64,000 bases of DNA, from positions 3,904,001 through 3,968,000 of the forward strand of contig OZ252100.1 in the NCBI GenBank assembly GCA_965248435.1, given 5' to 3'. The position numbers and the translations under genes are program-made. Positions within the stretch are counted from its first letter, which is position 1; every line of letters begins with the position of its first letter. The DNA is from Candidatus Latescibacterota bacterium (GTDB taxonomy: Bacteria > Latescibacterota > UBA2968 > GCA-2709665). Under the pieces are notes generated by a model. That model did not search any database. It saw nothing but the letters and a program-made list of their open reading frames with translations, and was not told the origin of the DNA. Below, in pieces: positions 1-64,000 of this stretch.

Positions 1-714
1 CAGAGCAACGACCTGCTCCACTGGACGATGTCAGAGCAGATCATCCAGAAGGACGAACTGGACCCGCCAGACACCGACTTCTACGGCCTGGGATTCGCGT
101 TCTACGAGAGCATTTACGTCGGATTCGTGTCAGTCCACCACACCGCAAGAGACGACTTTCAGACCTGGCTGGCCTACAGCAGAGACAGCTTCAACTGGCA
201 TCGACTCAGGAGCCGACCGTTCCTGCCCCTGGGACCAGAAGGCAGCTGGGAGTGGGGCATGGTGGGGTGCGGGCCCCCGCACCGGGTGGGGGATGAGCTC
301 CGGTTCTACTATTCAGGGCGGGACGGGCTGCACGACCAGCAGGGTAAGAATACCGGGATCGGGATTGCCGACCTGCGCCTGGACGGGTTCGTGTCGATGG
401 ATACGTTCGAGAACAAACATCGAACGAAGAACTACCCGCCGACGCTGATGACCAAGCCGCTCTACTCCCCGGGGAATCGACTCGTCGTGAACGCGGATGC
501 GAGGGACGGATTTATCGACGCCGAGCTGCTGGACGTGGACGGGTATCCGATAGAGGGTTACTCGAAGGAGGACTGCGATACGTTCGAGGGGGACAGCCTG
601 GCGCACACGTTTACCTGGAAAGGGAATCCGGATATCGGAGGGCGCCTTCCGGCCCGAGTTCGATTTACCCTGAATAACACGAAGCTGTATGCGCTGCAGA
701 TTCCCAAAGCGTAA
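1..714 (+). CDS. GH32/GH43-like five-bladed beta-propeller protein, 5' partial (starts before the window)
   Basis: Frame is open from base 1 (QSNDLLHWT...). Shares motifs with the ORFs at 9919 and 11701 (SRDxFxW, GPEGSW, LRLDGFVS, TKPLYSPGNRL, KLYALQIP). Confidence 0.75.
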   Translation, partial: QSNDLLHWTMSEQIIQKDELDPPDTDFYGLGFAFYESIYVGFVSVHHTARDDFQTWLAYSRDSFNWHRLRSRPFLPLGPEGSWEWGMVGCGPPHRVGDELRFYYSGRDGLHDQQGKNTGIGIADLRLDGFVSMDTFENKHRTKNYPPTLMTKPLYSPGNRLVVNADARDGFIDAELLDVDGYPIEGYSKEDCDTFEGDSLAHTFTWKGNPDIGGRLPARVRFTLNNTKLYALQIPKA

Positions 715-741
715 TGCCGTGGATCGAAAAATCAAAACACG

Positions 742-861
742 GGCCCTCACCCTGCCTCGCTTCGCTCGGCATCCCTCTCCCATATATGGGAGAGGGAAAA
801 AGCATCTTGCTATACCCTCTCCCCTCTCCCACGTGTGGGAGAGGGGCCGGGGGTGAGGGCC
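742..861. repeat. Palindromic REP-like element family B (GGCCCTCACCC...CCCTCTCCC/GGGAGAGGG...GGGTGAGGGCC), copy 1
   Basis: Terminal inverted repeats plus two internal hairpins; near-identical copies at 16253 and 18240. Confidence 0.85.
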
Positions 862-874
862 TTAAGCCTATGAA

Positions 875-915
875 TTTTCGAACCCCGGTACGTGGTTCCC
901 GGTACCCGAAATCAG
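875..915. repeat. Heptamer right arm R (TTTTCGAACCCCGG...GGTACCCGAAATC)
   Basis: Matches the R arms at 2843, 5587, 9831 and 22126. Confidence 0.75.
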
Positions 916-950
916 GTACAGATCCCTCGATTCTGATGATAAGGAGCATG

Positions 951-2690
951 ATGTTAAGCGATCTGGAAATCGCCCAGGCGGCAAAGCTGAAGCCGATTGC
1001 CGATGTTGCGGGTGATCTGGGGCTGAACGAAGAGGACCTGGATTTATACGGAAAGTACAAGGCCAAGGTCCACCTGGATGTCCTGAACCGGCACTGCGAC
1101 CGTCCGAACGGGAAGTACGTCTTTGTCACGGGGATTACGCCGACGCCGCTGGGTGAGGGCAAGACCGTCACGACGGTCGGGTTGAGCCAGGGGCTGAATG
1201 CCATCGGCAAGCGGGTGATCACCTGCCTTCGCCAGCCCTCGCTCGGGCCCACCTTCGGGTTTAAGGGGGGCGCTGCTGGAGGGGGCTACGCGCAGGTGGT
1301 CCCGATGGAGGAGTTCAACCTCCACCTGACCGGGGACGTGCACGCGGTGGGGGCAGCCCACAACCTGCTGGCCGCGGCCGTCGATGCCCGAATTCTTCAC
1401 GAAAATCGACTGAGTGATCAGCGCCTTTCGAAGCTGGGTCTTCGTCGCCTGAACCTGGACCCCTACAGCGTCTCGTGGAAGCGCGTGGTTGATGTGAACG
1501 ACCGGTCGCTACGGGATATCGTCCTGGGGCTTGGCGGTGAAGAAAACGGCCGCCCGCGGGAGACCGGATTCGAGATCACGGCGGCCTCGGAGGTGATGGC
1601 CATCCTGGCACTGGCGAGCGATCTGCAAGACCTCCGAGAGCGACTGGGACGCATCGTCGTGGGCTCCGACAGGACGGGTCGGCCGGTGACCGCGGAGGAC
1701 CTGGAGGTCGCGGGGGCGATGGCTGTCCTCATGAAGGACGCGATGATGCCCAATCTGATGCAGACGCTGGAACAGACGCCGGTCTTCGTGCACGCGGGGC
1801 CGTTCGGCAACATCGCCCACGGCAACAGCTCGATTATCGCGGACCGGATCGGTCTGAAGCTGGTGTCGGATGGTTACCTGGTGACGGAGAGCGGATTCGG
1901 GGCGGATTGCGGCGCCGAGAAGTTCTGCGACATCAAGTGCCGTTGTTCAGGCCTCGCGCCGGACTGCGCCGTTCTCGTGGCCTCCGTTCGGGCCTTGAAG
2001 ATGCACGGCGGGGGCCCGAGTGTGGTTCCCGGCCGGGCACTGAAGCCGGTCTACCGAAGGGAGAACCTGGAGCTTCTGGACAAGGGCATCATGAACCTGG
2101 AGGCGAACATCGGAATCGTCAGGCGATTCGGCATCCCCGTGGTTGTCGCGGTGAACCGGTTTCCCACGGATACCGATGCAGAGCTCGAGCTTGTGAAACG
2201 GGCGGCGATCCAGGCCGGGGCGGAGGACGCCTGCGTGAGCGAGGTGTGGGCTCTCGGGGGCTCAGGTGGACGGGAGCTGGCCGAGGCCGTCGCGGCAGCG
2301 TGCGAGAAGGCATCGAACTTCCGGTTCCTGTATCCCCTGCACGCGCCGATCCGGGAGAAGATCGAGACGATCGCGACGAAGCTCTATGGGGCTTCTGAGG
2401 TGGAGTTTCTGCCCCTGACCCAGGAAAAGATCGACCGGTATGAAAAACTGGGCTACGGCGGGCTGGCGATCAACATGGCCAAGACGCCGTTGTCGCTTTC
2501 GCACGACCCGCACTTAAAGGGTACCCCGAAAGGCTACACGCTTCCGGTGAGGGACATCCGCGCCTCGATCGGCGCCGGGTTCCTGTATCCGCTGTGTGGT
2601 AAGGTAGAGACCATGCCGGGGATGCCCTCATCGCCCGCCTTCAGGCAGGTGGACCTGGATGAGGAGGGTAAGATCGTAGGCCTGTTTTAG
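951..2690 (+). CDS. fhs: Formate--tetrahydrofolate ligase
   Basis: TPTPLGEGKT, FGFKGGAAGGGYAQVVPMEEFNLHLTGD and HAGPFGNIAHG motifs. AAGGAG RBS at 941-946, so the start is 948 or 951. The ORF-track extension to 714 runs through repeats. Confidence 0.95.
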   Translation: MLSDLEIAQAAKLKPIADVAGDLGLNEEDLDLYGKYKAKVHLDVLNRHCDRPNGKYVFVTGITPTPLGEGKTVTTVGLSQGLNAIGKRVITCLRQPSLGPTFGFKGGAAGGGYAQVVPMEEFNLHLTGDVHAVGAAHNLLAAAVDARILHENRLSDQRLSKLGLRRLNLDPYSVSWKRVVDVNDRSLRDIVLGLGGEENGRPRETGFEITAASEVMAILALASDLQDLRERLGRIVVGSDRTGRPVTAEDLEVAGAMAVLMKDAMMPNLMQTLEQTPVFVHAGPFGNIAHGNSSIIADRIGLKLVSDGYLVTESGFGADCGAEKFCDIKCRCSGLAPDCAVLVASVRALKMHGGGPSVVPGRALKPVYRRENLELLDKGIMNLEANIGIVRRFGIPVVVAVNRFPTDTDAELELVKRAAIQAGAEDACVSEVWALGGSGGRELAEAVAAACEKASNFRFLYPLHAPIREKIETIATKLYGASEVEFLPLTQEKIDRYEKLGYGGLAINMAKTPLSLSHDPHLKGTPKGYTLPVRDIRASIGAGFLYPLCGKVETMPGMPSSPAFRQVDLDEEGKIVGLF

Positions 2691-2693
2691 AGG

Positions 2694-2898
2694 CCGGGTA
2701 CCGGGAAAGCAAAACACGGGTACCGGGTGCCGCAAAAGAACGGGTCACCGAATCGCGGATTGCAGATTTCGGAATGAAAAGCAGAATCGATTGAGGCAAG
2801 TAAATTACGAAACGAATAATCAATCGCGAATCCGGAACTGAATTTTCGATCCCCGGACCCCGGTACCCGGTACCCGGTACCCGGTACCCGAAATCGGG
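2694..2898. repeat. 'Empty' heptamer element: left arm L (CGGGTACCGGGAAAGCAAAACACGGGTACCGGG) + spacer + right arm R ((GGTACCC)n)
   Basis: Same arms as flank the four-helix-bundle gene at 9430; inverted relative to each other. Confidence 0.85.
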
Positions 2899-2936
2899 AA
2901 GCAGGCTACATGATGATGGGGATGAGGGAGCCAGCG

Positions 2937-5420
2937 ATGTCGAACATATATAATGTAAGAGAGTTCGGCGCGAAGGGCGACGGCACAACGTTGGATACGG
3001 AGGCGATCCAGAGGGCGATCGACGGCTGTTCCGAAAGTGGCGGCGGCGTGGTCACCTTTCCTCCAGGGACCTATTTGTCCGGCACCTTCTTCCTGAAGAG
3101 TCACGTGAAGATGGAGATCGGTCAGGGTGCCGTTCTTCTTGGAAGTAAGGATCTCTCGGACTACGTGAAGACGGAACCGGGCGCATTCTGCCGAAAGCAC
3201 GGGTTCATTCGTGCGATGAACGTCCGGAACGTTACGGTGTGCGGACCTGGAGTGATCGACGCCGCCATGGTGCTCGAAGAAGACGGCAATCACGGTCCGA
3301 TGTCCGTTGCGTTCGAATACTGCCGGGACGTCACGTTTCAGGACATCACGCTGGATCGCTCGCCGGGATGGGGGTTCTGGTTCCTGGAGTGCGAAAATCT
3401 CAGGCTTCTGGGCGTCAAGGTCCTGGACTCCGCGGGTGCGGGAACGACGATCGTGAACTGCCGACGGGTGCTCTACGACGGCTGCGTGATCGACGGTACG
3501 TTCGACGATCCGATCGTGATCAAGAACGAGCCCAGGCCGGAGAATCCCGGGAACCCCGACATCAGGACAGAGGATGTGATCGTATCGAACACGGTGGTCC
3601 GAAACTCGTCCCACCCGGCGGTCAAGATCGGGACGCAGACGGCCGGACTGTTTCGGAACATCCTCGTATCGAACTGCATCTTCACCGACGTCCGGACCGT
3701 GTTTCAGATCGCTCTCATGCGGAATAAGGTGAAGGAGACGAAGCAGCGCCTTATCGAGAACGTCTCCTTTTCGAACGTGATTGCGCGGAACGTGGGGGAC
3801 GTCTTCGATATCCAGACGAGTGGGGTGGATGAAGCGGCCGTATCCGATCTCGTGTTCGACAACCTCCTTGTATCCGGGATGGAGCGGCCCTCGATCATCC
3901 AGGGCTACGCTCACGTCCCGATTCGAAACGTGACGATCAAGAATTCTCGATTTGTCCACTCTCGGAAGAGCTTGACGAAGTGGCTTTCCACGGATCACAC
4001 GGAGCACCTCACGATTCGAGACGTGGATTTCGAACTCCGGGAGCCTCTGGACAGGCTCGTGGAGATGGAGCACGCAGACGGGTTCACGTGGGACAACGTG
4101 TCCGTCCGGGGAGAAAAGGTGGGTGACAGCGTGATCACGATGCGCGATTCCGGCAGCGCCGAGATCCGGAACTGTATTGCAAAACATTGTGACAGATATG
4201 TGACGGTGGAAGGGGGGATGGAGGAGATCCGCTATCATAACAATGATATGGATGGTATCACCGACCCCCTCGTGGCCGATTCGGCATTGAAGAAGACACG
4301 TCCGCTGACGGATTCCGTAGCGTCTTCTATCCGGGAGATGGATCGAGAGATCGACCCCGGCGAGCGGCCGACGATCGAGGTCGGTCTGAACAATCGGGGG
4401 ACCGCAGCCGCCTTTCTGGCTAAGGCGACTGGAGACGGGGAGGTACTGGGTGGTCGTTGGGTCTTCCTGCGTCCGAAGGAGAAGAGAACGGCGAAGTTCG
4501 AGACACAGCCGATCTACCGATCGGGGCGACACGAGATGGATGTCGCCGGCGTGCAGGAGACGGTGACCGTTCGCGAGGTGCCGTGCACGCTCGATTATCC
4601 CGGGCCCTTCGAGTTGTGGATTGAAGAAGGTAAGCCTGAGGCGGCCTGGGTGAAGGTTCCGGTCCAGAACATCGGGGGGCAGCCCGGCACGGCCGAGGTG
4701 ACGCTGGATGCAGCGGGACACAAGATAAAGAAGGAGATCCCGCTGGAACCGGGCGAGTCGTCGTTCGTGACCTTCGATGACTTCACAGGCACAGCTTCTC
4801 TTCTTCCGCTCAAAGTCGGCGATTATCCCGCTCTGACGCACTATACGTATACAAACACGGAGGGGCGGTTCTTCTACCACCATGACGGCCGAATCGAGAT
4901 CCACGCCGGCGGCGAGCGTGGAACGTTCGAACAGCACGCCGTGGTCTACCTCCCGCAGATTGCGGGCGATTACACGGCCGTCTGCCGCATCCACCACCAG
5001 GACACTCACACAGGTGAATACGCGAGCGTGGGACTGGTCGCTCGAAACGGGATGGCGGACGATGGCTCTGCGGGTCACGCGAAGTATCATCGCGTGATCA
5101 AGTACGGTGGGTTCATGAATTTTAGGGCTGACCGAGACGGGGATGGGAAACTTGACACGGGTGGCGGCGGCGGCGGGGGAGGCATCCCGGTTTGGCTGAA
5201 GCTGGAGAAGCGAGGGAAGGATTTCTGGGCCTACAACAGCCGGGACGGGAAGGAATGGGTGGAGAATCAGGCGCTGAAGGGGGGCAAGCGAAAGATGCTC
5301 AGGAACCATCACGTCCTGGACAACGTGGCTGACACACAGGATGTCGGCGTTTTCGGGCTGTCCTACGGCGACGGGATCTCCAGAGTGATTGTGGGAGACT
5401 TTAGCGTTACTCAGGCCTGA
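2937..5420 (+). CDS. GH28/pectate-lyase-like right-handed beta-helix protein with C-terminal Ig-like and ConA-like domains
   Basis: N-terminal YNVREFGAKGDGTTLDTEAIQRAIDGCSESGGGVVTFPPGTYLSG, DDPIVIK and AVKIGT motifs; RBS GAGGGAG; paralog at 19460. Confidence 0.85.
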   Translation: MSNIYNVREFGAKGDGTTLDTEAIQRAIDGCSESGGGVVTFPPGTYLSGTFFLKSHVKMEIGQGAVLLGSKDLSDYVKTEPGAFCRKHGFIRAMNVRNVTVCGPGVIDAAMVLEEDGNHGPMSVAFEYCRDVTFQDITLDRSPGWGFWFLECENLRLLGVKVLDSAGAGTTIVNCRRVLYDGCVIDGTFDDPIVIKNEPRPENPGNPDIRTEDVIVSNTVVRNSSHPAVKIGTQTAGLFRNILVSNCIFTDVRTVFQIALMRNKVKETKQRLIENVSFSNVIARNVGDVFDIQTSGVDEAAVSDLVFDNLLVSGMERPSIIQGYAHVPIRNVTIKNSRFVHSRKSLTKWLSTDHTEHLTIRDVDFELREPLDRLVEMEHADGFTWDNVSVRGEKVGDSVITMRDSGSAEIRNCIAKHCDRYVTVEGGMEEIRYHNNDMDGITDPLVADSALKKTRPLTDSVASSIREMDREIDPGERPTIEVGLNNRGTAAAFLAKATGDGEVLGGRWVFLRPKEKRTAKFETQPIYRSGRHEMDVAGVQETVTVREVPCTLDYPGPFELWIEEGKPEAAWVKVPVQNIGGQPGTAEVTLDAAGHKIKKEIPLEPGESSFVTFDDFTGTASLLPLKVGDYPALTHYTYTNTEGRFFYHHDGRIEIHAGGERGTFEQHAVVYLPQIAGDYTAVCRIHHQDTHTGEYASVGLVARNGMADDGSAGHAKYHRVIKYGGFMNFRADRDGDGKLDTGGGGGGGGIPVWLKLEKRGKDFWAYNSRDGKEWVENQALKGGKRKMLRNHHVLDNVADTQDVGVFGLSYGDGISRVIVGDFSVTQA

Positions 5421-5423
5421 TAG

Positions 5424-5620
5424 CGGGTACCGGGAAATCAAAAACACGGGTACCGGGTACCGTAAAACCGTGGATCGCGGATCGTGAATCGTGGATCGGA
5501 AAGCGGCCAGATAGAACGCGGCCGTGCATCTGGTAGGAGCCGCCTCCCGGCGGCGAATCTTCACGTGGTAATCGTGTTGGTGATGGTTCGAACCCCGGTA
5601 CCCTGTACCCGGTACCCGGA
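5424..5620. repeat. 'Empty' heptamer element (L arm, GTGGATC heptamers, one GTAG-type REP at about 5533-5556, R arm)
   Basis: L at 5424-5462, R at 5587-5620, GTAGGAGCCGCCTCCCGGCGGCGAA in between. Confidence 0.8.
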
Positions 5621-5635
5621 ATTCAGTGATGCGAA

Positions 5636-7609
5636 ATGGAATCTAGCGCTGCATATCGAATAGCAGAGACTGAGATAGAGACCGCGCCGGCGCATCCTCC
5701 TGAACGGGTGACGGGCCGGGCCTTCCTGCTCGGGCTGGCGACGATCGTGGCCATGTGCCTGTTCGCCGAGCATTACGGGCGAGGGCTCGTGCGGGTGTTT
5801 ATGCCGACGACCTGCCTGCTCGTGCTCGTGTTCTGGACCCTTCTGAATATTCTGCTGAAGGCCGTGCAGCCGCGCTGGGCGCTGTCGCGGATCGAGGTGC
5901 TTACGATCTTCGGGATGACCTGGCTGGTGGGGACGCTGCCGGGAATCGGGCTGATAGGCAGTCTGTTCAGACAGATCGCGGCACCGTCCTACTTTTCCAC
6001 GCCGGAGGATCGGTTCTGGGAGGTCGTGGGCCCCTACCTTCCGATGCATCTGTTTTTCGAAGAGCGGCATCCGGCCGTGGAGGGCTACTACCTGGGAGTG
6101 GGTCCCGGCGAGTCGATTCCCTGGCTGGCGTGGGTCAGGCCGGTCTTCTGGTGGTTTTCCGGGACGGTCTCCCTGGTGATGACAGGATTCTTCGGGAGCG
6201 TGCTGTTCTACAGGCAGTGGTCCGATCACGAGCGCCTGACTTTCCCTCTGTCCACCTTTCCGGCCGACCTCCTGGAGACGTCAGAGGGCAGCCGGGTACC
6301 GGACGCCATCAGGACAAAGGCCTTCTGGGCGGGGTTCGCGCTGGTGGGCGGTATCTACGCCTGGAACATCGCGGGCTACTTCATCCTGGACATGCCCAGG
6401 ATCACGATCTTCGATAGTGCCGGAAAAGCGATCGATCTCGGAAATTATTTTCCCCCGCTCCATACCTTTGTCTCTCCGTTGTTCATCGGACTGTCCTACC
6501 TCTGTCCGCTCAACATCCTGTTGAGCTTCTGGGTCTACTACTTATGGCGCATTACCAAGCTCGGGTTGATGAGCCGGATCGGGTTTACGGTGGGCCTCGC
6601 GGGACAGTCGATCGGACCGTTCGAGACCGTGATACTGGAGGAGCACGGCGCGCTGACCTTCCTGGTGGCCTGGTCGGTATGGGTTGCCCGGGGCCACTTG
6701 AAAGCATCTTTCCGAAAGGCGTTTCGGGAGCCGGAGCGGGATGACGGCGTGCCGATCCGCTATCGCACGGCGTGGCTGGGATTCCTTTGTGCGACCTGTT
6801 TCGTGTTCGGCTGGCTCGTGTCGGCGGGCTACTCACCGCACATCGCGATCATCCAGCTTTTGCTTTACTTCGTTGTCTATTTCGGGCTGGCGAAGTATGC
6901 CGCCGCGACCGGTTTCGTCTGGCTGCGAACGCCGGGTCGAACGGGCTGGAAGATCCTGAGGGCGGTTGCGGGCAGCCGGCACCTGTCGCAGGGCGATCTC
7001 GTCGGCCTCGTTATCGGGGATTCAAGCGGCCTTGCGTCCGGGTTTGCCCGACCGCTGGCGATCCCGGCGATTGTCCACGTCTTTCGCATGATCGGGAATG
7101 CCCTTCAGCGTCGTCCCCTGGTGTGGGGGCTCCTGCCCGCGGCACTTCTCGTGGGATACGTCGCCCAGTGCTCTTTCCACCTGAATCTGAGTTACACACA
7201 GGGGGCGGTGAACGTCGGAGGTACATCGGTCGGTCACCACTTCCTCGGCCTGGTCGGCGACATCGAAGCGACCAGCCCGCCAGGATTCGATCTCCAGAAG
7301 CTGCTGGTCTGGATCATCGGAGCGGCGGAGGCCGCTTTCCTGGGCTTTCTGGGGACACGGTTCACGGGCTGGCCCTTTCACCCGATCGCGCTGGCCTTTC
7401 CGAATGTCCTGGGATTCAATGTCTTTCTGGTCTGGCTGAGTAAGACCATCATCATCCGGCTCGGGGGCGTGGCCCTCTTCCAGCGCTCGAAACCGTTCTA
7501 TTATGCGCTGATTGTCGCCTGGCTGGTCATGCTCAGCGTCTCTACCGTAGTGGACATCATCTGGTTTCCAACGGTCAAGGGATACGGGACGATGCATAGC
7601 TTTAGATAG
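5636..7609 (+). CDS. DUF6785/DUF6784-like polytopic membrane protein (putative transporter)
   Basis: Many hydrophobic segments; family-like motifs RQWSDHERLTFPL and WPFHPIALA; paralogs at 22163 and 63309. Confidence 0.75.
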   Translation: MESSAAYRIAETEIETAPAHPPERVTGRAFLLGLATIVAMCLFAEHYGRGLVRVFMPTTCLLVLVFWTLLNILLKAVQPRWALSRIEVLTIFGMTWLVGTLPGIGLIGSLFRQIAAPSYFSTPEDRFWEVVGPYLPMHLFFEERHPAVEGYYLGVGPGESIPWLAWVRPVFWWFSGTVSLVMTGFFGSVLFYRQWSDHERLTFPLSTFPADLLETSEGSRVPDAIRTKAFWAGFALVGGIYAWNIAGYFILDMPRITIFDSAGKAIDLGNYFPPLHTFVSPLFIGLSYLCPLNILLSFWVYYLWRITKLGLMSRIGFTVGLAGQSIGPFETVILEEHGALTFLVAWSVWVARGHLKASFRKAFREPERDDGVPIRYRTAWLGFLCATCFVFGWLVSAGYSPHIAIIQLLLYFVVYFGLAKYAAATGFVWLRTPGRTGWKILRAVAGSRHLSQGDLVGLVIGDSSGLASGFARPLAIPAIVHVFRMIGNALQRRPLVWGLLPAALLVGYVAQCSFHLNLSYTQGAVNVGGTSVGHHFLGLVGDIEATSPPGFDLQKLLVWIIGAAEAAFLGFLGTRFTGWPFHPIALAFPNVLGFNVFLVWLSKTIIIRLGGVALFQRSKPFYYALIVAWLVMLSVSTVVDIIWFPTVKGYGTMHSFR

Positions 7610-7620
7610 GGGCGTCATTC

Positions 7621-7755
7621 AATTGCGGATTGCGGAATGGAAGACCGGGTATCGGGAAAGCAAAACACGGGTACCGGGTACCGTAGAATCTGTATCTCAC
7701 GAATACTGCAATAGTGGAGACCGTTCGTCTCGCCTGTCCCGAGCTTGTCGAGGGG
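7621..7755. repeat. Repeat cluster: GCGGATT heptamers, solo L arm (7646-7683), GCCTGTCCCGAGCTTGTCGAGGG micro-hairpin (7732-7755)
   Basis: Each unit recurs elsewhere in the window. Confidence 0.7.
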
Positions 7756-7920
7756 AGTGCCCCGAGCCCTTCAAAACGTTTTAGTTCTCAGAGGGCGAGG
7801 GGTTTATCGAGAGACAAGGATCGCCGAATGGGTGGTGTCGGCTGGCCTGGCCCCTCGATACACCCGCGAGATTATTCGGCCTTGGGAAAACAAAACCTTC
7901 ACCCTTAAAGGAGTTCCATC

Positions 7921-9348
7921 GTGTCAACAAAGCGGCCCAACGTAGTGCTGATCATGTGCGACGAGCTCCGCCACGACTGCGGCGGTTTCGCGAATCACCC
8001 GCTGGTTCGCACACCGAATCTGGACCGGCTCGCCGAGAACGGCGTCGTGTTCGAGAACGCGTATTGCGCGACGCCGGTCTGCTCACCGGCGCGAGCGAGC
8101 TGGCTGACCGGGCTCTACCCGCACGCGCACGGTCAGCTCGTCAATTACGGACCCGGAAGGCTGCTCGGGCGGCCGGGGTCCGAGATGCGCTCGGACTGTG
8201 TCACGATCGGGGACGTGCTCAAACGTGAGGGCTACCGATGCGGCATCGTGGGTCCGTGGCATCTGGGGCAAGACCATCAACCCCAGCACGGGTTCACCGA
8301 TTTCTGGCGGGCGGTGGGTTACCAGGGCGACAACCCGGATCCCTGGCAGGAGTACCTCAAACGGGAATCGGTGCCTGACATCAATTCCGCGGGCACGATG
8401 ACGGACGACGGCTTTATGATGAAATACGCAACGCTGACCGACCCGCGCCAGCAGCGGACCACGTGGATGATCGATCGCACATTCGACTTCCTGGACGGGC
8501 GGGACGACGGGGCGTTCTTTTTGTTCCTCAGCGTGAAGGACCCGCACCCGCCCATCATCGTTGCCCCCGAACTCGTGGAGATGTATCCGGAAGACCGGAT
8601 CGAGTTGCCGCCCACTTGGGCCGATCCGCTGGACGGCCGGCCGGACTACCTGCACGCGGAGGTCGGTCGACTGAAACCGGATGTGAAGGAAGCGACCTTC
8701 AAGCGGATGATGGCGCACTACTTCGCGCTGGTCACGCATATCGACCGAGAAGTGGGACGGCTGATCGACCGGCTTCGAGCGCTGGATCTTCTGGATCATA
8801 CGATCGTTGCGTTCATCAGCGATCACGGCGAGATGCTGGGCGACCACGGGTTTACGAGCAAGCGGGTATTCTACGAGGGCTCCGTGAGGGTGCCCTGCAT
8901 CCTTTCGTGGCCGGACGGGCTCCCTGCAGGCCTCCGAATCGGGACCCCCCTCGGAGGGGTGGACCTGATGCCGACGCTGCTGGAGCTGGCGGGTGCCGAG
9001 CTGGAGTCGGAGATTGACGGCCGCAGCGTCGCAGAGCCTGTGGCCGGCGGTCGTGAGCCGGACCCGGTTCCGGTCTTCTCAGAGATTTCATCCTGGAAGG
9101 CCATCTCGGCACTGAGCGAGGATCCGGCGGAGCTGGCGGTCCAGATGATGGTCCTCGACGGCTCGTGGAAATACATACGGAACCGGTTCGACGAGGACGA
9201 GCTCTACGACCTCGAGACGGATCCGAACGAGATCACTAATCTCGCCGGGCAACCCGAGCAGGCGGATCGCATCTCGGATCTGCGAGAGAAAATCCGATCG
9301 ATGCTGGGCCGCACGGGTCCGGGACCTTATGACTGGTGCCTTTCATGA
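7921..9348 (+). CDS. Sulfatase (choline-sulfatase-like), Cys-type
   Basis: RPNVVLIMCD, TPNLDRLA, CSPARAS (CxPxR), SDHGEMLGDHG, ELYDLETDPNE; GTG start with AAGGAG RBS. Confidence 0.92.
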   Translation: MSTKRPNVVLIMCDELRHDCGGFANHPLVRTPNLDRLAENGVVFENAYCATPVCSPARASWLTGLYPHAHGQLVNYGPGRLLGRPGSEMRSDCVTIGDVLKREGYRCGIVGPWHLGQDHQPQHGFTDFWRAVGYQGDNPDPWQEYLKRESVPDINSAGTMTDDGFMMKYATLTDPRQQRTTWMIDRTFDFLDGRDDGAFFLFLSVKDPHPPIIVAPELVEMYPEDRIELPPTWADPLDGRPDYLHAEVGRLKPDVKEATFKRMMAHYFALVTHIDREVGRLIDRLRALDLLDHTIVAFISDHGEMLGDHGFTSKRVFYEGSVRVPCILSWPDGLPAGLRIGTPLGGVDLMPTLLELAGAELESEIDGRSVAEPVAGGREPDPVPVFSEISSWKAISALSEDPAELAVQMMVLDGSWKYIRNRFDEDELYDLETDPNEITNLAGQPEQADRISDLREKIRSMLGRTGPGPYDWCLS

Positions 9349-9353
9349 GGGAA

Positions 9354-9879
9354 CGGGTACCGGGAATCAAACACGGGTACCGGGGATCGGGTACCGGGTA
9401 CCGCAAGAATCAGTTCTGAGACAGGAGATATGAACGTAAAGAGCTACAAGGACCTGGAGGTATGGAGAAAGGGTATTGAGATTGTAGATCTCGTGTATGA
9501 TATCACGGCTCAGTTTCCGAAGGAAGAAACGTATGGTTTGGCTGCGCATATGCAAAAAACGGCGATCTCCATACCATCCAACATTGCAGAGGGCCATGCC
9601 CGACAGCACACCAGAGAGTATCAGCAGTTCTGTCACATCGCGTTGGGTTCGTGTGCTGAATTGGCAACACAGTTGACGATCGCAGAACGACGTAGTTATG
9701 TGTGTGGTGAAAACCTATCGAAATTGGAGGAGGAATTGGACCACGAGACTCGAATGCTCCACAACTTGATAAAGAGTCTTAAGGATAAGTCGCGCTAGGA
9801 ATCTCAAATTTGAAATCAGGACAAATTGGTTTTTCGAACCCCGGACCCCGGTACCCGGTACCCGGTACCCAAAATCGGG
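9354..9879 (+). mobile_element. Putative four-helix-bundle cassette bounded by inverted heptamer arms L (9354-9403) and R (9831-9879)
   Basis: (CGGGTAC)n on the left and (GTACCCG)n on the right of a single AT-richer gene; gene-less versions occur elsewhere. Mobility is inferred. Confidence 0.55.
9430..9798 (+). CDS. Four helix bundle protein (23S rRNA IVP-like family)
   Basis: SYKDLEVWRK, FPKEETYGL, SIPSNIAEG, IALGSCAELATQL motifs; AGGAG RBS. Confidence 0.92.
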   Translation: MNVKSYKDLEVWRKGIEIVDLVYDITAQFPKEETYGLAAHMQKTAISIPSNIAEGHARQHTREYQQFCHIALGSCAELATQLTIAERRSYVCGENLSKLEEELDHETRMLHNLIKSLKDKSR

Positions 9880-9918
9880 TAGCTGACCACTTGGTGGCGA
9901 TGAGGAGGGCTATACAAG

Positions 9919-11424
9919 ATGAGGTTGGAAGTTCCCGGCTCGGAACTGATCGTGAACATCGGGACGCGAAAGCAGCTGTTCATCGATGACTATATCCTCG
10001 AGCGGAGTCGATGGATCACGCCCCGACTCGCCGAGACGGCTCGCTACATTCAGCCCCCGGCGCGAGACCGGAGCGATCTGGACGGATGGACGGAGGGGGT
10101 GGATCGGATCGCGGGAGACGTTCCGGGTCACCTGATTCGGGCGACATCCTTCGTGACGCGGACCCTGAATCAGCCTCAGCGGTTCGAGGGCAACCCGGTC
10201 ATGAAGCGTGCCTATCCGTGGGAGGGGAAGTCAGGGCCGTGGCCGACGAGCATCATCTACGACGAAGAGGAAGGCATCTGGAAGATGTGGTACAATGGCC
10301 TGACCCTGGAGGACGTCCCGGTCGAAAGGTTTCTCTACAGGTGTCTCTACGCCACCTCCAAGGACGGCATCAGCTGGGACCGGTCGCCCCTGGGCCTGCA
10401 CAAGGACGAAGACGGCAACGATACGAACGTCTTCTACTGGGGCAAGGGACAGTATATCCTCAAGGACAAAGAGGCCGATCCTTCCAGGCGGTACAAGATG
10501 GTCTACTCCACGCGAGGAAAGGAGGGGCTGCAGCAACCGATGGTCCAGCATTCCCCGGACGGCCTTCACTGGACGGAGGATCCCGGGCCCTTTAGCCACG
10601 GCCGTGGAGATGAAAACCTGAGCGTGATGTATGACCCGGTGAGCAAGAAGTATGTCGGGATCTGCCGCAACGTCTATCCTAAACCGATGCTGGTCCACAG
10701 GACGGAACGATCCATCTTCAGGATGCAGAGCAATGATCTGATCCACTGGTCCACACCCCTGCCGATCATCGACAGGGACGAGCTGGATCCGCTGGATTTG
10801 GACTTCGAGGGGATGTGGGGGATGTACTATGAGGGCATGTACCTGGGCTTCCTGAGGGTCAGCCACACCGCGCCCAGCTCGATGGACAGCTGGTTCGCCC
10901 ACAGCAGAGACGGGTTCCACTGGCAGAGGCCGAGGACCGGGCCGTTCTTTACCTGGGGACCGGAGGGGAGCTGGGACTCGAAATCGGTGTCGATCTTGAC
11001 CCACCCGAATCGGGTGGGCGACGAGCTCTGGGTCTACTATTCGGGGTCGAACCACGAAGACACGGCTGTTGGGCTGGCCAAGCTGCGTCTGGACGGGTTC
11101 GTGTCGATCGATGCCCCTCCCAACACTCGCCATCCGAAGAGCAGCCCGGCCACGCTGATGACGAAGCCCCTCTACTCTCCCGGCAATCGGCTGGTGATCA
11201 ATGCGGAAGCTCCCGAGGGCAGTATCGAGGCCGAGTTGTTGAGCGTGGATGGCGTCGTCATCGATGGTTACTCGAGGGAAGACTGCGACAGCTTCAGAGG
11301 AGACAGCCCCGCGCATACCGTCACGTGGAAAGGGAGGGGGGATATAGGAGAGGGTATTCCTGTGAGGATTCGTTTTTATATGGAGAAGGCGAAGCTTTAC
11401 GCATTGCAGATTCCCAAGACGTAA
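9919..11424 (+). CDS. GH32/GH43-like beta-propeller glycosidase-like protein
   Basis: KQLFIDD, GNPVM, YATSKDGISW, SPDGLHW, SRDGFHW, LRLDGFVS motifs. Confidence 0.75.
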   Translation: MRLEVPGSELIVNIGTRKQLFIDDYILERSRWITPRLAETARYIQPPARDRSDLDGWTEGVDRIAGDVPGHLIRATSFVTRTLNQPQRFEGNPVMKRAYPWEGKSGPWPTSIIYDEEEGIWKMWYNGLTLEDVPVERFLYRCLYATSKDGISWDRSPLGLHKDEDGNDTNVFYWGKGQYILKDKEADPSRRYKMVYSTRGKEGLQQPMVQHSPDGLHWTEDPGPFSHGRGDENLSVMYDPVSKKYVGICRNVYPKPMLVHRTERSIFRMQSNDLIHWSTPLPIIDRDELDPLDLDFEGMWGMYYEGMYLGFLRVSHTAPSSMDSWFAHSRDGFHWQRPRTGPFFTWGPEGSWDSKSVSILTHPNRVGDELWVYYSGSNHEDTAVGLAKLRLDGFVSIDAPPNTRHPKSSPATLMTKPLYSPGNRLVINAEAPEGSIEAELLSVDGVVIDGYSREDCDSFRGDSPAHTVTWKGRGDIGEGIPVRIRFYMEKAKLYALQIPKT

Positions 11425-11485
11425 GTGCCGTGGATTGTGGATCGTGAATCGTGACTGGGAAAAGCAGGTGGTCCTGATACGCGGG

Positions 11486-11672
11486 TTCGCCAGCAGGAGC
11501 TGGCCACGAAAATGTTATGCCAACACCGTGAATCTTTTTGTCGCCAACGGGAGTTGGCTCCTACCGGATAATATTTCCAAATTCATTCGGTAGGAGCCGT
11601 CTCCTGACGGCGAACAATTTGATCACGGTGGGTTGTCTCTGACAACCGTACCCGCCGCCTCCCGGCGGCGAA
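11486..11672. repeat. 187-bp REP cluster (four GTAG-type REP units, inverted pair in the centre), copy 1
   Basis: TCGCCAACGGGAGTTGGCTCCTAC ... GTAGGAGCCGTCTCCTGACGGCGAA; near-identical to 14773-14959. Confidence 0.85.
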
Positions 11673-11700
11673 TATCGGATGATAAGGAGGGTCATACCAG

Positions 11701-13203
11701 ATGAGATTAGAAATCCCTGGTTCAGAACTGATCGTGAACGTCGGGACGCAAAAGCAGCTGTTCATAGATGACTATATCATCGAGCGGTCGCGGTGGATCA
11801 CGCCCCGACTCGCCGAGACGGCCCGATATATTCAGCCCCCCGCGCGAGATCGCAGCGATCTGGACGGATGGACGGAGGGGGTGGATCGGATCGTGGGAGA
11901 CGTCCCGGGTCACCTGATCCGGGCGACCAGCTTCGTGACGCGGTCCCTGAATCATCCGGAGCGGTTTGAAGGCAACCCGGTCATGAAGCGTGCCTATCCG
12001 TGGGAGGGGGAGTCTGCGCCGTGGCCGACGAGCATCATCTACGACGAAGAGGAAGACATCTGGAAGATGTGGTACAACGGCCTGACCACGGTGGACGTTC
12101 CGAAGCGGGCGTGGCATTATCGGTGTCTCTACGCCACCTCCAAGGACGGCATCAACTGGGATCGGTCGCCCCTGGGGCTGCACAGGGACGAAGAGGGCAA
12201 CGATACGAACGTCTTCTACTGGGGAAAAGGGCAGTATATCTTCAAGGACAAAGAGGCCGATCCTTCCAGACGGTACAAGATGGTCTACTCCACGCGAAGC
12301 AAAGAGGGGCTGCAGCACCCGATGGTCCAGCATTCCCCCGACGGCCTTCACTGGATAGAGGACCCCGGCCCTTTCAGCCACGGACGTGGGGATGAAAACC
12401 TCGGGGTGATGTATGACCCCGTAAGTAAGAAGTATGTCGGGATCTGCCGAAACGTCTATCCTAAACCGGTCCTGGTCCACAGGACGGAACGGTCCATCTA
12501 TAGGATGCAGAGCAATGACCTGGTTCACTGGTCCACGCCCGTGCCCATCATCGACAGGGACGAGCTGGATCCGATGGATATGGACTTCGAGGGGATGGGG
12601 GGGATGTTTTATGAGGGCATGTACCTGGGCTTCCTGAGAACCAGCCACACCGCGCCCACCAAGATGGACAGCTGGTTCGCCCACAGCAGAGACGGGTTCC
12701 ACTGGCAGAGGCCGAGGACCGGGCCGTTCTTTACCTGGGGACCGGAGGGGAGCTGGGACTCGAAATCGGTGACGATCTCGACCCCGAAACGGGTCGGGGA
12801 CGAGCTCTGGGTCTTCTATTCGGGGTCGGACGACGAAGACACGGCTGTTGGGCTGGCGAAGCTGCGGCTGGACGGGTTCGTGTCGATCGATTCCCCTCCC
12901 AACACTCGCCACCCGAAGAACAACCCGGCCACGCTGATGACGAAGCCCCTCTACTCTCCGGGCAATCGACTCGTGATCAATGCCGAGGCCAACCAGGGCA
13001 GTATTGAGGCCGAGTTGCTGAGCGTGGATGGTTTCGTGCTCGATGGTTATTCGAGGGAAGACTGCGACAGCTTCAGCGGAGACAGCCCCCCGCATACCTT
13101 CACGTGGAAAGGAAATGCGGATCTAGGAGAGTGTCTTCCTGTGAGGGTTCGTCTTTATATGGAGAAGGCGAAACTCTACGCGTTGCAGATACCTCAGGGT
13201 TAA
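11701..13203 (+). CDS. GH32/GH43-like beta-propeller protein, close tandem paralog of 9919-11424
   Basis: Colinear and highly similar to the upstream gene over its whole length. Confidence 0.75.
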   Translation: MRLEIPGSELIVNVGTQKQLFIDDYIIERSRWITPRLAETARYIQPPARDRSDLDGWTEGVDRIVGDVPGHLIRATSFVTRSLNHPERFEGNPVMKRAYPWEGESAPWPTSIIYDEEEDIWKMWYNGLTTVDVPKRAWHYRCLYATSKDGINWDRSPLGLHRDEEGNDTNVFYWGKGQYIFKDKEADPSRRYKMVYSTRSKEGLQHPMVQHSPDGLHWIEDPGPFSHGRGDENLGVMYDPVSKKYVGICRNVYPKPVLVHRTERSIYRMQSNDLVHWSTPVPIIDRDELDPMDMDFEGMGGMFYEGMYLGFLRTSHTAPTKMDSWFAHSRDGFHWQRPRTGPFFTWGPEGSWDSKSVTISTPKRVGDELWVFYSGSDDEDTAVGLAKLRLDGFVSIDSPPNTRHPKNNPATLMTKPLYSPGNRLVINAEANQGSIEAELLSVDGFVLDGYSREDCDSFSGDSPPHTFTWKGNADLGECLPVRVRLYMEKAKLYALQIPQG

Positions 13204-13221
13204 TATAGAGGATGTGAGTAT

Positions 13222-13321
13222 CCGGGTACCGGATACGGTAGATCGGCTACAGAGACCTGACGGTTTAGGTGCGACGCAAGCGTCGCCCCGGGGGAACCGA
13301 AACACGGGTACCGGGTACCGC
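13222..13321. repeat. Degenerate L arm with an embedded GCGACGCAAGCGTCGC hairpin
   Basis: CCGGGTACCGG...AAACACGGGTACCGGGTACCGC directly after a stop codon. Confidence 0.65.
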
Positions 13322-13623
13322 AAAGGCAGATGGTCACCACATAGGGATTGAAAGTTATTTTGGAATCCGACCTGAAGTGTTAAGTTAGAAGGAAAAAAAG
13401 GGGGGTATCTGTCTCTCATTTGCAAATTGTTGAGTTATCATACGAATAAATGATAGGTTAGGGCTTTTGTGGGCTGCAGAATGCTTGTCCTTGAAACTTG
13501 GAAGAAGAGGTCTTGCGAAGTCGTCGTACCGCAGTCCGGAACCGCGGAGGCCGGCTTCTCGTTCTGAAGCGCGACTGATCGCATGAATAAATCTCTCAGG
13601 ATTCGTCTGGTCTCCACTCAACG

Positions 13624-14598
13624 ATGGAATACTCACGACTAGGGTGCGCCGGGGTCAAGGTCTCCAGGATCGCCCTGGGTCTCGGCTTCAGAGGCCAGTC
13701 CTCGGTTGTCGAAGCCCAACGCGTCATCGAGCACGCCATAGACTCTGGCGTGAACTTCATCGACTGCGCCAACTTCTATCGCGTCGGGGGTTGGGAGGGG
13801 AGCGGGCCGCTGTCCGAGGAAGTCCTTGGCGCCGTCCTCGAGACGAGGCGTGAAGAGGTCGTGATCACTTCGAAGGTCTTCGGCAGAGTCGGCCCTGGCG
13901 TGAACGACAGAGGCAGCTCCAGGGTTCACATCCTGTCAGAAGTAGAGGAGTCGCTGAATAGACTGCGCACTGACCATATCGACGTTTACCTGCTTCATAG
14001 ATTCGATGAAGAAACGCCCATCGACGAAACGATAAGGGCCCTGGACGACCTCGTGACCTCGGGCAAGGTGCGCTACATCGGGGTCTGCAACTTCAAAGCC
14101 TGGCAGGTGTGCAGGGCCTTGTGGGCCGAGGACAGTATCGGCGCCGACCCGCTCGTGACCATCCAGAACCCCTACAGCCTGATGGACCGGGCACTGGAGG
14201 GAGAGATGTTCGGCCTGATCCGAGACCAGGGCCTCGGGGCCATGGCCTACAGTCCGCTCGGCGTCGGTCTGTTCAGCGGCCTCTACGCACCTGGCGATCC
14301 ACCGCCCGCCGGCTTGGCCGCGAAGGAACGTGCCCGCTTCGACCGCTTGCTTTCGGGCCAGGCTCCTGCGATCATCGAGGTCCTGCGTGACATCGCTGGC
14401 CAGCGAGAAAAGACCCCGGCACAGGTCGCCCTCAACTGGGTCATATCGAAGCAGGAGATCACCGCTGCGATCTCTGGCAGCGACACGATAGAGCAACTCG
14501 ATGAGAACCTTGGGGCAGTCGGTTGGGACCTGTCCGAGGACGAGATCACCAGGTTGGACCAAGCATCCGAAGGCATCGAAAGCAACTTTTCTGTATGA
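13624..14598 (+). CDS. Aldo/keto reductase
   Basis: GVNFIDCANFY, SLNRLRTDHIDVYLLH, GKVRYIGVCN, AYSPLG, TPAQVALNWV. Confidence 0.92.
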   Translation: MEYSRLGCAGVKVSRIALGLGFRGQSSVVEAQRVIEHAIDSGVNFIDCANFYRVGGWEGSGPLSEEVLGAVLETRREEVVITSKVFGRVGPGVNDRGSSRVHILSEVEESLNRLRTDHIDVYLLHRFDEETPIDETIRALDDLVTSGKVRYIGVCNFKAWQVCRALWAEDSIGADPLVTIQNPYSLMDRALEGEMFGLIRDQGLGAMAYSPLGVGLFSGLYAPGDPPPAGLAAKERARFDRLLSGQAPAIIEVLRDIAGQREKTPAQVALNWVISKQEITAAISGSDTIEQLDENLGAVGWDLSEDEITRLDQASEGIESNFSV

Positions 14599-14772
14599 TT
14601 GTTAGTGGGAAGAAACTGCGTAAATTAGATTCTTTCCGGCGCTGTCGTAGGTAAAAATCAGTCCAGTCCCTAGTGTGGATGACGCAAGATCGACTACTAC
14701 CCCCCCGCTACTGTTTACTACCTGTAATCGCCTTACCTGAATTAAGTCACTTACCTGTGTTTTCTTAGAGGC

Positions 14773-14959
14773 TTCGCCAGCAGGAGCTGGCCACGAAAAT
14801 GTTATGCCAATACCGTGAATCATTTTGTCGCCAACGGGAGTTGGCTCCTACCGGATAAAATTTCCAAATTCATTCGGTAGGAGCCGTCTCCTGACGGCGA
14901 ACCATTTGATCACGGTGTGTTGTCTCTGACAACCGTACCCGCCGCCTCCCGGCGGCGAA
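14773..14959. repeat. 187-bp REP cluster, copy 2
   Basis: Direct repeat of 11486-11672 with a few substitutions. Confidence 0.85.
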
Positions 14960-14998
14960 GGGCAAAACATCGGGTTTTGCGTCCAGGCCCGTTTGTCG

Positions 14999-15112
14999 TG
15001 TAGTCGCACCCTTCAGGGTGCGGCAGGTTTTAGGTCCAGGTGTAAGCATGCGGTACCACGAACTGAAAACGATCCCCCACGAGGGTGCCGCAGGCTAAAG
15101 CCTGCGACTACA
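14999..15112. repeat. Inverted GTAG-type REP pair (TGTAGTCGCACCCTTCAGGGTGCG ... CGCAGGCTAAAGCCTGCGACTACA)
   Basis: Two hairpins, each ending in GTAG/CTAC, in inverted orientation. Confidence 0.7.
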
Positions 15113-15167
15113 TTGATGCATTTCGGGGTTCTGCCGCCCTTATTCTTAATGTGAAGAGACCCTACCG

Positions 15168-16223
15168 ATGAACAAAGACTTGCCGAGTCACCGAGCTTCC
15201 CGCGAAAAGGTCAGGTCGGTGATGGGCTGCGACAATCCGGACCCGGTCCCCCTGTACATGCCGGCCATCTACGAACACAAGGCATGGTTCATCGACGACA
15301 CGCCGTCGAATGTTTCGCGGGATACAGATCTCTTTGAAAAGGCGGTGATCACTGAATTCGAACAGATCGGCCCGGACGCGCTGACGATCGGGATCGACGT
15401 CTACAACCTCGAGGCTGAGGCCGCGGGCTGCTCGGTCAAATTTTACGAGGGGGATGATACGAGCATCCCCGGCATCCGGCCCGGTGACCACATCATCAAG
15501 CTGGGTGACGACGTAGTCAACCGCCGAGTGCCGAACCCCTTGTCGGACGGGCGAATGCCGATCAACATCGAGGTTGCCCGCCGTGTGGTTGCCGAACTGG
15601 GCGACGAGGTATGGATACGCGGGGCGGTGTCGGGGCCGTTCTCACTGGCAATCAGCCTCATGGGTGCCGAGGATCTGTTCCTCACGACACTGGACGATCC
15701 GAAATTCGTACACGAACTGCTCGCCTACGCGGGGCGCATCATAAAAACATTTGGTGAGGCGTACATGGACGTGGGCGCCGATGTGATCGTGTTCGACTCC
15801 CAGGCCTCGCCCGACCTGTTGTCACCCCAGATGTATGCAGACTATGTGACGCCCGTGATGCAGGACCTGAACCGCCACTTCGCCGAGCTGGGGGTAGCGC
15901 ACGTGCCGCTGATCATTGGCGGCAATACCACGCGCCTGATCGATGCCCTGCTCTCGACCGGCGCGAACAACCTGCTATGCGATTTCACGGCGGACTGGCC
16001 GACCTGGTTGGAAAAGTGCCGAAGCGAGAATCGAGCACTCCGTCGCAATTTGGACCCTGCGTTCATTCAGAAGTCCGATCCCGATCAAATCCACAATGTG
16101 GCTAAGAGCGTTGTTGAGGAGGGGGAAGGCTACGGCGGGTTTATCGTTGGGACGGCTGTCGTGCCCTATGGAACGCCGACGGCGAATTTACTGGCTGTTA
16201 AGCAGGCCTGTGTAGAAGCGTAA
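15168..16223 (+). CDS. Uroporphyrinogen decarboxylase / MtaA-CmuA methyltransferase family protein
   Basis: DVYNLEAEAAGC, GAVSGPFSLAISLMG, ASPDLLSPQMY, GFIVGT..VPYGTP.NL. Confidence 0.8.
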   Translation: MNKDLPSHRASREKVRSVMGCDNPDPVPLYMPAIYEHKAWFIDDTPSNVSRDTDLFEKAVITEFEQIGPDALTIGIDVYNLEAEAAGCSVKFYEGDDTSIPGIRPGDHIIKLGDDVVNRRVPNPLSDGRMPINIEVARRVVAELGDEVWIRGAVSGPFSLAISLMGAEDLFLTTLDDPKFVHELLAYAGRIIKTFGEAYMDVGADVIVFDSQASPDLLSPQMYADYVTPVMQDLNRHFAELGVAHVPLIIGGNTTRLIDALLSTGANNLLCDFTADWPTWLEKCRSENRALRRNLDPAFIQKSDPDQIHNVAKSVVEEGEGYGGFIVGTAVVPYGTPTANLLAVKQACVEA

Positions 16224-16227
16224 AGGA

Positions 16228-16396
16228 CCGGGTACCGGGAAGGCAAAACACGGGCCCTCACCCTGCCTCGCGGAGTTTATCCTGAGCCTGCCGAAGGGCT
16301 CGGCATCCCTCTCCCATAAATGGGAGAGGGAACAAACATCTCGCAGAGCTTTCCTCCCCTCTCCCACGTGTGGGAGAGGGGCCGGGGGTGAGGGCC
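16228..16396. repeat. Truncated L arm fused to REP family B copy 2 (carries a 26-bp insert at 16272-16297)
   Basis: Alignment by eye with the copies at 742 and 18240. Confidence 0.85.
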
Positions 16397-16442
16397 TTTT
16401 AAAATCCAATATCCAATATTCAAGGGCGACAGGAGGGGTGAC

Positions 16443-18188
16443 ATGAGTGGGTCTATGGAAAATCGTGAAAAACCGAACGTGGTCATCGTGCTGACGGATG
16501 ATCAGGGCTATGGCGACATCGCCCGACACGGCAATCCCGTGGTCCGAACGCCGCATCTGGACGCGTTGCACGATGAGAGCGTGCGCCTCCGGGATTTTCA
16601 CGTCGATCCGACATGCTCACCCTCCCGGTCGGCGATCATGACGGGTTGTTACTCTCATCGCGTGAACGTCTGGAACACGACGAGCGGGCGGAATCACCTG
16701 CAGAAGGACGCCGTGACGATGGCAGAGGTCTTCCGGAGCAACGGGTATCGCACCGGACACTTCGGGAAGTGGCACCTGGGCGGAAACTACCCATATCGCC
16801 CGATGGACCGCGGGTTCGACGAATGGCTCGGTCACGGCGATGGCGGAACGGGCACGGCGAACGATTACTGGGGAAACGTGCGCGTCAACGATATGTATAA
16901 CCGGAACGGAGTTCGGGAACGGATCGAAGGATATGCCGCGGACGTGTTCTTTGACGAGGCCATGCGTTTTGTCCGGGAGGATAAGGAGCAGCCGTTCTTT
17001 CTGTATCTGGCGACCTACATTCCACACACGCCCTGCACCGTACCAGACAAAAGCTGGGTCGATCCGTATCGCGACAGGGTGCCCATCCATACCGCCTATT
17101 TCTACGCCGCGGTAGAGCGAGCAGATTATAACGTCGGCCGACTGCGCGCGTTCCTGGAGGCTGAGGGCCTTGCCGAGAATACGCTGTTGATCTTCATGAC
17201 CGACAACGGCACGACATCGGGCTCCGAACAGGTTTTCAACGCGGGGATGCGCGGGACGAAGCTCTCGATCTACGACGGGGGTCACCGGGTTCCCTGCTTT
17301 TTCCACTGGCCCGGCGGCGGCCTGAAGGAGTCTCTGGACGTGGAACCGATTACCGCCCACGTCGATCTTCTGCCGACCCTGATTGGTCTCTGCGGGCTCG
17401 AAGCGGTGGATATCGATTTTGACGGGACTAACCTCGAGCCGCTTCTACACGGGACCTCCACGGACTGGCCGGAGCGGACGTTCGTCGTGGAATCCCAGCG
17501 CATCCGGGACCCCGAGAAGTGGCGAAACTGCTCGGTGATGACGGATCGATGGCGGCTCGTGAACGGCCGCGAGCTTTACGACATGCCCTCTGATCCGGGT
17601 CAGCAGCACGACGTGAGCGCTGAGAACCCGGAGGTGGTCGAGACGCTCCGCGGGGCATATGAAGCCTTCTGGACTCGTGCGACACAGGGGGATGAGGAAC
17701 TGGCTCGACCTCATCTGGGGACATCCGCTCAGGATGAAATCTTCCTCAGCTCGATCGACTGGGTCGCGGAAGAGAGCGAGCGGCCCTGGAATCAGGGTCA
17801 CGTGGCAGCGGGACTGGACGGCTTCGGCGTCTGGCACACGCAGGTCAGCGAGGCGGGACGGTACCGGTTCGAGGTGAGGCGCTGGCCCAGGGAGATCGAT
17901 CTCCCGATGACGGCTGTCCCCGAGCTGAGAGAGAATCCCGAAGCGTATCTGATGGACGAACCGGTGATGGGCACGATATACGGCGACACGTTCGCCGGGC
18001 TTCCGGTTGCTCGCGTCCGGCTGAAGGTGGGTGAGGACGTACAGGAGACGCTAGTGGAACCGAGTGCCGCCGGCGCGACGTTCGAGGTCGAGCTGGATGC
18101 GGGGCCGGTCGATGTCAGAACCTTTCTGCTCGATGAGAACGGCAAGGCGCTCTGTGGGGGTTACTTTACGTATGTGAAAAGGATCTGA
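16443..18188 (+). CDS. Arylsulfatase, Cys-type
   Basis: KPNVVIVLTDDQGYGD, CSPSRS, GKWHLG, TDNG, GGHRVP. Confidence 0.93.
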   Translation: MSGSMENREKPNVVIVLTDDQGYGDIARHGNPVVRTPHLDALHDESVRLRDFHVDPTCSPSRSAIMTGCYSHRVNVWNTTSGRNHLQKDAVTMAEVFRSNGYRTGHFGKWHLGGNYPYRPMDRGFDEWLGHGDGGTGTANDYWGNVRVNDMYNRNGVRERIEGYAADVFFDEAMRFVREDKEQPFFLYLATYIPHTPCTVPDKSWVDPYRDRVPIHTAYFYAAVERADYNVGRLRAFLEAEGLAENTLLIFMTDNGTTSGSEQVFNAGMRGTKLSIYDGGHRVPCFFHWPGGGLKESLDVEPITAHVDLLPTLIGLCGLEAVDIDFDGTNLEPLLHGTSTDWPERTFVVESQRIRDPEKWRNCSVMTDRWRLVNGRELYDMPSDPGQQHDVSAENPEVVETLRGAYEAFWTRATQGDEELARPHLGTSAQDEIFLSSIDWVAEESERPWNQGHVAAGLDGFGVWHTQVSEAGRYRFEVRRWPREIDLPMTAVPELRENPEAYLMDEPVMGTIYGDTFAGLPVARVRLKVGEDVQETLVEPSAAGATFEVELDAGPVDVRTFLLDENGKALCGGYFTYVKRI

Positions 18189-18214
18189 TGGCCGTGAATC
18201 GTAGATCGTAGAGA

Positions 18215-18360
18215 CCGGGTACCGGGAAATCAAAACACGGGCCCTCACCCTGCCTCGCTTCGCTCGGCCTCCCTCTCCCATAAATGGGAGAGGGAACAAA
18301 CATCTTGCAGAGCCTTTCTCCCCTCTCCCACGTGTGGGAGAGGGGCCGGGGGTGAGGGCC
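18215..18360. repeat. Truncated L arm fused to REP family B copy 3
   Basis: Same junction CAAAACACGG|GCCCTCACCC as at 732-750 and 16244-16260. Confidence 0.85.
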
Positions 18361-18429
18361 TAGAACATTGATTAATATCGAATATCCGATATCCAATAAT
18401 CAAGGACGATGACAATGCGTGAGCACCAA

Positions 18430-18456
18430 CTGGATTCCCGCCTCCGCGGGAATGAC
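18430..18456. repeat. ATTCCCGC-N4-GCGGGAAT palindromic REP-like unit
   Basis: CTGGATTCCCGCCTCCGCGGGAATGAC hairpin; single copy in this window. Confidence 0.55.
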
Positions 18457-18503
18457 AGCAAGGTGTCTCGTTTAACATTTAGATCAGTCGAGGAGAGAGA
18501 AAA

Positions 18504-19133
18504 ATGAAAGTACTCGTGATCGGAGCAAACGGAAAGACGGCGACTCGCGTGGTGAGGCGGCTGAAAGAGGGCCCCCACGAGCCGCTGGCGATGATCCGCA
18601 ACCCGGAACAGCGGGCTAAGTTCGACGACATGGGCGTTCAGACGGTCCTGGCGGACCTGGAGTACCCGATCGACCACGCGGTGAAGGGCTGTGACGCGGT
18701 GATCTTCGCGGCCGGATCGGGCGGGCACACCGGAAAGGACAAGACGGTACTGATCGATCACATCGGCGCGATCCGGTCCATGGTGACCGCCCAGGTGCAC
18801 GGCGCAATGCGTTTTATCATGCTCAGCACGATCAACGCGGATGTGAACAGTCAGTCTCGCGTGCCTCATTACCACAAGGCCAAGGCTTATGCCGACCTCC
18901 ATTTGCGGGAGAGCGAGTTAGAAGATACAATTATCTGTCCGGGCGGGTTGACGGAAGATGAGGGATCTGGCAAGGTCTCGATCAGCCCCGACCTGCACGA
19001 AAGTGGGAAGACGTCACGCGAGAACCTCGCCGCCGCGCTCATTATGTGCCTCGATCTCGACAATACGATCGGCAAACAGTTCAGCATGCTTGAAGGGGAT
19101 ACGCCGCTGGAAGAAGCGCTTCGGGCCATATAG
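18504..19133 (+). CDS. NAD(P)H-binding SDR-like oxidoreductase
   Basis: MKVLVIGANGKT Rossmann start, DAVIFAAGSG, YHKAKAYAD. Confidence 0.88.
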   Translation: MKVLVIGANGKTATRVVRRLKEGPHEPLAMIRNPEQRAKFDDMGVQTVLADLEYPIDHAVKGCDAVIFAAGSGGHTGKDKTVLIDHIGAIRSMVTAQVHGAMRFIMLSTINADVNSQSRVPHYHKAKAYADLHLRESELEDTIICPGGLTEDEGSGKVSISPDLHESGKTSRENLAAALIMCLDLDNTIGKQFSMLEGDTPLEEALRAI

Positions 19134-19271
19134 AGGTGCGTGATACAATTGCAGATTGCGGATTGGGGATTGCGGATTAGGCGGTGCTGACGAGCAGTTC
19201 TGCACAGATCCTCTCGTTTGTCAACAGGAGTTGGCTATTGAAATGGCGTGTAGACCGTGGCCATCCTTTGG

Positions 19272-19440
19272 TTCGCCAACGGGAGACGGCAACGAAAATT
19301 GTGTGCCGACACCGTGAATCATTTCGTCGCCAACGGGAGTTGGCTCCTACCGTATTTGTAATCTTATAACATTGGTAAATTCAATACGCCCACAAATCCG
19401 GTAGGAGCCGTCTCCAGACGGCGAACAATCTGACTACGGC
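19272..19440. repeat. Diverged third copy of the GTAG REP cluster
   Basis: TCGCCAACGGGAGTTGGCTCCTAC ... GTAGGAGCCGTCTCCAGACGGCGAA with a longer AT-rich spacer. Confidence 0.75.
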
Positions 19441-19459
19441 TTTGAAGGAGCTGCTGGAA

Positions 19460-21970
19460 ATGTCGAACCGATATAATGTAAAGGACTTCGGAGCGAAGGG
19501 CGACGGCCTGACGCTGGATACGGAGGCGATCCAGAAGACGATCGATGCCTGCGCCGAGGCAGGCGGGGGGACCGTGACCTTTCCCGCGGGGACCTATCTT
19601 TGCTCGACAATCTACTTGAAGAGTCACCTCACGTTCGAGGTCGGTCAGGGAGCGGTGTTGCTTGGAAGCAAGAACCTGTCTGATTATGGGGCTTTAACAG
19701 AAAGAGAGTTCTGCAGGGTGGCCAGTTGCGCAGGCTACTTCATCCGCGGCACCGACCTCGAAGAAGTGACGATATGCGGACCGGGTCAGATCGACGGCAA
19801 CGAGGCGGTCCGTGAAGACGGGACTCGTGGGCCGATGACGATTCTGTTCGAGGATTGCCGGAACGTGACGGTTCGAGACATCACGATCATTCGCGCCCCG
19901 GGATGGTGCACGACGTTCGTCGAGTGTGAAGATCTGCGGATTCTGAGGGTCAACGCACTGAATTGTGAGTGCGACGGGATCAACATCGTAGGCTGCAGAC
20001 AGGTTCTCTACGATGGCTGTGTGATCGATACGGCCCACGATGACCCGCTGTGCATCAAGAACGAAGGGAGACCAGGTGATCCCACCCGACACCGTTACAA
20101 CAATGTGACAGAGGATGTGATCATCACCAACACGGTGATCCGAAACACGACACACCCGGCGATAAAGATCGGGACGGGGTCTTCGGGGGTCTTCCGTAAC
20201 ATCCTGGTGACGAACTGCATCTTCGAGAACGTGAGGAGCATGTTTACGATCCAGCTTATGCGGCCGAAGCTCGAAGAGACGAAGGAACGGATGATCGAGA
20301 ACGTCGTGTTTTCGAATGTTACGGTTCGCGGCGTCCACGACGTCTTCGACATCACGGCGATGGCTGTGGATGAGGCGGCCGTTTCAGATCTGGTGTTCGA
20401 CAATCTGCTCGTCTCAGGGGTGAGGGAAACGTCGAAGATCTGGGGGACCGAGCAGGTCTGGATGAGCAACGTCACGATCAAGAACTCCCGCTTCGTTCAT
20501 TCTGAAAGCAGCATGACAAAATGGCTGTCCTGCGCCTACACGAAGAACCTGACGGTTCGGGATGTGACGTTCGATCTCCGTGAGCCGTTGGACAGCGTGG
20601 TGGAGTTGGACCGCGCTGATGGGTTTACCTGGGACAGGGTGTCGACGACTGGCGAGGCTGTTCGTGACCGCGTGATCGCGATCGGAAACTCTACCGGTGT
20701 AGAGATCCGGGGCTGTAGCGCGAGAGATGTCGATACTTACCTTCAAGTTGGCGAAGGAGGGCTCACAGACCTCAGATTTCTGGGGAACGACCTGCAGGAG
20801 GCGCGGGAACCGCTACTGGCTGGGTGTGACGCGATCTCAGGGAATGTCCGACCTCTGGCCGAGCGGGTTTCTTGCTCTGTCCTGGAGATGGATCGGAAGA
20901 TCGACCCCGGTACAGCGCTGGCGATCAAGGCCGACCTGAAGAACGAGGGAGAGGCTGGCGCGTTTCTGCTGAAGGTGACCGAGGGCGATCAGACGCTGGG
21001 TGGGCGGTGGGTGTACCTCGGAGCCGGAGAGCAGAGGACCGTGGCGTTCCAGACGGAGCCGATCTATCGATCCGGAAAGCACGAGGTGGAGGTCGGAGGT
21101 GTATCGGAAGCGGTGACCGTCCGAGACGTGCCGTGCGCGCTTGCTTACCCAGGTCCGTTCGAACTGGTCGTGGAGGACGGTCAGCCTGAATTGACGTGGG
21201 TGAAGGTGCCGGTCCAGAACATCGGAGGTCAGCCCGGCACGGCGGAAGTGACACTGGATGCAGCGGGGCACGTTATAAAGAAGGAAATCTCACTCGATCC
21301 GGGCGATTCTTCTTTCGTGACGTTCGACGATTTCAAAGGGGCTTCGTCCCTTCTGCCCCTGAGGGTCGGTGATTATCCTCCGCTAGAGTATTGCACGTAC
21401 GCAAACACGGACGGGCGATTCTTCTACCACCACGACGGCCGGATCGAGATTCACGCCGGCGGAGAGCGGGGTTCGTTCGAGCAGCACGCCGTCGTTTACC
21501 TGCCGCGGATCGCGGGCGATTACACGGCGGTCTGTCGCTTGTGTTACCAGGACACCCATACCGGGGAGTACGCGAGCGTGGGCCTTATCGCGCGGAACGT
21601 GATGGCGGACGATCACTCTGCGGGTCACGCCAAGTACTATCACGTGATCAAGTACGGTGGATTTATGATTTTCAATGTCGACCGCGACGGGGATGGAAAA
21701 TTTGACGATGGGGGCAGCGGGCAGGTTTACCCCATCCCGTTCTGGATAAAGCTGGAGCGGCGGGGCAAGGAGTTCCGGGCCTACGTGAGCGAAGATGGCG
21801 AGCACTGGGAGGAGAACCAGGTAAGGAGGGGGGGCAAGCGGCTACAGCTCAGCGGCCACTTTGTCCAGGAAAACGTCTCGGAAACGCAGGACGTGGGGGT
21901 TTTCGGCCTGGCCTACGGAGAGGGGATATCCAAGGTGATCTTGGGAGACTTCAGCGTTACACAGGCCTGA
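19460..21970 (+). CDS. GH28-like beta-helix protein, paralog of 2937-5420
   Basis: YNVKDFGAKGDG..DTEAIQKTID, CDGINI, DDPLCIK, AIKIGT; same C-terminal domains and the same ending GDFSVTQA. Confidence 0.85.
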   Translation: MSNRYNVKDFGAKGDGLTLDTEAIQKTIDACAEAGGGTVTFPAGTYLCSTIYLKSHLTFEVGQGAVLLGSKNLSDYGALTEREFCRVASCAGYFIRGTDLEEVTICGPGQIDGNEAVREDGTRGPMTILFEDCRNVTVRDITIIRAPGWCTTFVECEDLRILRVNALNCECDGINIVGCRQVLYDGCVIDTAHDDPLCIKNEGRPGDPTRHRYNNVTEDVIITNTVIRNTTHPAIKIGTGSSGVFRNILVTNCIFENVRSMFTIQLMRPKLEETKERMIENVVFSNVTVRGVHDVFDITAMAVDEAAVSDLVFDNLLVSGVRETSKIWGTEQVWMSNVTIKNSRFVHSESSMTKWLSCAYTKNLTVRDVTFDLREPLDSVVELDRADGFTWDRVSTTGEAVRDRVIAIGNSTGVEIRGCSARDVDTYLQVGEGGLTDLRFLGNDLQEAREPLLAGCDAISGNVRPLAERVSCSVLEMDRKIDPGTALAIKADLKNEGEAGAFLLKVTEGDQTLGGRWVYLGAGEQRTVAFQTEPIYRSGKHEVEVGGVSEAVTVRDVPCALAYPGPFELVVEDGQPELTWVKVPVQNIGGQPGTAEVTLDAAGHVIKKEISLDPGDSSFVTFDDFKGASSLLPLRVGDYPPLEYCTYANTDGRFFYHHDGRIEIHAGGERGSFEQHAVVYLPRIAGDYTAVCRLCYQDTHTGEYASVGLIARNVMADDHSAGHAKYYHVIKYGGFMIFNVDRDGDGKFDDGGSGQVYPIPFWIKLERRGKEFRAYVSEDGEHWEENQVRRGGKRLQLSGHFVQENVSETQDVGVFGLAYGEGISKVILGDFSVTQA

Positions 21971-21973
21971 TAA

Positions 21974-22160
21974 CGGGTACCGGGGAATCAAAACACGGGT
22001 ACCGGGGATCGGGAAAACCAAAACCAGAAATCACCGCAGAGGACGCAGAGAAAACTCGGGTAGCGGGAAACCAAAACACGGGTACCTGGGATCGGGTAAT
22101 GGCAAAATTTGGATTGAAATTGATCTTTCGAACCCCGGTACCCGGTACCCGGTACCCGAA
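21974..22160. repeat. 'Empty' heptamer element (two L arms, a CACCGCAGAGGACGCAGAG unit, R arm)
   Basis: L at 21974 and about 22057, R at 22126-22160. Confidence 0.85.
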
Positions 22161-22162
22161 CA

Positions 22163-24169
22163 GTGGCTGCTTTGAATCCTAATCAGAGTGCCTCGCTTCC
22201 TGAAGGGGAGGCCGGTCCGGCCTCAGAGCGTGGGGTCACCTTCCGGGCCGTGGTCCTGGGTCTCGCGATCGTCGTGGTCATCAACCTCTGGGTGACCTAT
22301 GCCGAAGCGGTCGTCATATCCACCCGGCTCAATCTGAACTACTTCCAACTCCCCCTTCTCGTCTTCTTCATCTTCCTGGTTGGCGCTGTCAATCCGCTGC
22401 TCAAGCTTTTCAATCAGAGGCTCGCCTTCTCTTCGTCAGAGCTTCTGACCGTCGTGGCGATCGGCATCGTCGGGTCGGCCGTGCCCGGTTCTGGAATCAC
22501 CGGGTTCTTCATGGGCGTCATCTCTTCTCCGTTCTACTTTGCCACAGCTGAAAACCAGTGGTCCGAGTTCTATCACCCGCATCTCGATTCGTGGATGGTC
22601 CCCACGGATCGTGAAGCGTTAAGGGTGTTCTATGAAGGGCTCCCTGCGGGTGCGCAGATCCCCTGGGGGGCGTGGACAGTCCCGCTGGCGTGGTGGAGCA
22701 GTCTGATTCTGGCCGTTCTGGTGGGGATCGCGTGTCTGATGGTGATCCTGCGCAAACAGTGGGTCGAACACGAAAGACTGGCCTACCCGCTCGTGGCCGT
22801 ACCGCTCGAGATGGTCCAGGATGCGGATTCGGAGCGTTTTCTTCCGGGATTCATGCGAGGCAAGCTCTTCTGGATAGCGGCGGCTCTCGCATTCGGCATG
22901 TTCGTCTGGAAGTCGCTTCGGTGGTTCTGGCCCGCAGTCCCGGACTTTGTGCTGGTGCCTCCCCGGCCCTTTTCACCTTACTTCCGGTTCACGCGGCATT
23001 CTCCGGCACTCGTCATCTCCCCCCTTAATTTCTTCACCCTCGGGTTCGCCTATTTCGCCAACCTTGAAGTCCTGTTCAGCGTCTGGTTCTTCTTTATGAT
23101 ACACGTCATAGAGGGGACGATACTCACCCGGCTGGGACTCCAGACTCAGCAGGCGACCGACCACTTCACGGCCGATCAGGAGATCCAGGCCTGGCAGTGT
23201 TTCGGGGCCCTGGCCTGTATGGTCGTGTGGCGGCTCTGGGTGGCGCGCAATCACCTGAAAGCGGTCTTCCTGAAGGCACTGAATGGCCGTTATCCGGTCG
23301 AGGACAGGGATGAGATCCTTTCCTACCGGATGGCTGTGACAGGGCTGTTACTGAGCCTGAGTTACCTTCTGTTCTTGATGCATCGCGCGGGCATGGATTT
23401 CATCACCGCCATCGTCTTCATGGCGGGCACGGGGATCATCTACGTGGGAATGGCCCGAGTCGTGTCTGAAGCCGGCCTGGTGACCACACAGTCCCCGATT
23501 TCGGCGCAGGCCTTCACGATGGACATGCGAGGGACCGCGGTGATGTCGGGGTCCACTCTGACATCTATCATGCTATCCTACTCGCTGATCGACTACGTTC
23601 GGGGGCTGTTCACGCCGGCACTCGCGCAGTCCGTGAAGCTGGGCGATCTGATCCGGCGCAACCGGCGGAAACTGGTCTTCTGGGTGTGCGCGGGCATGCT
23701 GGCTGGACTGGCCTCCTCTGTGTGGATCACCCTCACCCTGGGTCACGCCCGCGGTGCCTACAACTATCGGCGGTTCCACAGGGGGAATCCCAAGGGGGTC
23801 ATGTCCGTCCCTGTGGGGCAGATGAAATCGGCTCAGCCCCCGCAGCTGGATCGGATGCTTTTCTTCGGCATCGGCGCGGTATTGATGGGACTGTTGACCT
23901 TCCTGAGATATCGCTTCAGCTGGTGGTCGATTCATCCTATCGGCTTTGCCATCTCGGCGTCGGACAACTCCAAGTCGATCCTGATGCCGGTGTTCTTCGC
24001 CTGGATGTTCAAATCGATCGTGATGCGGTTCGGGGGGATGAGGCTTTACCTGCGCTCGAAGCCTCTCTTTCTGGGGCTGCTGGTCGGCTACACACTCGGC
24101 GTGTTTTACTGTTTCCTGATCGATCTGATCTGGTTCTCGGGTCACGGACACGGGGTCCATGGCTGGTGA
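22163..24169 (+). CDS. DUF6785/DUF6784-like polytopic membrane protein (putative transporter)
   Basis: GVTFRAVVLG, LRKQWVEHERLAYPL, WWSIHPIGF, RFGGMRLY..KPLFLGL. Confidence 0.78.
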   Translation: MAALNPNQSASLPEGEAGPASERGVTFRAVVLGLAIVVVINLWVTYAEAVVISTRLNLNYFQLPLLVFFIFLVGAVNPLLKLFNQRLAFSSSELLTVVAIGIVGSAVPGSGITGFFMGVISSPFYFATAENQWSEFYHPHLDSWMVPTDREALRVFYEGLPAGAQIPWGAWTVPLAWWSSLILAVLVGIACLMVILRKQWVEHERLAYPLVAVPLEMVQDADSERFLPGFMRGKLFWIAAALAFGMFVWKSLRWFWPAVPDFVLVPPRPFSPYFRFTRHSPALVISPLNFFTLGFAYFANLEVLFSVWFFFMIHVIEGTILTRLGLQTQQATDHFTADQEIQAWQCFGALACMVVWRLWVARNHLKAVFLKALNGRYPVEDRDEILSYRMAVTGLLLSLSYLLFLMHRAGMDFITAIVFMAGTGIIYVGMARVVSEAGLVTTQSPISAQAFTMDMRGTAVMSGSTLTSIMLSYSLIDYVRGLFTPALAQSVKLGDLIRRNRRKLVFWVCAGMLAGLASSVWITLTLGHARGAYNYRRFHRGNPKGVMSVPVGQMKSAQPPQLDRMLFFGIGAVLMGLLTFLRYRFSWWSIHPIGFAISASDNSKSILMPVFFAWMFKSIVMRFGGMRLYLRSKPLFLGLLVGYTLGVFYCFLIDLIWFSGHGHGVHGW

Positions 24170-24174
24170 AGAGA

Positions 24175-24251
24175 ACGGGTACCGGGAAGGCAGAACACGG
24201 GAAGGCAGAACACGGGTACCGGGAAGGCAGAACACGGGTACCGGGTACCGC
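24175..24251. repeat. Solo L arm with internal tandem expansion of GGGAAGGCAGAACAC
   Basis: Three copies of CGGGAAGGCAGAACA interleaved with GGGTACC heptamers. Confidence 0.8.
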
Positions 24252-24364
24252 AAAACCCTGGGATCGACGTTCGTCATGTGTTTCATCGGGGACATCCTCA
24301 GTCATAGCTTATCCGTAGGGCTTCAGCGAAATCGTGTCTTTCAGGATCGCGTCTGGCATTGCTT

Positions 24365-25696
24365 TCAATTGTTGAACACAGTGGCAAGGGAGCTGTCCAG
24401 GGCTTTCAGGGTAGTGGCGATATCCTCTTCCGTGTGCGCCGCGGAGATCGAGCATTGCTTGGTGGCCACCGGAAAGAAGTAGATTCCTGCGTCGATCAGG
24501 GCGCGGCGCATGGCCACGTCCTGCTCGAAGTCGTGGTGAGAGGCCAGGTCGTGCCAGTCGCGGGGCTCGTGGTCCATGAAGTAGATGCAGAAGGCTGAGC
24601 CCTGGCGCGCCACCATGCCTTCTATGCTGTGGGAGCGCAGGAGCGCCTCGATGCCTTCCTGGGCCTGCGCGCCCAGGTGCTCCAGGTGGCGGTAGACCGC
24701 ACCGTCGTCTTCGAGCAGGCGTTCGATCGTGGCGATGGCCGCGGCAACGGAGACGGGGTGGCCGCTGTAGGTCCCGGCGATGAGCGGGCGCAAGGTCGGA
24801 TCCGGATGGGCGAAGCGGTCCATGAGCTCGGCTTTACCGCCCAGTGCGGCCAGGGGGAAGCCGTTGGCAATTGCCTTGGCAAAGACCACCAGGTCGGGCC
24901 GGACGCCGCTGATGTGGCTGTAGCCGCCCACCGAGTAGCGGAAACCGGTCTTGACCTCGTCGAAGATGAGGACAAAGCCGTAGTGATCGGCCAGCTCGCG
25001 CAGGCCCTGGAGGTAGCCCGGCTTCGGCTTGAGGATGCCGATGTTCTGGAGGATGGGCTCGGTGACGAGGGCGGCGACGGGGTCGCGCTCGCAGATGTAG
25101 CGCACGGAGTCCAGGTCGTTGAAGTTGATCACGTGCACCAGTTGCTCCTGTACCCGGGGGAGGCCCGGTCCCAGGCGGACGTAAGGGTATTCGCCGGGGG
25201 AGACGCGCGGCCCGAGCTGCTCCAGGGGGGTGAGGACATTGCAGGCGAGTTCGTTGTGCGAGCCGTTGAAGCCGCCCTGCATGACGATGACGTGGTCGCG
25301 CCCGGTTGTGGCGCGGGCGAGGCGCAGGGCGGCGATATTGGCTTCGGAGCCGGTGTTGAGGAGCTCGACATTTTCCACCGCCGGTACGTGGGTGCAGATG
25401 AATTCGGCCAGGCGGCCCTCGAGTGCGTTGGTGCCCGTGCCATAGAGGCTCATTTTGTCCTCGAGGACCTTGGTGACAGCCTGGTTGACGTGCGGGTCGT
25501 TGTGCCCCAGGACGTGCGGTGCAAAGGCGGCGTGAAAGTCGATGTAGCGGTTGTCGTCCACGTCCCACATGTAGGCACCCTGGGCGCGGGCAAAGGCGAT
25601 GGTGGGCTCCACCTTGCGAACGCCCGAAACCACGCCGCCGGGGATGTATTGCTGGTTGTGTTCGAGGACTTTGATGGATCGGGGCCGCTCTTTCAT
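24365..25696 (-). CDS. Class III aminotransferase (glutamate-1-semialdehyde aminomutase-like)
   Basis: IPGGVVSGVR, WDVDDNRYIDF, NTGSEA, LIFDEVKTGFR, PDLVVFAKAIANGFP. Confidence 0.9.
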   Translation of the reverse strand: MKERPRSIKVLEHNQQYIPGGVVSGVRKVEPTIAFARAQGAYMWDVDDNRYIDFHAAFAPHVLGHNDPHVNQAVTKVLEDKMSLYGTGTNALEGRLAEFICTHVPAVENVELLNTGSEANIAALRLARATTGRDHVIVMQGGFNGSHNELACNVLTPLEQLGPRVSPGEYPYVRLGPGLPRVQEQLVHVINFNDLDSVRYICERDPVAALVTEPILQNIGILKPKPGYLQGLRELADHYGFVLIFDEVKTGFRYSVGGYSHISGVRPDLVVFAKAIANGFPLAALGGKAELMDRFAHPDPTLRPLIAGTYSGHPVSVAAAIATIERLLEDDGAVYRHLEHLGAQAQEGIEALLRSHSIEGMVARQGSAFCIYFMDHEPRDWHDLASHHDFEQDVAMRRALIDAGIYFFPVATKQCSISAAHTEEDIATTLKALDSSLATVFNN

Positions 25697-25709
25697 CTTC
25701 GGTTTCCCT

Positions 25710-25842
25710 TTAGCGGAAGGTCAGAAACTGGGCGGGGTTCTCCACCAGCATCTGCTGGATGGCTGCGCCGGAGACGCCTTTGTCTTTGAGGCGCGGGACG
25801 ATGTATGCGAGGACGTGGCCGTAGCCGTGGCCGCCATCGACT
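25710..25842 (-). pseudogene. C-terminal remnant of a phosphotriesterase-family protein
   Basis: Minus strand reads DGGHGYGHVLAYIVPRLKDKGVSGAAIQQMLVENPAQFLTFR*. No start codon before an upstream TAA in AT-rich DNA. Confidence 0.7.
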
Positions 25843-26042
25843 GTTTTAAGTAAGTAGCAACAAAGAATAGTATAGCATATTTAAGAAAGTAATAAAGTAT
25901 CTTAGCATGCAGTAGATCCTGGGCGACGCCGAGGCAATACCCTTCCCGATTTTCCGGGACAAGTGTCTTCCTTTCTCAGGCGAAGGAGTGGCACACGAGG
26001 TGATAGCAGATCGCGTTCAAGGACACGTTTGGAGGGACACCG

Positions 26043-26966
26043 ATGATGAACTTGGAGGCATTGAAAGGACGGGTGAAGGGGATCTTTCCTCCCATCACCA
26101 CTCCGCTGACGGAAACTGAGGAATTCGATGAACAGGGCATGCGGCGGCTGGTTCAGTACCTGATCGATAGCGGGGTGCACGGACTGTTCGTGCTGGGATC
26201 GACGGGGGAATTCGCGACCTTTACCCAGGCAGAGCGGCAGCGGATCATCGAGGTGGTGGTGGATGAGGCGGCCGGCAGGGTGCCGATCCTGGCGAATGCG
26301 ACAGAAATCGGGACCAAGAAGACCGTGCAAAGTGCCAGGATGGTGGCGGAGACGGGGGCTGACGCGATGGTCCTGATGGTCCCCTTCTATTTCACGCACA
26401 CCGCCTCGGAGGTGATGCGTCACTTCAAAGATGTGACCGCATCGGTCGACCTCCCGGCCTTTATCTACAACAATCCAGAGAGCACCAAATTCAACCTGAC
26501 GCCGGAGATGCTGGAGGAGCTGTGCCAGGAGGGGCGAATCGTCGGGATCAAGGACAGCAGCAACGACTTCGCCCAATTTCAGGAGCTGCTCAGGCGGTTC
26601 AAAGGCTCGAAGGATTTCGAGGTCTTCCAGGGGGAGGAACATCACCTCGCAGCCAGCATACTTTTGGGCGCAGCAGGCGCGGTGCTGACCGTCGCCAACG
26701 CGGTTCCAAAGCTCTGCGTGGCGCTCTACGAAGCAGGCGTGAACGGGGAGATCGAAAGGGCGTTCTCTCTGCAGGATCGATTGATGAAGGCCTTCGGGAT
26801 GTTCCAGATCCCGGGCGCGTTGACGGCCGGTTCGGCAATCGGTGGGGTGAAGGCCGCTCTAGCCCTGCGTGGGATATGCGGGGGGACCGTGAAAAAGCCT
26901 TTTGAGCCGCCACCCGAAACAGATGTCAAAAGGATCAAGGAGATTCTGGACGAAGTTGAGAAGTAA
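26043..26966 (+). CDS. Dihydrodipicolinate synthase / N-acetylneuraminate lyase family aldolase
   Basis: GIFPPITTP, GLFVLGSTGEF, FIYNNP, IVGIKDSS. Confidence 0.92.
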   Translation: MMNLEALKGRVKGIFPPITTPLTETEEFDEQGMRRLVQYLIDSGVHGLFVLGSTGEFATFTQAERQRIIEVVVDEAAGRVPILANATEIGTKKTVQSARMVAETGADAMVLMVPFYFTHTASEVMRHFKDVTASVDLPAFIYNNPESTKFNLTPEMLEELCQEGRIVGIKDSSNDFAQFQELLRRFKGSKDFEVFQGEEHHLAASILLGAAGAVLTVANAVPKLCVALYEAGVNGEIERAFSLQDRLMKAFGMFQIPGALTAGSAIGGVKAALALRGICGGTVKKPFEPPPETDVKRIKEILDEVEK

Positions 26967-26980
26967 AGATAGGGTAATAG

Positions 26981-27130
26981 CAATTGCGGATTGCGGATTT
27001 GGGATTGCGGAATAAAACCGGGTACCGGGAAAGCAACACAAGGGTGCCGGGGATCGGGAAAACCAAAACCAGAAATCACCGCAGAGGCCTGTCCCGGCAA
27101 TGCTTTTGAGCCGGGACGCAGAGAAAATCG
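26981..27130. repeat. Repeat cluster: GCGGATT heptamers, L arm, CGCAGAG unit split by a 28-bp hairpin insert (27087-27114)
   Basis: Compare with 21974-22055. Confidence 0.75.
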
Positions 27131-27150
27131 CGTAACGGAAGGAGAGAGAC

Positions 27151-28221
27151 ATGAACGTTGCACTGCTGGGAGCGGGCGAGCCTCACTTCGACGGGCACTT
27201 GAAGACGCTGCAGGTTCTGCCCGAGGTAGAAGCCGTTCACGTTTGGGGCGATATCGTCGAGGCGGTGGAAGCGCTCGAAGCGGACAAACCGGCGAAAGTA
27301 GAGACGGTAACGTCCGACCTGGATGATCTGCTGGCGCGAGTGAAACCGTCCTTCGCGATCGCCACGACACGCAACAACCGGAAGCCGGCCATTTTCGCAC
27401 GCCTGCTCGAGGCCGATATTCACCTGATGGCGGAAAAACCTATCGCGAACACCGGCCGGGAGGTCGCCAGCCTCGTGGACCTGGCCGAAAGCCGGGGACT
27501 CGCGCTCGGGACCTGCTATACGAATCGCTACCATCCCGTCATACAGGAGGCGCGCCGGCTGGTCGCGGAGGGACTCATCGGTCCTATGATGTCGATGGAG
27601 ATCAGGATGCTGACGACCCAGCCGGGAATTCGGGACCCGAAGAAATGGCTGTTCCACAAGGAACACGCCGGCGGGGGGATTCTGGCCTGGCTGGGATGCC
27701 ACTACATCGACCTGATGCGCTACATCACCGGTGATGAAATCGTCTCCGTCCAGGCGGAGGTGGCCACGCGAAGCGGCGAAGAGATTGACGTGGAAGACAT
27801 TGCCGTCCTGTCCCTGCGATTCCGATCGGGCGCGGTTGGGTCGCTCCACAATGGATATACCATGGCCCTGAAAGGGGAGCGCTACGGGGACATGCCCGCC
27901 TACGATACGTACATGGGCATCAACGGCCAGCTCGGACGCATCTACTGGGATGATGTCGGCCAACCCAGCCACATGTTTGCCGAGACGACACACGAAGCGT
28001 GGGCTGACTCGCCCGTGAGAGAGTTCGATTTCACCGTCGCGGAGTCGCCCGCCTACAGCGGGGTCCACGGCGAGGCGTTTATGCGGGACTTCATCCACGC
28101 GGCCCAGGGGAAGGGCGAGGTCCCTGCCTCAGGTCGCGACGCCCTGCAGGTTGCCCGGGTGATCGATGGGGCTTACGCGTCGAGTGCTACGGGTCGTCGC
28201 GTTGATATTGAAGCACCATGA
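27151..28221 (+). CDS. Gfo/Idh/MocA family oxidoreductase
   Basis: HLMAEKP, GGGILAWLGCHYIDL, VEDIA, ASSATGRRV. Confidence 0.9.
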   Translation: MNVALLGAGEPHFDGHLKTLQVLPEVEAVHVWGDIVEAVEALEADKPAKVETVTSDLDDLLARVKPSFAIATTRNNRKPAIFARLLEADIHLMAEKPIANTGREVASLVDLAESRGLALGTCYTNRYHPVIQEARRLVAEGLIGPMMSMEIRMLTTQPGIRDPKKWLFHKEHAGGGILAWLGCHYIDLMRYITGDEIVSVQAEVATRSGEEIDVEDIAVLSLRFRSGAVGSLHNGYTMALKGERYGDMPAYDTYMGINGQLGRIYWDDVGQPSHMFAETTHEAWADSPVREFDFTVAESPAYSGVHGEAFMRDFIHAAQGKGEVPASGRDALQVARVIDGAYASSATGRRVDIEAP

Positions 28222-28243
28222 GTGAGGAAGACTCCCGCCACGA

Positions 28244-28334
28244 CCGGGTACCGGGAAAGCAAAACACGGGTACCGGGTACCGTAGAACCGGAGAGCCATT
28301 CAATTGCGGATTGCGGATTTGGGATTGCGGAATG
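28244..28334. repeat. Solo L arm plus GCGGATT heptamers
   Basis: CCGGGTACCGGGAAAGCAAAACACGGGTACCGGGTACCG, then CAATTGCGGATTGCGGATTTGGGATTGCGGAAT. Confidence 0.8.
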
Positions 28335-28442
28335 GAAGGCAGGATCACGAAGGGCGTCACGAAATTCCTCGTACAAAAAAATGAGGATTCTGAGAATCGG
28401 AGGGTCACCCCCCGTTAGGCCTTCGGTGACAAGGGAGCCGCC

Positions 28443-29681
28443 GTGAAACAACCGGAGTTTTCGGACTTCCCTCTGGATGAGTACCTTGCCAGGGTCAGTA
28501 GGCTCAGGGCAGCGCTGCAGGAGGCGGAGATCGACGCGCTCCTCGTCAGCAACAAGGAGAACGTGACGTACTTCGCAGGCCTTCTGCACGGCTACTACTG
28601 GGTCACCAGCTGGGACGAGGAGTCTCAATTCGCACTGTTTCCGGCAACAGAGGATGAGCGATGCACGCTCATCACTGCCGAGGGGCTCGAGGAGACGACA
28701 CGGACCAGCTGGATAGAGGACTTGCGGTTGTGGGCACAGTATCGGCCCGGATCGAAGCGGACGCCCCTGACCGTCCTGGTCGCTGCAATCAAAGAGAGAG
28801 GCCTCGAGAATGCCCGGATCGCGGCCGAGATCGGTCCCAATGACAGGATGGCTGCATCTGCAGCGCTTTACGAAGGGCTGAAGGAACAGCTGCCGAACGT
28901 CGAGTTCGTCTCGTGCTACGAGGTGGTCAGCAAGGTTCGCGCGATCAAGTCCGATCGCGAAGTGGCGTGTGTTCGCAGGGCCTGTGACATTACCTGCAAG
29001 GGGTTCGAAGCAGGGCTCAGGGAATTGCGCGGGGGCATGTCCGAGAAGGAGCTGACGCACATCATCTGCTCGACGATGCTGAAGCACAATCCAGAGGGCG
29101 TGGCGGCCGTTCCCTGGTCGATTTTTCTCACTACAAGCGGCCGTAGCCCCGTGTTGTTCGATGCGCCCCCGAGCGACTACCGTTTCAAGAAAGGCGACAC
29201 CGTCTGGATCGATGGAGGTGCCCTATATAAGGGGTACTGGTGCGACATGCTCCGGTGCGCCTCCGTAGGCACGCCGAATGAAGATGTTGTGAGGTTTTAC
29301 GAGGTAAGCCGACGGGGCAACGAGGTCTGTATGGAGATGATCAAGCCCGGTGTGAAGGTTTCGGACCTGTGGAAAGGCTTCGTTGAAACGTGCGAGGAGA
29401 TGGGATTCGCCAGCGAGATAAAACAATCGGTGGACCACGGCTATTCTTTCCTGGGACACAGCATCGGGCTTTCGCTTCACGAACAGCCGTTTATTACCGC
29501 AAACGCGGAAGGACGCGTCGAGGAGAACATGATCCTGACCATCGAAGGGATCGTTCCCGACGTTCTGCCGTGGTCCGAGACACGTATCGCCCTGAAGTGC
29601 GAGGACGACGTCGTCGTGACGAAGGATGGCTTTGAACTGCTGACGCCTCTGTCCAGGGACCTGTGGGTGACGCCGGATTGA
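28443..29681 (+). CDS. M24 family Xaa-Pro peptidase / creatinase-like protein
   Basis: RAIKSDRE, WIDGGALYKGYWCD, GHSIGLSLHEQP, TIEG, CEDDVVVT. Confidence 0.9.
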   Translation: MKQPEFSDFPLDEYLARVSRLRAALQEAEIDALLVSNKENVTYFAGLLHGYYWVTSWDEESQFALFPATEDERCTLITAEGLEETTRTSWIEDLRLWAQYRPGSKRTPLTVLVAAIKERGLENARIAAEIGPNDRMAASAALYEGLKEQLPNVEFVSCYEVVSKVRAIKSDREVACVRRACDITCKGFEAGLRELRGGMSEKELTHIICSTMLKHNPEGVAAVPWSIFLTTSGRSPVLFDAPPSDYRFKKGDTVWIDGGALYKGYWCDMLRCASVGTPNEDVVRFYEVSRRGNEVCMEMIKPGVKVSDLWKGFVETCEEMGFASEIKQSVDHGYSFLGHSIGLSLHEQPFITANAEGRVEENMILTIEGIVPDVLPWSETRIALKCEDDVVVTKDGFELLTPLSRDLWVTPD

Positions 29682-29976
29682 TCGGGTTTGCACCCTGCCG
29701 GTGCCTCATCGGTTGAGGATTTCACATAAGAATCCTCTGATCCACGGGTTCAAATGCGGGGATATGGATCATGAGCCAGAACAACGGGAAGTTCATAACG
29801 GGTATCATCAGCTACGGGGATCGCATCCACATGCATTGGGATGAAGATACCGGACTGAATACCCCGGACAAAATCGTGGTCCCTGAACCCGAATAGGAAA
29901 GGTGCTGCGACGACGATGTTGCAAGTAAGAGCGGATCGCAACTCACGCGAACGCCGATTCGAGAGGAAAACAGTCG

Positions 29977-31101
29977 TTGAAGGTCGTTTACAGGGGTACT
30001 TGCTACAGAGCTCCAGAAAACTCGAGCAGCCAGAGCTGCGCCTTTCCTGCGATCTGCGTCCTGCCCGGCAGACGCTGGATTTGCGGGTTTCGCGCTGCTC
30101 CGACGAAAGCGGCCACGACCGGACAGCACGTGCTGATCACATGGTCCGACGATGAGGGACGATCCTGGCAGGAGCCGACCGCCCCGTTCGGGCCGACGAC
30201 CGTCGAGGGCAGACCCGGGTTGTTTCGTGGCGCCTATCTGACTGCTCTAGGGGAGCGTCGCGTATTGGCCGTGTTGTGTTGGGTCGATCATTCAGATCCC
30301 GATCTCCCTTTCTTCAACGAGGTAACACAGGGGCTGCTCGATACGCGGATCTTTCTTGCTAGGTCCGAAGACGGCGGCGAGACGTGGTCGAATCCCGAGT
30401 TGATGGATACGTCCCCTTACAAACTGCCGACGCCCATCACCGGGCCGGTTCTGCTGTTATCCAACGGGGACTGGGCCTGCCAGTTCGAGCTCAACAAGCA
30501 TTATGAGGACCGTGCGGAGTGGCGACACTCGTCGGTGATGAAGTTCTCCTCTGACGGAGGGCGTAGCTGGCTCGAGCACGTCGTGACAGCGCACGATCCC
30601 GAAAACCGGATCTTCTACTGGGATCAACGCCCCGGAATCCTGGCCTCGGGCGATATTCTGAACCTGTTCTGGACGTACGACAATCGGGAATCCACGTATC
30701 GAAACATACACGCCAGCGTCTCCTCGGATCACGGACGCACCTGGTCGGAGTTGTGGGATACCGGAGTGCAAGAACAGCCCGCGCAGCCGGTGTCGCTGCC
30801 CGACGGGCGAATCGCCATGGCGTATGTCGACCGGTCGGGCGCGCCCGCGATCAGAATGCGCACGAGTGAGAACGGGGGTCGAAGCTGGCCAGATCGGACG
30901 GAGATGACGCTGTATGACAGTGAGGCGGGGAGCCAGAAGAAGAATAAGCAAAAGATGCAGGATGCCTGGTCCGAGATGCGAGGCTTTTCAGTCGGGTTGC
31001 CTGCAACAGCGTCTTTGAGCAATGGCGAGGTTGTCGTCGTCTACTACGCAGGTCCTGATAAAGACAATACAGAAATCCAGTGGGTCCGCGTGAGAGCGTA
31101 G
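29977..31101 (+). CDS. BNR/Asp-box beta-propeller (sialidase family) protein
   Basis: Repeated Asp-boxes SDDEGRSW, SEDGGETW, SSDGGRSW, SSDHGRTW, SENGGRSW; TTG start uncertain. Confidence 0.82.
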   Translation: MKVVYRGTCYRAPENSSSQSCAFPAICVLPGRRWICGFRAAPTKAATTGQHVLITWSDDEGRSWQEPTAPFGPTTVEGRPGLFRGAYLTALGERRVLAVLCWVDHSDPDLPFFNEVTQGLLDTRIFLARSEDGGETWSNPELMDTSPYKLPTPITGPVLLLSNGDWACQFELNKHYEDRAEWRHSSVMKFSSDGGRSWLEHVVTAHDPENRIFYWDQRPGILASGDILNLFWTYDNRESTYRNIHASVSSDHGRTWSELWDTGVQEQPAQPVSLPDGRIAMAYVDRSGAPAIRMRTSENGGRSWPDRTEMTLYDSEAGSQKKNKQKMQDAWSEMRGFSVGLPATASLSNGEVVVVYYAGPDKDNTEIQWVRVRA

Positions 31102-31172
31102 TTAGTAAAGGTTCATCACCGATTTCAAGGAATTGACATTGAAATAAATCCCCCCTGCCCCCCTTTTCCAAA

Positions 31173-32494
31173 GGTTCTTCGTCAAATGTTGGGGTAGAAA
31201 ATAGACGAGACAACGGCATCCGACCTATCTTCAGAGTATCCTCTATAAACCTGAAGGTAGAAAGGAGAGCGCGTTGTCTCAGGTGCAAAGTATATCCTTA
31301 CTGGGTAGGTGGCAAGGGTTTGTGGTAGTTGGCATTCAACGTCAGGAAGCAGACGTTGTTGGAGTCGAGTTACGTCCCAAGACAGGCCGCCTTCCTCGGT
31401 GTGGTGGTTGCGGGAAGAAGGCGTACCGGGTTCATGATTGGGCAGTGCGATTTGCTCAGGATTTGCCGATCTGGGGGTCTCGAACCAGGCTGATCGTGCA
31501 CTCCCGGCGCGTCCTATGTCCCCGATGTGGCTGCCGGACGGAGCAGATTGACTGGCTGGATCGGTATTCACGGGTCACTCAACGCCTGGCTGAAAGTGTT
31601 GTTCGATTGTGCGAAGTCCTGCCCATCCAGCACGTGGCACAGCACTATGGGATGAGCTGGAATACCGTGAAGCGCATTCACAAGACCCATCTCCAGCAAG
31701 AGCTGGAACCGCCGGATTTTGCCAGGGTCACGGTGATCGGCATGGACGAATTTGCGATCCAAAAGGGCCATCGCTACGCCACAGTGATTGTTGACATGGA
31801 GACCAAGCGTGTCCTATGGGTGGGTCGCGGCCGAAGTCGAGAGGACATCCGCCCGTTTTTCCACCTCCTTGGAGAAGAAGGCTGCAAGCAACTTGAGGCC
31901 GTGGCGATGGACATGAACGGTGCCTACGAAGAGGAGGTGCGATCCCATTGCCCGGATGTGGACATCATCTATGACCTGTATCACGTTAAAGCCAAGTACA
32001 ACCGCGACGTCGTCGAGCGAGTACGCATCGACGAACTGGGTCGGGTGCGCGGTGGCCGACCCGATCGCAAAGTGACTCAGAACCAACGGTGGTTGCTCCT
32101 GCGCAGCAAAGCAAATGTCACGAGCAAAGAAGACAGAGTGTCGCTAAGAGAATTGCTTTCTGCAAACAAACGCCTCTACACGGTATATCTCCTCAAAGAG
32201 GATCTCAATCATCTCTGGTCTTATCGATCCAGAGCTGCGGCCAACAGATTCTGGAATCAGTGGTATCGACGCGCCATCTACAGCAAGATCGAGCCACTCA
32301 AGAAATTCGCACGCAATCTGAAGACGTATATGCCAGGAATCCTAGCTCACTGTGACTATCCCATCGGGACAAGCCTGATTGAGGGAATTAACAACAAAAT
32401 CAAGGTCATCAAGCGGATGGCATATGGCTTCAGGGATGATAATTATTTCTTTCTTAGAATCCGCCACGCCTTCCCCGGAAATCGGTGATGAACC
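31173..32494 (+). mobile_element. ISL3-family insertion sequence
   Basis: Left end GGTTCTTCGTCAAATGTTGGGG, right end GGAAATCGGTGATGAACC; flanked by TTTCCAAA and TTTACAAA. Confidence 0.88.
31274..32488 (+). CDS. ISL3 family transposase
   Basis: Zn finger CGGC...CPRC, IGMDEFAIQKGHRY, AVAMDM, YDLYHV, EGINNKIKVIKRMAYGFR. Confidence 0.95.
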   Translation: MSQVQSISLLGRWQGFVVVGIQRQEADVVGVELRPKTGRLPRCGGCGKKAYRVHDWAVRFAQDLPIWGSRTRLIVHSRRVLCPRCGCRTEQIDWLDRYSRVTQRLAESVVRLCEVLPIQHVAQHYGMSWNTVKRIHKTHLQQELEPPDFARVTVIGMDEFAIQKGHRYATVIVDMETKRVLWVGRGRSREDIRPFFHLLGEEGCKQLEAVAMDMNGAYEEEVRSHCPDVDIIYDLYHVKAKYNRDVVERVRIDELGRVRGGRPDRKVTQNQRWLLLRSKANVTSKEDRVSLRELLSANKRLYTVYLLKEDLNHLWSYRSRAAANRFWNQWYRRAIYSKIEPLKKFARNLKTYMPGILAHCDYPIGTSLIEGINNKIKVIKRMAYGFRDDNYFFLRIRHAFPGNR

Positions 32495-32555
32495 TTTACA
32501 AAGGCTCTTCACCAAATTCCGGGGAGGGTGGGGGATTTCGAGGCAAATACAGACC

Positions 32556-33608
32556 CTGAGTTCAATAAGGAAGTGCAACACTTAGGGTAGCAACTGTCCT
32601 ATCCTAAGTGTATGGGAAACAATTACAAGCATCTTACGATAGACGAACGCGAGCAGATTGCGCTTTGTCGAGCCACTGGTGCAAGCCTTAGAGATATTGC
32701 CAAGGCCCTTGACCGGAGCGCCAGCACGATTTCAAGAGAGTTGAAACGTAATCCGTCCCCGATAGCTGAGAGTTACTCGGGCCTCCAGGCTCACAGAAGG
32801 GCTGAGAAACGTAAGCGGGAGGCCGGCAAGCGGAAACGGCTGAAGAATCCGGTTATCCGGCGATATGTCGAGACCAAACTCAAGCAAGGATGGTCTCCCG
32901 AGTTGATCGCTGGGAGGCTTCCCGAGGAGCGTCCGAGCGCGGGTATCAGCCACGAAGCCATCTACCAGTATATCTACGATCCAAAGGTGCACAAGCAGCG
33001 GGATCTGGTTGCTTGCTTATCCCGAGCTCACAAAAAACGAAAGCCGCGGTGGCATACCCGAAAACACCGGGAAAGCCACATTCCAGGCCGTATTTCGATC
33101 GATCGACGTCCCCGTTACATCGAAAAACGGAAACAACCTGGCCACTGGGAATCCGACACCATCATCTCTCGTGAGAGCAAACAGGCCGTTGGCGCTTGTC
33201 TTGAGCGATCGTCGAGATACCTACACCTGGCTAAGCTGGCAAAGAACGGACCCTCGGAGGTCGCCGAAGCGATTAATCGACGCCTTGGGCGACATCCTCC
33301 CCACATGAGGAAGAGCATCACATATGACAACGGATCCGAAAACGGCCAACATCAACGGGTCAACGAGGTGCTTGGCACCAAATCCTATTTCTGCAAACCG
33401 TTCCACAGCTGGGAGCGAGGCGCTGTGGAAAACGCTATCGGTCTGGTCCGCAGATACCTCCCCAAGAAGACAGACTTCTCAAAGGTCAGCAAACACGAGT
33501 TAAAGAAAATTCAGAACCGGATCAACAACCGACCAAGAAAATGTCTTAACTTCAAAACACCAGCTGAAGTCTTCAAGTCCAAGTGTTGCACTTAGTCATT
33601 GAATCCAG
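32556..33608 (+). mobile_element. IS30-family insertion sequence
   Basis: Imperfect inverted repeats CTGAGTTCAATAAGGAAGTGCAACACTT / AAGTGTTGCACTTAGTCATTGAATCCAG; exact ends uncertain by 1-2 bp. Confidence 0.85.
32612..33595 (+). CDS. IS30 family transposase
   Basis: YKHLTIDEREQI HTH, STISRELKRN, WSPELIAGRL, GHWESDT, ITYDNGSE, WERGAVEN, INNRPRKCL. Confidence 0.95.
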   Translation: MGNNYKHLTIDEREQIALCRATGASLRDIAKALDRSASTISRELKRNPSPIAESYSGLQAHRRAEKRKREAGKRKRLKNPVIRRYVETKLKQGWSPELIAGRLPEERPSAGISHEAIYQYIYDPKVHKQRDLVACLSRAHKKRKPRWHTRKHRESHIPGRISIDRRPRYIEKRKQPGHWESDTIISRESKQAVGACLERSSRYLHLAKLAKNGPSEVAEAINRRLGRHPPHMRKSITYDNGSENGQHQRVNEVLGTKSYFCKPFHSWERGAVENAIGLVRRYLPKKTDFSKVSKHELKKIQNRINNRPRKCLNFKTPAEVFKSKCCT

Positions 33609-34359
33609 CGACATGATTCTTGGTCACCAAGCGTTCGCCTCCACCCCACCCAACATCCATGCCTCCGGCGGCCTACTTTTCTTGTCTCGCCACAAGAAAA
33701 GTAGGCAAAAGAAAGGCTCCGCTCAGGCGCCGCGGGGCTCGGGCCGCGGCACCTTACCCTCAGTGGAAAAAACGATCACGGCAGGAAGGCCAAATCCTCA
33801 CCACGTGCTCACGATCACTGAGGAACCAATCCGCTGGGAGGAGAAATCCACTCCTTGCAAGGTAAGTCGCACACCGCGGCCCTGACGGACTTGAGTGATA
33901 CAGTTCGCAAGTTCCAAGACCCTTCACAAATCGGCCAGTTCTACAATTAGAGCACATTACCTTAGCCCCCAACATTTGACGAAGAACCTTTCCAAAGGGG
34001 GGACATTGCTCTAAATGATGTGGATTCTTTATTCAGAAAGCTAATTCTTCCCCCTTTGAAAAAGCATGTCCCGAGCTTGCCGAGGGAGGGGATTGAGGGG
34101 GATTTCAAGATGCATCACTGCAGGGGAGTCGCACACCGCGGCCCTGATGGTTTCACCCGATGCATTTGGCGACCTTCAGGATCGCGGGCAAGTCGGCGAT
34201 TCTACGAATAGAATTCAGTACCAGACCCAACATTTGACGAAGAACTTTAGTAAAAACGGTCGACGGCGGATGCAACCGTTCCGCCAGAATCTCAGCATAG
34301 GGAGGGATTGGAGCGATGCCTTGCTTGAGGATCCTCTTGGCGCCGGGTAGGAGGATGAG

Positions 34360-35817
34360 ATGGCGGACGATCGGAGCCTAGCGAGCGAGCTATATCAACT
34401 CACCGCAACGCAGGTGGTCGCGATGCTCGGCCGCGGCGAGGTGTCACCGCTCGAGCTGGTCGATGCGGCGGTGGCGCGCATCGAGGCGACGGATCGGCAC
34501 TTGAACGCGTTGCCCACGCTGTGCGTGGACCGAGCGCGAGACCATGCGCGCCGAATCATGAAGCACGGCCGCCCGGATGGAGACGGACCGTGGCTCGGGG
34601 GGCTGCCGCTCGCGATCAAGGATCTCAACGAGGTGGCGGGGGTGCGCACCACGTTCGGTTCGCCGATTTTCGCCCACCACGTGCCGGAGCGTTCCGACAT
34701 TCTCGTAGAGGCCCTCGAGGCGCGAGGCGGGATCGTGCTCGCGAAGTCCAACACCCCGGAGTTCGGTGCCGGCGCGAGCACGTTCAACGAGGTGCTCGGC
34801 AAGACCCGCAATCCCTGGAACACCGACAAATCGGTAGCGGGCTCGTCCGGCGGCGCGGCCGCCGCGCTTGCGGCCGGCCAGGTGTGGCTCGCGCACGGCA
34901 GTGATCTCGGCGGCAGCCTGCGCATCCCCGCGAGCTTCAACGGCGTCATCGGGCTGCGCCCCAGCCCGGGCCGGGTGGCGAGCGGCCCTTCTTCGATGCC
35001 GTTCGACACGCTGTCTGTCAACGGACCGATGGCGCGCACCGCGCGCGATACCGCGCTGTTTCTCGACGCGCTGTGCGGCGAGCACCCGTGCGACCCCCTG
35101 ACCTTCCCCGCGCCGGCGCGCTCGTTTCTCGAGGCGGTCGAGGCTGCGGAGGCGCCGCGACGGATCGGATTCAGCGAGGACCTCGGGATCGTACCAGTGG
35201 ACCCGGAAGTCGCCGCGATCTGCGAGCGCGCCGCGCGCCGCTTCGAAGACCTCGGCGCGATCGTGGAACCGGCTTGCCCCGATTTCTCGCAAGCGTTCGA
35301 GTGTTTCCAGACCCTGCGCGCCGCCCAGTACGTCGCCGGGCACGGCGAACACCTGAGAGAGCATCGAACCCTGCTCAAGCAGGACATCATCTGGAACACC
35401 GAGAAGGGGCTCGCCCAGTCGGCCGAGGACGTGGCGGCGGCGGAGCTCGCGCGCGGCGCGCTCTATGAGGACACCGCGCGTTTCTTCGAGAACTACGACT
35501 TGCTGCTCTGTCCGACCGTCATCGTGCCGCCGTTCGACGTGGACGTACGCTATGTCGACGAGGTCCAAGGCCACAAGTTCGACAACTACGTGCACTGGCT
35601 CGCGCTAACGTTCGCAGTCACCCTCACGGCGTGCCCGGCGCTCTCGGCCCCGGCCGGGATGACCGAGGGCGGTCTCCCGGTCGGCCTGCAGATCATCGGC
35701 CCGCCCCGGGGAGAAGCTCGCATCCTCGCCGCCGCCGAGCTGCTGGAGCGCTCGAGCGGGCTCGCCGCGAAGCTTCCGATCGATCCACTAGACGCGTCGG
35801 GACGGGCGTTGGGGTGA
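34360..35817 (+). CDS. Amidase signature family protein
   Basis: GLPLAIKD, KSNTPEFG, GSSGGAAAA, GSDLGGSLRIPASFNG. Confidence 0.93.
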   Translation: MADDRSLASELYQLTATQVVAMLGRGEVSPLELVDAAVARIEATDRHLNALPTLCVDRARDHARRIMKHGRPDGDGPWLGGLPLAIKDLNEVAGVRTTFGSPIFAHHVPERSDILVEALEARGGIVLAKSNTPEFGAGASTFNEVLGKTRNPWNTDKSVAGSSGGAAAALAAGQVWLAHGSDLGGSLRIPASFNGVIGLRPSPGRVASGPSSMPFDTLSVNGPMARTARDTALFLDALCGEHPCDPLTFPAPARSFLEAVEAAEAPRRIGFSEDLGIVPVDPEVAAICERAARRFEDLGAIVEPACPDFSQAFECFQTLRAAQYVAGHGEHLREHRTLLKQDIIWNTEKGLAQSAEDVAAAELARGALYEDTARFFENYDLLLCPTVIVPPFDVDVRYVDEVQGHKFDNYVHWLALTFAVTLTACPALSAPAGMTEGGLPVGLQIIGPPRGEARILAAAELLERSSGLAAKLPIDPLDASGRALG

Positions 35818-35871
35818 AGCCCGGGTCAAGCGCGGAACCGTAAATCCGTGTTCGTCGAATAGGACGTTATT

Positions 35872-35990
35872 CAATTGCGGATTTGGGATTGGGGATTGAA
35901 AGACAAATTTCACCGCAGATGACGCAGAGAAAATCGAATAGAATGAATAAGAGACAAAGACAATCGTTGCGAGATACGAGATACGGATTC
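35872..35990. repeat. Heptamer (GCGGATT/GGGATT, GAGATAC) and CACCGCAGATGACGCAGAG units
   Basis: Same units as at 19147, 22029, 26981 and 28301. Confidence 0.6.
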
Positions 35991-36009
35991 ACCCACTGGA
36001 GGCCTGAAG

Positions 36010-37596
36010 GTGAGCCCCCCATCGCCCGCCGTGTCTGACCTGGAAGCGCTGCGCGCCGAGCGGAAGCGGATTGCACGGCGCAAGCGACGGCTCGTCGTGC
36101 ACTCAGACGGCATGCACATGGAAGAGGGTAAACAGGCACTCGAGACGTATCCGTGCATCTTTCCTGACCTTCCAGGCACCCCGGTGGACACCCTGACCTA
36201 CTCCCTGATTCATCAGTTCAACGTGGCCAGGCTCTACCGGTCCCAGGTCGCCCAGGAATGGCCGCCGGGTCACGTAGCGGAGGTCTACGGCGACGGCCCC
36301 GACGGCCTAGAGGTCTACATCGATTTCTGCCGCAAGAACGGCTACGAGGCCTTTTGGGCCATGCGGATGAACGACACGCACGACGCGATGGACACCGAAC
36401 ACGGCTGGATGCGATGGAACAGCAACCCCTGGAAACAGGCCCGCACGGAGCTCCTGGTCGGGACACGCGAGGAGGTGCCACCGCACGGCCGCTGGAGCGC
36501 CCTGGACTTTTCGTTCGACGAGGTCCGGGAGCAGGTGTTCCTGATTCTGGAGGAAGTCTGCCGCCGCTACGACGTGGACGGCATCAAGCTCGACTTTTTT
36601 CGGCACCCGACCTGTTTCCGGTCGACCGCGTGGGGAGGGGAGGCGACCGATGAAGAGTGCGAGTTGATGACCGGGTTGATCCGCCGCATCCGGGAGATGA
36701 CCGAATCGGTCGGACTCGAACGGGGCCGGCCGATCCTGTTCGCCGCCCGAACCCCGGACTCGACGGCCTACTCGCGCGGGCTCGGGCTGGACGTGGAGGC
36801 ATGGATGCGCCAGGACCTGATCGACATCTGGGTCGGGGGTGGATACATCGTCCTTCGAGACTGGGAGGAGGCCGTGGAGATCGCGCACCGACTGGGGTGT
36901 CAGTTCTGGGCAGGACTGGACGAATCCCGGGCCGGGAGTGGGTCCGGGGGCTACAACTCCCCGGAGGCCTAGCGTGCCCGAGTCCTTACCGCGTGGTCCG
37001 CCCGCGTGGACGCCATCTTTCTGTTCAATTTCATGTACGCGCCGAATACGCCCTCGTTCGACGTTTTGCACGATCTTCACAGCCCCGAGGGGCTGGACCT
37101 GAAGGACAAGATGGTTGTTCCGAACCCGACCTACGAGTATGACACGGCCGGAGACTGGTTGAAGGATGGAGACAGGCACTTTCGCCGACCCGGCGGGTTC
37201 TCGCCCGGGAGCTCCGCAGTGCTGAAAGGCGGCGTGTCCCGCACGGTAGAGCTACGCATTGACGACGATCTCGGCGCGGCCGTTGAGGGCGGGCATGCCC
37301 CATCCGTCAAACTGGGTCTCCATCTCGACGGCGCAGAGAGCGTCTCCGACGTGGCGTTGGCCTTCAACGACGCTTCGATGTCAGACGCCGCCTTCGCCGT
37401 GGAATCGGGAGAGGGGCCGGACTTCTACGACCAGAAAGGTAAGGTCTTCGCCATGCCGTGTCCCGGCCGTTGGCTGCTGTACGACATCCCGCTGGAACGC
37501 GTTAAATCAGGACTAAATCAGGTCTGCATTTCAGCCGCAGCCTCTTCTCGGCTCACCCTGAACGATCTGCGGGTCTGGGTCCGCTATCCGGGTTAA
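36010..37596 (+). pseudogene. GHL10-like (family 10 glycosylhydrolase-like) TIM-barrel protein interrupted by an in-frame TAG at 36970-36972
   Basis: MRMNDTHD, ALDFS..EVRE, YDVDGIKLDFFRHP. The frame continues after the stop as EA*RARVLTAWSARVDAIFLFNF into ORF 37006-37596, which is in the same frame. Confidence 0.75.
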
Positions 37597-37609
37597 ATCG
37601 TCAACCACC

Positions 37610-38353
37610 ATGTCCTTGTCCTTCAGCTCCCGCGTCTCCGTGTTCGATGCGAACGTCGGTGTCGGACACCGTCCGGACCGGAGCTATCCGTTCGATTCAT
37701 CGGGTCAGCTGCTCGAAGAGATGTCACGCCACGGGGTCGGCCGCGCGCTCGTCTACGCTGTCCAAGGCGAATCGATCAGCCCGACTCAGGGCAACGACTC
37801 ACTCGCTGCATGGACCGATCGGAACGACCCGCTCGTTCCTCAGTTCGTGGCTGGATGCGACTCTGGATCGCTGAGCCAGCTGGCCGACCTCCATCAGGAC
37901 GGCCTGGTCTCGAGCGTTCGGCTGCACAACACCACGGAGTGCGGTCTGCCGTTCGCCCCGTGGCTCTACGGCGACCTGCTCTCCTGGCTGAGCGCTGAGC
38001 GCATCCCCATCTGGATCTCGCTGGCAGACACGCCTCCGACCGAGATCGTCGACACATTGTGTGGCACTCCGGACCTGACCGTCGTGTTGGTCGGCGCCCA
38101 CTACAGGCATTCGATGATGGTCCGTCCGATGATGCGCGCGCTGCCCGAAGCGTTCCTGGAACTCAGCCGCTACGAGAACATCTGCGGCATCGAAAAGCTC
38201 GTTCAGGAGTTTGGCGCGGGCCGCCTGCTATACGGGTCCTTCTTCCCAAGATATGCGATGGGACCGATGCTGTTCGCACTCCATCATCTGGAGATCTCGG
38301 AGGAGGATCTCACGTCAATCTGCGGGACGAATCTGGAGCGAATTCTGAGCTAA
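37610..38353 (+). CDS. Amidohydrolase-2 family protein (degenerate metal site)
   Basis: VFDANVGVG in place of DxHxH; FGAGRLLYGSFFP; ICGTNLERIL. Confidence 0.78.
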   Translation: MSLSFSSRVSVFDANVGVGHRPDRSYPFDSSGQLLEEMSRHGVGRALVYAVQGESISPTQGNDSLAAWTDRNDPLVPQFVAGCDSGSLSQLADLHQDGLVSSVRLHNTTECGLPFAPWLYGDLLSWLSAERIPIWISLADTPPTEIVDTLCGTPDLTVVLVGAHYRHSMMVRPMMRALPEAFLELSRYENICGIEKLVQEFGAGRLLYGSFFPRYAMGPMLFALHHLEISEEDLTSICGTNLERILS

Positions 38354-38397
38354 AGAGGATCAATGGTTCAGATGGAAACGAATCGTCCTTGCCGAAA

Positions 38398-38460
38398 CAA
38401 ATCCCCCCTGCCCCCCTTTGGAAAAGGGGGATTGAGGGGGATTTCAGAATGCATCACTGC
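38398..38460. repeat. Palindromic repeat family H (AAATCCCCCCT.CCCCCCTTT..AAAGGGGG...GGGGATTT), uninterrupted copy
   Basis: Related copies at 31146-34120 and 40920-41480 are split by ISL3-type elements. Confidence 0.75.
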
Positions 38461-38533
38461 ACACAGCGCAAGGGACGGGCGCAGCAAAAGGGCTGAATTC
38501 TTCCGCCCATCTTGTGCTCGCTGTGGGACCTGC

Positions 38534-38642
38534 ACCCACCCCGCCCCTGCGGGGCACCCCTCCCAGGAGGGGATTCTGAGTGACCGTGTCGTAAACGCAG
38601 TGAATATGAAGTCCCCTCCTCGGAGGGGATTTAGGGGTGGGT
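38534..38642. repeat. Inverted palindromic repeat (ACCCACCCC...CCCCTCCCAGGAGGGGA ... TCCCCTCCTCGGAGGGGA...GGGGTGGGT)
   Basis: Terminal inverted repeats with internal hairpins. Confidence 0.65.
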
Positions 38643-38645
38643 CTT

Positions 38646-39395
38646 ATGATTGACGGTCAGGAAATCATAGACTTCCACGGCCACGTCGGTCGGTGGGACA
38701 CGTTCGAAATGAACGATGACGCCGAAGAGATTGTCAGCGCGATGGACGCCGGGGACATCGATCGGAGCTGCCTGTTCAACATCTTTCACCCGGACGGCAC
38801 GACGGGCAATGACCAGACCGCGGCGTATGTGGCTCGATACCCCGACAGGTTTATCGGCTTCGCCTATGTCTCTCCGCTGATGCCAGAACGTATCCTACCC
38901 GAGCTGGAACGGGCGATCGACCAGCTCGGCTTTCTCGCGATCAAGATCTACCCGCCCTATACCCACTGGTCGTTGAACGATCCTGTCTGGGACCCGATCT
39001 ACCGGTTCGCGGACGGCCGTGGTCTGGCGGTCATCTCCCACACGGGGGAGGGAGAAACGTGTTCGCCCGTCTACGTCGAGGACATCGCCTGCCGTTTCCC
39101 CGACGCGAGATTCGTGATCGGCCATTCGGGCAATTCCGAGCCGTACCGCAGTCAGGCGATCCAGGCGGCGCGGCGATTCTCGAACGTCTACCTCGAAACG
39201 TGCTCCACCTTCCGCGAACCCGGCGTGATCGAGAGACTGGTCGCCGAGGCGGGTGCGGATCGCGTGGTCTTCGGGTCGGACGTCCCGCTCATGGATCCGA
39301 GACCGCAGCTGGGTAAGATCATTACCGCCAGGATCAGCGATGAGGAAAAACGCCTCGTGCTTGGAGAAAACTCAAAAAGACTGTTAAGACTGTAA
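38646..39395 (+). CDS. Amidohydrolase-2 family metallohydrolase
   Basis: IIDFHGHVG, AIKIYP, ISHTG, VIGHSG, NVYLET, RVVFGSDVP. Confidence 0.88.
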   Translation: MIDGQEIIDFHGHVGRWDTFEMNDDAEEIVSAMDAGDIDRSCLFNIFHPDGTTGNDQTAAYVARYPDRFIGFAYVSPLMPERILPELERAIDQLGFLAIKIYPPYTHWSLNDPVWDPIYRFADGRGLAVISHTGEGETCSPVYVEDIACRFPDARFVIGHSGNSEPYRSQAIQAARRFSNVYLETCSTFREPGVIERLVAEAGADRVVFGSDVPLMDPRPQLGKIITARISDEEKRLVLGENSKRLLRL

Positions 39396-39481
39396 CGGGG
39401 TGTTGAGAAGTTTCGGTCCAAGCGTTACCTTGCACGGGAAAGCTTTCCTGTATTCGTGGTTGTCCTGCTGGGGATTGTTCA

Positions 39482-40804
39482 ATGTCGCGAGAGACCATCG
39501 AAGCCAGATACCGCGAGCTGACGCCGACGTCCCGTCAGATGTTCGAGGACGGTCGATCGGTGAACGCGGGCGCCGCCAAGGGCGCCTATTACTTCGCACC
39601 CTACCCGATCACGCTCCGTCGGGGAAAAGCGTGTGTGCTCGAAGACGTGGACGGCAGGTCCTACGTCGACTTCTCGAACCACCACACCGCGCAGGTATTG
39701 GGGCACAACCATCCTGCGATCCTCGACGCCGTTAAGCGGCAGTTGGCCGATGGCATCGCGCTTGGAGCCCCGACGGGCGTCGAGACCCGGCTGGCTGAGA
39801 TGATGTGTGAGCGCGTGCCTTCGGTCGATCGCATCCGTTTCGTCAACTCCGGGACCGAAGCCACGCTGCACGCCATCCGGCTCGCGAGATGCTTCACCGG
39901 CAGGCCGAAAGTCGCGAAGTTCGAAGGCGGCTACCACGGCAGCCACGACGCCGTCGAAATCAGCGTGGCTCCGCCGCTGGAGTCCGCGGGCGAAGTCTCG
40001 GAGCCCAACGCCGTTCCCGGCGCAGGAGGCATGGCGCCACACGCCCACGAAGAGACGGTTGTTCTGCCTTACAACGACGAGGAGAGCGTCGAGCGACTGT
40101 TGTCACGCCACCGCGACGAACTGGCGTGTGTGATCCTCGATCCAAAGGCAGGCATCATCCCGATCCGGCACGAGTTCATTCGGAGGGTGCGTGAGATCAC
40201 CGAGGAACTCGGCATCCTGCTGATCCTCGACGAAGTCGTGAGTATCCGTCTGGCGGAGGGAGGCTTCCAGAGCCAGGTGGGGGTCAGGCCCGACCTGACC
40301 TGCTTCGGCAAGATGATCGGCGGCGGGTTTCCCATCGGAGCCTTCGGGGGGCGAGCGGACATTATGGACCTGGTGGACAACTCCGGCGGGTCTCCACCTG
40401 TTTGGCAGAGCGGGACTCACAGCAGTCACGCCGTGGCGATGGCCGCCGGGATCGCCACGCTCGAGACCTTGACGGACGAGGCTTATGCGCATCTGAACCG
40501 CCTTGGGGATCGGCTGAAGGCCGGCCTGGAAGGTTTGTTCGCCGACCGCGGTGTTACTGCGCAGGTCGCCACGATAGGATCCTTGTTCAGCATCAGCTTC
40601 GGCATCGACCGGCTGAATGACTATCGCGACCTGGCCCGGTCGGACAAAGCGATGGTGCACGCCGTGTTCCTGTCTCTGCTCAACCAGGGCTACTTCCCGG
40701 GGAAGGGACTGAACATGTGCGCAATCAGTCTCCCGACCCGGGACGATCACGTGGACGGCCTGGTTTCAGCCGTCGGAAACGCCCTCGACGAGGCTGCCTC
40801 ATAG
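39482..40804 (+). CDS. Class III aminotransferase (glutamate-1-semialdehyde aminomutase-like)
   Basis: DVDGRSYVDF, RFVNSGTEAT, KFEGGYHG, LILDEV, PDLTCFGKMIGGGFPIGAFGG. Confidence 0.9.
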   Translation: MSRETIEARYRELTPTSRQMFEDGRSVNAGAAKGAYYFAPYPITLRRGKACVLEDVDGRSYVDFSNHHTAQVLGHNHPAILDAVKRQLADGIALGAPTGVETRLAEMMCERVPSVDRIRFVNSGTEATLHAIRLARCFTGRPKVAKFEGGYHGSHDAVEISVAPPLESAGEVSEPNAVPGAGGMAPHAHEETVVLPYNDEESVERLLSRHRDELACVILDPKAGIIPIRHEFIRRVREITEELGILLILDEVVSIRLAEGGFQSQVGVRPDLTCFGKMIGGGFPIGAFGGRADIMDLVDNSGGSPPVWQSGTHSSHAVAMAAGIATLETLTDEAYAHLNRLGDRLKAGLEGLFADRGVTAQVATIGSLFSISFGIDRLNDYRDLARSDKAMVHAVFLSLLNQGYFPGKGLNMCAISLPTRDDHVDGLVSAVGNALDEAAS

Positions 40805-40947
40805 GGCGTCCAGGTCAAACGTCCACCAGACGGTATGAATTGTTCATCATTTTATGACCCTTAGATGCTTGTGCCTCTTACCCTACTTTTCTTGTGTGGG
40901 TCGATGGTTGACATGGAAACAAATCCCCCCTACCCCCCTTTTCCAAA

Positions 40948-41376
40948 GGTTCTTCTCCAAATGTTGGGGTTAAGGTAATATGCTCTATTGTAGAACTCGC
41001 TGACTTGCCGGCGGCCCTGGGACTCTCGAAATGCATCGCTCAAAGTGATCAGGGCCGCGGTGTGCGACTCCTATGCAACCTCGTTCTTTCACCTCCCACG
41101 CGGTTAGGGCCTCTGGTCCGGTCCCATAGTGGACGTCAAGCGGGGCAGGAGTCCCGCCCTGATTGCCGCCACCGTCCTTTCCATTGAGGGTGAGGTGCCG
41201 CGGCCGAGCCCCCGCGGCGTTTGAGCGGCGCCCTTCTTTTGTCTACTTTTCTTGTGGCGAGACAAGAAAAGTAGACCGCCGGAGGCTTGGGGTTCTGGGG
41301 TGGGGCGAACAGATTAGGGAGCAACGAGAGATAGCCACTTTTTCCTCTTGCCCTCCCCTAGATTCGGTGAAGAGCC
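40948..41376 (+). mobile_element. ISL3-derived MITE, 429 bp
   Basis: Ends GGTTCTTCTCCAAATGTTGGGG and GATTCGGTGAAGAGCC. Perfect 8-bp target duplication TTTCCAAA (40940-40947, 41377-41384) inside a family H palindrome; no transposase. Confidence 0.85.
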
Positions 41377-41718
41377 TTTCCAAAGGGGGAAGGTTACTCT
41401 TGCTGAAAGAGTACCCATTCAGAAAATAGATTCTTCCACCTTTCCTAAAGGGGGATTAAGGGGATTTCAAAATGCATCACAATCTTTTCTCGCCCGCACG
41501 TCCTTGTATCGCACCACCGGCTATAATGCCATCTGGCATCTTGCCAACTTCGGCTTCGTTGTCCGGCTGGATGACGCCTACATTTTTCCTCGATCCCATC
41601 CTGAGGGCCACCACTCACGCCCGCAAATACCGTCCTGTAGAATGAATCACTACGACCCCGTTTCTCTGGATAAAGCCGATCTATTCGAACTCGAACGTGC
41701 GTACAAGAAGGGGATAAC

Positions 41719-42708
41719 GTGATGAAGATCGGGACTCGCATCAGTCCGGACTGGCTGAATCGACCGAAGGACTTCCAGTTCCTCAAGCAGATCGGCGTCG
41801 ATGTGGTGGACATCACTCTGGACATCTGTCCCGCTTACAAGGAGACCGGACGGCTGAGCAGGGAGGGGGTCGAGCGCGTGGCGGAGGTCGTCGACAGGGC
41901 AGGCCTCAAGGTCGAACGGGCGAATTCGCTCAGCCGCTACTTCCGGTCCGCCTTCCTGGGGGGTCCCGAAGTCGAGCAGGAGATCGACAACCTGGTCCAT
42001 AACATCGGGCTGTGCGGCGAGTTCGGATTCCCGGTCGTGGGGGTGCAGTGTTTCCAGGCGGGGCAGCTCGCGAAGACCGACGAGCGTCTCTACAGCTGGG
42101 TCGAGGGTCGGGGAGGGTATCAGCACCGGAAGGTGGATCTGCGAGAAGCGCTCGACAGGCCCCTGTTGGAGGCGTCACCGAGCCACGAGGAGCTCTGGGA
42201 GAGGACCTTGGAGATCTACCGCGCCGCCATCCCGGCCGCTGAGGAGGCCGGCGTCAAAATCGCGATGCACGGGAACGATCCACCCGTTCCGAGCATCAAC
42301 GGCGTCGCACAAATCCTCTACGACTTTGATGCGTTCGATCGGCTGTTTTCGGAGGTGCCGTCCGACCATAACGGGATGACGTTCTGTGTGGGAACACGCT
42401 ACGAGTCCGGCCAGGACGTGTTCGAGGGGATCCGTCGGTTCGGCGAGAAGGGGAAGATCTTCCACGTCCACTTTCGGAACGTGAAGGGGACGATTCCCGC
42501 TACAGGAGGCTACCAGGAGGTGATTCCGGACAGCGGGGACCTGAACATGTTCGAGGTCGCGAAGGCCCTGCACGATATCGCATACGAGGGCGCGATCGAT
42601 TACGATCACATCATGAAGCTCGCGACCGACGGTCCCGAAGGGCGTGAGTACATCGCGTTCTGTGTCGGACAGATGAAGGGGTATCTGGATGCCATAAGAG
42701 CAGCATGA
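41719..42708 (+). CDS. Mannonate dehydratase (UxuA) family protein
   Basis: FLKQIGVD, AEEAGVKIAMHGNDPP, NGMTFCVGT, HVHFRNVKG, GDLNM, YDH. Confidence 0.82.
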   Translation: MMKIGTRISPDWLNRPKDFQFLKQIGVDVVDITLDICPAYKETGRLSREGVERVAEVVDRAGLKVERANSLSRYFRSAFLGGPEVEQEIDNLVHNIGLCGEFGFPVVGVQCFQAGQLAKTDERLYSWVEGRGGYQHRKVDLREALDRPLLEASPSHEELWERTLEIYRAAIPAAEEAGVKIAMHGNDPPVPSINGVAQILYDFDAFDRLFSEVPSDHNGMTFCVGTRYESGQDVFEGIRRFGEKGKIFHVHFRNVKGTIPATGGYQEVIPDSGDLNMFEVAKALHDIAYEGAIDYDHIMKLATDGPEGREYIAFCVGQMKGYLDAIRAA

Positions 42709-42898
42709 CCTGGTGTATCGTCCGTTAAATTTCTGTACTAATATGATTTGGGCTTATGTCGTCCTCCAACAGAAGCCTTGAAGAATCATCCTGAAAATGG
42801 GGTGGCTCGGTCACTAGAAAAGAAACTCGGGGAGGTCCGTGAACCGGACCTCCTTCTTGCCCGGTGAATCGTTGAAGGATTGCCGAAGGGAGATTTCA

Positions 42899-44476
42899 GT
42901 GAGCTCAAAAAGGCCTGCAGGAAATAGCTCGAGACCGAACATTCTCCTGATTATGGTCGATGACATGGGGTTTTCCGACCTGGGCTGCTATGGCGGTGAG
43001 ATCCACACCCCCAACCTCGACCGGCTTGCCTCAAACGGCCTTCGCTTCACACAGTTCTACAACAACGCCATCTGCGCGCCAACCCGGGCCTCCCTGCTGA
43101 CCGGACTCTACTCCCAGCAGGTCGGAGGAAGTCAGCCGAAGGAGTGCGTCACCATCGCCGAGGTGCTCAAGACCGCTGGCTACCGCACCCTCATGGCGGG
43201 GAAGTGGCATCTATCCGGGTATCTGTCCGCGCTACCCGTTGAACGTGGGTTCGACCGCTATTACGGCCTCGTCGACGGATGCTGCAACTTCTTCAACCCG
43301 GGTCTGAAACGACCCGGGGAAAAAGCGCCCGGTGAAAAGTTCCCGGACGACAATCCCCCCTTCGCGATCGACGGCAGGGTGATCCAGCCTTACACGCCTG
43401 AGGACAAGAATTTCTACACCACCGACGCGTTCACGGATTACGCCCTCGAATACCTGGATGAGTACGGCGGAGAGGACAGACCCTTCTTCCTCTACGTGGC
43501 GTATACCGCGCCCCACTACCCCCTGCAGGCCTGGCCGGAGGACATCGAAAGATACAGAGGCAAATACAGCGTCGGCTGGGACAGACTCCGGCAGGAGCGC
43601 TTCGAGCGCATGGTCGAGATGGGCCTGGTGGAAAGGCGCTGGGACCTCTCGTCGCGCGACCCGGACTCGGTTTCGTGGGAAGATGTTGAAGACAAAGCGG
43701 CCTGGGACCTGAAGATGGCCGTCTACGCGGCGATGGTCGACCGCGTTGACCAGAACATCGGCCGCATCCTGACCAAGATGCAGGAACTGGGGGTGGAGGA
43801 AGACACCCTGGTGCTGTTTCTGTCGGACAACGGGGCCAGCGACGAAGACAGGACGAGCACGCCCGACATCCCGCCCGGGCCCGTGGAATCCTACCGTACG
43901 GTGGACCTGCCGTGGGCCAACCTCAGCAACACGCCCTTCCGAAAATTCAAGCGGTGGAACCACGAAGGCGGCATCGCCACGCCGCTCATCGCCCACTGGC
44001 CGCGAGTGATCAAAAATGGGGGCGAGATCACCCACCAGATCGGCCACCTGATCGACATCCCGGCCACCTGCGCAGACATTGCAGGGGCGGAATACCCGGC
44101 CACCCGCGACGGCCGCGAGGTCCTGCCCCTGGAGGGAAGGAGCCTGCTTCCGATCTTCAATGGCGAACGGCGCGAGGGCCACGAGGCCCTCTACTGGAAC
44201 CAGGCCGGCCTCTGGCGCGCCGTCAGGATGGGAAAATGGAAACTCGTCTCTCCCGACCACTGGAGGGATTACAACCCCTGGCGTGCTGGCGGAGGGGCAA
44301 AGTCGGAACAGAACGCGCAGCCGGATCCGAAAACGATCTGGGAGCTTTACGACATGGAAGCCGACCGGACTGAGGTGAATGACCTTGCGGATCAGTATCC
44401 GGACCGCGTGAAACAGATGGCCTGTATGTATGACGCGTGGGAGAGGCACTGCGCGATCAGGTCCGAAACGGACTGA
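42899..44476 (+). CDS. Arylsulfatase, Cys-type
   Basis: RPNILLIMVDDMGFSDLGCYGGEI.TPNLD, CAPTRASLLTG, YTAPHYPLQA, LSDNGA; start is 42899 or 42839. Confidence 0.93.
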   Translation: MSSKRPAGNSSRPNILLIMVDDMGFSDLGCYGGEIHTPNLDRLASNGLRFTQFYNNAICAPTRASLLTGLYSQQVGGSQPKECVTIAEVLKTAGYRTLMAGKWHLSGYLSALPVERGFDRYYGLVDGCCNFFNPGLKRPGEKAPGEKFPDDNPPFAIDGRVIQPYTPEDKNFYTTDAFTDYALEYLDEYGGEDRPFFLYVAYTAPHYPLQAWPEDIERYRGKYSVGWDRLRQERFERMVEMGLVERRWDLSSRDPDSVSWEDVEDKAAWDLKMAVYAAMVDRVDQNIGRILTKMQELGVEEDTLVLFLSDNGASDEDRTSTPDIPPGPVESYRTVDLPWANLSNTPFRKFKRWNHEGGIATPLIAHWPRVIKNGGEITHQIGHLIDIPATCADIAGAEYPATRDGREVLPLEGRSLLPIFNGERREGHEALYWNQAGLWRAVRMGKWKLVSPDHWRDYNPWRAGGGAKSEQNAQPDPKTIWELYDMEADRTEVNDLADQYPDRVKQMACMYDAWERHCAIRSETD

Positions 44477-44576
44477 CTCAAACGCCGCCCGCTCCGTCCT
44501 GTGAGCGCCGGACGCTCCGCCAACTGATGGGGAAGGTCGAGATCCCAAAGCTTACAGCGTGAAAAGGTCCTACAGT

Positions 44577-45364
44577 ATGGAAAAGCGCTATTCCTGTTGC
44601 ATTATGGGCACCTGCTGCGTGCCGTGGGACGGAGAAGGGGGGCTGGACGAGCCGGTCTTCCGGCGTCACATTCGGAGTCTCTTGGAGAGGGGAACGAAAC
44701 ATCTCTACGTCTTCGGGACGGCGGGAGAGGGCTACGCGGTCGATGATGAGCAGTTCGACCGGATCACGACCGTCTTTAGCGAGGAGATGCGCGCGGGCGG
44801 CGCCGAGCCGATGGTCGGGATCATCAGCCTTTCGCTTTCGACGGTGATCCGCCGGATCGAGCGGGCGTGCGAGCGCGGGATACAGCGCTTTCAGATTTCG
44901 CTGCCAAGCTGGCGGAAGCGTTCGAGAACTTCGTGGCGGTCAAGCTCGGGATCGATTCCGTGAGCACCCTGTGGGAGCTCGGCCGGCGGGATCTTCCCCT
45001 GCGTTTTTTCCTGACCGAGTTGAACTTCGCAGCGGCCCGCCTGATGGGCATGGACGCAGGGCTGCTGATCGCCACGGCATCGGTGAACTGGGAGATGGCC
45101 CACCGCTTCTTCGATGCTGGGGTGGAGGGCCGGTTCGAGGAGCTACGGGAGTACGTCACGGAACTGGTAGGGCTTCGGGCTGAAATGAAGCGGTGCCTGG
45201 ACGGGGCCGCACATATGGACGGCGCCTTCGACAAGCTGTTCGCAAAGATCGATCAGCCGGATTTCTCACTCCGCCTGCTGCCGCCGTACGAGGGTGCCAG
45301 CGACGCGGAATTCGCCCGTTTTACCGGAGTGCTGCGGGAGAAGTACCCGCGGTGGGCTCCCTGA
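44577..45364 (+). pseudogene. DHDPS-family aldolase with an internal deletion/frameshift near 44903-44912
   Basis: The N-half (YVFGTAGEGYAV...QISLPSW) and C-half (AKLAEAFENFVAVK...HMDGAFDK) lie in different frames and overlap on GCCAAGCTGG. The YN motif region is missing. Confidence 0.72.
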
Positions 45365-45407
45365 ACACGCTCGAAGAGATATCTTATCCTGGAAGGAGTG
45401 GATCCTT

Positions 45408-46976
45408 ATGAATGGCGATTCCAGAACGCCAAACATCCTTCTGATCCTCACCGATCAGCACGCCCCGAAGATCGCCGGATTCGCCGGCGACCCTTACGTG
45501 CGCACCCAGCATCTGGACGACCTGGCCGCGCGATTCATCCAGTTCGACAATGCTTTCTGCGCCTCGCCCCTCTGCACGCCGTCGCGCATGTGTATGCTCA
45601 CCGCCAAGGAAGTCCACCGCTGCGCCGCCTGGAGCAACCACTGGATCATCTTCCCCGAACACGTCACCTGGCCTGCCCATTTCGCCGCGCACGGGTACCA
45701 GACCTGTCTGGTCGGCAAGATGCACTTTGGCGGTCGGGACCAGATGCAGGGGTTTCAGGACCGGCCCTACGGCGACCTCCGGCACGGATTGGGCCACCAG
45801 CCCGAACCGATCGACCTGTTCCCCGCTTATGACTCGGCGAACAGCGCGGGGCCCACGGAGATCCCGGAAAGCCTGCTGCAGGACGTGGTCGTCACCCGGG
45901 AGACGACGGCCTACCTGCTGGAACATCACGACCGGGAACCCGACATCCCCTGGTTCGTCTGCGCCTCTTACTCCCGCCCACACTCCCCCTACACCGCCCC
46001 CGGTCGCTACTTAAACCGGTACCGGGACAAACTTCCGGCGATCGGTCCGCCGTCGGATTTCGCCGACGGTCTGGAACCGTTTGCCAGGCGTCGTCTCCAC
46101 GATCTGACGTCTGAACAAACCCGGCGGGGCCGCGAAGGCTACTATGCCTGCGTCGATTTCGTGGATGACTGCATCGGCGAACTCGTGAACGTCCTGGAAA
46201 ACGCCGGTCTGCTCGACAACACGATCGTCATCTACACGAGCGATCACGGCGAAATGGCCGGCCTCCACGGGCTCTGGGGCAAAAACGTGTATTACGACCC
46301 CGCCATCGGCGTCCCCCTGTTGATGGCCGGCCCCGGCATACGCAGCGGCCAGCACCGGGTCGCGCACCCCATCTCCCTGATGGACCTCTACCCCACCACC
46401 TGCGCCCTGGCCGGTCTGCCCATGCCGGAAGGCCTGGACGGAGTGGACTTCAGCGGGCTGTTGGCCGACCCGGCATCTGCCCCGGTGCCGCGTCCCTTCG
46501 TGCCGAGCGCCAGCTACGCCTACGGGGGCAAAATCAAGCACAGGCAAACGGGCGAGAATGTTCTGCGTCGCGGTCCCCAATCCACTCACGAAAGTGAGCC
46601 CGCTGCGGCGATGCGCCTCGTACGCACCCGCGACTGGAAATACGTCGAAGTCGAGAAAGGCGATCCCCTGCTGTTCGATCTGGTGAACGACCCTGATGAA
46701 GAGATCAACCTGGCCGGCCGTCCAGAGCAGGCGGAGCGCTGCCGTGCCATGCGGGAGGACCTCTTCCAGGGGTTCAGCTGGGAGCACGTGCACGAACAGC
46801 TTGCGAATGACAGGCGCCGGCTGCCGGAATTCGCCTCCGGGCAGAAGCCGACCACGCCGAACCAGTACACGCTCCCGGACGGCCGGGTCTTCGACGCGGA
46901 AGGCGAGCTCTACGGCGCCCGGTGGCTCCATATTCCGGAGACAACGGGTGGCATCATCCCCCAGGAATTCGGTTAA
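45408..46976 (+). CDS. Sulfatase (choline-sulfatase-like), Cys-type
   Basis: PNILLILTDQH, CTPSR, GKMHF, SDHGEMAG.HGLWGK; AAGGAG RBS before ATG 45408. Confidence 0.92.
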   Translation: MNGDSRTPNILLILTDQHAPKIAGFAGDPYVRTQHLDDLAARFIQFDNAFCASPLCTPSRMCMLTAKEVHRCAAWSNHWIIFPEHVTWPAHFAAHGYQTCLVGKMHFGGRDQMQGFQDRPYGDLRHGLGHQPEPIDLFPAYDSANSAGPTEIPESLLQDVVVTRETTAYLLEHHDREPDIPWFVCASYSRPHSPYTAPGRYLNRYRDKLPAIGPPSDFADGLEPFARRRLHDLTSEQTRRGREGYYACVDFVDDCIGELVNVLENAGLLDNTIVIYTSDHGEMAGLHGLWGKNVYYDPAIGVPLLMAGPGIRSGQHRVAHPISLMDLYPTTCALAGLPMPEGLDGVDFSGLLADPASAPVPRPFVPSASYAYGGKIKHRQTGENVLRRGPQSTHESEPAAAMRLVRTRDWKYVEVEKGDPLLFDLVNDPDEEINLAGRPEQAERCRAMREDLFQGFSWEHVHEQLANDRRRLPEFASGQKPTTPNQYTLPDGRVFDAEGELYGARWLHIPETTGGIIPQEFG

Positions 46977-46987
46977 GCCTTGAAGCG

Positions 46988-48580
46988 TCACGACCGGCTC
47001 ATTTGCCTCGGAACCGAGATATCCGTCTGCATGATCAAATCCAGCAACTCCAGGCGCAGGTCGTCCCGGACACTGCGATGCGCAGGATCGTTCCACAGAT
47101 TATGCAGCTCCTCGGGGTCGTTATCGAGATCGAAAAGTTCGCCGTACGACTGCCCGGAGTAGCAGGTCATCCGGTATCGCTGCGAGACCAGCGTGCGCAT
47201 CTTGAACCCCAGGTAGTCCTCATCCATTTCTACAAGTGCAGGCCGTTCGGCACCGGGATCATCACCGGCCAGGACAGAAGCCAGACTCCGACCCGGCCAG
47301 GCATCCGGTGCTTCGGGCGCTTCCGGTTCAGACGGAATCCGCCCTTCCGGTACGGGAACCGCGGCCATATCGAGTATCGTCGGCGCGAAGTCCAGCAGAC
47401 TGACGACACCGTGGTGCACCGTACCCGGGGTGGTGTGCCCGGGCCACCGCACAAGAAACGGCACCCGTATCACCCCGTCGATGTGGTACGGCCCCTTGCC
47501 CCACATGCCGTGATCCCCCAGCGCCTCACCGTGATCCGCGATAAACAGGACGATGGTCTCCTCCTCCAACCCGTTCGTCCGGAGTGCATCCAGCACCCGG
47601 CCGACCTGATCATCTATCATCTCGATCAACCCGTAATAGTGGGCGGCGCATTCCGCATAATGGGCCGTGGTCAACGCCATGGCCTGCCCCTTGTTGCCGC
47701 TTGTCGTCAGGTCTGTCTCATACATCCGTCGAAAGTGCGGCGGGAGGTGGTCGTATTCACCGTCCTTTTTCACCGGCGGAGGGACGTCCTTCGGATCGTA
47801 AAGATTACAGTAGGGCGCCGGAGGCGCGAAAGGCGGATGGGGCTCCTGGATGCTGCACATCAGGCAAAACGGCGGGGCATCGGCGGCATCCTGCCGACGC
47901 CTCCCGGCCGCGGTATTCAGAAAATCAATCGTCCGGTCGGCAATCCACGTCATGGGATGCAGTTCCTGCGGCAGTGCCCATTTGTATGAACTCCGGTTGA
48001 ACAACGCCGACGCCCCACTCGGCGGTTCCAGTGGAACCTGATCAAAAAAGAGAGGCGCCGCATCCGGATGGTCCTGCCTGAGCCAGTGGATATAATGTCC
48101 GAAGGAACCGTGGCCGTGGCCGCCGACATAGTCGATCCCGTCCAGACCGTAGAACGGCCGCGGCAGGTCCGTAATCCTGCCCGATTGCCATAATGCCCGG
48201 CACTCGGGCGCATTATCCGGAGACAATTCATCGAGCGGGATACCGTTCGGCGACCCGGAACAGTGCAGGTGAATTTTACCGCAGCAGTGCGTCTGATAAC
48301 CGGTCCGGCGGAGCGCTTCCGTAAACGTGGTGATAGTCGGATCGAGTGGAATGCCATTCATACGAACCCGGTGTCCACGCGGAGTGAGACCGGTAAACAT
48401 CGTCGCGCGTGCCGGCATACATAACGGCTGCGACGTATACATGCGTGTGAATGTCATCCCGCCGGAGGCAAGCCGGTCGATATGCGGTGTCCGGACCAGA
48501 GGATGCCCCGCATAACCGAGGCATCGAGGATGCCATTGATCGGTGATGAATATCAGGAAATTGGGACGCGTATCAGACAT
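46988..48580 (-). CDS. Sulfatase, Cys-type
   Basis: RPNFLIFITDQ, CMPARA, ADHGEALGDHGMWGKG, ELFDLDNDPEE; GGAGG RBS. Confidence 0.92.
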   Translation of the reverse strand: MSDTRPNFLIFITDQWHPRCLGYAGHPLVRTPHIDRLASGGMTFTRMYTSQPLCMPARATMFTGLTPRGHRVRMNGIPLDPTITTFTEALRRTGYQTHCCGKIHLHCSGSPNGIPLDELSPDNAPECRALWQSGRITDLPRPFYGLDGIDYVGGHGHGSFGHYIHWLRQDHPDAAPLFFDQVPLEPPSGASALFNRSSYKWALPQELHPMTWIADRTIDFLNTAAGRRRQDAADAPPFCLMCSIQEPHPPFAPPAPYCNLYDPKDVPPPVKKDGEYDHLPPHFRRMYETDLTTSGNKGQAMALTTAHYAECAAHYYGLIEMIDDQVGRVLDALRTNGLEEETIVLFIADHGEALGDHGMWGKGPYHIDGVIRVPFLVRWPGHTTPGTVHHGVVSLLDFAPTILDMAAVPVPEGRIPSEPEAPEAPDAWPGRSLASVLAGDDPGAERPALVEMDEDYLGFKMRTLVSQRYRMTCYSGQSYGELFDLDNDPEELHNLWNDPAHRSVRDDLRLELLDLIMQTDISVPRQMSRS

Positions 48581-48697
48581 CGGCACCTCCTCGACGGGAC
48601 GCTTTCAGATGGTCTCAACATCCCGATCATCATTCAGGACAATCCGGCAGGTCCCGTGCCCGGTTCCCGCCAGCCACAATGGTTCCCTGTAGATCCT

Positions 48698-50227
48698 CTA
48701 TCGCTCATCTAGCCAGTATGGTTTGGCATAATATTGAATTATGTCCTTCTCGCGGCAAAACTCGTTGTAGTCAGTATTCAAGCCGGCCGCCTTGAGCTTC
48801 ATTCTGTCGTTTGCCGAGAGGGGAAATGCAACTGGAAGATACTGTTGGTAGTGTGGAGACTTTTTCTTTAATCCGCTCTGCTCGGACGGCACAAAATCAT
48901 GAGCTTCCACTCGTACGCCCTTGGCAACAGTCATAAAATCTATAATGTGCATGAGTAGTTCACTTTTGACTTCCTGACAATCTTCGTTCGCGCTGAGGTT
49001 GTTCATACAGTATGGATCTTCCAATCGATCATAGAGCTCAGAAACTCCTTGAAACGGATAGAATGAAAATCGGAAACGTCCGTCATCAACTGTTTTCACA
49101 GAATCACAAAACTCGCTGAATATCACCTCCCGCGGGTTGAACGGCGGGTTGCGTCCCAGCTCCAGGAGTGACCTGGAATAGCCGATTGGCCGATTGTCTC
49201 CGGCAATATTCAAAACCGTTCCAGGTATATCGATATTACCGGCCAGGGACGCAGAACGAGATCCCGCCAAGATTTCCGGATGATTGGAAACGACGAGAGG
49301 TATATTCATCTGCCCAGGATACGGAAACGGCCCTTTTGCCTGAAGCCCAAAATCGCCAAGCATATCACCGTGATCTGCTGAAAAAATAAATGACGTGTTT
49401 TCAAAGATGCCGAGGTGTTCAATGCAATCGACAATTCGCCCAATCTGGCCGTCTATAGCCGCAATCATTTCGGCATAAGCAGTACGAAATGCCAGATTCG
49501 CCTCTTGATTTTCCGGGACCGTACCGAGGACAGATCGATACTCGACTGTCTCCGGAACGCTGTCTCTATCGGCCGGCGGCCGATCAATCACTTTTGGCAG
49601 CTTCGTATCATCCACCAAACCCTTAAACTCGGCAGGAGGATCAATGGGACCGTGCGGCCCCTGGAAAGAAATCCATGCGAGAAAGGGCAGCTCTTTTTGC
49701 TCTACCGATTCAGCAATAAACTCAATGGCTTCCGAGGCTATCCAATGCTCGTAATACTCATCCTCCGGAAACGAAAAGGTAAAATCGGCATAGTTCCACA
49801 ATCGAGTAACCTCAGGATGACGCTTGCGGATCCATTTCAAATAGGGCTCGCTCTCCTCAAGCCTGCCCTCTTCCATCTGGCTGAGATGGCTAAATCCCTT
49901 CCCATCAGCGGCCGGATAGTGATGCAGCTTTCCAAAAGCGCCGGTCGCATAGCCCAATTTATTCATTCGTTCGGCGAGGTATTCCATGCCTTCTCGAAAC
50001 GGCACGTCATTTGTCCAAACCATATGATCCGACACATACCGTCCGGTCATCATTGATGCCCGCGCCGGAGCGCATACGGTTGATTGAGTGATGGCATTCT
50101 CAAACACAACGCCTTTTGCGGCCAGCCTATCAAGATTAGGAGTCGGCACCGCAGTGCATCCATAACTATTCAGAAAGTCCGGTCTGAGTTGATCACAGAG
50201 AAGCACAACGATATTTCTATTTTGCAT
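48698..50227 (-). CDS. Sulfatase, Cys-type (AT-richer codon usage)
   Basis: NIVVLLCDQLR, TPNLDRLA, CAPARAS, SADHGDMLGDFG; start is 50227 or 50254. Confidence 0.9.
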   Translation of the reverse strand: MQNRNIVVLLCDQLRPDFLNSYGCTAVPTPNLDRLAAKGVVFENAITQSTVCAPARASMMTGRYVSDHMVWTNDVPFREGMEYLAERMNKLGYATGAFGKLHHYPAADGKGFSHLSQMEEGRLEESEPYLKWIRKRHPEVTRLWNYADFTFSFPEDEYYEHWIASEAIEFIAESVEQKELPFLAWISFQGPHGPIDPPAEFKGLVDDTKLPKVIDRPPADRDSVPETVEYRSVLGTVPENQEANLAFRTAYAEMIAAIDGQIGRIVDCIEHLGIFENTSFIFSADHGDMLGDFGLQAKGPFPYPGQMNIPLVVSNHPEILAGSRSASLAGNIDIPGTVLNIAGDNRPIGYSRSLLELGRNPPFNPREVIFSEFCDSVKTVDDGRFRFSFYPFQGVSELYDRLEDPYCMNNLSANEDCQEVKSELLMHIIDFMTVAKGVRVEAHDFVPSEQSGLKKKSPHYQQYLPVAFPLSANDRMKLKAAGLNTDYNEFCREKDIIQYYAKPYWLDER

Positions 50228-50432
50228 TTGACGGCTCCTAGATGCCTCGTGCATAAATTGGCAAATGGATATGCCGTTGCTATACTAACGGCATGGAAAA
50301 TGTAAAACAACAGCTAAGGGATTATTATGATCGCTGCGGCGCCAGCCGGAACAACTCCATCTGGAAGAGATCTCTATACTACAATTCAGCTTTGTAAATC
50401 TTGAAGACAAAGGTGCTGTTCTGCCTAAGGGA

Positions 50433-51410
50433 GTGCTTATGTTACGTTTTGCCAAGCCGGAGGGCAAATACAATCTCGTTCTCGAAGAAACACCGATCCC
50501 GGAACCGGGACCGGGAGAAGTCCGTGTCAAGGCTGTACGGAGCCTGATCAGCCGGGGTTCTGAGATGGGCGCCCGTTATACCCGTGAACATGCCGTGAGT
50601 CCGGAGATCATGGGATACTCACTGGCCGGTGTGGTCGATGCCCTTGGTGAGGGTGTCTCATACCTGGCCGTCGGCGACCGGGTCGTGGCGCTGGCGCCTC
50701 ATGCCCAGTACGTGGTACGTCCCGCCTTAATCTGCACCCCACAGGATCAGGCCCTGATAATCCCCATACCTGACGATGTGTCCTTTGACCAGGCGCCCTT
50801 CCATCCGCTGACCTGCGGTGCGGTGACCTGGACCGGTATAGAAGACATTCAGCCCAACGATACCGTGGTCATCATAGGACAGGGACTCGTAGGCAGCCTG
50901 ATGCTGCAGGTCATGAAAGCCAACGGGGTCGGCCGTGTCGTCGCCATCGATGCGCTGAAGAGCCGGTGTGCCATGGCGAAGTCCTTTGGCGCTGATGCGG
51001 TCATCAACGCGGCAGAAGAGGATCCGGTTCAGGCGGTGCGCCGCCTCACCAGCGGCATCGGCGCTGATATCGTGGTGTATGCGGTCGGCGGCCCTGCCGG
51101 TCCGAAAGCGTTCGAGCAGGGACTCGACATGCTGGCGGTAAACGGTCTGTTTCATCTGATCGGGTTATACGAAGATGAACCACTCCCGCTCATGTCTGAC
51201 AAAATCCAGCAGCGCCGTCTGATCGGAGGATACTACGGCACTACCATCGGTGCCCGCCAGTCCCGTCGCGCTATGGAACTACTCGCCTCCGGCGCCATAC
51301 AAACCGATGCTATGACCACCCATCGCTTCCCGTTCAAAGAAGGCCCGGAAGCGTTTGATTTGCTTTACAACCGCCCTGATGATGCGTTCGGAGTATTGTT
51401 TGAATGGTAA
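50433..51410 (+). CDS. Zinc-binding alcohol dehydrogenase (MDR) family protein
   Basis: PGPGEVRVK..SLISRGSE, GYSLAGVV, VIIGQGLVG, THRFPF; start could be 50439. Confidence 0.88.
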   Translation: MLMLRFAKPEGKYNLVLEETPIPEPGPGEVRVKAVRSLISRGSEMGARYTREHAVSPEIMGYSLAGVVDALGEGVSYLAVGDRVVALAPHAQYVVRPALICTPQDQALIIPIPDDVSFDQAPFHPLTCGAVTWTGIEDIQPNDTVVIIGQGLVGSLMLQVMKANGVGRVVAIDALKSRCAMAKSFGADAVINAAEEDPVQAVRRLTSGIGADIVVYAVGGPAGPKAFEQGLDMLAVNGLFHLIGLYEDEPLPLMSDKIQQRRLIGGYYGTTIGARQSRRAMELLASGAIQTDAMTTHRFPFKEGPEAFDLLYNRPDDAFGVLFEW

Positions 51411-51701
51411 TCTACCCACCAAATTCCAGCCGCGTTAACAGATCGTTCAAATCCTCGAGCGTTTCAAGCCCTCGAGGCGGGATCGGTCATCGGCCTCGAC
51501 TACTCACTACGTTTACGGCGGTTCAGCTTCACATTTTGAAGAGGAAGCAAGACAAAAAAACAGAAGACGATTGTCTATGGCGTGCACTGTATTCCTGCCC
51601 TTTGAAGGGCTTCGCCGTGAAGGGGGCGCGCCGCCAGCGTCGCATCCCAAGGCCACCCCGCTTGTTATAAGGTTCGCGCGGTTAACCACCAGGAGGACGT
51701 A

Positions 51702-52136
51702 ATGGCGGACAAGCAGTTCTTTTTTCCCGATCGCGCATGGAACCAGGGCCACCCCGAGGGCACCGGTGGCTGGACACAGGCCGACGACGAAGGCGAAATC
51801 CGCTTCGCCCAGGCGGTTCGCATCGGCGATGTCGTCTACACGGCCGGACAGGTCGCGTGGGACAAGAACGGGGAGATCGTCGGCAAGGGAGACCTGCTGG
51901 CCCAGTCCAGGCAGGTGTTCAAGAACCTACAGGAGGTCCTCGAACTCGCTGGCGCGTCTCTGAACGACGTCGTTCAACTGACGCAGTACTTCATGGACAT
52001 GACCGACATCCACGCCTACCGGCAGGCACGCAGAGAGGCGATGCCGGGAGTCACGTGTCTGACCACGGGCGTTCAGGTCGCCCGCATGACGCAGCCGGAC
52101 CTGTTGCTCGAAGTTGAAGCTATGGCGGTACTCTAG
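51702..52136 (+). CDS. RidA/YjgF family protein
   Basis: FAQAVRIGDVVYTAGQV, AGASLNDVV, LLEVEAMAV; AGGAGG RBS. Confidence 0.88.
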   Translation: MADKQFFFPDRAWNQGHPEGTGGWTQADDEGEIRFAQAVRIGDVVYTAGQVAWDKNGEIVGKGDLLAQSRQVFKNLQEVLELAGASLNDVVQLTQYFMDMTDIHAYRQARREAMPGVTCLTTGVQVARMTQPDLLLEVEAMAVL

Positions 52137-52367
52137 CCGGGTTCTTGAAGATCCGATCTGACATTGGTATGAAAACAGGTTTGGTCGACGAGGGCCAGGA
52201 GCCCCTCGAACGGCGGTACGTAGGGGCGGCACGGTTTTCAGGAAAAGAGGCCGGCACGGTGATTGAAAACGGCTTCTGCTCGCCGGTCGACTGGCCACCA
52301 CGGAAGCGCCTAAAGCTTACCTGTAAGCGCCGGTTGGCGAGTCTAAAGAATGGAGGATGGATAAGAG

Positions 52368-54137
52368 ATGGCACCAACAGAGACACGGAGGTCCGGGAAG
52401 ATGAATACGGGCGGCAGGCGCGTTCGGTCCCAGCGAGACAGGGCACGGCTCTCGTGGTGGGAGGAGGCCAGGTTCGGCATGTTCATCCACTGGGGGTTGT
52501 ATGCCATTCCTGCGGGTAAGTGGAAGGGGAGGGACATTGCCGGCATCGGAGAGTGGATCATGCTGCGGTCCAGGATCCCGGTTGCAGAGTATGAAAAACT
52601 CGCCGGCCGGTTCAACCCCGTGAAGTTCGACGCCGATGCCTGCGTAGGGCTGGCCAAGAGGGCCGGGATGAAATACCTGGTGATCACGTCCAAACACCAC
52701 GACGGGTTTGCCATGTACGACTCTGCGTGCAGCGAATACGACATCGCAGATGCCACACCTTACGGCCGCGATCCGATAAAGGCCCTCGCAAGGGCGTGCA
52801 GGAGGGCGGGTATCCGGCTGTGCTTCTACTACTCCCAGGACCAGGACTGGCACGATCCGGATGCCTCGGGCAATGACTGGGACTATGATCCGGCGAAAAA
52901 GGACTTCGCCCGCTACCTGCGGAATAAGGTCAAGCCGCAGGTTCGCGAACTGTTGACCCAGTACGGGCCGATCGGGTTGATCTGGTTCGATACGCCAATC
53001 TCGATCTCGAAGGCCCAGAGCCTGGATCTGAGGCGGTTCGTACACGATCTGCAGCCCGACTGTCTCGTCAGCGGCCGGGTCGGGCACGGTGTGGGCGACT
53101 ACGGCTGCCTGGGTGACAATCAGATTCCGGTCGGACGGATCGAGGGCGCCTGGGAGACGCCGGCCACGATGAACGACACGTGGGGGTTCAAGACGGAGGA
53201 CCACAACTGGAAGTCGGTCAAGACGCTGCTTTCCCTGCTTGTAGATCTGGCCAGCAAAGGTGTCAACTACCTGCTGAACATCGGCCCCACGGCCGAGGGC
53301 GTTATCCCTGGGCCCAGCGTGAGGCGGTTGGAGGAGATCGGCCGATGGATGGCCGTCAACGGGGAGGCGATCTACGGGACGAAGGCCAGTCCTTATGCCT
53401 ATTCTTTCGACTGGGGCGCGATGACACAGAAAGGGAACAGGCTGTTCCTGCTGTTCACCCGGTGGCCCCGCGGAAGGTTCACGCTCTACGGTCTGCGGAA
53501 CCGGGTCAAGCAGGCCTCCTTGCTGGCCGATCGGAGGCGGAAGGTCGTCTTTTCCCAGGCGCGGGATGAGGCCCTCGACCACGATACACTGGAGCTGCGT
53601 CTGCCATCGAGGAAGCCCGATCGACACGTCCCGGTCGTGGTGCTGAGGCTCGACGGTGAAGCTGATGTGGACCCGTCGCCCCTCCAGCAGCCGGACGATA
53701 CGGTGACCCTGCTGCCCGGGATGGCCGACGTGCATGTTTCGAACACAGGCCGGCAGATCGGTGTCAGCCCGAGCGGTGTGATCCAGAACTGGTTCAACAA
53801 GGCCAACTGGCTGAGCTGGTCGTTCAAGGTGGTCCGTCCGGCAGATTTTGAGGTCAGGGTGATTACAGGGACCTTGAGGCCCGCCAGGGTCTGGAAGGGC
53901 GGACACAGGGTGAGCGTGGCCGTCGCCGGGAAAACCATCCGGCGAACCATCCGGGCCGATGAGAAAATCGAAAGCCCACGGGCACAATACTTCCCGGAGG
54001 CCGCAACGAGGTTCGGGCGGGTGAGGATCGAAGCGCCCGGGATTTACGAATTGAAGCTCAAAGCTGAAGAGATCAACAGAAACGCCCCGGCCGGTCTGAC
54101 CGTGGCCTCGGTGCGGTTGACGCCCGTAAGGGGGTGA
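52368..54137 (+). CDS. Alpha-L-fucosidase (GH29) with a C-terminal beta-sandwich domain
   Basis: RFGMFIHWGLY, AGMKYLVITSKHHDGF, LIWFD, WETPATMNDTWG, NYLLNIGP, NGEAIYGT. Confidence 0.93.
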   Translation: MAPTETRRSGKMNTGGRRVRSQRDRARLSWWEEARFGMFIHWGLYAIPAGKWKGRDIAGIGEWIMLRSRIPVAEYEKLAGRFNPVKFDADACVGLAKRAGMKYLVITSKHHDGFAMYDSACSEYDIADATPYGRDPIKALARACRRAGIRLCFYYSQDQDWHDPDASGNDWDYDPAKKDFARYLRNKVKPQVRELLTQYGPIGLIWFDTPISISKAQSLDLRRFVHDLQPDCLVSGRVGHGVGDYGCLGDNQIPVGRIEGAWETPATMNDTWGFKTEDHNWKSVKTLLSLLVDLASKGVNYLLNIGPTAEGVIPGPSVRRLEEIGRWMAVNGEAIYGTKASPYAYSFDWGAMTQKGNRLFLLFTRWPRGRFTLYGLRNRVKQASLLADRRRKVVFSQARDEALDHDTLELRLPSRKPDRHVPVVVLRLDGEADVDPSPLQQPDDTVTLLPGMADVHVSNTGRQIGVSPSGVIQNWFNKANWLSWSFKVVRPADFEVRVITGTLRPARVWKGGHRVSVAVAGKTIRRTIRADEKIESPRAQYFPEAATRFGRVRIEAPGIYELKLKAEEINRNAPAGLTVASVRLTPVRG

Positions 54138-54302
54138 GGATCTCCGGAGGCCACAGAGAACACGATCGGATGTGACACCCTACTCAGGTCAAGAATTCAC
54201 AAAATCCAGGACAGGTCATTGCAGCGAAGTTTGTCCAACACTCCTTTATTTTCAATATGTTATGAATTCCTAAGCCGCATTATCCATTCGTCAAAAAATT
54301 AC

Positions 54303-54350
54303 TTGACGGAGGTTTCAGGAGTGCGTACTATATGTATATATTGTATACAA
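54303..54350 (+). promoter_or_regulatory. Sigma70-type promoter with a downstream GntR/FadR-type operator
   Basis: TTGACG (54303) - 17 bp - TACTAT (54326), followed by ATGTATATAT and the palindrome TTGTATACAA (54341-54350), just upstream of a GntR gene. Confidence 0.7.
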
Positions 54351-54403
54351 AATAGCCTTCCTCCTCGTTCAATCGCGTCATCTTCCATCCAACAGGACCT
54401 CTC

Positions 54404-55072
54404 GTGTCGTCCAATCCTGAAAGAAACGGCCGGATCGAACTCAAGCGAAGCCTCCTGAAAGATCAGGCGAGTGAGCGCTTACGGGGACTGCTCTTAGAGG
54501 GCGCCTTCCTGCCCGGCAGCAAGATACCTGCACGGAAGGTGATGGAGCTGCTGGGGATCGGGCGCATGCCGGCGCGAGACGCGCTCCTCGAACTCCAAAG
54601 AGACGGCCTGGTCACGAACGAGAATGGCGGAAGGTATTGTGTGGTCGAACTCGACAAAGAGACGCTGGACGACCTCTACGACGCGCGTCTGATGCTGGAG
54701 AAGCGGGCCATCGAACTGGCGACGCGGAACGCCCAGCGGGAGGACCACGCTATGCTCTCACACAAATTCGAGGAGATGAAGGAGGCCTGCCACCGGAAAG
54801 ATATAGCGGGCGTGCGCAAGGCCGACATAGAACTCCATCGCCTGATCTGGCGCCTGTCGAACAATTCCATACTGGAAAAGATCCTGAATTACATAGGCGA
54901 TTTGACCTTTTTCGGTCACATGGGACTGAAAGATGTGGATGAAGTGGCGCTGGAACGCTGGTCCATCCAACTGGACAAGCACCGCGACCTAGTGGACCGT
55001 ATAAATTCCGGCGACACACAGGGAGCGGTCGAGAGCATTGAGCACCACGTGCACAGGTCGCTTCGTTCTTAG
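54404..55072 (+). CDS. GntR family transcriptional regulator (FCD domain)
   Basis: LKDQASERLR...PGSKI...LGIGRMPARDAL..L..DGLV wHTH; ADIELHRLIW..SNN; H..LVD.I. Confidence 0.9.
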   Translation: MSSNPERNGRIELKRSLLKDQASERLRGLLLEGAFLPGSKIPARKVMELLGIGRMPARDALLELQRDGLVTNENGGRYCVVELDKETLDDLYDARLMLEKRAIELATRNAQREDHAMLSHKFEEMKEACHRKDIAGVRKADIELHRLIWRLSNNSILEKILNYIGDLTFFGHMGLKDVDEVALERWSIQLDKHRDLVDRINSGDTQGAVESIEHHVHRSLRS

Positions 55073-55341
55073 CTTAGCCTGCTAAGCTCTGAAGGCATTG
55101 TGGCCTGAAGCTTTCCGCGTAGCCTCACCGGAGTCGGGTCGGAGGAGATCGTGTCTACAGGAATCCTGTTCAATTTTTTCATCAGAGAGGGGCGGATGGC
55201 CGATGCCTAAGGAGATCCGTAGCCTTCAGGTAGATCCAAACAAGCAGGTATAAGGAGGCCAGTCTATGGATATATTATGGTATAGATTAAGAGACAGTTC
55301 AAACCCTCACGTGTTCAGCAGACAAACTCAAGGAGGTTACG

Positions 55342-58300
55342 ATGAGAGCTAGCAAAAGTTTGATCTCTCTTGTACTCGCCGGGGCGTTGCTCGCCTTCTG
55401 TCCGGCTGATGGTATGGCCGGCACAGTCGGCAAGGTCAACGGCGTCGTCACCGACGCAACGGGCCAGCCGCTTCCAGGCGCCAACGTTGTGATCGAAGGC
55501 ACACGGCGAGGCGCGACGACCGATACCGACGGTTACTACCTCATCCTGTCGGTCGATCCTGGTCGGTATGAATTGACCGCATCGATGGTCGGCTATAACA
55601 CGTCCATCAAGCAGGACGTGCTGGTGCAGGCGGACTTCACCACCGCTGTCGACCTTACCCTGGAGGAGACCGCGCTGCAGGCCGCCGAGATGGTGGTGGT
55701 CGCGCAGCGTCCGCCCGTGGAGCCGGACCGGACCTCGACCCGCTACGTCATCAATCTGGCGGACATCCAGGCCGTGCCTCTGGCGCGGGAGACCGAAGAC
55801 CTGATCGAGCTGCAGCCCGGCGTCTCTGTGGACGGCGACCTCCGCATCCGGGGGAGCAACGTGGCCCACCCCGACGGGCAGAACGAGGTGTTCGTGCAGA
55901 TCGACGGGGTGCGGCTGATCAACAGCGACGGCGGGACCCAGGCAGGGCAGCAGCAGGGCCTCTTCCTCGGCGTCAACAAGCAGGCGCTGCAGGAGGTGTC
56001 CGTGCTCACCGGTGGCATGGACGCCGAGTACGGCAACGCGCAGGGCGGTGTGTTCAGCTTTGTTACCCGGGAGGCCAGGGCCACCTTCGGGGGCCTGGGC
56101 GAGTACCGGCTGACCCCGTCGGGGAAGAAGCACTGGGGGTCCAACGTCTACGACGGCGCACGGGTGAAAGAGACCGCGGGTCTGACCAACCCCTGGTCGG
56201 ACTCTGACTTTCAGAACGAGACCGACCCGTTGACCGGGCAGAAGGTGCACGAGCGGACCGACTATACGGGCGTGTGGGGGAACTACCTGGAGGGGTCGCT
56301 CTCCGGCCCGCTGGCCGAAGACCTCGGCTTCTTCGTAAGCGGGCGCTACAGCCGGGACGCCACCGCCTTCCCGAGCCCGCTCAACCGTGAGCCGTTCAAC
56401 ATGCAGATGTTCGGCAACGCCACCTACCGCGCCGGCGGCAACATCAAGGTGAAACTGGGCGGCATCTACGCCGCCGAGGACATCTTCAACCGGGGCGGTA
56501 CCGCTAACCGGAACTACGACCTTACGGTGATTCCCGAAGGGGTGCTGCGCGGCGTCGAGCACAACAGTCTGAACCTCTTCCTCCCGGAGGACTACGGCGG
56601 GGCGGGCACGCAGGACATGTCGCAGAGCGTCGTTTACGGGACGGCAACGCACAGCCTTTCTCCCAAGACGTTCTACGAACTCCGGGTCTCCTACCAGCAG
56701 CGCGACATCAACAGCCAGGGCGTGCCCGAGGCCACCGAGGGGATCCGGAGGGACAGCTTCGGGTTCCACCTGGCGCGGGACTACCACAGCACCCGGACCT
56801 CCGAGCTCAAGCGCTGGTTCTTGAAAGCCGACCTCAGCAGCCAGGTGTCCAAAGGGCACCTGGTCAAGGCGGGCGCCGAGTTCACCCGCTACAGCGTGCA
56901 GGAGAGCGGCGAGATCTTCAGGGACGCCAAGAACCGGCACGTCTACATGGTCGGCAAGGGGGACGTCGTGATCGGGATGGAGCCGTTCCATCCGATCCGG
57001 TACGGCGCCTACATCCAGGACAAGATGGAGTTCGAGGGCCTTGTGATCAACGCCGGCGTCCGGTTCGACGCCATCTCCTCGCGCGAGAGCATCGGACAAA
57101 ACATGGGCATCGCCATGAATTTCAGGCATTACGATACCCTCACCCGGTTTCGGAACGTGCCCGTCGTCGGCAATCAGCCGACGACGACCGCGTGGAGCCC
57201 CCGGCTGGGGCTCTCCCACCCGATCACCGAACGCTCAACCCTCCGGTTCTTCACGGGGCGCTTCACCCAGCTCCCCGACGTCCAGAGCTTCTATCACCGC
57301 AACTTTGAAGGGAGCGGCGCGGACCAGGACCTGAACGGCAACGGCCAGATCGACCAGATGGAGCGGTACAACAGGCTCCTGACAACGAAAAACGGGTTTG
57401 TTGGCTGGGCGCACGGGCAGGCGGAGGCGACGACGAGCGTGGAGGCCGGCTTCGACTGGAACTTCGCCGGGGACTACATCGCCAGTCTCTCGGCCTTCTA
57501 CAAGGACCAGGAGGGCGGCCTCCGCAGGCGATCGGTCTTCTTCGTGACGGATCCGATCGACGGCAGGAACCCGCGCCAGGCCCGGGTCTTCTCGAACATG
57601 GTCTTCAACACCTCGCGAGGGTTCGAGGTCGCCTTCAAGAAGATGTTCAATGACTACACCTCCTTCAACCTGGCCTACAACGCCCAGTGGCTGCGATATC
57701 AGCAGGGCGGGCGCCCGAATTTCTTCAACATCATCACATCGCGATGGTACCCCGATTCCTCCTACGTGGCCAGCGACCGCTACTTCAACGGCGTCACCGT
57801 CCGGGAGGACGGCCAGGAAATCCCCAAACCGCTCACCGAGGAGCAGAAACGCGAGGTCGGTCATACGGCCAACGAATTCCTCAGGAACCAGTCCAAAGTC
57901 CCTGGTTACAGCCCGGGTACCCCCATCGTGCCGGGCCGGATGGAAGAGGGGTTCTACAGCTTTTTCTACGACGGCAGTGTAAACGCTCCGATGAACGCCC
58001 TGCCCCGGCTGAGGGCCGGCATCGACCGGCGCAACTACGGCAGCGTGCAGTTCCTCTTCTCCACCCCGGCCGACTTCCACATCCGGCCGTTGTCCGGATT
58101 CCGGGCCACGATGGTCTGGCGGATGCAGACCGGCACCCCCTTCCTCTATACGTCGCCCACCGGCGTCACCTCGGAGCGGAGCGCGCCGCTCTCCACGCTG
58201 ACCGACGTGAACTTCGAGAAAGACTTCCAGTTCGGCGGGAGCGGGGTGGCGACCGCGTTCCTGGAGGTGCGAAACCTCTGGAACCAGAAAGACGACATGA

Positions 58301-58458
58301 CCGTGGGGTTCAACCCCGTGCAGTACGGCCTGCAGGAGCCCGAGCCGGGGGACTCCCGGTATGAGGAGTTCGGAGATGTCGAGGAACTGGTCCGCTACGG
58401 CGCCGGGTTGGGTCGTTCGCCTCGCCTGGCCGTGCTCGGTGCCCGTTTCAAGTTCTAA
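55342..58458 (+). CDS. TonB-dependent receptor with an N-terminal carboxypeptidase-regulatory-like domain
   Basis: Signal peptide; GKVNGVVTDATGQPLPGANVVIEGT; plug LQPGV...IRG...TGGMDAEYGNAQGGV; SPRLGLSHPIT; terminal Phe. Confidence 0.9.
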   Translation: MRASKSLISLVLAGALLAFCPADGMAGTVGKVNGVVTDATGQPLPGANVVIEGTRRGATTDTDGYYLILSVDPGRYELTASMVGYNTSIKQDVLVQADFTTAVDLTLEETALQAAEMVVVAQRPPVEPDRTSTRYVINLADIQAVPLARETEDLIELQPGVSVDGDLRIRGSNVAHPDGQNEVFVQIDGVRLINSDGGTQAGQQQGLFLGVNKQALQEVSVLTGGMDAEYGNAQGGVFSFVTREARATFGGLGEYRLTPSGKKHWGSNVYDGARVKETAGLTNPWSDSDFQNETDPLTGQKVHERTDYTGVWGNYLEGSLSGPLAEDLGFFVSGRYSRDATAFPSPLNREPFNMQMFGNATYRAGGNIKVKLGGIYAAEDIFNRGGTANRNYDLTVIPEGVLRGVEHNSLNLFLPEDYGGAGTQDMSQSVVYGTATHSLSPKTFYELRVSYQQRDINSQGVPEATEGIRRDSFGFHLARDYHSTRTSELKRWFLKADLSSQVSKGHLVKAGAEFTRYSVQESGEIFRDAKNRHVYMVGKGDVVIGMEPFHPIRYGAYIQDKMEFEGLVINAGVRFDAISSRESIGQNMGIAMNFRHYDTLTRFRNVPVVGNQPTTTAWSPRLGLSHPITERSTLRFFTGRFTQLPDVQSFYHRNFEGSGADQDLNGNGQIDQMERYNRLLTTKNGFVGWAHGQAEATTSVEAGFDWNFAGDYIASLSAFYKDQEGGLRRRSVFFVTDPIDGRNPRQARVFSNMVFNTSRGFEVAFKKMFNDYTSFNLAYNAQWLRYQQGGRPNFFNIITSRWYPDSSYVASDRYFNGVTVREDGQEIPKPLTEEQKREVGHTANEFLRNQSKVPGYSPGTPIVPGRMEEGFYSFFYDGSVNAPMNALPRLRAGIDRRNYGSVQFLFSTPADFHIRPLSGFRATMVWRMQTGTPFLYTSPTGVTSERSAPLSTLTDVNFEKDFQFGGSGVATAFLEVRNLWNQKDDMTVGFNPVQYGLQEPEPGDSRYEEFGDVEELVRYGAGLGRSPRLAVLGARFKF

Positions 58459-58491
58459 TCCTCGGACAACATAGATTTGGAGGAACACCTT

Positions 58492-60846
58492 ATGTCTGGT
58501 ATTCGCTTTTTGAGATGGGGCCTCGCGTTCCTGGCAGCCTCGGCGCTGCTGACCGCAGGCGTCCCCCCCGCTACAGGCAAGAACGTGGACTACGAGGCGG
58601 GCTGGGACATTACACGCTCCCTCGTCTGGTGGTCGGCCAGCAACGCCGGAAACATGGGCGGGCACTACTTAGTGGGTGACTCGCGGACAATGTTCGCGTT
58701 GACCTATCCGGGCACCATATACGGGTACTGGGGCGCGCCGTCAGACCCCACCACCTCCAACTGGGGCAACAAGGGGTGGCGGGGTGGCGAGGCCTGGAAC
58801 GAGCCTCCCGTCCACGGAATCGGCTGGGGCGTGCTGGCCCTGACGAACGTGGGCGGGGAGAAGTGGGTCTCCTGGACGGGCCCGCGCCAGCCCTCGGAAG
58901 ATACCGAGGAGATGATCTACGACATCGAAAACGGCCCGGAGCGTGACTGGGGCTTCGACACCCGCACCGCTCCCTGGACGAACCAGAGCGGCCGGGCCCC
59001 AACCAACCCGCCGGGCTCGCGGACGGCCAACTGGTTCCCCGGGGCGACCCCTCAAAGCGGCGACCCGTTCGGTTCGTCGCCCTACAACATCCACAACTTC
59101 GACTACGGGGTCTACCCCCCGGTCCAGAACACGGCCGAGGAGATCCTGATCTCGCAGTGGCGCTCCCAAAATGACGTGGTGACCACGCGGAAGATGTACG
59201 CCTGGAGCAACCAGGACTTCGACGACTTCGTCATCGTGGAGCTCGAGTTCGAAAACCAGGGTGGTCAGGCGCTCAACGACGCCTACTTCGGAGTGATGGG
59301 CGACTTCGCGGTGAACCAGGCGGGCCTGGCCTACCGCTGGTCCAATGAAGGTCACTATCCCACCTACGCACGGCCCGCCGGGCTGGACGACTGGTTCAAG
59401 TACAGCGAGGCGACCAACTTCGACGGCGATCCGGCTGCCGCAGGGAAGTTCATCTCCTACCAGTTCGACGGAAACGCGGTGCAGAGCGTCGACGATGACA
59501 CCGGTGACCCTTACATCCGGGAGCTCGAGCACCCGAACGGCAAGTTCCCCGGCAGCAGCTTCCGGCCCGACGGCACGCCGCTTGCGCCGGCCTACGTCGG
59601 GGTGGCCCCCCTGGCCTTCCGCAACAGCGGTCCGAGCCACACGTTCAATGCTGCTGACCAGGCTGCGGGCTACGTGGACCCGGGCAGCGACGGGCCGCTC
59701 ATGCACCGATACAATGTATTCGGGGAAAGCAACGTCGACGATCCTACCCGCGGCGCGCTGAGCCCGGCCGAGATGTACGACTTCTTCACCGGCCCGACGA
59801 TGGACCAGCCCGCGGAGTTCGGCATGTCCTGGAGCGACCAGGTCTACGGGCCCTACAACCTGGGCCCGGGCGATAGGGCCAAGCTCGTGCTGGTCTATGT
59901 GTTCGGCACGGGTGCAGATGGGGATACGGGCAACATCGAATCGCAGACGGGATATCCGAAGGACATCACCAGCTGGTCCTGGGACCTCGCCACCGATCCG
60001 AGCACGCTGAAGCCGGAGGTGGCCAAAGGCGAACAGGTGATACTGAAGCATCTTTCGCACGCGCAGTTCGCTTACGACAACGAGTTCCGCATCCCCACCT
60101 CGCCGCCGGACGTCAGTTTCAGCATCGGGGACAACGAGCTCGCGCAGAATCAGCTCACCTTCCCGGGCGACGCCGAACAGTCGACCAACCCCGACTATGG
60201 GGAAGCGGACGTCACGGCCTACCGGGTCTACAGGTCCAGTTTCCAGGACTACGGCCCGTTTGAATTGCTCGGAGAGATCCCGGCCACAGGCCAGAGCGAG
60301 TACGTGTTCGACGATGACACCTCCGTAGCCGGATTCGCCTACACCTACTCCGTGCGCGCGGTGGCGTCGCCGAAGACGACCTGGAGCGAGGGGGGCAGAA
60401 CGATGGCAGACCTGCCCCAGGTCGTTCAGGATCATCTGAGCAAGGGACTGGAGGGCGGGTATGGTGCGATCGAGCAGAAGATGCTGGTCGCCCGCAACCC
60501 CTCCGCCCCCGGCCTGCCGGTCTTCAACAGGCTGGAGCGGAAGGTGCTGGTGGTGCCCAACCCCTACACCCTCGCCGACGAGACAGGCAACTACCAGGGC
60601 GTCGAGAAGATCCGGTTTGTCGGCATCCCGGAAAAGTGCGTCATCCGCATCTTCTCGGTATCGGGCGACCTGCAGAGCGAGATCCATCACGACAAGCCGG
60701 GGGTCGGTGAGTTGAGCTGGCTCAGCTTTCAGAACCTCGTCGCAACCGACGAAGTCAGGTCGGGGGTCTACTTCTTCGTCGTGGAATCCCTGATGCCGGA
60801 AAGCCTCGGCAAGGTGGAAAAGGGCATCTTCGTGATCCAGAGATAG
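58492..60846 (+). CDS. Secreted protein with an FN3-like domain and a T9SS type A-like C-terminal domain
   Basis: Signal peptide; YRVYRS...YTYSVRA; C-terminal VVPNPY...IRF...IRIFSVSGDL...SGVYFFVV...KGIFVIQR. Confidence 0.72.
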   Translation: MSGIRFLRWGLAFLAASALLTAGVPPATGKNVDYEAGWDITRSLVWWSASNAGNMGGHYLVGDSRTMFALTYPGTIYGYWGAPSDPTTSNWGNKGWRGGEAWNEPPVHGIGWGVLALTNVGGEKWVSWTGPRQPSEDTEEMIYDIENGPERDWGFDTRTAPWTNQSGRAPTNPPGSRTANWFPGATPQSGDPFGSSPYNIHNFDYGVYPPVQNTAEEILISQWRSQNDVVTTRKMYAWSNQDFDDFVIVELEFENQGGQALNDAYFGVMGDFAVNQAGLAYRWSNEGHYPTYARPAGLDDWFKYSEATNFDGDPAAAGKFISYQFDGNAVQSVDDDTGDPYIRELEHPNGKFPGSSFRPDGTPLAPAYVGVAPLAFRNSGPSHTFNAADQAAGYVDPGSDGPLMHRYNVFGESNVDDPTRGALSPAEMYDFFTGPTMDQPAEFGMSWSDQVYGPYNLGPGDRAKLVLVYVFGTGADGDTGNIESQTGYPKDITSWSWDLATDPSTLKPEVAKGEQVILKHLSHAQFAYDNEFRIPTSPPDVSFSIGDNELAQNQLTFPGDAEQSTNPDYGEADVTAYRVYRSSFQDYGPFELLGEIPATGQSEYVFDDDTSVAGFAYTYSVRAVASPKTTWSEGGRTMADLPQVVQDHLSKGLEGGYGAIEQKMLVARNPSAPGLPVFNRLERKVLVVPNPYTLADETGNYQGVEKIRFVGIPEKCVIRIFSVSGDLQSEIHHDKPGVGELSWLSFQNLVATDEVRSGVYFFVVESLMPESLGKVEKGIFVIQR

Positions 60847-60870
60847 CGACTTTCGAAAGGATGATCGGAT

Positions 60871-61860
60871 ATGAAACGGTTACCCAGCACTGGTGCGATC
60901 CTCGCGTTCTCTGCGCTCCTTGCGGCGGCGCCTGCGCAGGCGCAGGAGCTCTTCCCGGACGCACCCATAGGCCCCGCGGATCTTGCACAAACAGAAAAGC
61001 TCTGGTCCTCTGCCTTCCAGTTCCTGAAGATCTCACCCACTGCCCGGGTGTCAGGGATGGGCGACGCCTACACGGCCGTCGCGGAAGGGATGGACGCGGC
61101 CTTCTGGAACCCGGCCGGGCTCACGACGATCGAAACGGTGGGATATTCCTTCTCTTACGCGGACTGGCTCCTGGGAACGGAGCTATACTCGGGCGCCATC
61201 GCCTTCAACATCGGGTGGGGCTCGGTCGTGGGCATCTCCGTGGTCAGCCTGCAGTTCCCGGACGTCGAGCAGACCACCCCTTTGAACCCGCTGGGCACGG
61301 GAGAGATGCTGGACCTGGGGGACACCGCCGTGGGGCTGGTCTACGCCCGGCAGTTGACCGACAAGCTCTCCGTCGGCGGCGTGGTCCGGTTCGTCGAGTC
61401 CAAACTCCACAACAGGAATATGTCCGGGACCCTCTTCAGCGTGGGGACGATACTGCACACCGGGTTCCGCAGCCTGCGCATCGGGATGGGTATGAAGAAC
61501 CTGGGCGACGACGTGATCATCCTCTCGGATGCGTCGCGGATGCCTATCGTGTTCCACGTCGGCACCTCCCTGGAAGTGATCAGGGAACTGGGTGACCCGA
61601 TGTCGCTGACCGGGTCGTTCGAAGGCACCTACTTCACCGACCGGTTCCAGCGCTGGAGCCTGGGCGGGGAGCTCTGGCTAAGGGACCTGCTCGCATTTCG
61701 CGCCGGCCGGAAGTGGCGTTACGACGCGGAGACCTGGAGCGTCGGCGCGGGCCTGAAGGCCAGGTTGCTGGGCAACACCTTCCAGGTGGACGTCTCCTAC
61801 TCCGACTACGGAAGACTGCTGAAGAACCCGGTCCGGCTGACCTTCTCCGGTGCGTTCTGA
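60871..61860 (+). CDS. PorV/PorQ family outer-membrane beta-barrel protein
   Basis: Signal peptide; FQFLKISPTARVSGMGDAYTA...AAFWNPAGL; alternating beta strands; terminal Phe. Confidence 0.85.
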   Translation: MKRLPSTGAILAFSALLAAAPAQAQELFPDAPIGPADLAQTEKLWSSAFQFLKISPTARVSGMGDAYTAVAEGMDAAFWNPAGLTTIETVGYSFSYADWLLGTELYSGAIAFNIGWGSVVGISVVSLQFPDVEQTTPLNPLGTGEMLDLGDTAVGLVYARQLTDKLSVGGVVRFVESKLHNRNMSGTLFSVGTILHTGFRSLRIGMGMKNLGDDVIILSDASRMPIVFHVGTSLEVIRELGDPMSLTGSFEGTYFTDRFQRWSLGGELWLRDLLAFRAGRKWRYDAETWSVGAGLKARLLGNTFQVDVSYSDYGRLLKNPVRLTFSGAF

Positions 61861-61912
61861 AATGGAATCTTTGCATCAACCGTTCACTGATTGAAGAAGG
61901 AGGATTGAGGAA

Positions 61913-62926
61913 ATGGCTGACGATCGCCGGGAAATGTTGAAAGGTGCGCTCGTTGCCGCGGTCACGCCGGCAACGCCGGAGTTCGACGTGGATTACGATC
62001 GCCTCAGGGATCACTATCGATTCATCGTCGAGGGCGGCATTCGGCACGGGGTCGGGATGGTCCTGGCCGTGGGCGGGGGCGGAGAGGGCTACTTCCTCAA
62101 CGACGAGGAGTGGTCCAAAGCGGTGGAGATCTTCGCCGAGGAAGTCGTGGGCAAGGTGCCGACCCTGGTCGGGGTCTTCGACCTGAACACGAAACACGCG
62201 ATCTCCAAGATCAAGTACGCGGAAGATCTGGGGATCGATTTCGTACAGCTGGCGCCTCCGCACTACCAGCATCCGACAGACCTGGAGGTCCTCACGCACT
62301 ACAGGCTGGTGAACGACGCCGTGAGCAGGATGGGTATCGTGGTCTACCACACCTTCTGGGCACTGCCCGAGTCATACGAAATGACCCCGCCCGTCTTCGC
62401 CCGGCTGGCGGAGCTCGAAAACGTGGTCGGGATAAAGTGGGGGTCCGACAAACTGAAGAACTTCACGAATGTGCTGTTCGAATTCCGCGACAGGTTCGCC
62501 TTCATGGACAACCAGGGTTGGTGCGGCGCGCTCGGCCAACCGCACGGTATGACTTCCTTCCCGTTCTTCATGGGCAACGTGGATCCGCCGATGGCGGTCC
62601 GAGCGGGGAAGTGCTTCGTGGAAGGCGACTACGCGGGGTTCAAGGCGGAAGTCTCAAAGGGCGGAGGTCTCAGAGAGCGGGTGAGGCAGGCGATTATCGA
62701 AGAGGTTCACGGACCGGGAAGCCCGCTGTGGAGGACGACGGGTGAGGGCACCCTGGCCAAGGCCGCGATCGAGATCTTCGGCCGGCCGATGGGTCCGGCA
62801 TTTCCGCCCCAGTATAACCTGTCGGAGGAGGCGAAGGAGCGTATAAAGAGAGAACTGGGTGTCGGCGAGCAGGAAACGCAGCCTGAAATGGCCGGTGCGA
62901 TAGGCGCAGCCGGCGGCGCGACCTGA
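61913..62926 (+). CDS. DHDPS/NAL family aldolase-like protein
   Basis: KGALVAAVTP, VGGGGEG, LAPPHY, VVYH, ENVVGIKW. Confidence 0.85.
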   Translation: MADDRREMLKGALVAAVTPATPEFDVDYDRLRDHYRFIVEGGIRHGVGMVLAVGGGGEGYFLNDEEWSKAVEIFAEEVVGKVPTLVGVFDLNTKHAISKIKYAEDLGIDFVQLAPPHYQHPTDLEVLTHYRLVNDAVSRMGIVVYHTFWALPESYEMTPPVFARLAELENVVGIKWGSDKLKNFTNVLFEFRDRFAFMDNQGWCGALGQPHGMTSFPFFMGNVDPPMAVRAGKCFVEGDYAGFKAEVSKGGGLRERVRQAIIEEVHGPGSPLWRTTGEGTLAKAAIEIFGRPMGPAFPPQYNLSEEAKERIKRELGVGEQETQPEMAGAIGAAGGAT

Positions 62927-63308
62927 GCTTCCTCACGCTTCCAGATGTAACCAGGCTGAAGCGATCGACAGGGCTGTGGCACAACCGACCGGCAGACGGA
63001 TCGAGAAAAAGCCCGTCCGCCCCCAACCACCCTTCTCTGCATCATCACGCAAGGCGCAACTCATTCCGGTGACGGGCCGCCACGAGCGCGTCAACCTGTC
63101 TCACCTCATTTAGCCCGCGCGGGTCCTGCCGCATCCCTGCCTGTAAGTGCTCTCACGCTTCAGCCCAACTCTAACAGTATCGACACAGTCTGCGTCCGTA
63201 TCGACCTCGTAGAGAATCCGGGTGTTGCGGTCGATCCAGAAGCGAAGCCTATTCCTGCGCTCCCGAATTATTGGCGTGTGGCTACATTAATAATGGGGAG
63301 GGTGACGG

Positions 63309-64000
63309 GTGGCCAGCAGCCAGAAACTAGAGCAGAAGGGTCTCTACCCGAAGCCGGATGCCGGCGCCTCGGTGAGCTTCGGGACAGTGGTGACCGTCCT
63401 TGTGGTGATCGCGGCGGGCGTGATCTGGGCCGAATGGACCGCCTTCTACCTCCGGGCGTCGCGGCTGACCCGCAGCCACTTCCCGATGGCCCTCTTCTTC
63501 CCGTTCCTGACGGCGGCCGTCCTGAATATGCTGCTGAACCGGGTCAGGCCAGGATGGGGGCTCTCCCGGACCGAACTCCTGGTGGTGATGGGGGCCGGGT
63601 TGGTGGCCATGGCCGTGCCGTTCGAAGGGATTGTGGGCCACCTGATCGGGATCTCCGCGGGGTTCTTCTACTTTGCCGCGCCGGAAAACGGATGGATACG
63701 CTACCTGAACGACCTCGTCCCCGGCTGGATGGTCACGCAAGACGTGGGGAACGCGACGACGTGGTTCTACGAAGGTCTCCCGCAGGGCCAGATGCCGCCC
63801 GTTGCGGCCTGGCTGACGCCCCTTTTCTGGTGGACCTGTCTGATCGGGGGCATGGCCTTTGCGGTCTTCTGCCTGGTGGTGATGCTCCGGAAGCAGTGGG
63901 TGGAGCACGAGCGGCTGACCTACCCCATGGTCGAAGTGGGTCAGATGCTGTCGGAGACGGAACCGGGCGGGCGGCTGCCGGTGCTTCTCCACGCCCGAAT
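63309..64000 (+). CDS. DUF6785-like polytopic membrane protein, 3' partial
   Basis: Not in the ORF track. GTG after GGAGGG gives VASSQKLEQ...LSRTELLVV...LRKQWVEHERLTYPM, homologous to 5636 and 22163; the frame stays open to the window end. Confidence 0.8.
   Translation, partial: MASSQKLEQKGLYPKPDAGASVSFGTVVTVLVVIAAGVIWAEWTAFYLRASRLTRSHFPMALFFPFLTAAVLNMLLNRVRPGWGLSRTELLVVMGAGLVAMAVPFEGIVGHLIGISAGFFYFAAPENGWIRYLNDLVPGWMVTQDVGNATTWFYEGLPQGQMPPVAAWLTPLFWWTCLIGGMAFAVFCLVVMLRKQWVEHERLTYPMVEVGQMLSETEPGGRLPVLLHAR

Follow-up and report, generated by a model that had tools for sequence, protein, structure and literature searches.

A PF05635 gene enclosed by inverted heptamer arrays in an operon spacer of a Candidatus Latescibacterota bacterium: a probable cassette of the rRNA intervening-sequence type

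Intervening sequences (IVSs) of bacterial rRNA are among the described systems closest to the locus presented here. In the accessible text of PMC4990558, the Coxiella IVS is removed from the transcript by RNase III and contains an S23p ORF preceded by three GACAGAT heptamers in tandem; the ORF is thought to be untranslated and decaying, which argues against an essential role of the protein in Coxiella. IVS elements are held to be selfish (PMC4990558; PMC11270868; accessible texts of both). Besides rRNA genes, the PF05635 family is found in cas operons (PMC3936711) and in numerous operons of other kinds. In the literature searched (most subscription journals and supplements being outside its scope), heptamers adjoining a PF05635 ORF are described only for the Coxiella IVS.

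The STRR sequences of cyanobacteria are intergenic heptamer arrays. Similarly, the GGGAATC repeats of Xanthomonas and the GGGGAYT repeats of Nostoc are tandem 7-mers in spacers, placed closer to where the preceding ORF ends, and some of these arrays form convergent inverted pairs (PMC4692102, accessible text); TAACTGA repeats are also intergenic heptamer arrays (PMC4679880, accessible text). Term searches of the accessible texts of these two papers revealed nothing that connects the arrays with PF05635 genes or with the direction of replication.

The locus lies in a 64,000-nt stretch of contig OZ252100.1, which was analysed as a whole and is termed the window (Table 1). The unit occupies the spacer between two co-directional genes: the stop codon of a sulfatase gene is 5 nt before the start of the L arm (9354), and the start of a 501-aa gene is about 37 nt beyond the end of the R arm. 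The protein encoded between the arms matches PF05635 (E 7.2e-34, 116.7 bits; curated cut-off 33.8) and TIGR02436 (E 7.7e-32, 109.8 bits; cut-off 24). Its nearest solved chain is 2GSC/XCC0516 (E 7e-24), the deposition of which includes five chains, and this homologue is described as a homopentamer (PMC4990558, accessible text). The GC content of the ORF is 47.5%, compared with about 62–65% in the flanks, and GC3 is 0.57, compared with 0.75–0.80. When 9345–9890 is folded as RNA, L and R pair in the MFE structure and likewise in the centroid structure, forming a stem of about 24 bp, with a fold z-score of -3.27 and none of 100 shuffles as stable. The family matches and this stem confirm what had been noticed from the letters alone (the sequence-only reading), namely a four-helix-bundle gene inside inverted heptamer arms. 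That reading was also correct in taking the gene as the sole one of its kind in the window, where one of the 14 genome-wide PF05635 matches (at about 10 loci) is located.

Rfam at gathering thresholds gave no match across the window, and the locus is outside rRNA. The domain search found no transposase or integrase domain in the unit and no recognisable catalytic domain in the protein. Weak matches to bAvd (PF22296, 24.5 bits) and DivGenRetAVD (NF033474, 25.7 bits), together with the family homology noted in the accessible text of PMC10053308, might suggest an Avd-like accessory protein that acts with the reverse transcriptase of a diversity-generating retroelement (DGR). Both matches are under the curated cut-offs of 40 and 80 bits, respectively, and no template/variable repeat pair was seen; as for a reverse-transcriptase partner, RVT_1 has no match anywhere in the genome. 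We regard this explanation as extremely improbable.

We favour the view that the locus is probably a selfish cassette of the rRNA-IVS type residing in an operon spacer. An upstream G-rich array and an inverted, C-rich downstream array enclose the PF05635 ORF and its own ribosome-binding site, and the whole unit would be co-transcribed with the host operon. By likeness to the Coxiella 23S rRNA IVS, the L/R stem is probably processed by RNase III, for which the genome has one gene (E 1.4e-33). Cutting of the stem would make the insertion tolerable in rRNA helices, in operon spacers and even in the surface loop of a protein gene. If any factor binds the arms, the pentameric protein would be the first candidate. 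The spacers around such units are little more than the arms, and the units are sense-oriented inside strings of genes. The sequencing runs found (one metatranscriptome with a small share and four of unknown kind) are all stored as contigs; four of them, placed on the locus, showed no RNA ends, and a single 130-nt joint was observed, one side of which is 28 nt and which probably derives from a paralogue.

Table 1. Features of the four-helix-bundle locus and other L and R copies in the window
Feature	Position	Strand	Basis or remark
PF05635 / TIGR02436 four-helix-bundle ORF	9430..9798	+	122 aa; AGGAG ribosome-binding site 5' of ORF
L arm, G-rich array: CGGGTACC-type units and CAAACA spacer	9354..9408	+	sequence, nhmmer, fold
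R arm: TTTTCGAACCCCGG(ACCCCG)(GTACCCG)n AAATCGGG, C-rich, inverted to L	9828..9882	+	sequence, nhmmer, fold
R arm with L remnant only (CAAAACACGGG, about 731-743)	871..912	+	remnant broken by MITE-like element
ORF-less L+R pair (L 2695-2737, R 2845-2897)	2695..2897	+	nhmmer; folds into long hairpin
ORF-less L+R pair (L 5424-5468, R 5581-5622)	5424..5622	+	loop: CGTGGAT array, REP-like palindrome
Solo L, ATTGCGG array before	7646..7689	+	entire spacer missing at orthologous G001 site
Partial solo L	13293..13324	+	nhmmer
Solo L cut by MITE-like insertion	16229..16254	+	L array at orthologous G001 site
Solo L cut by MITE-like insertion	18216..18241	+	orthologous G001 site without L
ORF-less pair, two L units (21974-22008, 22057-22091) and R (22120-22160)	21974..22160	+	nhmmer
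Solo L array of 15- and 22-nt units	24175..24256	+	best unit at 24213
Solo L, ATTGCGG array before	27019..27051	+	nhmmer
Solo L, then ATTGCGG array	28245..28288	+	nhmmer

Copies of the arms recur in the window. The motif GGGTACCGGGTACC, with at most one mismatch, occurs 17 times, a count that none of 100 shuffles attained (mean 0.04). Using L and R profiles built from the window copies, nhmmer found 12 L matches (starting at 2695, 5424, 7646, 9354, 13293, 16229, 18216, 21974, 22057, 24213, 27019 and 28245) and 5 R matches (starting at 871, 2845, 5581, 9833 and 22120), every one on the + strand. The gene-less L+R pairs at three sites and the R with a partial L near 730–915, which had been noticed before, were all reproduced in this way, as was the earlier list of solo L copies, except that the copy at 13222 is weak and the scored match is at 13293. 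Each L follows a + strand stop codon, as had been stated, either directly or behind another heptamer array.

From these copies, an autonomous/non-autonomous system resembling RAYT/REPIN had been proposed. In this model, the four-helix protein would recognise the hairpin formed by the heptamers and propagate or preserve it, and the pairs and the solo L copies would be its non-autonomous progeny. The lack of a recognisable catalytic domain argues against this explanation. A Y1 transposase was considered and rejected: the Y1_Tnp genes of this genome are located elsewhere and are flanked by different hairpins, and the window protein matches only PF05635 and, weakly, bAvd.

In sequence comparisons, the inverted-arm design around PF05635 genes was found to recur both genome-wide and across phyla. 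PF05635/TIGR02436 is a very large family, with at least 602 confirmed relatives in one scan, and related loci for the cross-phylum set were found with a 6-sequence alignment. Inverted-arm scores of at least 25 were obtained for 43 of 76 PF05635 loci from many phyla (the other 33 scored below 25), compared with 4 of 197 neighbour-gene controls, in agreement with the earlier expectation that four-helix genes are flanked by inverted 7-mer arrays across genomes. A tandem array is present in a flank at 64 of the 76 loci, and period-7 arrays number 75 in 22,800 nt of PF05635 flanks and 106 in 329,656 nt elsewhere, an enrichment of about 10-fold. Where period-7 arrays lie on both sides (34 loci), the upstream and downstream units are reverse complements of each other (distance <=1) at 20 loci, against a null of 22/1122, and the units match in direct orientation (distance <=1) at 9. 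Of 71 loci, 53 have the ORF sense to both neighbours and one has it antisense to both, and the median gaps to the neighbours are 57 nt and 46 nt. In a sample of 30 PF05635 loci from high-GC Xanthomonadaceae genomes, in which ORF ends are poorly defined, 9 reach an arm score of 25; as a possible link to the published Xanthomonas repeats, a few of these loci, likewise with unreliable ORF ends, have one or two units resembling GGGAATC in each flank.

The enrichment of arms over neighbour-gene controls, in phyla with unrelated heptamers, argues against another explanation, namely that there is no cassette and the arms are ordinary genome-wide heptamer arrays generated by a replication-linked process, with a resident small gene between two of them. 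In support of the latter, the Xanthomonas and Nostoc arrays, including inverted pairs, were published with no PF05635 gene mentioned in the accessible text (PMC4692102).

Heptamer periodicity is common across phyla and heptamer sequence is not; at 27 PF05635 loci of the same family or order, the flanking repeats are lineage-specific, and in some clades (L033/34/45/53, L047/49/50 and L036/46) they are direct, not inverted. A common period of 7 with varying sequence would fit a protein ruler and hence a RAYT/REPIN-like role of the protein. The rotation-minimised mean distance between heptamers is 1.22 at protein identities of at least 75% (18 pairs) and 3.4–3.8, approximately the background, below 60%, which speaks against that role. 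The idea that heptamer type tracks protein clade is borne out for close relatives (at least 75% identity) and fails below about 60%; the tracking, limited to close kin, is therefore inseparable from shared ancestry. A G-rich upstream arm was seen at 47 versus 5 of 55 loci; it was set aside as evidence for an RNA-level role because it is strand-symmetric, belonging to the hairpin, and gives no polarity with respect to the gene.

Comparison of filled and empty sites in relatives, which the sequence-only reading had recommended, was possible in three other genera. In genus g6, the unit is located inside a PF01555 methylase gene in genomes G021 and G023, and 9 other genomes have 45 nt there. In Pseudoxanthomonas, 3 of 31 genomes have the unit in a spacer that is free of heptamers where it is empty. 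Among 41 Flavobacterium genomes, 9 have contiguous filled matches, 2 further matches are diverged and 26 sites are empty; in genome G067, a unit with the same heptamer is at a different locus and the genome's own orthologous site is empty. The presence and absence at these conserved sites show arm–ORF–arm to behave as an insertable unit, gained or lost as one piece, of which the outer borders are the arm ends. In addition, the two arms change together: both carry CAGTGGC in G021 and AGTGGCG/AGTGGTT in G023, and both carry GGGGACC in G042 and CGGGACC in G105. Since the arms come with the ORF into sites that are heptamer-free when empty, a resident gene between ordinary arrays is hard to reconcile with these sites.

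Filled sites do not show a clean insertion: the unit takes the place of the resident spacer or of 45 nt of the gene, and the junctions of the methylase, Pseudoxanthomonas and Flavobacterium sites showed no target-site duplication. The filled/empty pattern could also arise, with no dedicated mobility, from transfer followed by allelic replacement. Whether a site reflects gain or loss of the unit was judged by parsimony and from the intact ancestral gene. With respect to spreading of the arm sequence, the arms of the G067 unit are long TAGTGAT arrays and this genome contains 91 TAGTGAT double units, compared with 0–21 in the 40 other Flavobacterium genomes, which would favour RAYT/REPIN-like dispersal, although the control is void, the pattern being its own reverse, and kinship is ignored in this count. 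In G021, CAGTGGC doublets are confined to the unit and a single further site, a frequency close to that of the control; this argues against such dispersal, which does not extend to g6.

In the Latescibacterota genome, short tandem repeats flank all PF05635 loci, with GGTACC arms at seven, ATTGCGG at one and CGTCGTT at one; the copy at 3836788 has an L of 15-mers without GGTACC units, which pairs poorly with its own R. The seven GGTACC-armed copies share 70–80% DNA identity contiguously through L, the ORF, R and the downstream gene. Because the identity runs into the co-diverged downstream gene, this indicates that the GGTACC-armed clade has spread by block duplication together with a downstream gene family of about 500 aa, and not by recent transposition. 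Six of the seven clade-A copies precede a paralogue of this one gene family, as might also be expected if there were no cassette and the gene were, for example, a regulator of its neighbour.

Some of the PF05635 copies in this genome have broken ORFs. In the sister genome G001, the site orthologous to an ORF-less pair has kept the first ~45 nt of the ORF. The empty L+R pairs thus look like in-situ deletion remnants rather than the transposed, non-autonomous copies for which they had been taken. The pair at 21974..22160 retains the 3' tail found downstream of the intact ORF. GGTACC-armed cassettes would decay in place, yielding truncated ORFs and ORF-less L+R hairpins. For the window's own clade, the presence/absence evidence consists only of the deletion remnant and block duplication. 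Of the 16 R matches genome-wide, 4 bound an intact ORF and 2 a broken one, and about 6 pair with an L 89–199 nt upstream. The rare R orientation is hardly found away from PF05635 genes and their remnants, in conflict with the no-cassette explanation.

The L orientation is far more abundant, with 172 nhmmer matches genome-wide. Among 141 L loci, 131 are co-directional with the replication fork, and at all 15 loci whose two flanking genes both oppose the fork, L is antisense to these genes. The observation that orientation never flips is correct for all window matches; genome-wide, L orientation tracks replication and not the strict polarity with transcription from which an RNA-level role had been suspected. 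The solo L arrays make up a layer of their own, specific to the genus, of intergenic repeats of the heptamer type, oriented by replication direction. Period-7 arrays number 575 in the genome, whereas 137 arrays have period 6 and 237 have period 8, and other heptamer families are replication-oriented as well (GCGGATT 70/74; GGATCGT 29/31), consistent with arms derived from a replication-linked process without any cassette. Weighed against the filled sites, the cross-phylum enrichment and the confined R, that explanation seems rather improbable.

The RAYT/REPIN-like explanation gains from the enclosure of the gene by inverted copies of a repeat dispersed after stop codons, L starting 0–9 nt past the stop codon at 43 of 113 L loci, and from the heptamers at 9 of the 11 own PF05635 loci, which belong to three of the genome's six commonest families (ACCGGGT, 84 arrays; GCGGATT, 74; CGTCGTT, 16). 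The large excess of L over R and the 67 L units of G001, which has no PF05635 match, are evidence against it and against dispersal of L by the protein, as had been assumed. We judge this explanation quite unlikely; of the original proposal, the gene and its arms as one unit, the recurrence of this design around PF05635 genes and its presence or absence in relatives are borne out, whereas the remnant nature of the pairs, the rarity of R, the block duplication and the undispersed heptamer of g6 do not fit it.

If the locus is a cassette of the IVS type, a gene that normally lies inside an inverted-heptamer hairpin would connect thousands of loci outside rRNA with the long-standing puzzle that rRNA intervening sequences have posed, and the cognate heptamer stem would be a concrete candidate substrate for the PF05635 protein. 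The cassette design might also help to explain where intergenic heptamer repeats come from. For annotators, caution is advisable, as an apparent association of PF05635 with defence or other operons may merely reflect insertion. A wider generalisation is possible though unlikely: PF05635 proteins with inverted heptamer arms would constitute a widespread, transposase-free mobile class ("IVS elements") in rRNA, operon spacers and protein genes, in which the pentamer reads array hairpins, and the same machinery, acting on ssDNA at the fork, would seed replication-oriented, STRR-like arrays as in cyanobacteria, Xanthomonas and this genome.

Among known systems, RAYT/REP-REPIN resembles this locus, with respect to L and in this genus, in that one gene lies between inverted copies of a short extragenic repeat dispersed just past stop codons; unlike RAYT, the present protein has no HUH/Y1 domain, the inverted partner (R) is rare, and dispersal is genus-specific and absent in g6. 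Integron cassettes carry the attC hairpin repeat, which is strand-specific and has a fixed relation to replication. Their hairpin-forming repeat is located directly 3' of the stop codon, as here, whereas the arms of this unit bracket the ORF on both sides. DGR Avd has the four-helix-bundle fold in common with the window protein. Intergenic 7-mer arrays are similar to L in being tandem heptamers in spacers, located towards the preceding ORF's 3' end, and L differs from the STRR-like repeats in its 22-nt composite unit. The 23S/16S rRNA IVS with an S23p / 23S_rRNA_IVP ORF (Leptospira, Coxiella and CPR bacteria) has, as here, a PF05635 ORF in an inverted-repeat stem loop, and the two share sporadic distribution, ORF decay and ORF-less forms, with heptamers 5' of the ORF in the Coxiella IVS (PMC4990558; PMC11270868; accessible texts). 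The IVS sits in rRNA, whereas this unit is located between protein-coding genes in an operon-like string, and its arms, unlike those of the IVS, are multi-unit heptamer arrays common to a dispersed repeat family.

The 122-aa product of the four-helix-bundle gene matches PF05635 (23S_rRNA_IVP; E = 7.2e-34, 116.7 bits, cut-off 33.8) and TIGR02436, and the nearest solved structure is that of Xanthomonas XCC0516 (2GSC, an entry with five chains; E = 7e-24). Identity with the DGR protein Avd was rejected, as matches fall under the cut-off. The ORF is compositionally foreign: its GC content is 47.5% versus 62–65% in the surroundings, and its GC3 is 0.57 versus 0.75–0.80 in the neighbors. A G-rich heptamer array (L) and an inverted C-rich array (R) enclose it, and in the predicted RNA fold (z = -3.27) L and R pair over ~24 bp in both minimum-energy and centroid structures. 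Double heptamer repetition occurs 17 times in the window versus 0.04 expected. Profiles made from the window copies of L and R, and then used for scoring the window, give 12 L and 5 R matches, all on the + strand, in agreement with the sequence-only reading and including its solo L copies. As it also stated, a stop codon precedes every window L, either immediately or with another heptamer array in between. Long-hairpin folding is predicted for the ORF-less L+R pairs.

Table. Features of the unit, its copies and associated repeats (window positions, or positions in the source genome, G000)
Feature	Position	Strand	Remark
Sulfatase gene (PF00884)			Upstream neighbor of L arm; Pfam match
L arm, G-rich	9354–9408	+	Begins 5 nt past sulfatase stop
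PF05635 ORF, 122 aa	9430–9798	+	AGGAG ribosome-binding site upstream
R arm, C-rich, inverted to L	9828–9882	+	3' of ORF
501-aa protein gene			Downstream neighbor; without Pfam match
R with L remnant only	871–912	+	Profile match
ORF-less L+R pair	2695–2897	+	Profile matches
ORF-less L+R pair	5424–5622	+	Profile matches
ORF-less L+R pair	21974–22160	+	Profile matches
~500-aa family paralogues	9919–11424, 11701–13203		
~500-aa family paralogues	G000 3021511–3048224, 3725087–3728693, 3836764–3840491, 3899266–3904714		
MITE-like element	741–861, 16252–16396, 18239–18360		
MITE-like element, further copies	G000 3780517, 3783227, 2509391		
REP-like repeat	about 5532–5558, 11500–11690, 14790–14960, 19225–19445		

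Inverted arms are a general feature of this gene family. PF05635 is patchily distributed in genomes of the same family and order, with matches in 17 of 31 genomes (G000 counted) and one to five per relative having one; at 27 loci of this set the flanking repeats are lineage-specific, many being inverted heptamers (AGCTGAN, CAGTGGC, GGGGCTN, GGACCAC) and some direct repeats (TTACGTC, TTAATTC, a 45-mer). A cross-phylum scan with one genome per species found at least 602 relatives, of which the best 80 loci were taken (76 usable); these best 80 include loci from Planctomycetota, Bacteroidota, Acidobacteriota, Patescibacteria, Desulfobacterota, Nitrospirota, Clostridia, Cyanobacteria, Gammaproteobacteria and Methanophagales. 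When the upstream 150 nt were aligned to the reverse complement of the downstream 150 nt, scores of 25 or more were obtained for 43/76 loci versus 4/197 neighbor-gene controls, bearing out the proposed association across genomes, and 50 of the 76 exceeded the 95th percentile of random-position controls (versus 61/1520 controls). Period-7 arrays number 75 per 22,800 nt of flanks versus 106 per 329,656 nt elsewhere; a flank tandem array is present at 64/76 loci, a period-7 array at 47 and period-7 arrays on both sides at 23, with heptamer units varying by lineage. Among the 34 of 110 pooled loci with period-7 arrays on both sides, upstream and downstream units are reverse-complementary with at most one mismatch in 20 (null, 22/1122). 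The gene is sense to both neighbors at 53/71 loci and antisense to both at 1/71, and the median gaps to the neighbors in this set are 57 and 46 nt.

Comparison of filled and empty sites in relatives, as the sequence-only reading had proposed, indicates that the unit comes and goes whole in three genera. In genus g6 (21 genomes searched, 9 without match), it splits a PF01555 DNA methylase gene in genomes G021 (locus L040) and G023 (L041), between ...GEPDI and VHGVDVFHP...; in nine other genomes (e.g., loci L063–L068) the uninterrupted methylase has 45 nt (15 codons) without heptamers instead. Because the downstream methylase fragment is still an open frame in both species, the sequences suggest that the split gene remains under selection. 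A Pseudoxanthomonas spacer (L155–L160) holds the unit in 3 of 31 genomes; its flanks are 25–165 nt apart in 10 genomes, and 456–2043 nt apart with other content in 15 (an unrelated ORF in both of those checked). The one empty spacer read had no heptamers. Spacer turnover has a local hot spot here, with at least four states of this one site among the 31 genomes (25–165 nt, ~450–770 nt, ~2.0 kb and the PF05635 unit). In Flavobacterium, the spacer is filled in 9 genomes with a contiguous match and 2 with a diverged match, and empty in 26 of the 41, with flanks 2–121 nt apart. One of these genomes (G067) is empty at the orthologous site and carries a 79%-identical copy on another contig beside different genes, where the match is limited to arms and ORF with the same TAGTGAT heptamer. 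At all junctions in the three genera the unit replaces resident sequence, and no target duplication was found there. Between orthologous units the two arms evolve in concert, both having CAGTGGC in G021 versus AGTGGCG/AGTGGTT in G023, and GGGGACC versus CGGGACC in genomes G042 and G105.

The source genome (5.67 Mb; the window is G000:C1:3904001–3968000) has 14 PF05635 matches at about 10 loci, every one bordered by short tandem repeats. GGTACC-type L and R arms flank seven copies. Five of these are intact, one is cut short after residue 51, and one (C1 3044355–3045904) is split into residues 1–66 and 65–105 with ~1.2 kb inserted between. One copy has ATTGCGG/CCGCAAT arms, one, adjoining a tRNA, has CGTCGTT/AACGACG arms, and two have other repeat units mainly in direct orientation. 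Among short tandem arrays, those of period 7 are the most numerous (n = 575; period 6, n = 137; period 8, n = 237), and ACCGGGT (84), GCGGATT (74) and CGTCGTT (16) are within the six largest heptamer families. The genome-wide count suggested earlier yielded 172 L versus only 16 R matches (E <= 0.01). Four of these R matches enclose an intact ORF and two a broken one, and about six pair with an L located 89–199 nt upstream; an R outside the 16 scored matches belongs to the intact copy at 3022871.

A paralogue of one ~500-aa gene follows 6/7 GGTACC-armed copies, and four are also preceded by one. In alignments of these copies, DNA identity of 70–80% is unbroken across L, ORF, R and the ~500-aa gene, the four-helix proteins being 77–88% and the downstream paralogues 65–82% identical. 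Since the alignments continue through unit and neighbor, they point to an old block duplication with the downstream gene, in place of the spread by mobility first envisaged; contiguous identity that includes the neighbor gene is not the mark of recent transposition. The ~500-aa family (at least 12 paralogues, no Pfam match, start MRLxxPGSELIVNIGT...) is frequently tandem in sulfatase-rich clusters and is the usual downstream neighbor of GGTACC-armed units.

PF05635 has no match in G001, the sister genome of the same genus (one contig). There, an internal deletion has left the orthologous spacer with its L arm, ~45 nt from the start of the ORF, and an R that is degenerate, and the ORF-less pair at 21974–22160 retains the 3' tail found after the intact ORF. 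Because of these two remnants, the "empty" L+R pairs are read as decay products left in place, and not as the non-autonomous copies initially supposed. L-unit pattern matches number 179 in G000 and 67 in G001, whereas the 29 further genomes searched from the family or order have none. In orthologous G001 spacers, L is missing at the 7646 and 18216 sites and present at the 16229, 21974 and ~700 sites; an ATTGCGG array at 19148 is common to both genomes.

Two other kinds of repeat occur in the window. A MITE-like element of ~120–145 nt contains two palindromes, CTCTCCCATAAATGGGAGAG and CTCTCCCACGTGTGGGAGAG, between terminal inverted repeats GGCCCTCACCC...GGGTGAGGGCC; its three window copies have the same insertion point in the L unit, after CAAAACACGG. 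A REP-like palindromic repeat, TTCGCCAACGGGAGTTGGCTCCTACCG ... CGGTAGGAGCCGTCTCC.GACGGCGAA, is recurrent in spacers, sometimes lies in an L+R loop, and is tandemly expanded in G001.

Cumulative GC skew places the origin of G000 at ~3.00 Mb, with the terminus at ~0.22 Mb, and 131/141 merged L loci are co-directional with the replication fork. At the 102 L loci whose two flanking ORFs share a strand, L beside genes running with replication is sense at 84 and antisense at 3, whereas beside genes running against replication it is antisense, and so with replication, at 15 and sense at 0. With flanks of GC3 >= 0.70 only, 61 sense/with-replication loci and 6 antisense loci beside against-replication genes are left, the other two classes being 0. 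L orientation is therefore set by replication, and not by transcription as had been thought. Co-directional gene contexts are in excess (87/102 L loci vs 58% of ORF calls genome-wide), which suggests that antisense L copies are also disfavored. Where the upstream gene is co-oriented, L starts 0–9 nt past the stop at 43/113 loci. Gene calls are from an ORF heuristic, of which the replication result is independent. Other replication-oriented heptamer families are GCGGATT (70/74), GGATCGT (29/31), CGTCGTT (13/16) and AATCGTG (10/10); ATCTCGT and CTGCGGT arrays have no replication bias. In the unrelated families GCGGATT, GGATCGT and AATCGTG, the leading strand is the G/T-rich strand, with the sign flipping at the GC-skew origin, ~3.00 Mb. 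ATCTCGT/ACGAGAT forms 71 arrays on contig C1, with nine adjacent inverted pairs (spacing 56–241 nt) that may represent a different family of hairpins lacking an ORF.

As to mechanism, transcription of the host operon would include the unit, and the L/R stem would be cut by RNase III (one gene in G000), rendering the insertion harmless. The unit contains no transposase or reverse transcriptase, and RVT_1 has 0 matches in G000. Two Y1_Tnp (IS200/RAYT-like) genes on C1 (2292534–2292875 and 3762381–3762722) have their own conserved hairpins, CGTGGAAATAAATTTCCACG and GCGCGGGAATTCATTCCCGCGC; as movers of L and R they were rejected, these hairpins being unrelated to either arm. The RAYT/REPIN-like explanation, that the four-helix protein acts on the heptamer arms, would account for a universal 7-nt period with lineage-specific sequence, as expected if the protein measures the array. 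It stays a minority reading because heptamer type fails to track protein clade below 60% protein identity, where similarity equals background, because the arm heptamer in G021 is not dispersed, and because G001 retains L without a PF05635 gene. Of the original cassette proposal, an armed cassette that was mobile as a whole at some point in its past is upheld; the readings of its polarity, empties and spread in G000 are not.

In Xanthomonas, intergenic heptamer arrays lie close to the upstream ORF's 3' end, with 70–75 convergent pairs per genome, and Nostoc has similar arrays (PMC4692102), as do Beggiatoaceae, cyanobacteria and Bacteroidetes (PMC4679880); a term search within both papers returned no mention of the PF05635 family. 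No paper generalizing heptamer arms to PF05635 was found in the literature covered (main texts, with few subscription journals), and the rule appears not to be in print for this large family of unknown function. 23S_rRNA_IVP ORFs are described in CPR-bacterial rRNA insertions (PMC11270868) and within cas operons (PMC3936711). The Coxiella 23S intervening sequence (IVS), described as selfish, carries an S23p ORF preceded by three tandem GACAGAT heptamers, strain-variable in number, and RNase III excises the IVS; an older idea cited there is that the ORF codes for a mobility component (PMC4990558). The present unit is an IVS-type element located outside rRNA: heptamers and a homologous ORF are found in both, but here the unit adjoins protein-coding genes, whereas that of Coxiella lies in rRNA.
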